28,818 nucleotides of DNA, taken from positions 1-28,818 of the forward strand of contig DAOOSE010000002.1 of the NCBI GenBank assembly GCA_035389625.1. The letters run 5' to 3'. Position 1 is the stretch's first letter. Every line of letters starts with the position of its first letter. The stretch comes from a bacterium (GTDB taxonomy: Bacteria; Patescibacteriota; UBA1384; XYA2-FULL-43-10; 1-14-0-10-43-13). Shown piece by piece: positions 1 to 28,818 of this stretch. The notes beneath the pieces were generated by a model, which saw only the letters and a list, made by a program, of their open reading frames with translations, was not told the origin of the DNA and did not search any database. Both the position numbers and the translations under genes were made by a program.

Positions 1-355
1 CCAAAAAACCGGCCGTAGCATGAATAATGAGACCAATTCTGCCAAGCGAGCTTTTTCCCTCGAGCCTACCAACCATTGCTCGATTTACTCCTGTGGTCTC
101 AAAAACATTGCCGAGTACAAATTCACCGGGATGAATGATGAAATAACCGTCTTCCTTGATAACAACCTTCTCCATAAGATCACCGACCGGATTCTTCACA
201 TCGATGTAGGTGTGCCCCTTGCGGTTGAAAATCAAAAAATTTTTATCAAGATGCAGATCGACTGAAGCAGGCTGAATTGCATTCTCAAACAGGGGATCCA
301 CAGAAATAATTCCGTCTTTCAGTGCACTTTTGATATCTCTGTCGCTTAAAATCAT
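1..355 (-). CDS. dcd: dCTP deaminase, 3' end runs off the window; absent from the ORF track
   Basis: My translation from ATG 355 reads MILSDRDIKSALKDGIISVDPLFENAIQPASVDLHL...LEGKSSLGRIGLIIHATAGFL, with the Dcd motifs QPASVDL and GKSSLGRIG. GGGAG lies upstream. Confidence 0.93.
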   Translation of the reverse strand, partial: MILSDRDIKSALKDGIISVDPLFENAIQPASVDLHLDKNFLIFNRKGHTYIDVKNPVGDLMEKVVIKEDGYFIIHPGEFVLGNVFETTGVNRAMVGRLEGKSSLGRIGLIIHATAGFL

Positions 356-368
356 ACAACTCCCAAAA

Positions 369-974
369 TTACTGAAATATTTTTGTTAAAATTTGATTTA
401 GCTGAGCAAACAATTCCTCCCTGTTCCCAAGGTTTTGTACAGTATAGTCAGCCATCGCAATAGGACCACCTTTGTTCAGGTTCTCTATCTCGGCATAATC
501 ACGCTTCAAAGCCTCTTCTTTGGTAAAGTTACGATAAAGCAGCTTCTCATCATCAGGGTGCTGGTCAGAGCGATGTTGCAGCCGGCCGTACCTGACACAA
601 GGCGGCGCATAGACAGCAATTACGACCATGTTTTCGCCAAACTCGTCCTTTAGCAGCTTGTATTCTTCCCACGAATAGAGACCATCCCCAATCACATCTT
701 TCTCTTGAAGCAAACTTTTGAACTTAGGTAAATTTAGTTTTGCCATTACGGCCATGCCATGCTCTTTGCGAAGCTGCTCACGAACCTCTTTTTCCAAAGC
801 TTCTGATGGTTTCTCGCCTCGGCGGATGATTTCATCCATCACAGCCTGACCGATACGAACATAGCCGAACTTATGCTGCTTCAGTAAATACTGTGAAACT
901 TCAGATTTTCCCGATCCGCACATGCCAACAATACAGATTAGTTTTTTTGAACCAGAATTGTTAAATTGTTTCAT
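369..974 (-). CDS. P-loop NMP-kinase-fold protein (UPF0200 / dephospho-CoA-kinase-like), substrate unknown
   Basis: Walker A GMCGSGKS, a DG motif and GGPIAMAD at the C-terminus. 201 aa, co-oriented between glyA and dcd. Confidence 0.75.
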   Translation of the reverse strand: MKQFNNSGSKKLICIVGMCGSGKSEVSQYLLKQHKFGYVRIGQAVMDEIIRRGEKPSEALEKEVREQLRKEHGMAVMAKLNLPKFKSLLQEKDVIGDGLYSWEEYKLLKDEFGENMVVIAVYAPPCVRYGRLQHRSDQHPDDEKLLYRNFTKEEALKRDYAEIENLNKGGPIAMADYTVQNLGNREELFAQLNQILTKIFQ

Positions 975-984
975 TGTTAAATTG

Positions 985-2226
985 TTATTTAATCCCAGGA
1001 ATCGGAAATTTATTAACCATTTCTTTCACTTCAACTTTGACCTCAGCCAATTTTGCCTCATCGCCGATATTTTCAGCTACAGTATTGAACAATTCAGCAA
1101 TGCGCTGCATTTCGACAACACCCAATCCCCTGGTAGTGATTGCGGCCACCCCTACTCGAACACCGCTAGTCACCTTTGGGGGCAAAGGATCTCCCGGAAC
1201 ACCGTTCTTATTGACAGAGATACCAGCCTTTTCCAGTGAGTTTTGAAAATCAACGCCAGTCAGGTTTTTACTGCGTAAATCTATCAGAACAAGATGATTA
1301 TCCGTCCCATCGGTCACTAAGTCAAAATCAAAAGACTTAATCGTATCAGCAAAAACTTTCATATTATCAACCACACGCTGAATATAGTCCTTAAATTCCG
1401 GCTTCAGTGCCTCTCCAAACGCGACTGCTTTGGCGGCAATAACATGCTCAAGCGGGCCACCTTGAAGCATTGGAAATACTGCTTTGTTGATCTTTTTGGC
1501 CAGCTCTTCGTCATTAGTCATAATAATGCCGGATCTGGGCCCTCGCAGGGTTTTGTGAGTGGTAGAGGTTACAATATCAGCGACACCGATAGGGCTCGGG
1601 TGCAATCCGACTGCCACTAATCCGGCAATGTGGGCAATGTCAGCAAACAAAAATGCACCTACCTCGTCGGCAATTTCCCGAAATTTCTTAAAGTCAAGCT
1701 GTCGAGAGTAAGCGGAATATCCGGCCATTATAACTTTCGGCTTCACCTCTTTGGCAATGCGACGAATTTCCTCATAATCCAACACCCCTGTCTCAGGGTT
1801 TAACCCGTAGCTTTCCGAATGGAACCATTTGCCGGAGAATGAAACCTTGGAGCCATGGGTTAAGTGACCACCGGCATCCATCGCCTGTCCAAGAATTGTT
1901 TCACCAGGCTGCATTACTGCAGCATATGCGGCCATATTGGCAGATGATCCCGAGTGGGGTTGAACGTTTGCAAATTTGCAACCAAATAGCTTCTTTAGTC
2001 TCTCAATTGCGAGATCCTCGGCGCGATCAATCACTTCACAGCCACCATAATATCTCGCTCGAGGATAGCCTTCGGCGTATTTATTGGTCAAAATAGACCC
2101 AGTAGCTTCCAAGACCGCTTCTGAGACGTAGTTCTCCGAGGCGATCATCTCTAGCCCTTCAAGCTGTCTTGTTTTCTCTGACTCGATGATTTTGTAAATT
2201 TCCGAATCTTGTTGTTTTAGTGACAT
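985..2226 (-). CDS. glyA: Serine hydroxymethyltransferase
   Basis: Motifs MIASENY, NKYAEGYP, NVQPHSGS, TSTTHKTLRGPR (PLP lysine) and SGVRVG. Start moved to ATG 2226 (MSLKQQD), preceded by GAGG. Confidence 0.97.
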   Translation of the reverse strand: MSLKQQDSEIYKIIESEKTRQLEGLEMIASENYVSEAVLEATGSILTNKYAEGYPRARYYGGCEVIDRAEDLAIERLKKLFGCKFANVQPHSGSSANMAAYAAVMQPGETILGQAMDAGGHLTHGSKVSFSGKWFHSESYGLNPETGVLDYEEIRRIAKEVKPKVIMAGYSAYSRQLDFKKFREIADEVGAFLFADIAHIAGLVAVGLHPSPIGVADIVTSTTHKTLRGPRSGIIMTNDEELAKKINKAVFPMLQGGPLEHVIAAKAVAFGEALKPEFKDYIQRVVDNMKVFADTIKSFDFDLVTDGTDNHLVLIDLRSKNLTGVDFQNSLEKAGISVNKNGVPGDPLPPKVTSGVRVGVAAITTRGLGVVEMQRIAELFNTVAENIGDEAKLAEVKVEVKEMVNKFPIPGIK

Positions 2227-2264
2227 ATGCCTCAATTCTTTAATGACCATCAACACACTCAAGT

Positions 2265-2348
2265 AGTCAATAATCAATAATCATTTAATTCACAAATTGA
2301 TTATTAAGTAATTAATTGATAATTGGAAATTGATAACTGATAAATTTA
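2265..2348. repeat. Two oppositely oriented degenerate heptamer arrays between thyX and glyA
   Basis: agtcaat-aatcaat-aatcatt (2265-2285) and aattgat-aattgga-aattgat-aactgat-aaattta (2314-2348). Confidence 0.7.
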
Positions 2349-3059
2349 AGAAAATCTCTCTCTCAATTCGATTGTCTTAATTCTATCAGGTTTTCCACAG
2401 TGCAGCTTCCCTTGCCAGCAAATTTTCTCGGTCACACAAGTGGGACCGGCATATTTAAATACATTCGGAGCCACCTTGCGACATTCTTTTAGCATTTCCC
2501 TTGCTGCAGAACGAATCTCCCATTGTGCCCGATCACAAAGACGTTCCTCAAAGAAATTGAAAAGCGCACGGCAATTCATCGTCACAACAATCTTAGTCTC
2601 GCAAGCATTGGGGAGCAACGATCTAGCATCTTCCGCTGGCAAACCGAGTGCAAGCAGTTCATTGTAGCCATCTTGGGCCTGTTGTAGCCTCTCTAAATAT
2701 ATCTTTTTTGCCTGGGGATTTTTTTCAATAAGCGGCGGCATAATATATTCAAATCCACCCTCCTTCACGTAACGCTGGGATTTATGAGAATAGGACGCAA
2801 TTCGATGCCGAACGAGCTGATGCGTCATTGCTCTTGAGACACCTTCGATTGCAAAAGTAAATGAGGCATGTTCAATGGTGGAGGTATGCCCGGAGGAAAC
2901 TATTTGTTTGATCAGACGAGCTTTCTGGTCGTCTGTCACCTTGTCCCAAAGATCCTTACCGGAAAGAGAGCTATAGCACTGCCGAATCGCTGCCACTATC
3001 GTGCGCTCCGGGTCTTCAGTGTGCGAAAGTAAAGTGACTTTTAATTTAGCTTGCTGCAT
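2346..3059 (-). CDS. thyX: FAD-dependent thymidylate synthase
   Basis: ThyX motif RHRIASYSHKSQR, plus GHTSTIEH and AQWEIR. Start moved to ATG 3059 after AAAGGA. Confidence 0.96.
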   Translation of the reverse strand: MQQAKLKVTLLSHTEDPERTIVAAIRQCYSSLSGKDLWDKVTDDQKARLIKQIVSSGHTSTIEHASFTFAIEGVSRAMTHQLVRHRIASYSHKSQRYVKEGGFEYIMPPLIEKNPQAKKIYLERLQQAQDGYNELLALGLPAEDARSLLPNACETKIVVTMNCRALFNFFEERLCDRAQWEIRSAAREMLKECRKVAPNVFKYAGPTCVTEKICWQGKLHCGKPDRIKTIELRERFS

Positions 3060-3789
3060 ATATTTCCTTTTTGCCATTCCCGTGAAGACGGGAATCTGCT
3101 GATAGATGTTGAGATAATTTTGGTTCTATTGTGGCCCAAACCAAATCGCTGATTACTTCTATTGATTGCAGCTTTCCATCTTTAACGCACTCGATCTTTT
3201 TCCATCCATCCTCATTCTCAGCCAGCCAAAGATACTCCTTTTCACTTCTTAACATAAAATCGTCATTGGCTTCATGAATATCATGGGTCTTTTTTGAATA
3301 TTTTCTACCGACTTTCTTGGCAACTAAATCATGACCGATTTTGACCGGAACATAAAGAAAAAGAATAAGATCTGGCCTAGGTATGCCGTAAACACCAAAC
3401 TCAAGCTCATTGATCCAACTTCGAAGCTTCTCCTTATCACCCTTCTTCTTCATCTTTGCCACCTGAAAAGCCATATTTGATTGCGTATAGCGATTGGTGA
3501 CTATGATTTTACCATCTGCCAAGTCTTTTTCAATTTTCTCGGAGGCTTGCCAACGATCACCAGCATACAGAAGAGAGCTTAAGTAAGGACTTACATCATC
3601 TGCACCGCCAAATTCACCGTCCAAATACCGACCAACCATAGCTCCAAAGAAACTAGAATAGTATTGAGGGAAATCATAAAAAGCGGTTTCATAACCCGCT
3701 TTTTCTAAATTTTGAAGCAAAATATCAGCCTGAGTTTTTTTACCAGAACCGTCCGACCCCTCAACCACAATGAGTTTTCCCTGTTTCAT
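3046..3789 (-). CDS. tmk: Thymidylate (dTMP) kinase
   Basis: EGSDGSGKKTQ P-loop, NRYTQS and PDLILFL. ATGA overlap with dut; its tail overlaps the thyX start. Confidence 0.92.
   Translation of the reverse strand: MKQGKLIVVEGSDGSGKKTQADILLQNLEKAGYETAFYDFPQYYSSFFGAMVGRYLDGEFGGADDVSPYLSSLLYAGDRWQASEKIEKDLADGKIIVTNRYTQSNMAFQVAKMKKKGDKEKLRSWINELEFGVYGIPRPDLILFLYVPVKIGHDLVAKKVGRKYSKKTHDIHEANDDFMLRSEKEYLWLAENEDGWKKIECVKDGKLQSIEVISDLVWATIEPKLSQHLSADSRLHGNGKKEIYAAS
3076..3095. repeat. REP/dRS3-like palindrome ATTCCC-N8-GGGAAT inside the tmk 3' tail
   Basis: attcccgt-gaag-acgggaat is a perfect 8-bp stem. It translates as DSRLHGN in the tmk frame. Confidence 0.65.
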
Positions 3790-4208
3790 TTTTCTCCGGT
3801 CGAACCATAACGACTGACACCCCTCTCACTTGGTGGAAAATCTTTAACTTCTACAAGCTCTGGGTGCTCAACTTTCTGAATCAGAATCTGAGCAACTTTA
3901 CTCCCCTTTTCAATAGTATACGACACTTTTCCCAAATTCACGAGACCGATTGTTAGGTCGCCTTGATATCCGGCATCAAACACACCGCCGACAGTTTTGA
4001 TCATCTTTAGTGACATGCCACCCTTATCCCAGATCAGTCCAGCATAGCCAGAGGGGATATTGAGCGCAACCCCAGTCTCAACACGACAAAGCTCCCCAGG
4101 CCCGATCGTGTATTCTGCGAGACTGAAGAGATCCATGCCTGCATCATCACTCAATGCGTACTTTGGCAATATGGTATCCGGATGCAATCTTTTAACTTCA
4201 ATCTGCAA
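3786..4208 (-). CDS. dut: dUTP diphosphatase (trimeric)
   Basis: Motifs AGMDL, GVFDAGYQG, KVAQI and ERGVSRYGSTG. Start moved to TTG 4208 after GGAGG. Confidence 0.93.
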   Translation of the reverse strand: MQIEVKRLHPDTILPKYALSDDAGMDLFSLAEYTIGPGELCRVETGVALNIPSGYAGLIWDKGGMSLKMIKTVGGVFDAGYQGDLTIGLVNLGKVSYTIEKGSKVAQILIQKVEHPELVEVKDFPPSERGVSRYGSTGEK

Positions 4209-4300
4209 ATTCCCTCCAAAAGAAAAAACGGCGCAATCACACAACATAAAAAATGAAAAAATGATTATCCGTTTTGTTTTTGTTTTGTTGATCTTTCCTC

Positions 4301-4335
4301 AATTGATAATTGAAAAATGATCATTGAAAAATTTA
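4301..4335. repeat. Degenerate heptamer array in the dut leader
   Basis: aattgat-aattgaa-aaatgat-cattgaa-aaattta. Confidence 0.7.
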
Positions 4336-4340
4336 TTTTG

Positions 4341-4413
4341 AGTCCCCTCCGCCCCTCCTGGAGTCTGCTACAAAGCGCACATCTTTCCCTCCAAGCCTCG
4401 CAGCAGCGTCTCC
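4341..4413 (-). ncRNA. Candidate structured leader RNA or sRNA upstream of the dTTP operon
   Basis: On the minus strand GGAG pairs with CUCC, and CUGCUGCGAGGC pairs with GCUUUGUAGCAG (12 bp, 3 G.U). The 5' G lies just past a 7-nt spacer after a TGn-TATACT box. Confidence 0.5.
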
Positions 4414-4420
4414 GATAGTT

Positions 4421-4450
4421 AGTATAGCAACGCTATCTTAGGCTTGTGAA
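4421..4450 (-). promoter_or_regulatory. Sigma70-type promoter of the dTTP operon
   Basis: TTCACA-18 nt-TATACT with an extended TG. Predicted +1 is near 4413. Confidence 0.6.
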
Positions 4451-4468
4451 TGCCCTCATAAATGTAAA

Positions 4469-4477
4469 TTATCCACA
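4469..4477 (+). promoter_or_regulatory. DnaA box
   Basis: Exact TTATCCACA, about 20 bp upstream of the operon -35. Confidence 0.45.
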
Positions 4478-4505
4478 AGACGGTTTTCCGACTGCCAGTC
4501 TTGCT

Positions 4506-5511
4506 TTATGAGCGAGGTTCGTTTTCCTTTGACAGGAGAATCTTCCATACTTCATGGCGGACAAGCGGATTGACTATCTCTTTTCGTAGAGACGAAAGAA
4601 CACTAGACTGCATCGCAACAGACTCGTGGCCTGCTTCATCAATCGCACGAAGGCTATGCTGAAGCGAGCTTGCGATTCTTCGAGCCTCAACATCAATATC
4701 TTCCTCGTGTTTTTTATAGACCGCAGCAGCCTCTGTCAAATCCCTTGGATACCTAAAGTTTACTCCTCTCCGGTTTCCCCTCTCCCATCCGATCGTACCT
4801 TGAATTAGGTGTTGCCAGACCATCTCACCAACCTTCGATTCCATTCTTTGAAGCTGGTCAATCAAATAGGATCGATAATAGTCTAGTTCTTTACTACCAA
4901 CCTGCACATGAAACAGACTCTCAATCGATCCACTTGGAGAATAGTTTCCGGGATATTTCATTCTCTCTGGAGCACAATCACTGGTACCACCGCTCTGATA
5001 AGTGTCTTTCAATAGCCTGAGAATTTTCTTTGTATAAAATGTGAGCTTTGATCGAATCAGACATACCATCTAAGTCCTTATCGATAATTCCGCGATTTAT
5101 CGGCAATGATCTAATGTGGGCGATCTGTTCTTTCCTTAGACCGCTAACTCTTTGAGCAATCAGTGATCGCATCTCCTCCGAATATTTTCTTGCAATACCC
5201 TCTTTGAAATTAACTTCTCGTGTGAGATCATCCCCGTACCGATCTAACTCTTCCACCAGAGGGTCTTGGTCCATTTTTTCTTGAATATCATCGGAGTCGA
5301 CGAAGATATAGCCGTCTATATCGCTTTGCTCTTTAGCAGTACCCTTGGTCATCGAGCCAAACATTACAAAAGACACAACCTCAGGATTAGCTTTTTTAAG
5401 CTGGCCAAATGATTGCCGCACAGCCTCAATTCTTCTATGCACAAAATCATCTTTTTGTACCTCAAAGCGCTTACTCAATTCTACCTGCTGTTGTGGTTTT
5501 TCTGGATTCAT
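4506..5511 (-). pseudogene. Nucleotidyltransferase-domain gene split by a frameshift (or an assembly error)
   Basis: The N-terminal ORF has FGSMTKG...SDIDG (Pol-beta-like motif) and stops at 4978. An overlapping +1 frame (4506-5069) continues with protein-like sequence. Confidence 0.6.
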
Positions 5512-5563
5512 ACAGTTATTATAATCCAATAACAGGAAAAGCTAAACTTGTTGTATTATAACC

Positions 5564-5653
5564 GCTCAACACAAAAACGGTATCGATAAGGTTCTGTACT
5601 AACCCGTGGGAACATATGGGGTGTGAGCGTGCAGACGGTGCAGTGTGTGTTGA
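5564..5653 (+). ncRNA. Candidate ~90-nt rod-shaped small RNA
   Basis: Three nested helices: ucaacaca/uguguuga, guaucg/cggugc and ucuguac/gugcaga. G.U pairs favour the + strand. TATTAT at 5554-5559. Confidence 0.4.
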
Positions 5654-5690
5654 AAAAAAGGCTGAAATTTGCTATTATCAAGAACATGAT

Positions 5691-5767
5691 GCGCCCATAG
5701 CTCAGTTGGTTAGAGCGCTACATTGACATTGTAGAGGCCAGAGGTTCGAGTCCTCTTGGGCGCACCA
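5691..5767 (+). tRNA. tRNA-Val(GAC)
   Basis: Full cloverleaf: GCGCCCA/TGGGCGC acceptor stem, anticodon arm CTACA-TTGACAT-TGTAG, TTCGAGT loop and encoded CCA. Confidence 0.97.
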
Positions 5768-5845
5768 GAAACAAACATTCCACTCCATGTGGAATTATTG
5801 CTTTTACATTGGTAAAAGTTTATCTAACATTACATTGCTCGATGC

Positions 5846-5869
5846 AAATTAGAACGATCGTTCTGATTT
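5846..5869. promoter_or_regulatory. Palindromic operator-like site upstream of the MazG-like pair
   Basis: AGAACGATCGTTCT is a perfect 14-bp palindrome (5851-5864), extended by aaat/attt. Confidence 0.45.
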
Positions 5870-5899
5870 GCTGTAGTAAAATCAATTCCTTAGTAGTTT

Positions 5900-5908
5900 T
5901 GGTATAAT
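5900..5908 (+). promoter_or_regulatory. Extended -10 promoter for the MazG-like pair
   Basis: TGG-TATAAT, with a GGAGG RBS at 5940-5944. Confidence 0.6.
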
Positions 5909-5948
5909 AATATTAATAATAATCTTGTTGAAAAAGCATGGAGGTTTA

Positions 5949-6251
5949 ATGGATATAAAGGAGCTTTTAGCGACCGGGGAAGAAATTTGGGGCAAAGACG
6001 AGAAGATGACACTTCGCGAGGTTATCGCCTGCATGGGAAAAGTTTATGGCGATATCTGTCGATATGAAAGAAATGCAGCAAAGGACGTTAACACCCATAA
6101 CGATCACGAGCTGAAAAAAGAATTAGGACACTTAATATTCAGTACTATACGCTGGTCCAAGAAGGTTGGATTTGAACCAGAAACTTGCATCAAGCAAGCC
6201 ATTAAAACGCAAGAAAAAAGTCATCTAGTACTTAAAGAAGGAGAAAAATGA
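5949..6251 (+). CDS. MazG-like all-alpha NTP pyrophosphatase fold protein, copy A
   Basis: About 100 aa with GKVYGDICR...ELKKELGHLIFS. Start at ATG 5949 after GGAGG. Confidence 0.65.
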   Translation: MDIKELLATGEEIWGKDEKMTLREVIACMGKVYGDICRYERNAAKDVNTHNDHELKKELGHLIFSTIRWSKKVGFEPETCIKQAIKTQEKSHLVLKEGEK

Positions 6252-6544
6252 CAATTGACGAACTTCTAGAAAAATCAAAGGAAATCTGGGGTGATGAAGG
6301 GCACGATCTCTCGGATGTAATTGTCCGTTTGGGCAAAGTGTTTGGAGATATTTGTCGCTGGGAACGAAATGCAGACAAAGATTGCGTCACCCATACCGAC
6401 CTAGAACTACAAAAAGAGCTAGGGAACGTAATTTTTTCAACCATTAAGTTTTGTTACGAGCTTGGCTATGACCCCAACGAATGTATTGAAATTGCAATCG
6501 AAAGCCAAAGAAAAGGTGCTGCCGAACTAAAGCAAAGAAGCTGA
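6248..6544 (+). CDS. MazG-like all-alpha NTP pyrophosphatase fold protein, copy B
   Basis: 98 aa with GKVFGDICR...ELQKELGNVIFS. ATGA overlap with copy A and alignable to it end to end. Confidence 0.65.
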   Translation: MTIDELLEKSKEIWGDEGHDLSDVIVRLGKVFGDICRWERNADKDCVTHTDLELQKELGNVIFSTIKFCYELGYDPNECIEIAIESQRKGAAELKQRS

Positions 6545-6605
6545 AGGTTTCATTAACAAATTGAAGATCCGGTAATCTTGTGGTAAATTCTTAACGTTCT
6601 ACTGT

Positions 6606-6682
6606 GGGCATTTAGCTCAGTTGGTTAGAGTGCTGCGTTCACATCGCAGAGGCCACAGGTTCGAGTCCTGTAATGCCCACCA
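6606..6682 (+). tRNA. tRNA-Val(CAC)
   Basis: GGGCATT/AATGCCC acceptor stem, anticodon arm CTGCG-TTCACAT-CGCAG, TTCGAGT loop and CCA. Confidence 0.97.
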
Positions 6683-6717
6683 GAACTAAACCGATGATCG
6701 AAACCCTACATTTGAGA

Positions 6718-7278
6718 TTACCCTGAAATTATCCCCATCACTATTGGAGTCACATAAGCTTCAATGATTGCAGCAAGCAAGAGCATGGGTACGATTACTC
6801 TTACATATTTCAATAAAGCAATTTTAAAGACATCATCGATCGGCTCCTTGAAAAAGATCAGTCGAAACATTTTCACCCCAAGCCAGAGACCGTAAGTAGC
6901 ACCGATCAATACCGCACTTAGTTCTATAATCCCGTGCGGTAATATTCCGGCTGCCAAAAGTTGCCAGCTGCCGTTCTTTACGATGAGTGGAGTCACCATT
7001 CCTAACAAAAATCCATTTGAATAAATAAAATACAGCGGAGCAATCCCAAAGAAAATCCCAGCAAACATAGCGACCAACACTTTGAACGCATTGTTGAATA
7101 GAATGAATAAAAATATTGCAAAGTCAGGAGCACGATCAATCAGGGCTAAAAATGGATAATATTCCCTAAGAAAGTCCAATGCATCATTACTGTGCAATCC
7201 CTGATAATAGCCCCCTACCATCGAGGCGGCCATCACAAAAAATAAAATTGCATAATATTTGAGGGTTGGTTTCTTCAT
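6718..7278 (-). CDS. SpoIIM-family integral membrane protein
   Basis: Hydrophobic throughout, with FILFNN, NGFLLG and the ILPHGIIEL signature. Confidence 0.85.
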   Translation of the reverse strand: MKKPTLKYYAILFFVMAASMVGGYYQGLHSNDALDFLREYYPFLALIDRAPDFAIFLFILFNNAFKVLVAMFAGIFFGIAPLYFIYSNGFLLGMVTPLIVKNGSWQLLAAGILPHGIIELSAVLIGATYGLWLGVKMFRLIFFKEPIDDVFKIALLKYVRVIVPMLLLAAIIEAYVTPIVMGIISG

Positions 7279-7292
7279 TGGTCTCTTTTGAC

Positions 7293-7322
7293 AAAACTCC
7301 CCCGACTAGTCGGGGGAGTTTT
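7293..7322. terminator. Perfect 30-bp palindrome, probable terminator after the XRE-Hsp20 gene
   Basis: aaaactcccccgact|agtcgggggagtttt. Confidence 0.7.
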
Positions 7323-7333
7323 GGTATTGGGCG

Positions 7334-8071
7334 TTACTTTCGAGTAATTTCCAATTTCTTTGCTTTCTTTTCCTCAACCTTGGGTACCGTGATAGTCAAG
7401 ACGCCATCATTCATCGAAGCATCGGCTTTGTCAGCCATAACCTCGGCGGGAAGCGAAACTGTGCGGGAAAAGCTTCCAGAGTGGCTTTCTTTGTAATAGT
7501 AGCCCTCTTTCTCCTCTTCCTTTTCCTCTTTTTTCTCGCCCGAGATGGTTAGCATGTTATCTTTAACCTCTACCTCGATCTGGTCTTCCTTCATGCCGGG
7601 AAGCTCGGCCTTAACTACCAAAGAATCCTTCTTGTCGATGACATCAATTTTTGGCATCGCCACTCCCGAACGACCAGGAGTAATGACGCTGTCCTCAAAC
7701 AATCGATCAATCGCGTCTCGCAGCGTTACCGCTTCGCGAAGTGGACGCCAAGGTTCTAATTCTACCATGTTCTCCTTTCTCGATCCCGACTGGTCGGAAT
7801 CATTTTTATTAATTGTATCCTCTATCTTTTCTATTCCATTATGTATTTCTCTAATAGAATTCTCAAATTCAAACATATCTTCGAATGCAGAGTTAAAAAA
7901 TTGGCAAATAGTCACAGCTAGCGGCAATGACGGCATAAAACGCCCTTGTTCCAAAGCAATGACTGACTGACGCGAGATGCCAAGCGCATCAGCCAACTCC
8001 TCTTGGCTCAAATTGCGCTGCTTTCTAAGCTCACGCAGTCGGTTCTCAATATTTAATTCATTTTCTTCCAC
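7334..8071 (-). CDS. XRE-family HTH fused to an Hsp20/alpha-crystallin domain
   Basis: The N-terminus RLRELRKQRNLSQEELADALGISRQSVIALEQG is a Cro/C1 HTH. The C-terminus has PKIDV...VKAELPG...GSFSRTVSLP...NDGVLTITVPK. There is no intervening stop. Confidence 0.92.
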   Translation of the reverse strand: MEENELNIENRLRELRKQRNLSQEELADALGISRQSVIALEQGRFMPSLPLAVTICQFFNSAFEDMFEFENSIREIHNGIEKIEDTINKNDSDQSGSRKENMVELEPWRPLREAVTLRDAIDRLFEDSVITPGRSGVAMPKIDVIDKKDSLVVKAELPGMKEDQIEVEVKDNMLTISGEKKEEKEEEKEGYYYKESHSGSFSRTVSLPAEVMADKADASMNDGVLTITVPKVEEKKAKKLEITRK

Positions 8072-8104
8072 TGTGTCCTTATCTTTGTAATAAGTCTTAC
8101 AAGA

Positions 8105-8135
8105 AAAATGTAAAGTAAACTTTACATTTTGTCAA
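8105..8135 (-). promoter_or_regulatory. Promoter TTGACA-17-TACATT overlapped by a perfect 12-bp inverted repeat
   Basis: AAAATGTAAAGT-aa-ACTTTACATTTT spans 8105-8130. The -35 is at 8135-8130 and the -10 at 8112-8107. Confidence 0.75.
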
Positions 8136-8138
8136 TAG

Positions 8139-8178
8139 TTCGACTTCGCTTACTATGACCCTGACCCTGTCGAACGGG
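8139..8178. repeat. Degenerate REP-like element (TTCGAC...GTCGAA type)
   Basis: ttcgacttcgcttacta...cctgaccctgtcgaacggg. A related half-element lies at 10341-10357. Confidence 0.45.
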
Positions 8179-8222
8179 TCAAGACCCTTGTTAACCAAGG
8201 TAAGAATATTGCCTCGATGACG

Positions 8223-8777
8223 TTAACGATTAAGATTGCGGTAGAGCATTACCTTAGAGTCTATTCTTAGGTTCTTTGTCGTAATAACCTTTTCTGGCTT
8301 TAAGTCAGGAAATTGAAAGGCAAGGGAAACCACCCTTGTGTCCTTCCCGATGTGTTTAAATAACCATGGCTCAATTTTTGCAAGCACCGAATTTAACAAG
8401 TACAAGTACACAACATCTGCCTGCGCTAAATCCGATTCAACCCTCCGAAAGTCACCCCAAATAATCCGGATGTTCTTTCTCTCCCCTGCCAACCAAACCT
8501 TGAAATTGGCAACCAGATAACAATAAAGTGAACGATCAACGCCAATCCCTTTCGCTCCGAATTCTTTGGAGGCTATTATCAGGCTTTTGCCATCACCGCA
8601 ACCCAAGTCGATCAGAGTCTCGCCGCTTTTTAATCCCGAAAGCCTAAGGGAATCGATGATCGCTTGCCTGTTGGCATATACCGTCGGCGCCCCCAAAATC
8701 GTTGCATAGAGAAGAGAGGCCTCCATGAAGGCAATAAAGATCATTAAGACCAGAAACAGTATTTGAATAGTGATCAT
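8223..8777 (-). CDS. Class I SAM-dependent methyltransferase with an N-terminal membrane anchor
   Basis: Hydrophobic N-terminus, GAPTV, LIDLGCGDGK (motif I) and VVYLYL. Confidence 0.85.
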   Translation of the reverse strand: MITIQILFLVLMIFIAFMEASLLYATILGAPTVYANRQAIIDSLRLSGLKSGETLIDLGCGDGKSLIIASKEFGAKGIGVDRSLYCYLVANFKVWLAGERKNIRIIWGDFRRVESDLAQADVVYLYLLNSVLAKIEPWLFKHIGKDTRVVSLAFQFPDLKPEKVITTKNLRIDSKVMLYRNLNR

Positions 8778-8853
8778 TTTCGAAAAGTTAACTTGCTAAC
8801 CTGACTTTGTCTTTAGTATAATAACACAGAAGAGATTAAACAATTGGAGGATT

Positions 8854-9594
8854 ATGAGGCTTGAAAATAAAGTAGCAATTGTCACAGGAGCAGCTTCCGG
8901 AATCGGATTGGCAACTGCCGAACGATTCGTCACCGAAGGGGCTAAAGTTATTTTTTCCGATATTAATGATACCGTGGAAATTTTCATTAGGAAACATCCC
9001 CAAAGCGCCTTTTTTATCAAATGTGATGTTTCCGACTCTGAACAGGTCGAGGAACTTGTCGCTCAGACAGCAGGCCACTTTGGCAGACTTGATATTATGG
9101 TAAATAATGCCGGAATCGGCACAGCCAACAGCTTGCTTGATACCACCGACGAGAGCTGGATGAAGATAATTTCAGTCAACCTCTCAGGCGTCTTTTACGG
9201 TATGCGTGCAGCCGCAAACTATATGAAAGAACAAAAAATCAAGGGATCGATCATCAACATGAGCTCTATCCTTGGAGAGGTCGGTTTCAACGGTGCTATT
9301 GCCTATTGTGCCGCCAAAGGCGGCGTGGTTCAGCTCACGAGAGCAGGAGCAATTGATCTCGCCCCTTATCACATTCGGGTAAATGCGATCGCTCCCGGCT
9401 TTATTGAGACAAATATGACCAAAGACTATCTCGAGAATCCCGATTTCAAACAAATGGTCGCAAGTAATACTCCACTAGGTCATACTGGCAAGGCCGAGGA
9501 TATTGCTAGTGCCGCACTCTACCTGGCCAGTGATGAGTCAAACTATGTTACCGGCGACGTACTGTTTGTCGACGGCGGCTGGAGGGCTCGATGA
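8854..9594 (+). CDS. Short-chain dehydrogenase/reductase (FabG-like)
   Basis: TGAASGIG, NNAG, catalytic YCAAK, IRVNAIAPG and VDGG. GGAGG RBS. Confidence 0.93.
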   Translation: MRLENKVAIVTGAASGIGLATAERFVTEGAKVIFSDINDTVEIFIRKHPQSAFFIKCDVSDSEQVEELVAQTAGHFGRLDIMVNNAGIGTANSLLDTTDESWMKIISVNLSGVFYGMRAAANYMKEQKIKGSIINMSSILGEVGFNGAIAYCAAKGGVVQLTRAGAIDLAPYHIRVNAIAPGFIETNMTKDYLENPDFKQMVASNTPLGHTGKAEDIASAALYLASDESNYVTGDVLFVDGGWRAR

Positions 9595-9854
9595 GTGAAG
9601 ATATAGAGTCAGAGTTTCATAAAAATTTAAAGGAATTGCACTCCGTTCTCCTTGATATGAAAAAATATCAAGAAAAACAATCAAGCCTGAAATGGAATTT
9701 TTGGCGTGGTATTGCCTACGGTCTTGGATTTTTTATTGGTTCAGCACTACTCACCACAATTTTGGTTTATATTCTCCGCTCTATAGGCGGAGAGGGACCG
9801 ATCGGTCAAATCGCACAGTTTTTTACAGATCTCTTCCAGCAAGCACAAAACTAA
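9591..9854 (+). CDS. Small membrane protein, DUF5665-like
   Basis: NFWRGIAYGLGFFIG followed by a hydrophobic helix. ATGA overlap with the SDR gene. The family call is from memory. Confidence 0.6.
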   Translation: MSEDIESEFHKNLKELHSVLLDMKKYQEKQSSLKWNFWRGIAYGLGFFIGSALLTTILVYILRSIGGEGPIGQIAQFFTDLFQQAQN

Positions 9855-9929
9855 GCAAGGTGAATGTTTTTTTCAAACAGCACTAATTGTGCTATTTCTT
9901 CTTGCATTCAAATATGAAAGTAGCTGGTA

Positions 9930-10217
9930 CTAGCTTCGCTTTTGGATTGAATAATAGCGCTCCGGATCGTTGTGACCCCAATTCATATTTTTAGGCGCTG
10001 GCTCGTGGTAGCCGGTAATTTCAAAACCTGCTTGGCCTAATAGTTGAAACCAGGTCGATGATTTACGATATGCAATATGCGCAGCATTATTGCTTTCCAT
10101 CCAATTCTCTTTGACCCATAGCCCTTCGTCATGATAGCTATGCTTCAAGACAAAAGTCTCGTTCTGACAACTTTCTTGTCTAATCCCTTTTTTATAGCAG
10201 TGGTGTTTTCCATGGCC
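9930..10217 (-). pseudogene. Possible C-terminal remnant of a class I methyltransferase
   Basis: YRKSSTWFQLLGQAGFEITGYHEP resembles methyltransferase C-termini. The frame is closed upstream by TAA at 10220-10218 and has no SAM motif. Confidence 0.4.
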
Positions 10218-10340
10218 TTATTATCAATGATCACCTTATGCACTATCTATATTTACAAACACTCAAAAAAATAGGTACCTAAAAGGAACGATTAAATGAT
10301 CTTTGACTTACCTTCGGTGGCATTAATCTAAAGAATTTTT

Positions 10341-10357
10341 CCTGAGCTTGTCGAGGG
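10341..10357. repeat. REP-like half element
   Basis: cctgagcttgtcgaggg, related to 8159-8178. Confidence 0.4.
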
Positions 10358-10686
10358 ACTACTCCTGTCACCAAAGCAATAATTATAAATAATATCTACC
10401 AACGCTAAATCTCTTGCGCAAAGTTAAGTTCCCCTACCAATATTTTTACTCAAACAACGACAATATACACAACTACCCCTTTATGAAAATGTGTCAAATT
10501 TTCGTATATACGAGAAAATGACACGCTTTTAGCTTAATATTGTGATCTTTACTTTATGCTCTCTGGCGTTGTTTTCCATCTATCTCCTAATCTATGGGTT
10601 GTCCAGACATGTTAGCCGCTATTCAAATTATTTCTGAATCAAGAATAGCATTTTATAAGTATTTGCGAATAGTAAAAAATTAATTC

Positions 10687-12177
10687 TTATTGCTCAATGC
10701 TTATTCGGTCATAATTACCATTGGTAATTTGTTTTAGATTGCCATCTACGTCAGCAATATACAAGCCACTGAAAGACATCAAAACTACGCGCTTGCTGTC
10801 ATTTAGCCAGCGACCATAACCGAAATTATCAGGTAGCTTGATATACTTTTTTCCTTTCTCACCGAAAATATAGTATTTTGTCAAATTATTTTTCGCCTTG
10901 CCCTCAACCTTATAGCTACCATCAGGAGAGATTGTTTTTCGTCGCTTACTCGTTTCTGGTTTCAAAGAACTGGAATCAATAACTTTCCCATCCAATCCAT
11001 AGGCAAAGACCTTTCCAGAGGTATTAACCAATATTTTTCCATCTTGAGACCAACCAACATCTACCGTGAATGACGAAGCGGGCAGCACCGGACTAGCAAT
11101 CACTCTATCCTCCATCGTGGACAGCTCTATTGTGTGTAAATCAAAAGCAACCTTGAAATTTCGGGTATCAAATTCATCTCCAATAAGAGTCTGATTACTA
11201 ATTTGGTCTGCGTAGGCAAAATAATTTTGATCTGGTGACAACCCCTCCTGGCCCAAAAAATCAATCCTCGAGTCGGATCGAGACTCAATCTTTACTGGGA
11301 CTTTCCCGTTGGAGTCAGTAATCCATGTATTGCCATCACGTATGAAAATTATCTTTTCGATCGGTGTGCTGTAATCAAGATTGTTGGTAACTTTTGCTTC
11401 CTCAATAAGATCTCTGGCCCTCTTGCTGTCCACCAACAAGCCGCCCCCAGCAAGAACTGATATCATCAGCAAACATATTATGATAAGGCTTAGGAGCTTC
11501 GAACGAAGCTTTGTCGCCACATCATAAGCTCCCGCCAATACGAGTACTAAGGGAACAGCAATCAGGGATACATAGTAGTAAGATACTCTATCCAAATCCT
11601 GCAAATTACTTACGAATGACGGGAGATGCTGTAATACAGATATTGCTAACAAAGAAATAGCAATACCAAGAGTTATAAATATCGATGGTCTGGAATTTTG
11701 TCTTGGCTTTGTTGCAGCTAGGACCAAATATATCAGTGATAAAATAATAGCCAAGCCACTTCCTCCAACCAAAGGGATCACTTGGAGCGGAAGTGACGCA
11801 AAGATAGATATTTCTGGCAGAAGATCGATATCGAAAGATTTAAGATACGGATTGAGACAGAGAAGAAATGGGACAATATTTACAAGAACCCACACTTTGA
11901 AACTAATCGTCCGCTTGAACTCTCGAATAGCAAATACAAAAGCAATGGATATGAAGACCAGTCCAGCCAGACAGAACACTAGGAACAGTAAAAGTGGTGC
12001 ATCACCCCCACCTCCATTCAACATCCCCCAAATACCTGCGACAATTATTGCAAGAACAACTATATAGTTTACCCCTAACAGTGAAATCCAAATTAAGTTA
12101 ATAATTTTCCACAACCGACTGTCAGGTACAGATTGATCTTGCGGCGAAACATTTCCTAAGTACTCTGAATTTTCCAG
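10687..12177 (-). CDS. Polytopic membrane protein with a C-terminal TolB/WD40-like beta-propeller (paralog 1); probable CTG start
   Basis: About 7-8 hydrophobic segments, then LSPDQ, WSQDGK, ISPDG, WLNDSK and LYIADVDG repeats. The frame is open to CTG 12177 after AAAGGAGG; the ORF track starts at TTG 12114. Confidence 0.75.
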   Translation of the reverse strand: MENSEYLGNVSPQDQSVPDSRLWKIINLIWISLLGVNYIVVLAIIVAGIWGMLNGGGGDAPLLLFLVFCLAGLVFISIAFVFAIREFKRTISFKVWVLVNIVPFLLCLNPYLKSFDIDLLPEISIFASLPLQVIPLVGGSGLAIILSLIYLVLAATKPRQNSRPSIFITLGIAISLLAISVLQHLPSFVSNLQDLDRVSYYYVSLIAVPLVLVLAGAYDVATKLRSKLLSLIIICLLMISVLAGGGLLVDSKRARDLIEEAKVTNNLDYSTPIEKIIFIRDGNTWITDSNGKVPVKIESRSDSRIDFLGQEGLSPDQNYFAYADQISNQTLIGDEFDTRNFKVAFDLHTIELSTMEDRVIASPVLPASSFTVDVGWSQDGKILVNTSGKVFAYGLDGKVIDSSSLKPETSKRRKTISPDGSYKVEGKAKNNLTKYYIFGEKGKKYIKLPDNFGYGRWLNDSKRVVLMSFSGLYIADVDGNLKQITNGNYDRISIEQ

Positions 12178-12268
12178 AATTCCTCCTTTGTTATTGCCTC
12201 TATTTTATTACAATACCTTTGATAAGTATACGGTTCGGAGTGTTGGGTTTTGCTCTATTGGTGGCAAA

Positions 12269-12907
12269 CTAGAAATGCTCCATGATTTTAACTACTTCCT
12301 CGTCAGTAACTTGGTCAAAATTTATGTAATATGCTCCGACTGAGCCTGCAAATTGGTCCGGATTCAAAAGTATGATAACTTCGTTAGCTCCCCTGCGGAT
12401 AACATCAGCAATATCCGGCGGTGAGACTGGCACTGCCACTACAATTTTCTTTGGGCTTTGAGTCTCAATTTCCTTTATGGCCGCTAGCATCGTAGAGCCG
12501 GTGGCAATTCCATCATCGACAATGATTGCAATCTTATTCTTTGCTGGGATCGATGGACGGCCTTTGTGATAAAGTTGGCGACGTCTGGCAATCTCCTTCT
12601 TTAATCTTTCCAGCTCCTGACTTAGCCACTCTGGATCAACACGGTCTGGAATGAGCACATCACCCACAATTTGACCGCTCTCTGAGACCGCGCCGATAGC
12701 AAATTCGGGATTATAGGGGTGGCCGATTTTTCGCACCAAGACAAGATCCAGAGGAAGATTCAGATTTCTAGCGATTTCGGCCCCAATGACCACTCCACCT
12801 CGAGGCAAGGCATAGATGACAGCATCCAGACCTTCGTATTGTTTTAATTTATCCACTAGCTTCTCTCCCGCCTCATGCCGATTTTTAAAAAAAATGCCAT
12901 TATTCAT
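12269..12907 (-). CDS. Phosphoribosyltransferase family protein
   Basis: ALPRGG, VRKIGHP and the PRPP-binding motif IIVDDGIATGST. Confidence 0.9.
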   Translation of the reverse strand: MNNGIFFKNRHEAGEKLVDKLKQYEGLDAVIYALPRGGVVIGAEIARNLNLPLDLVLVRKIGHPYNPEFAIGAVSESGQIVGDVLIPDRVDPEWLSQELERLKKEIARRRQLYHKGRPSIPAKNKIAIIVDDGIATGSTMLAAIKEIETQSPKKIVVAVPVSPPDIADVIRRGANEVIILLNPDQFAGSVGAYYINFDQVTDEEVVKIMEHF

Positions 12908-13025
12908 GACTTAAATCTAGAGATATTAACCTGGAAAATCTTTAATAAAAGATTCAAAGCAGACGAACCAGTGACCATTGGCATTGTCAGTAGCAAAAAA
13001 TCCTACCAAGTGCTAAATTGTGACT

Positions 13026-13679
13026 ATGGAAAAAGAAGCGCAAACAATTCTACAATTCATTGAGTTCTCAAACAAGCTCAAATCTCAGCTGCGAACGATC
13101 AAATTATCTAAGGATCGGCATGAGAGCGTGGCTGACCACTCCTGGCAGCTGGCGTTAATGATTTTGCTGGTTTACCCGCACCTCAAGACCAAGCCGAACC
13201 TTTTAAGGTCGTTGAAAATGGCACTAATTCATGACATTACAGAAGCAGAGATCGGAGACACTCCCCATGGTACAGCGCTAAGATATCCGGCGGCAAAGGC
13301 AGAGAAAGATCGGCTTGAAAAGCTTGAAATTGAAAAAGTTAAGAAAATGGTCGGCGGAGATCTGGGTCAAGAGATCTTCGATATATGGAATGAGTATGAA
13401 TCAAGAGATACTTTTGAATCAAAACTGGTCAAAGCACTGGACACTCTCGAAGCCAACCTGCAATCAACTTTTTTTGACGTCAGCTATTGGGATAATTATT
13501 ATTACAAAGTAGCCCTCGAAAAATCTGGTAAACATTGCATTCATGAGGAAATACTGGTCAAGCTCGATAACGCAATAAACGAACGGCTCGAAACCAAATA
13601 TCTTGAAGCCGGATTTGACCTGGAAAAGATCAAAAGCGGCTTTTATGATAATGAAGAAATCGGAACTAATAAGCTGTAA
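13026..13679 (+). CDS. HD-domain hydrolase (YfbR/HD_3-like, possible 5'-deoxynucleotidase)
   Basis: [21 protein letters not shown] and [10 protein letters not shown] 13026 follows TGC-TAAATT. Confidence 0.88.
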
Positions 13680-13689
13680 GGAGAATGAA

Positions 13690-14442
13690 GTGAATAAAGA
13701 CGAGATTAAGGACATAGTTAAAAAACATTACAGCAAAATTGCAACAACATCGGAAAACTGCTGCCCGAGTTGCGGTAATAGTCAACCATCAAACGAGGAT
13801 ATAGCCAAAAGTATCGGCTACTCCGACCACGAAATCAGCTCTGCTCCTGATGCCAATCTTGGGCTTGGCTGCGGCAATCCTACAGCGATGGCAAGTATTA
13901 GGGAAGGCGATACTGTTTTGGATTTAGGCTCTGGTGCAGGATTTGATTGCTTTCTAGCAGCTAAAAAAGTCGGAAAATCCGGCAGGGTTATCGGGGTAGA
14001 TTTTTCCAAAGAGATGATCAAGAAAGCTGAGGCTAACTCCAAAAAGCTGGGGCACAAAAGTGTGAAGTTTCTTTTTGGTGATATCGAAGATCTTCCCGTC
14101 GAATCTAGCTCAGTCGACATTATTATCAGCAACTGCGTCATCAATCTTGCACCAGACAAATCCAAAGTCTTTGCCGAAGCATACAGAGCGCTAAAAGTAG
14201 GAGGCAAAATGTTTGTCTCCGACATTGTACTATTGGAGGATATATCAGACGAGTTAAAAAACAGCGAAGAACTACTTTCCGGCTGTGTCAGCGGTGCTCT
14301 CTTAAAAGAAGACTATCTAAAAATGGTTAAAGCCGCCGGTTTTGATGTTAAAATTCTATCCGAGGACAAGGACATCAGCAAACGACAGTATGATGGAATT
14401 CCGCTTGAAAGCTTGAAAATCGAAGCAACAAAAATAAAATAG
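13690..14442 (+). CDS. arsM: Arsenite methyltransferase
   Basis: Conserved cysteines in [20 protein letters not shown] and SGCVSGA, plus DLGSGAG. Start moved to GTG 13690 after AAGGAG. Confidence 0.85.
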
Positions 14443-14459
14443 TTAATCCCTTTATTACT

Positions 14460-14490
14460 AAAAATTGCTAGCCATTGGCTAGTAATTTTT
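14460..14490. terminator. Bidirectional terminator between arsM and ssrA
   Basis: aaaaattgctagcc-att-ggctagtaattttt. Confidence 0.75.
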
Positions 14491-14493
14491 ATT

Positions 14494-14903
14494 TGGTGGA
14501 GGTGGCGGGAGTTGCACCCGCGTCCAGAGAGGTGAATAACGAACAATCTACAAGCATAGACACGGTTAAGCCCGCCAGCTGGCGGATTGGAAATGCAATC
14601 AAACCGTGACAAAAGTTACATTTCCTAGCTCGAGTAAGTCTTAGTGATCCAAGCTAGAGCATCAGGGACCCAGCATCTCGAAATATGGCGTCCTGACTCT
14701 CAAGTCGAGAAGCTCAAGAGAGAACGGTTACCGACTAACTAATAGTTAGGCAGCAACTGGCGCAAAGCGCATTGCTGAAAAAGCAGATGCAACTTTGCTA
14801 ACAAATGTTTTTGCATTTGGAATTTTGAGGGTACTTTACGGCGACCATCTTACCGGCTTGCAATTCGTTTTCAAAGTCCTTCTGTCGAAGCTAATACACC
14901 CCC
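14494..14903 (-). ncRNA. ssrA: tmRNA (one-piece, 410 nt)
   Basis: The 5' end GGGGGTGTATTAGCTTCGAC pairs with 3' CACCTCC-ACCA, giving the G3.U alanine determinant. T-arm GGGTGCAACTCCC and an internal tag ORF. Confidence 0.95.
14746..14814 (-). other. tmRNA-encoded tag (A)AKTFVSKVASAFSAMRFAPVAA
   Basis: GCA resume codon at 14814 after CAAAT, then 22 codons and TAA at 14748-14746. Ends in VAA. Confidence 0.75.
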
Positions 14904-15232
14904 TAGAGTAGATCAAACCCAAATCAGAATATATTTGATCTACTTGTAGTGAATTTATTCAAATATTTACTTTACACCTTTTATATACCAAATCAAGTCT
15001 ATGTCATCAAACAAATGACACTAATTTAAAAAATTTTATTGTTTCACATCGCACCCCCTTCTCACCCTATCACCTTCTTTACAGTGAATTCGTCAGGCTT
15101 GACAGTATCCTGTTGTGATGTCTGACCTATCTCGAGTAGCATCCAGTCCATTCTTTATTCTAATTTTATAAAAACTTGAATTGTAGTCTAAAACGAGAGT
15201 AAGATAGTTCTAACAAATAGAACGGAGGGGCC

Positions 15233-16768
15233 ATGGATCTCACTAGCCAGCAAGAGAACGTATTGCAAGCTAATTATCAACAAGACAATCAAAAATGGAA
15301 GGTGTATAACCTTATCTGGATAACGTTGCTTGCACTTTGCTACGCCATCTTTGCAATAACGATGATCCTTTCTGCCTTCATACTTAAAGGTAGTGCCGAT
15401 ACTTCGTTAATTGCTCAATTTATTATAATTCAATTTTTTTCTATTTTACTGTCAGTGGTTCCCGTTGCAATTGCCTATATCGTTGCACGCAGAGAGTTTA
15501 AGCAGTCAATTTCCACCGCAACCTGGGTAATGGCTAATATTATCCCATTCCTGTTTTGCCTCGCCGCATTTTGGTTTGCTGGTAATTTAGAGGTTTCCGA
15601 ATCATTCGCTGCCTATTTCTTTTTCCCATTTCAATTAATCCCAAATTTCCTAGGAAACTATTCTTTAACTGCTATATTCCCAGTAATTTATCTGCTATTG
15701 GCCGCTTTTCGTCCTAAATTGAATAGATCGTGGGCATTGATAATATCCGGTGCTGCAATGAGCCTGGTGAGTTTTTCGGTAATGCAACACCTACCCTCTG
15801 TTGTAAATAATCTTCAAAATCTAAAAGTTGCATCCTGTTATTTGATCACGCTCTTTACCATTCCGGTACTTTTTGTCTTGGCAGGATTAAGTGATTTCGT
15901 CGTAAAATATTCGAATCCACAACTAAGCACCAACAGACTTTTGTTGGCCCTTTTATCAATTTCAATCATCATACTTGGGAGTAGCTATATTATCGATATT
16001 TACAGAAGCAAAGAGATAATAACCGTCACAAAAACCACAGGCAAACTCGATTTCGATGGTCCAGTCGAAAAAATTATCTTTAACCGTGATCACGAGGTCT
16101 GGATTACCGATTCTAGCGGCATGGAGCCAAAAAAAGTTCTTTCTTTTCCTTCCGGCGGTAATTTTGTAAATGATACGAATATCTCACCTGATGGACGTTA
16201 CTTTGCTTACGTGGACATTATTAGTCAAACACATAATAGCGATCTGCCCAGCTCCCAGAGTCTAGAGCTGATGCTGAAGATCTATCTAGTCGATCTTGCT
16301 ACATCGGAAAGTAAAGAAGCAACTCAGCAAATAGTAGTTGACTCTTTAGTTTCACTGGATAACGAACGACCAAGAAACACCACATGGTCAGAAGATGGAA
16401 AAATACTAGTATCGTTAACTTCCGATAAAAAGTTGGCATTTGACATAAACGGAAAAGTTGTTGATTCGGTCGGATTAAAAACGCATGACTCAGGAAGACA
16501 AAAAACAATTTCTCCTGACGGACAGTACACAGTCGAGAATAGGAGCAAAGATTTTCGACCCAAGTATTTCATAAAAAATAATGCAACACATAAGTATGTA
16601 AAACTGCCAGACGGATTTTTCTTTGGCCGGTGGCTTAATGATAGCAAACGCATCGTTGGGACAGCACCCAGTGGTCAATTTTCAAAGAACTTATTTATTG
16701 CCGATGTGAATGGTAACATAGAGCAAATAACCGATGGCGGTAATGACCAAGTAATGATCGAACGATAA
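15233..16768 (+). CDS. Polytopic membrane protein with a C-terminal TolB/WD40-like beta-propeller (paralog 2)
   Basis: Alignable to 10687-12177 along its length (NLIW, REFK, QHLPS, EKIIF.RD..WITDS, KTISPDG, GRWLNDSKR). GGAGG RBS. Confidence 0.8.
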   Translation: MDLTSQQENVLQANYQQDNQKWKVYNLIWITLLALCYAIFAITMILSAFILKGSADTSLIAQFIIIQFFSILLSVVPVAIAYIVARREFKQSISTATWVMANIIPFLFCLAAFWFAGNLEVSESFAAYFFFPFQLIPNFLGNYSLTAIFPVIYLLLAAFRPKLNRSWALIISGAAMSLVSFSVMQHLPSVVNNLQNLKVASCYLITLFTIPVLFVLAGLSDFVVKYSNPQLSTNRLLLALLSISIIILGSSYIIDIYRSKEIITVTKTTGKLDFDGPVEKIIFNRDHEVWITDSSGMEPKKVLSFPSGGNFVNDTNISPDGRYFAYVDIISQTHNSDLPSSQSLELMLKIYLVDLATSESKEATQQIVVDSLVSLDNERPRNTTWSEDGKILVSLTSDKKLAFDINGKVVDSVGLKTHDSGRQKTISPDGQYTVENRSKDFRPKYFIKNNATHKYVKLPDGFFFGRWLNDSKRIVGTAPSGQFSKNLFIADVNGNIEQITDGGNDQVMIER

Positions 16769-16783
16769 GAAGTTCAATTTGAT

Positions 16784-16993
16784 TTATCGACGATACTTCT
16801 GAATTTTGACGAAGTCATCCTTGGGAGCGCCGCAGACAGGGCAAACCCAATCATATGGCAGGTCGTCAAAAGGAGTGCCTGGCGCTACACCATCCTTAGG
16901 ATCGCCTTTTTCCGGGTCATAAACATAACCACATGGCACGCAAACATACTTTTGGTGCTCAGGAGTCCTTTTGAGAAGTGTTTCCTTTTTCAT
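16784..16993 (-). CDS. Rubredoxin
   Basis: [11 protein letters not shown]...WVCPVCG. Start moved to ATG 16993. Confidence 0.93.
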
Positions 16994-16997
16994 TAGA

Positions 16998-17462
16998 TTA
17001 AGCCTTAATTGTTCGCAATTCATCCTCAAGTGCTTCGCGATGCACCTTGGTTTCACGCTCCAGCTCACGCAATACCCTGCAAACCTCAGGATCCGTACTC
17101 GATACGATACTCAAGAATTTATCTTCGAGAATAGACTTTTCCAGGGCGTAAGCCGTTTCAAGTGCTTGTTTTTCACTGTGATTTTTAGCATCATCAAGCA
17201 TTTTATTGATCTGATCGATAGAGGCCTTGAGACCTTTCAGGTCAAATTTTGTAGAATCTGAAATCTGAATCTTCCCAAAGGCAATCCCTCTCTCCAGAGA
17301 TGTGATCCAGTGAGCATGAGCAGCCTCTTCTCTTGCCAACTCTTGCCAAAAATCAAAGTTGTGAGAATGGGCATAAACTTCATACAAATTCCCGATCACC
17401 CTCTCGTGAAGGGTAAGTAGCTCGAGTGCTTGTTTTACTTGATCATCTTTTTGATTGTTCAT
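16998..17462 (-). CDS. Ferritin-like (rubrerythrin-type di-iron) protein
   Basis: Paired ExxH motifs EEAAH and ETKVH, plus [10 protein letters not shown] and YALEKS. Confidence 0.75.
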
Positions 17463-17657
17463 AGACTTGGAGTGAAAAATCTTAACCTAAGGTTACCATT
17501 TACTAAATAAGTAGTCCAGTACTCTCTTTGATTGGATTAAAAGCAAAATGACATTGGCGTGGTCTGAATCAACAGACAAAGAGAATTTTCCAATTCTCCA
17601 TTTGCTATTTTGCGTGTTTGAGCGTAGGATTAAAAGATCTTAAAAGAAAGATGCAAA

Positions 17658-17831
17658 ATGAACTGTCCAAGGTGCGGGGGAAATATGGAACAGAAAAGCA
17701 TGATTTCAGTTACGACCGATTCAGAGGGCGCTGACACCCAGGGAGAGAATCACACGGTTTGGTTTTGTCGTGATTGCAAGGCTTCGGCCCCAGTCAGACC
17801 GAATCAGAACGACGACCAGCTTGCAAAATAA
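17658..17831 (+). CDS. Small zinc-ribbon protein, 57 aa; absent from the ORF track
   Basis: MNCPRCGGNM...VWFCRDCKA has two CxxC pairs. Confidence 0.65.
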   Translation: MNCPRCGGNMEQKSMISVTTDSEGADTQGENHTVWFCRDCKASAPVRPNQNDDQLAK

Positions 17832-17844
17832 CAGTGAAATTCAG

Positions 17845-17873
17845 TTGGCAAATACGCTTAATTAGCGTATGAT
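17845..17873 (+). promoter_or_regulatory. typA promoter overlapped by an inverted repeat
   Basis: TTGGCA-17-TATGAT. ATACGCT-taatt-AGCGTAT spans 17852-17870. Confidence 0.55.
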
Positions 17874-17991
17874 ATTGTTGTTACGAAGCAATTCAGGGGC
17901 TTAGTCGCCCCAGTCCTGTCCTCCAGCTCAACTCGGGTTATGAGGGTAATCACCAGAGACTTAATTTTGCGTTTAAAGGTTCTGTACAGAG

Positions 17992-19818
17992 ATGGAAAAA
18001 ACAAATATCAGAAACGTGGCGATAATTGCTCACGTTGACCATGGCAAAACAACTTTAGTCGATGGGCTACTCAAACAGTCCAAAACTTTCCGCGAAAACG
18101 AAGCGGCTTTTTCGCAGGTTTTGATAATGGACTCAAATGATCAGGAACGCGAACGTGGAATTACCATTTTGGCTAAGAATACCGCGATCATTTACAAAGA
18201 CACAAAGATTAATATCATTGACACCCCCGGCCACGCCGATTTCGGTGGCGAGGTAGAGCGAACTCTCAATATGGCAGATGGCGCCGTCCTGGTAATCGAT
18301 GCCCAGGAAGGGCCAATGCCTCAGACTAAGTTTGTTCTCAAAAAGGCACTCGAACTTGGCCTCAAACCAATGGTGGTTATCAACAAAATTGATAAGCCAA
18401 ATGCCGACATCAAAAGAACTATCAATCGTACATTTGACCTTTTTCTCGAGCTTGCAACTGATGATTCTCAGCTAGAGTTTCCAATTTATTACGCTATCGG
18501 ACGAGATGGAAAAGCATGGAGCGAATTGCCTGCCAATACCGAGGAAAGCGCCGATCTAACACCAATTCTTGATGCAATCATTGAGCATGTTCCGGCCCCA
18601 GAGTCAGAGACTGAAAAACCATTCCAACTTCTAGTCTCTGCTCTTGACTGGGATAACTATCAGGGCAAGTATGTGGTCGGAAAAGTGGCCCGTGGCATCG
18701 TCAAGCCTGGGCTTACTGTTGCTTTACTAAACAAAAACGGTTCATCTGAAAATGCCAGAGTTGAAAAGGTATTGGTCAATCATGGCTTGAAGCGGATTGA
18801 GGTAACGCAGGCTTTGGCCGGCGACATTGTCATGCTCTCAGGTATTAAAAATGCATCTATTGGGGACACAATAGCAGACAGCATTACTCCGGAAGCCCTG
18901 CCTGCAATTGATATTGAAGAGCCAACACTAAATATTGAAATTTATGCCAATACTTCCCCCTTTGCCGGCAGAGAGGGTAAATTTGTTACCGCCCGACAGC
19001 TGCTCGACCGCATTAAAAAAGAGCTTGAAACAAATGTTTCAATGAAATTTGAGCTCTCTGATACAGGTGAGTATATTCTCTCCGGTCGGGGCGAACTTCA
19101 TCTCTCCGTTTTTATCGAGACCCTCCGCCGTGAAGGATATGAACTTCAAGTTGGTAAACCTCACGTTATCACTAAAAAAATCGATGGCGTCGAGTCAGAA
19201 CCGATCGAAGAGCTAACAATCGATGTCCAATCTGAATTCGCAAGCACGATTACCGGAGAAGTCGGTCGCAGACGCGGAATATTGCTCGAACAATCAGAAA
19301 ACACCGACGGTACAACTCGACTGGTGTTTGAAATCCCAACTCGCGGACTTTTGGGATTAAGAAACCAACTCTTGACAATTTCCAAAGGAACATCAATTAT
19401 GAATACCTTATTCCTCCGATGGCAGCCGATCGGACCCGCAATACCAAGACTTCGTAATGGGGTTCTCATCTCCTTTGACAACGGCAAAGCTGTCACATAT
19501 GGTCTGAACAATGCGCAAAACAGGGGTATTACCTTTATCCCGCCACAAACCGAGGTGTATGAAGGTATGATCGTCGGACTTAATCAACGCGAAGATGACC
19601 TTGAGATAAATGTTACCAAAACGAAAAACCTTACCAATGTTCGGGCCTCGAACTCTGACATAGCGACAATTTTAACTCCAGCCACAATCATGAGCTTGGA
19701 GCAATGCATAGACTTTCTCGAAGATGATGAGCTTCTCGAGGTAACCCCAAAAAATCTTCGCTTGCGCAAAAGGTATTTGAAATCTCTTGATCGTTATCGA
19801 CAGAAAAAAGCCGCGTAA
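17992..19818 (+). CDS. typA: Translational GTPase TypA/BipA
   Basis: [40 protein letters not shown] and [12 protein letters not shown]. 608 aa. Confidence 0.97.
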
Positions 19819-20062
19819 CTCTTACGAGGGCATAATACTTAGACCATTCTTCGTTTCCAGCCGATAAATCCTATTTTATGGTTGTCTATTTTGGCCAGAA
19901 ACTCTCTGTTAATCTCAGTAATATCCCCAGCTTCTCTGGGTTAAATAATAATTGAGCAACCGCACGTACCCAAAACGCCCCGAGAATCGCGATGCATTTG
20001 TAAACACACGCTATAAAATCATTGAAGCGGTTTTAGAAAATATCCCTAAACAATAAGAATAG

Positions 20063-20071
20063 TTATCCACA
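20063..20071 (+). promoter_or_regulatory. DnaA box
   Basis: Exact TTATCCACA, isolated. Confidence 0.35.
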
Positions 20072-20159
20072 TGGTGAAAAATGTAGGGGTGTGGTATTAA
20101 TAATTATGGAGACCACAAAACTTCTAATATTTAATCCATACATTCTGGGTTCCCCCTGT

Positions 20160-20185
20160 AAGTGCGCCAATAGGCGCATTTTTTT
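20160..20185 (+). terminator. Intrinsic terminator-like hairpin 1
   Basis: aagtgcgcc-aata-ggcgcattt continuing into a T7 run. Confidence 0.6.
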
Positions 20186-20238
20186 GTTTCCCTTGTTGTG
20201 TGATCCGCCGCCCAAGCTTGTTAATATATTTTTCTTCG

Positions 20239-20269
20239 AAAAATCCCCTATTTTAAAGGGGATTTTTTT
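20239..20269 (+). terminator. Intrinsic terminator-like hairpin 2
   Basis: aaaaatcccct-attttaa-aggggattttt with a T7 run. Confidence 0.6.
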
Positions 20270-20348
20270 ATTTCAAGCCAACCACTTTCCGCCTGCTAGG
20301 AGTCCCCCTTTCTTTTGAATCTACGTAAATCAAAAGTTAAGGAGGTAA

Positions 20349-21196
20349 ATGCAAATCATCAAAACATTAAGATCAAAAGACGGGACAAGTCATAAATATT
20401 TACAGAAAACAGATGATGGACAATTAATCGAAACTGGGTACTACCAAATTAATGAAGAGAATGTTATCTGTGTCTCGACTCAGACTGGTTGCAAGATGAA
20501 CTGTAAGTTCTGTAGCACATCCGATAATTTAAACAATGACAGTGTGAGAAACTTGTCTTCGACTGAATTATTAGACCAGTGCAGAAACGTGATTACAACT
20601 TGAACCTAATGACCCAACAAAAGTTTTTGTTCTCGTTCTCCGGGATGGGGGAACCATTCTTTAACTTTAGTAATGTAATTTCGAATATTAAGCACTTAGC
20701 AATCATCTACCCAAATTCACAAATTACCATTACTACTACCGGAGTAAAACCTAATTTAATAAGAGAGCTGGCAAACCTCTCACTTCCACTAGTAATAAAA
20801 ATTCACCTTTCGCTGCACTCGCCTACTGACCAATCAAGAAGGATACTAATGCCAAAAGTGGTTGGCTTAAAACAATCACTGAGCGCCCTAAAGTATTTTG
20901 CCCAAAAGACAAGCACGACTCCAAAGTTAAATTACATTTTGATTAGAAATGTTAACGACTCTCCCGAGATGGCAGAAAAGCTTGCTATCCTAGTCAGGGA
21001 ACGACCATTTATCGTTAAACTAAGCACCCTGAATGAGTCGGGAAACCTTAAGTCATCAACCAATTGCGCGGTAGAGAGATTTGAAAATATTTTAAGCCAG
21101 AACAGTATAAAGACTTGCCGATTCACCTCGCTGGGCACTGATATTGCTGCCGGTTGTGGACAGTTAAGGCAACAAAGAGACCTAAACGAAAGTTAA
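20349..21196 (+). pseudogene. Short RlmN/Cfr-family radical SAM methyltransferase, split by a frameshift near 20580-20603
   Basis: ORF1 has CVSTQTGCKMNCKFC. ORF2, in the -1 frame, has GMGEP, SLHS, NVND and DIAAGCGQL. AAGGAGGT RBS. Confidence 0.8.
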
Positions 21197-22426
21197 GGCG
21201 AAACCTTTGCTGCTTCCGCGACCGGTCCGACCAATACGATGAACGTAGTCATCGTAAGTCTGAGGTATTGTATAGTTTATCACATGAGTTATATCTTTGA
21301 TATCAAGTCCTCTAGCGGCCACATCTGTGGCGACTAAAACATTGATGGCATCGTTGCGAAATTGGGTTAATGCTCTTTGGCGTTCGCGTTGCTTCTTGTC
21401 TCCATGAATTGACTGCGCACGAAAACCACTACTAACTAGCTGTTCGGTAACCTTCTCAACCTCACGCTTCGTCTCAATAAAGATTAGGGCTTTCTTGACT
21501 TCAGACTTTGAGAGAAGGGTGGTTAGCTCACCATATTTATCGGAACTGTTGCGGACACGAACGATATCTTGGTCAACATTTTGGGCAGTTTGACCTGTCT
21601 TGACTTCTACTGTGACAGGATCTGAGAGAACCTTAGCAGCTAATTCTTTAATTTTGGGAGGCATAGTCGCCGAGAAAAAGAGTGACTGTCGTTCTTTTGG
21701 AAGAGCAGCAAGAATTGCTTTGATCTCGTCAACAAAACCCATATCAAGCATGCGGTCAACTTCATCCAATACGATATTTTTGAATGTACCAAACTCGATC
21801 AATCCACGGTCGCTTAAATCTTTCAATCTACCAGGAGTACCTATTACAAATTGAGGATTGCGTTTTAGGTTGTTGATCTGATGATAGATTGGCATTCCGC
21901 CGACACAAGCCGCAGAAAACAGTCTCATACTCCATGAAAACTGACGGAACTCCGTCTCGATTTGAAGAGCAAGTTCGCGCGTAGGAGCGATAATCAACAC
22001 CTTCTCTGTGCGGTTGAAAAAGGCCTTGTTGATAAGTGGCAGGAGAAAAGCAGCTGTTTTGCCCGTTCCCGTATTTGCTAATCCAATGAGGTCGCGTCCG
22101 GCAAGAATCGGCTCAATAGCCGCATCCTGGACCGGGGTCGTGACCGAGTAATTCTTTTTTAATAGATTCGTTTGTATCTCAGGACAAAGATTAAAATCAG
22201 TAAATGGACGCGTCGTGACAGGAGTTTCAACTAGTGCTTCAACAGCTTTCTTTATAAACAGCGCGGGATTAATATGCTCTCCCCTCTCCCTTTTCGGTTT
22301 CGAAAAAGAAGAACGGAAATTACTATTCCGCGAACCAAAATTACGAGAACTTGTGCCACCAAATGATGGTCTACCAAACGAACTACCTCTTCCACCAAAA
22401 CCTTGGCGGGAACGTTGCATATACAT
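21182..22426 (-). CDS. DEAD-box RNA helicase (RhlE-like)
   Basis: Q motif, GTGKT, PTRELA, TPGRL, DEVD, SAT, ARGLD and HRIGRTGR. Start moved to ATG 22426 after AAGGA. Confidence 0.95.
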   Translation of the reverse strand: MYMQRSRQGFGGRGSSFGRPSFGGTSSRNFGSRNSNFRSSFSKPKRERGEHINPALFIKKAVEALVETPVTTRPFTDFNLCPEIQTNLLKKNYSVTTPVQDAAIEPILAGRDLIGLANTGTGKTAAFLLPLINKAFFNRTEKVLIIAPTRELALQIETEFRQFSWSMRLFSAACVGGMPIYHQINNLKRNPQFVIGTPGRLKDLSDRGLIEFGTFKNIVLDEVDRMLDMGFVDEIKAILAALPKERQSLFFSATMPPKIKELAAKVLSDPVTVEVKTGQTAQNVDQDIVRVRNSSDKYGELTTLLSKSEVKKALIFIETKREVEKVTEQLVSSGFRAQSIHGDKKQRERQRALTQFRNDAINVLVATDVAARGLDIKDITHVINYTIPQTYDDYVHRIGRTGRGSSKGFALTFV

Positions 22427-22645
22427 GTTTTTTTCCTTAGTTCTCAACAAAAAATTGAGAACATTTATTTATTACAAGACCCAACAGTCTGAAAATCAGT
22501 GCGTAACAAAGGGTTCATACCCTGTATTTCGCTCAATTGCTGTATAGATCAATGCGAAATAAATAATATTCGGAAATCTATAGAACAATTTGTTAGATAT
22601 TTACTATAACACAGAAATCCGCCTTGTGTCAATGGATTTGACCGC

Positions 22646-23020
22646 CTAAATTAAGATGGTCTTCAGTTTTTCAATGACATCCACGGGAAGTGATTCCGAC
22701 TTTACAATATAATCAGCGGCTCCGTATTCAGCCGCAACTCGGCGTTTTTCCTGGTCATCAAGTGCCGTAAGAATTACTACTGGAATGTTTTTTGTTGAAC
22801 TATCTTCATATAGAGCCCTTAAAACATCCAGCCCATTCATTTTGGGCATCATAATATCGAGAATTATGGCATGGGGGTGATTATCTCTCACCTGAGCCAA
22901 TGCTTCCTCGCCATCACGAGCTACCAAGACTGTTGCCCCCTCGGCTTTAACTCTCTCAACGTACATCTCCGAAAGCGTCAAATCGTCGTCTACCACTAAT
23001 ACCACTTTATCTTGCAACAT
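22646..23020 (-). CDS. Single-domain response regulator (CheY-like receiver)
   Basis: LVVDDD, LDIMMPKMNGL, LTA and YIVK. AAGGAGG RBS. Confidence 0.92.
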   Translation of the reverse strand: MLQDKVVLVVDDDLTLSEMYVERVKAEGATVLVARDGEEALAQVRDNHPHAIILDIMMPKMNGLDVLRALYEDSSTKNIPVVILTALDDQEKRRVAAEYGAADYIVKSESLPVDVIEKLKTILI

Positions 23021-23032
23021 GGAACCTCCTTC

Positions 23033-23106
23033 GCTAACTGCTAATAGCTAATAGTCAATAGCAAGCCCCCTGTAATTTGCTATAAGCCATAAGCTATCAG
23101 CTAAGA
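23033..23106. repeat. Two degenerate heptamer arrays
   Basis: gctaact-gctaata-gctaata-gtcaata and gctataa-gccataa-gctatca-gctaaga. Confidence 0.7.
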
Positions 23107-24693
23107 TCAATTTTCCAACTCCTCCTTCTTGGAATTAATGAAACGAAACCAGGAATTTGTAAATTTCATTATCGTCTTAAGCGGTGCTTCTATCAAAAAA
23201 TCCAGCGCAACTATAAAAGGATTGAGGCGAGCAAATCGCTCAGAAATGCTCTTCCCCACCCTAATAAAGGGCAAAAGCAAGAATTCCATCGCAGAGGTGA
23301 GAGCGTCATCCTTACTTCGCTTCATTGCCAATTCGAGTGCAATATTGCGAATCCTAAAGGAAAAAAAGGAGACAACTGAAACAAAAAAGAAGAACAAAAA
23401 GATGCTCAGAATATTAAAATCAAGCCGTCGAAGAAGAGTGATCACTCCGATCATTATCGAGATTGAAAAAACGGCATAGAGTAAATTGAAAATGTTTCCC
23501 CAGGGTAAAACTTCTCTTTTGGCTAAGATAAAATTTTTAGAATCCACTTTATCTTTGGTAATAATATTATAAAGAGCATTCGCCACCACTATCCGATTGT
23601 TTAGTGGAGGGGACTTTACAAATGTCCCGGCCAAAAGCATTAGTGCGGGCGGAAGTGCAACATTTATAATCAAAGAAACGTAATTAATCTCACCCGAAAG
23701 ATATTTATCAAAGGGAACCTCAAGCAAAAAGGCAAGTGAAATCTTGGTCAACACGATGAAGATAAGTGCTCGCCAAGTACCCCTCCAAACTTTCTCCCTG
23801 GCATCTACAACCATTGAGTCATAGACTTCCAGCAGGAGGTTCTTAAATAGGGTTGGGTTACCCTTGACTTTACTTTCCTCAATTTTACCAGAAGCAAGCA
23901 AAGCTCTTATCAATATAAATGGCGCAATGTTACGGCGAACATAGGAAAGATAGCGCGATCGCAATGGAAAGTTAAGGACACGCTCAACCTTGTTGAAGTA
24001 AGGGTCGAAACTTCTGGCGAACTTTTTTGCTTCCTCTTTGTCAAATTCTCTCCACTTGGGGTAGATCCGATCCACTAGCCACAGTTGAACTTGGGGTAAA
24101 TCCGGACGAAGAAGGAACATCATAATTACAATCTTTAATTGGAGTTCATGATCCGGTTCACTTACTCTCGATCCTTCGATCGAGATAGTACTCTTCAAAA
24201 CTGAATATGCATAATCAAGTAAAATTTCATTCTCGTTGCTTGGCTTGACTATTGCATCGATCTCACAGGCCATCCAGCCAATCAAAACACCCTGGACTTC
24301 ATGTTTTTTGAACCTCGCCGAGCGTGCGTATCTGAGCAACACCAGATAGCGGGAAAAAACCTCCTTTATTGACTTCACCTGAATCTCTGTCAAAGATTCC
24401 GGGTTTAAATAATTTGCCCAAGCAAGCTCATTTACAACATCGGCGTACAGCGCATCACTGCTAATAGTTGACGAGAGAGTATATTTTCTTCTAACAATTC
24501 TAGAAATCGCATTTTTGAAAATAAGGTGCTCTTCCTGATACTCAATTGCAACCCGAAACTTTTCATAAATTAGTGCCGAGCTCAAAACTTTTTCATTCTT
24601 CGATTCAGCCCCTGCTTTTGGCTTAAATAAAGCATCTGAAAATTTACCAAGAAATGTATTGGTGTTTTGTGATAATGATTTTATTTCTTCCAT
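23107..24693 (-). CDS. Conserved hypothetical protein, soluble N-terminus with about 4 C-terminal TM helices
   Basis: 528-aa ORF with YEKFRVAIEYQEEH and hydrophobic segments after residue ~300. TAGAAT lies upstream. Confidence 0.8.
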   Translation of the reverse strand: MEEIKSLSQNTNTFLGKFSDALFKPKAGAESKNEKVLSSALIYEKFRVAIEYQEEHLIFKNAISRIVRRKYTLSSTISSDALYADVVNELAWANYLNPESLTEIQVKSIKEVFSRYLVLLRYARSARFKKHEVQGVLIGWMACEIDAIVKPSNENEILLDYAYSVLKSTISIEGSRVSEPDHELQLKIVIMMFLLRPDLPQVQLWLVDRIYPKWREFDKEEAKKFARSFDPYFNKVERVLNFPLRSRYLSYVRRNIAPFILIRALLASGKIEESKVKGNPTLFKNLLLEVYDSMVVDAREKVWRGTWRALIFIVLTKISLAFLLEVPFDKYLSGEINYVSLIINVALPPALMLLAGTFVKSPPLNNRIVVANALYNIITKDKVDSKNFILAKREVLPWGNIFNLLYAVFSISIMIGVITLLRRLDFNILSIFLFFFFVSVVSFFSFRIRNIALELAMKRSKDDALTSAMEFLLLPFIRVGKSISERFARLNPFIVALDFLIEAPLKTIMKFTNSWFRFINSKKEELEN

Positions 24694-24785
24694 CGATACC
24701 TATTCTAGTGTTACTTTGTCATAAATTCAATGCCTTTGGTCAAGTCTTTTGGTAAACGTATTTTTGTGCTAAAGTTTACGGGACA

Positions 24786-25748
24786 ATGGAACACATCCCC
24801 ATTCTAAGAAAAACTGTTACTGAAACTTTTGATTATCTCTCCATGAGAAGCGATGTTGTTTTTGTAGATGGCACTTTAGGAGCAGGCGGACACGCCGTCG
24901 CTATTGCGACGAAGTTAAAAGAAAAAAATACTAAGTTTAAAGTTGTTGGTATCGACAAAGACCAGGGAGCACTATCGATTGCTCAAAAATATATTGAGAT
25001 CGAAGGTTTGACAGATTATTTTACGCCAGTTCATGATGACTTCAAAAACATAAAGTCAATTCTCGATAAATTGGGAATTGCAAAAATTGATGGTGCCCTT
25101 CTGGATTTAGGAGTGTCATCCATGCAATTAGACAACAAAAAGAGAGGGTTCTCCTTCCAGGATCCGTCGCAACCACTTGATATGCGCATGGACAGCTCCC
25201 AAGAGCTTGATGCAGCACACATATTGAATGAGTGGCCGATCGATAGGATTGAGAAGATTATCTTCGAGTTTGGCGAAGAGAAACTTGCAACAAAAATTGC
25301 TTGGGCCATCTCCGAAAGAAGAAAGCAAAAGCAACCACCCTTTAAACAAATTGGTGATTTAATCGATCTCCTGGCAAAAGCAATCCCTGTCAAAAGTAGG
25401 TTTGGGGGCAAAATACACTTCGCCACGCGGACTTTTCAGGCACTCAGGATTGCCGTTAATTCTGAGTTGATCTATCTAGGCGGAGCAATAAACGAGATTG
25501 TTGACTCTTTAAGACCGGCGTCGAAAATTGCAATCATCTCCTTCCACTCTTTGGAGGACAGAATAGTAAAGAATGCATTTAATTCCCTAGCCAATCCATG
25601 CACTTGCCCACCTGATCTACCCTGTGTTTGCGGAAAAAAGCCGGCTGTAAAAATTCTTATAAAAAAACCGATTGTTCCCACAACTGAAGAAGTTAAATTA
25701 AACCCACGAAGCCGTAGTGCAAAACTGCGAGTTATTGAGAAATTGTAG
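24786..25748 (+). CDS. rsmH: 16S rRNA m4C1402 methyltransferase
   Basis: HIPIL, DGTLGAGGH, DLGVSSMQLD, TRTFQALRIAVN, SFHSLEDRIVK and NPRSRSAKLR. Confidence 0.97.
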   Translation: MEHIPILRKTVTETFDYLSMRSDVVFVDGTLGAGGHAVAIATKLKEKNTKFKVVGIDKDQGALSIAQKYIEIEGLTDYFTPVHDDFKNIKSILDKLGIAKIDGALLDLGVSSMQLDNKKRGFSFQDPSQPLDMRMDSSQELDAAHILNEWPIDRIEKIIFEFGEEKLATKIAWAISERRKQKQPPFKQIGDLIDLLAKAIPVKSRFGGKIHFATRTFQALRIAVNSELIYLGGAINEIVDSLRPASKIAIISFHSLEDRIVKNAFNSLANPCTCPPDLPCVCGKKPAVKILIKKPIVPTTEEVKLNPRSRSAKLRVIEKL

Positions 25749-25765
25749 ATTAGTTCAGAAATTTA

Positions 25766-26350
25766 TTGAAAATTGAAAATTATAAAATTGAAAATTCAGA
25801 AGTTTTGATAAAACCAAAACTTCTGTTGCACTCATGTTGCGCTCCTTGTTCGACATCAACGTATGATTTTTTCATACAAAACAACAATGTGGATCTATTT
25901 TGGTTTAATCCCAACGTTTACCCCCAAGAAGAGCAAGACAAGCGATTATCTGAAGTCCGAAGACTATCAGAGATCATCGGTTGTGAAGTTGTGGAAGAAA
26001 TTACTTCACAAGCTGACCACGAAGCATGGAAGAAATTCATCTCCGGTACCGAGAGAGAACCAGAGGGAGGAAAACGATGTCACCTCTGCTATGAATACCG
26101 TATGAAAAAAGCCTTTGCGATTGCCAAAAAAAACGAATATGGCGGTGTCACCACATCACTTCTAGTTTCCCCATACAAGGACCAAAAGAAAATAAAAGAA
26201 ATCGGAAACAAACTAGCAAAGCAATATGATGTAAAATTCTTCTTTGAAGATTTTAAAGGTATCGATGGATACAGTCAGTCAATTAAACTCTCAAAAAAAT
26301 ACGGCCTCTACAGGCAAAAATATTGCGGTTGCGAGTTCTCTCTGAGATAA
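25766..26350 (+). CDS. queH: Epoxyqueuosine reductase QueH (DUF208); the start may instead be TTG 25805
   Basis: LLLHSCCAPCS, FNPNVYP, RCHLCY, TSLLVSPYK and YRQKYCGCEFS. Confidence 0.88.
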   Translation: MKIENYKIENSEVLIKPKLLLHSCCAPCSTSTYDFFIQNNNVDLFWFNPNVYPQEEQDKRLSEVRRLSEIIGCEVVEEITSQADHEAWKKFISGTEREPEGGKRCHLCYEYRMKKAFAIAKKNEYGGVTTSLLVSPYKDQKKIKEIGNKLAKQYDVKFFFEDFKGIDGYSQSIKLSKKYGLYRQKYCGCEFSLR

Positions 26351-26353
26351 GAC

Positions 26354-26767
26354 CTATCCTTGTTGGCTTAGTTCTCTCTCGATATCTCTCTTCTTTAGCA
26401 ACTCTCTTTTGTCATGTTTCTTGCGTCCCCGCCCCAGACCAATTTCAAGCTTTGCTTTGCCTCGCCTAATAATTAACCTAGTCACTACAAGTGTCAATCC
26501 TTGCTCTCCAACACGTCCTGACAATCGATTGAGTTCGTTCTTGTGAAGTAGTAGCTTGCGCGTTCTCTGGATATCCCCAGTGACTACTTCAATAATACCG
26601 CCCAGCCACCATGCCTCCCCGTCAAGAATCTTAACGTATGAAGATGCGAGGCTGACACGCTTAGCTCGAATTGCCTTGATCTCCAAACCGGTCAAAACAA
26701 TACCTGCTTCAACGGTTTCCAGAATCTCATAGTCAAAACTTGATTTACGGTTTTGAATTTCGAGCAA
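26354..26767 (-). CDS. smpB: SsrA-binding protein
   Basis: NRKSSFDYEILETVEAGIVLTGLEIKAIR, RTRKLLLHK and GRKKHDKRE. Confidence 0.93.
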   Translation of the reverse strand: MLEIQNRKSSFDYEILETVEAGIVLTGLEIKAIRAKRVSLASSYVKILDGEAWWLGGIIEVVTGDIQRTRKLLLHKNELNRLSGRVGEQGLTLVVTRLIIRRGKAKLEIGLGRGRKKHDKRELLKKRDIERELSQQG

Positions 26768-26776
26768 AATATCTCC

Positions 26777-27784
26777 TTAGGGGTTGGCAAGTTTCTTAAG
26801 AGTAGACCACTCTTGAACAACTACAAAAAGCACAGCACAGACAGGTACCGCAAGTAAAGCACCGGAAATACCAAGAAGCTTTCCACCAATAAGGACGGCG
26901 ATGATAATGATGGCAGGTGGCAATCCGACCGCTTTTTGCATTACCTTGGGGACCAGCAAATTGTTTTCCAGCTGCTGTAGAATTACAAAAAATACAGTCG
27001 TAATAATCGCCAAAATCGGAGAGATTGTTAATGCTGAAAGCACTGCCAACACTCCGCTAATGACCGGACCGACAATAGGAATAAACTCGAACACTCCCGC
27101 AATTATTGCCAAAGTAAGTGCATAAGGAATACCGATAATGGTCAATCCAATAAAGGTAATTAAACCAATAATTAAGCCAAGGAAAAGTTGTCCCCTTAAC
27201 CAGTCTCCCACCTTCTGGGCCAGCTTATTAAGCACATCTGAAGCTAAAATTTTCTTTTCCTGCGGTATCAAGGGGATAATTGCCCTGGAAAAACTTTTTT
27301 CATCCGCCAAAAAATAGAATGTAAGAATTAAAACAGTAAAAAAGGTCACCACTGCTCCAAAAAAGCTTGCAGTGAACGACAAGAAACTTCCTGTTATGTC
27401 CCCTAGATTTTGAGTTAGGGAAGAAATTCCCTTCTCAATTGTTGGAAAGTGAGTTTTTAAATTTGCATAGCGATCGATATAATCGGGCATGTTGTTTATC
27501 AGCTGGCCGACCTGCTCCACCAGTGGAGGAATGATAATATAAATAAATCCCCCAATCGCTAGCAAAGTCAATACTAATAAAGAAAGGATTGCTATGGGTC
27601 TTCCTATGTGTCGTTCCCATCGTTGCACGATAGGACGAAAAGCCGCTACTAATATTCCAACAACAAAAAGCAGGATAAAAACTTCCTTTATCCTGAAAAG
27701 CAAAACCAATACGGCTATACTTATAGTAACTTTAAGCACTGTAGAAAATGGAATGTCTAACTTTACTTTGCGATCTTCTGACAT
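26777..27784 (-). CDS. AI-2E (PerM) family transporter
   Basis: Multi-TM, with FEFIPIVGP, QQLENNLLVPK, GLPP and GALLAVP. Confidence 0.9.
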   Translation of the reverse strand: MSEDRKVKLDIPFSTVLKVTISIAVLVLLFRIKEVFILLFVVGILVAAFRPIVQRWERHIGRPIAILSLLVLTLLAIGGFIYIIIPPLVEQVGQLINNMPDYIDRYANLKTHFPTIEKGISSLTQNLGDITGSFLSFTASFFGAVVTFFTVLILTFYFLADEKSFSRAIIPLIPQEKKILASDVLNKLAQKVGDWLRGQLFLGLIIGLITFIGLTIIGIPYALTLAIIAGVFEFIPIVGPVISGVLAVLSALTISPILAIITTVFFVILQQLENNLLVPKVMQKAVGLPPAIIIIAVLIGGKLLGISGALLAVPVCAVLFVVVQEWSTLKKLANP

Positions 27785-27807
27785 GTTTCTCCTTTGATAT
27801 ATTAAAT

Positions 27808-28455
27808 CTATCTCTCAATTAACATTTTGGAGTTGCGAAGCTTTAAGGGTTCGCCAGGCCCTATCGTAACGACATCTCTCTCTGTAATAACAATATTTAG
27901 ATCTTTTGTCGAAATCTGTTCAACAATACCACCTTTTCTCTCCATTGCCGACTTTAGTAGTCTTCCATTCCCAAGCACTTGAATTTCATACCGAGATTGA
28001 TTGGCAAAGCGAGAAAGATCTGTATTAATGACAATTCTTTCGCCGTTAATGGATAGCTGGTCGGCACCGATATTCTTGATTGCATTTACTAGATCAACAA
28101 CCTGTGCAGTTGTCATTTTTCCCTCAATTGTCGCTACAATCCCCTGCCCACTCTTTCCAACCAAGCCATTCATCAAATCAAGCCTCTCATTGTCAGATAT
28201 GTATTGCTCCCTCAGTTTTTTTTCTGATTCATTGGACGAACCATAAGTTTCCAAGTCCTTGGTTAGTTTTCTAACCTCATGTCGTAGATCAGCGTTATTT
28301 TTTTCAAGCTTAGCCACCTCAACTGCTAAAACAGCACTGTTTTCAGGCTGAGTAAGCTTTTTAAGCTGAGTACCTGCGTTGACATGATTAATTACGAAAA
28401 CGCCAAGCACGACACAAACGACAAAGATTAAAATGTAATCAAGCCGCTTAAGCAT
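27808..28455 (-). CDS. DUF881 family protein
   Basis: N-terminal TM helix, coiled coil, GQGIVATI, LVNAIKNIGADQLSINGERI and YEIQVLG. Confidence 0.8.
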   Translation of the reverse strand: MLKRLDYILIFVVCVVLGVFVINHVNAGTQLKKLTQPENSAVLAVEVAKLEKNNADLRHEVRKLTKDLETYGSSNESEKKLREQYISDNERLDLMNGLVGKSGQGIVATIEGKMTTAQVVDLVNAIKNIGADQLSINGERIVINTDLSRFANQSRYEIQVLGNGRLLKSAMERKGGIVEQISTKDLNIVITERDVVTIGPGEPLKLRNSKMLIER

Positions 28456-28818
28456 TTAATTTCCAATACTGGTACTTAATGAACCATTATAGACGGGCAA
28501 CTGAATAGAATTTAACTTCCGAAAGTGGACTGTGGTAGAAAAACTTTTTTTCCTCGCTCGGAGCGAAGAGAGTGCATCATCGGAGTTCAACGCAGAATAC
28601 ATAGACTCCTGATCTCCGATTGCTTCTATTCTATATGGATTAGACAGGCGAACGTTGTTAATAAGAATTGTGTTCACTATGCAATCAACTGCCGTGCTTA
28701 TAACAATACGTTGACCATTGATAGCAATTCCCTCGGCGCCATTCGCCCAGAGCACATTGATCGTATCCCGAATATCAGCTGCGTGGATAATGGAATCCTC
28801 TGAAGCTGATATGGTCTG
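28456..28818 (-). CDS. DUF881 family protein; 5' end lies outside the window
   Basis: The frame is open to the window edge: IHAADIRDTINVLWANGAEGIAINGQRI...PYRIEAIGD. Confidence 0.85.
   Translation of the reverse strand, partial: QTISASEDSIIHAADIRDTINVLWANGAEGIAINGQRIVISTAVDCIVNTILINNVRLSNPYRIEAIGDQESMYSALNSDDALSSLRARKKSFSTTVHFRKLNSIQLPVYNGSLSTSIGN

Follow-up and report, generated by a model that had tools for sequence, protein, structure and literature searches.

A single gene of a Berkelbacterium, an uncultivated and ultra-small bacterium, encodes a 245-aa protein in which a helix-turn-helix (HTH) domain of the XRE/Cro-C1 type is joined to a small heat-shock protein (sHsp). We consider it likely that this fusion protein is the heat-shock repressor of its lineage of Candidatus Berkelbacteria, that its sHsp part acts as the sensor, and that a start codon nested in the same reading frame supplies a free Hsp20. 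Full-text literature searches turned up no account of a regulator that joins an HTH to Hsp20, nor any of how Berkelbacteria control heat shock. Since the operator at its promoter recurs at dnaK and groES-groEL, the gene probably encodes a hitherto undescribed master regulator of heat shock in this class, in which the usual regulator HrcA was not found.

The gene was found in a stretch of 28,818 nucleotides of a 1.31-Mb genome, called the window below, and its features are collected in Table 1. The initial annotation had read, within positions 7334 to 8135, one ORF that joins an XRE-type HTH to an Hsp20, and this reading stood: the ORF is present, and both Pfam domains score above their cut-offs, HTH_3 (PF01381) at residues 12-62 with 54.1 bits (cut-off 23) and HSP20 (PF00011) at residues 144-242 with 85.1 bits (cut-off 20.8). 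An AlphaFold2 (AF2) model, built on a 43-sequence alignment, has a mean pLDDT of 80.8. In the model a confident five-helix HTH (pLDDT >90) is followed by a further helix (residues 69-89) and a low-confidence linker; the sHsp part has a short helix in its N-terminal region (residues 117-126) and a confident beta-sandwich (residues 141-231). Structure comparison found no solved PDB chain that spans both the HTH and the sHsp domain. The HTH has its nearest solved structures in a PbsX-family regulator (9k3w, E = 3.7e-20) and in CylR2 (1utx, E = 9e-17), and the C-terminal part of the fusion is nearest in the PDB to Hsp16 (3w1z) and Hsp16.9 (1gme). Residues S33, R34 and Q35, at the N-terminal end of the third helix (the predicted recognition helix), are invariant in 43 homologs.

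The predicted sHsp part is complete: its alpha-crystallin domain is flanked by an N-terminal region and, on the C-terminal side, by an L-E-I motif. The N-terminal region (residues 102-143) matches the beginnings of free Hsp20s in alignments and carries a W-x-P motif, and L-E-I is a C-terminal anchoring motif of the IxI type, the family consensus in the alignment being I-x-I. Because a probable terminator hairpin directly follows the stop codon, the fusion gene is likely monocistronic. Among the sequencing runs listed, the locus was matched in a single DNA run, from an activated sludge metagenome, and in no RNA run.

Table 1. Features of the fusion gene and its promoter region (positions are those of the window)
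Feature	Position	Strand	Basis or remark
Fusion-gene CDS, long isoform	7334..8071	(-)	245 aa, GTG start, stop 7334-7336; N-terminus aligned with the N-termini of homologs
HTH domain, XRE/Cro-C1 type, residues 12-62	7886..8038	(-)	Pfam, alignment, AF2 pLDDT >90
Helix 69-89, then low-confidence linker of variable length, about residues 90-101	7769..7885	(-)	AF2 model; gap-rich alignment columns
Alpha-crystallin (HSP20) domain, residues 144-242	7346..7642	(-)	Pfam; AF2 beta-sandwich, pLDDT >90
Candidate free 144-aa Hsp20 (Met102-Lys245), nested CDS	7334..7768	(-)	ATG 7768-7766; conserved Met
Internal Shine-Dalgarno AAGGAG (Lys-Glu codons), then AAC, 3 nt before the internal ATG	7772..7777	(-)	Sequence; core conserved
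GC-rich hairpin directly 3' of the stop codon, probable terminator	7293..7322	(-)	14-bp stem, -25 kcal/mol, z = -6.2
Short 5' leader	8072..8106	(-)	Sequence; AAGGA (8076-8080) 4 nt before GTG
-10 hexamer TACATT	8107..8112	(-)	Inside the right operator arm
-35 hexamer TTGACA	8130..8135	(-)	Conserved operator core begins 3 nt downstream
Operator, perfect 12+12 inverted repeat	8105..8130	.	Arms 8105-8116 and 8119-8130; conserved in relatives
Conserved operator core TGTAAAG-N4-CTTTACA	8109-8126	.	Motif searches, weight matrix
Weak repeat TGTAA-N6-TTACA in the leader	8086..8101	.	Not conserved, probably chance

The fused architecture recurs in related genomes. The best 120 database homologs (55-66% identity, 231-305 aa) are all fused, with both domains present, and those that have a database name go by no more than 'Hsp20 family protein'. 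Clustering at 50% identity leaves 44 representatives that match at E <= 1e-30, most of them covering both domains. Across 151 evenly sampled Patescibacteria genomes, the only ones to give full-length matches belong to the window's own class, Candidatus Berkelbacteria, which includes the complete genome CP011213.1; in a set of 121 genomes of this class, full-length matches occur, among the matches listed, in more than 50 genomes from many families. Most of the class's families that were sampled have fused genes, the most distant of them at about 30% identity, and inspection of operator-bearing loci showed diverged fused genes of 197-224 aa with 29-37% identity. Because the fusion is thus a widespread and diverged family within the class, the reading that a stop codon between HTH and Hsp20 was recently lost is excluded. 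Two genomes, G056 and G157, and probably a third, G179, have truncated fusions that keep the HTH and the operator sites and are without most of the alpha-crystallin domain. The 'HTH-only' relatives in G056 and G157 were also considered as split genes, and this was rejected: they are truncated fusions, with no continuation in another frame. A second HTH paralog at the window's end, hinted at by the coordinates of one locus (L197), proved to be a coincidence, there being no HTH at that place.

The initial annotation had also placed a perfect 12-bp inverted repeat over the promoter of the gene, and this was confirmed. The promoter, TTGACA-17-TACATT at 8135..8107 on the minus strand, matches 10 of 12 consensus positions, and the palindrome fills its spacer and -10. 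The palindrome is far beyond chance. Its core, TGTAAAGT-NN-ACTTTACA, searched with 16 specified bases, has exactly 3 copies in the 1.31-Mb genome, and the next-best matches have 3 mismatches. One copy lies at the gene's own promoter, one in the gap between grpE and dnaK, with dnaJ further downstream, and one upstream of groES-groEL. Common to all three is CTATTGACAAAATGTAAAGT..ACTTTACA, and their 30-nt layout is identical, with TTGACA, the core 3 nt later and a -10 of TACATT or TACAAT inside the right arm. When the genome was scanned with a weight matrix built from the operator sites of relatives, these three sites alone exceeded 12 bits, scoring 30-35 bits; no further, weaker site above 12 bits was found in the assembly, which is 91% complete. 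The regulon in the host genome thus appears to consist of three promoters, with 9% of the genome missing. The palindrome was correctly read as lying over the gene's own promoter, and the evidence goes further than that reading: the element would be more than autoregulatory, since it also stands at dnaK and groES-groEL. The weaker repeat TGTAA-N6-TTACA is present as first described, and its role as an auxiliary operator was rejected: it is no commoner than the background, its 4 copies in the genome being about what other spacings give, and it is not conserved, occurring at 1 of 32 homologous loci.

A pattern search of 41 genomes of the class, allowing up to 1 mismatch, gave 95 sites of the form TGTAAAG-N4-CTTTACA in 33 of the 41; the reversed control gave 5. 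Downstream genes were looked up for 73 sites, 70 from relatives and the 3 of the host genome. These sites lie upstream of dnaK (20), the fusion gene (18) or a truncated fusion (2), groES (10), clpB, grpE and dnaJ (3 each), clpP (2), a small EamA-type gene (2), ftsH (1) and an M16 peptidase (1). A single site upstream of nusA has 1 mismatch and no -35 and is probably due to chance, and 7 sites, several of them at contig ends, have no assigned downstream gene. The operator is therefore found on the main chaperone promoters, those of dnaK and groESL in the window's genome and those of grpE, dnaJ, clpB, clpP and ftsH in relatives. The palindrome upstream of the fusion gene is itself retained: the motif stands just upstream in 30 of 32 fused genes, even where protein identity has fallen to 37%, and one of the two loci that do not have it is cut by a contig end.

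The promoter context is conserved along with the operator. A perfect TTGACA lies 3-4 nt upstream of the operator in 43 of the 73 sites, giving a 17-18 nt spacer, and in 36 of these 43 the -10 is TACAWT. By established promoter-occlusion logic, a site that overlaps the spacer and -10 of a near-consensus promoter points to a repressor. The distance from operator to start codon differs between targets. In 10 of 15 relatives the start codon of the long isoform is 7-12 nt past the operator end, which implies that the long-isoform mRNA would be leaderless in many relatives. The leaders of dnaK and groES are 21-157 nt long, and the long form in the window has a leader of about 30 nt.

We propose that two HTH domains of the long isoform would read the 7-4-7 palindrome TGTAAAG-N4-CTTTACA, and that the long isoform on its operator would block RNA polymerase at near-consensus sigma-70 promoters, a block that is expected because the palindrome fills spacer and -10. 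In the host genome it is predicted to act on its own gene, on dnaK (followed by dnaJ) and on groES-groEL; grpE, dnaJ, clpB, clpP and ftsH would be further targets in relatives. The sHsp part would be the likely sensor of heat or unfolding, drawn into sHsp-client assemblies, changed in its oligomeric state by temperature, or both, and this would take the HTH off the DNA, so that the chaperone genes would be derepressed. The free 144-aa Hsp20, made from the same mRNA through the internal Shine-Dalgarno (SD) sequence and ATG, might co-assemble with the repressor through the alpha-crystallin domain and the IxI motif and in this way tune or buffer the response. The proposed mechanism is likened to HrcA-GroEL and HspR-DnaK titration, with the difference that the chaperone is built into the repressor. 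Architecture, operator, regulon, phyletic distribution and the conservation of the internal start signals can be read from the sequences; repression, the sensing step and the co-assembly of isoforms are what we infer; for sensing through the fusion's chaperone domain, taken by itself, we would put the chances at about even.

The same repressor and regulon could also operate with an sHsp part that measures temperature itself instead of sensing clients, a variant that we think unlikely. A temperature-dependent change in the state of the alpha-crystallin dimer or oligomer would then suffice to separate or sequester the two HTHs, and temperature would be sensed directly, as by RheA or CtsR, without unfolded proteins or the short isoform. 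It is established that sHsp oligomers are temperature-labile, the HTH is CylR2-like, of a type that needs dimerisation for palindrome binding, and the fusion architecture fits a thermometer and client titration alike. A pure thermometer, however, would have no need of the substrate-binding N-terminal region and the IxI motif, which are conserved, nor of the conserved internal start for a free sHsp, and the truncated variants keep their operator sites. Because the truncated fusions of G056, G157 and probably G179 retain HTH and sites, the alpha-crystallin domain appears dispensable for DNA binding and would not be an obligatory sensor in every lineage. In the lineages with truncated fusions the switch may have been simplified.

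The reading that we prefer, a repressor with a built-in chaperone as its likely sensor, includes a second product of the gene. The internal SD-ATG that had been noticed at 7768 is present and turned out to be a property of the family. Met102 is kept in 145 of 151 fused homologs, although the linker that leads up to it varies and is broken by alignment gaps. A GGAG, GAGG or AGGA core lies 6-15 nt before the internal ATG in 32 of the 34 homologous genes examined as DNA, against a background of 12.8% (991/7758) at other in-frame positions of the same genes. The residues encoded by the internal SD vary by lineage (KE, KG, GG, EE, RG, NGG), and K-E pairs at this place are nearly always written AAG-GAG, though AAA and GAA dominate the same genes. 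Because the nucleotides persist while the encoded residues change, the internal SD is, to judge from these comparisons, under selection at the RNA level, as a ribosome-binding site. The free Hsp20s of other Patescibacteria start exactly at the position aligned with Met102. In all probability, then, the internal start is in use, and two predicted products of about 28 and 16 kDa very likely come from this one gene.

A single product is the reading to be weighed against this. The internal Met and the purine-rich codons before it would then be relics of an ancestral sHsp start, or would serve the protein. Met102 does align with residue 1 of the free Hsp20s and could be a historical remnant; the SD-ATG spacing in the window is short, 3 nt against 5-6 nt in most relatives; and the Met has been lost in one genus, two genomes of which are without it. 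A relic, however, should have decayed over a divergence of 30-66% identity. The excess of the GGAG core over background despite residue changes, and the writing of K-E pairs as AAG-GAG against the codon preference of the same genes, are not what decay would leave, and we regard a single product as quite improbable.

That the fusion's HTH is the repressor of this regulon seems to us highly probable. A homologous HTH is present in 32 of the 33 site-bearing genomes, the exception being G176, a fragmented assembly of 300 contigs with part of its bases withheld. The 8 class genomes without sites have only Hsp20-only matches and no fusion. In 5 of these 8 a search with the HTH alone gave nothing convincing, and the operator motif is absent from the groES promoters of these genomes. 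The operator half-site is nearly invariant in the weight matrix, and S33, R34 and Q35 are invariant in parallel. The case for the fusion's HTH as the binder rests on this co-occurrence, on the position of the site at the gene's own promoter (30/32), on the matching invariance and on there being no alternative regulator found in the 91%-complete host genome.

It might be argued that the palindrome is bound by a different regulator and that the fusion is a mere member of the regulon, its HTH serving, for example, to tether the chaperone to the nucleoid. The regulon assignment is indeed one of co-occurrence and position, and co-occurrence alone is not proof of the binder. Against this, genomes of the class either have both operator and HTH or have neither, the fusion's own promoter nearly always carries the site, as is expected of XRE autoregulators, invariance at the start of the predicted recognition helix is matched by that of the half-site, and no HrcA, CtsR or MerR-type candidate was found in the genome; a different binder is thus very improbable. 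Hardly credible is an activator like the XRE-family ClgR of Actinobacteria clp and lon genes, since, although protease and chaperone genes are under the control of ClgR, itself of the XRE type, and Actinobacterial stand-alone HTHs are 55-57% identical to residues 8-67 of the fusion, a site inside the spacer and -10 of consensus-like promoters (TTGACA-17/18-TACAWT) occludes RNA polymerase and is not where an activator would sit.

The known heat-shock regulators were looked for in the host genome, and the independence from HrcA and CtsR that the initial annotation had suggested fits the outcome. A profile search found no match to HrcA in the fusion protein or in the genome. The best genome matches to CIRCE, TTAGCACTC-N9-GAGTGCTAA, have 4 mismatches and lie in unrelated places. 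There is likewise no genome match to CtsR (PF05848), no convincing CtsR box (a tandem heptad operator) and no match to a MerR-type HTH (MerR_1), and HAIR, CTTGAGT-N7-ACTCAAG, has only chance matches with 2 mismatches; with an assembly of 241 contigs and 91% completeness, these absences are provisional. In the wider sample, none of 41 class genomes gave a match to HrcA (PF01628), as against 136 of 144 other sampled Patescibacteria. The predicted fusion system stands in the place that HrcA and CIRCE hold in other Patescibacteria.

The neighbourhood of hrcA in those other Patescibacteria suggests where the sHsp part may have come from. In at least 13 genomes hrcA has an Hsp20 gene at a distance of about 1 kb, both on one strand, with grpE between the two in 5 of 5 inspected loci, and the N-terminus of the hrcA-linked Hsp20 aligns with residue 102 of the fusion. 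In an sHsp tree the sHsp moiety of the fusion groups with part of the hrcA-linked Hsp20s (SH-aLRT 93); the second, free Hsp20 paralog of Berkelbacteria forms a clearly separate group (SH-aLRT 100). The tree is a quick one, made from a short alignment and of low resolution, with which a single origin is compatible, not proven. From these relations we infer that an ancestral sHsp of the hrcA operon may have gained an XRE HTH and taken over the regulon when HrcA was lost.

Taken together, these observations lead to a broader proposal, which we put forward tentatively: a single-ORF switch for proteotoxic stress, in which repressor, sensor and titrating chaperone are encoded together, would have replaced HrcA/CIRCE throughout the class. 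The long form, whose mRNA would be leaderless in most relatives, would act as master repressor of the chaperone regulon, and the internal product would be an abundant free sHsp. Co-assembly of both forms through their common alpha-crystallin domain, shifted by unfolded clients, would set the amount of repressor that is free for DNA.

For a class in whose 41 sampled genomes HrcA was not found, the fusion is a concrete regulator candidate with a defined operator and regulon. Should the proposal hold, it would be the first case known to us of a stress-sensing chaperone built covalently into a repressor, and also the first known to us in which a nested start makes a free chaperone from the ORF of the repressor. 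The design is minimal and suits genomes of about 1 Mb. With HrcA in nearly all sampled genomes outside the class (136 of 144) and in none of 41 inside, the system would be a clean natural example of regulator replacement. Under the current database name the proposed regulatory role is invisible. Protein and 26-bp operator are amenable to study in vitro and with E. coli reporters, without culturing the organism.

Bacterial heat-shock regulators are a handful, namely sigma-32, HrcA, HspR, CtsR and RheA. The HrcA/CIRCE system of Bacillus subtilis (class I) resembles the one proposed here in that a palindrome lies over the dnaK and groESL promoters and the repressor is coupled to chaperone availability, a coupling that is predicted in our case. 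The fusion differs in having an HTH_3 domain and not the HrcA fold, with no sequence relationship between the two, and in its operator, which is a 7-4-7 TGTAAAG/CTTTACA palindrome as opposed to the 9-9-9 CIRCE. Its chaperone, moreover, is covalent and an ATP-independent sHsp, whereas that of HrcA is GroEL. HspR, which acts at HAIR with DnaK as co-repressor in Streptomyces, Helicobacter and Deinococcus, is likewise an autoregulated repressor of dnaK and clpB that depends on a chaperone, a dependence that the fusion would share; the chaperone of HspR is itself titrated by unfolded proteins. HspR, however, is of the MerR type and its chaperone partner is a separate protein, whereas the fusion is an HTH_3 protein with a built-in sHsp.

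RheA, which controls hsp18 in Streptomyces albus, and Phr of Pyrococcus are autoregulated repressors of sHsp genes and are thermosensors. They share with the predicted system an autoregulated repressor linked to a small heat-shock gene; in them, however, regulator and sHsp are encoded separately and few genes are controlled, whereas here one polypeptide would govern the main chaperone set. The nearest solved relatives of the HTH, CylR2 (1utx) and the PbsX-type regulator (9k3w), are small XRE repressors, and CylR2 binds an inverted repeat as a dimer. Unlike the fusion with its sHsp, these are stand-alone proteins of about 65 aa that have neither a sensor nor a chaperone domain and no connection with heat shock. 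For the nested start there are precedents in ClpB, with its 93- and 79-kDa forms, and in the Tn5 transposase and its inhibitor, where an internal in-frame start gives a shorter form that co-assembles with or inhibits the longer one. As is predicted here, the short form in these pairs shares the oligomerisation part with the long form; the difference is that the pair predicted here would consist of a repressor as the long form and an ordinary chaperone as the short one. We know of no nested-start pair described for a transcription factor and an sHsp. In sum, the fusion would join the chaperone-coupled heat-shock repressors, and what appears to be new in it is the regulator family, the operator and the covalent sensor.

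In the genus represented by G125 and G173, both genomes carry the HTH-Hsp20 fusion and five predicted operator sites each, and in both the fusion (L010 and L100, respectively) lacks the internal Met that aligns with Met102 of the window's protein, where it is the putative nested start of a free 144-aa Hsp20. In each genome a one-mismatch operator site lies at a gene for a small EamA-type membrane protein, which would be a surprising member of the predicted regulon. Neither neighbor of the fusion gene in the window has an operator site.

Natural truncated derivatives of the fusion, 121–151 aa in length, were found in G056, G157 and probably G179. These consist of the HTH plus either the N-terminal region of the sHsp part or the first strands of its alpha-crystallin domain, and other frames show no continuation. 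Predicted operator sites at dnaK and at the derivatives' own promoters are retained alongside them.

Fusion, TGTAAAG operator and HrcA were all not found in G153, G154, G155, G156, G162, G172, G174 and G177, which belong to a subset of the Berkelbacteria families (loci L201–L203). At about 1240–1320 of L201, 5' of groES, CCCCTCACATGAAATCAAC and its complement form an inverted repeat of 19 nt, with TTGAC on either side.

Features related to the fusion, its neighbors and its predicted operator
Feature	Location	Strand	Remark
EamA-type membrane protein gene (118–129 aa)	L099:1407-1793	(-)	one-mismatch operator site
EamA-type membrane protein gene (118–129 aa)	L102:1394-1747	(-)	one-mismatch operator site
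186-aa multi-pass membrane protein	window 6718-7278	(-)	directly after fusion gene's terminator hairpin
184-aa methyltransferase-like ORF	window 8223-8777	(-)	upstream of fusion gene
Truncated fusion derivative	L065:1118-1480	(-)	G056
Truncated fusion derivative	L077:1608-2060	(+)	G157
Probable truncated fusion derivative	L222		G179
Free Hsp20 paralog	G000:C57:1789-2094 (L002)	(+)	EGQLAIDVYQ type
Stand-alone HTH protein	G068:C3:49496-49699		
Stand-alone HTH protein	G076:C111:6061-6270		
Stand-alone HTH protein	G092:C1:38280-38468		
Stand-alone HTH protein	G048:C30:5991-6185		

The second, free Hsp20 paralog of the window's genome is 32% identical over the alpha-crystallin domain, and it falls in a separate, well-supported sHsp clade. 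When the whole genome was scanned, no operator site scoring more than 12 bits was found for this paralog. Stand-alone HTH proteins of about 65–70 aa, 42–47% identical to the fusion's HTH, occur in other Patescibacteria classes, and these classes still have HrcA. Tandem arrays of 5–11 HTH copies resembling that of the fusion make up the database proteins P0136 (1002 aa), P0156 (703 aa) and P0186 (484 aa). In other Patescibacteria, the gene for the Hsp20 type closest to the fusion's sHsp part shares a strand with hrcA and grpE in the arrangement hrcA-grpE-hsp20 (L013, L014, L018, L023 and L026), which is possibly the ancestral context of the fusion.
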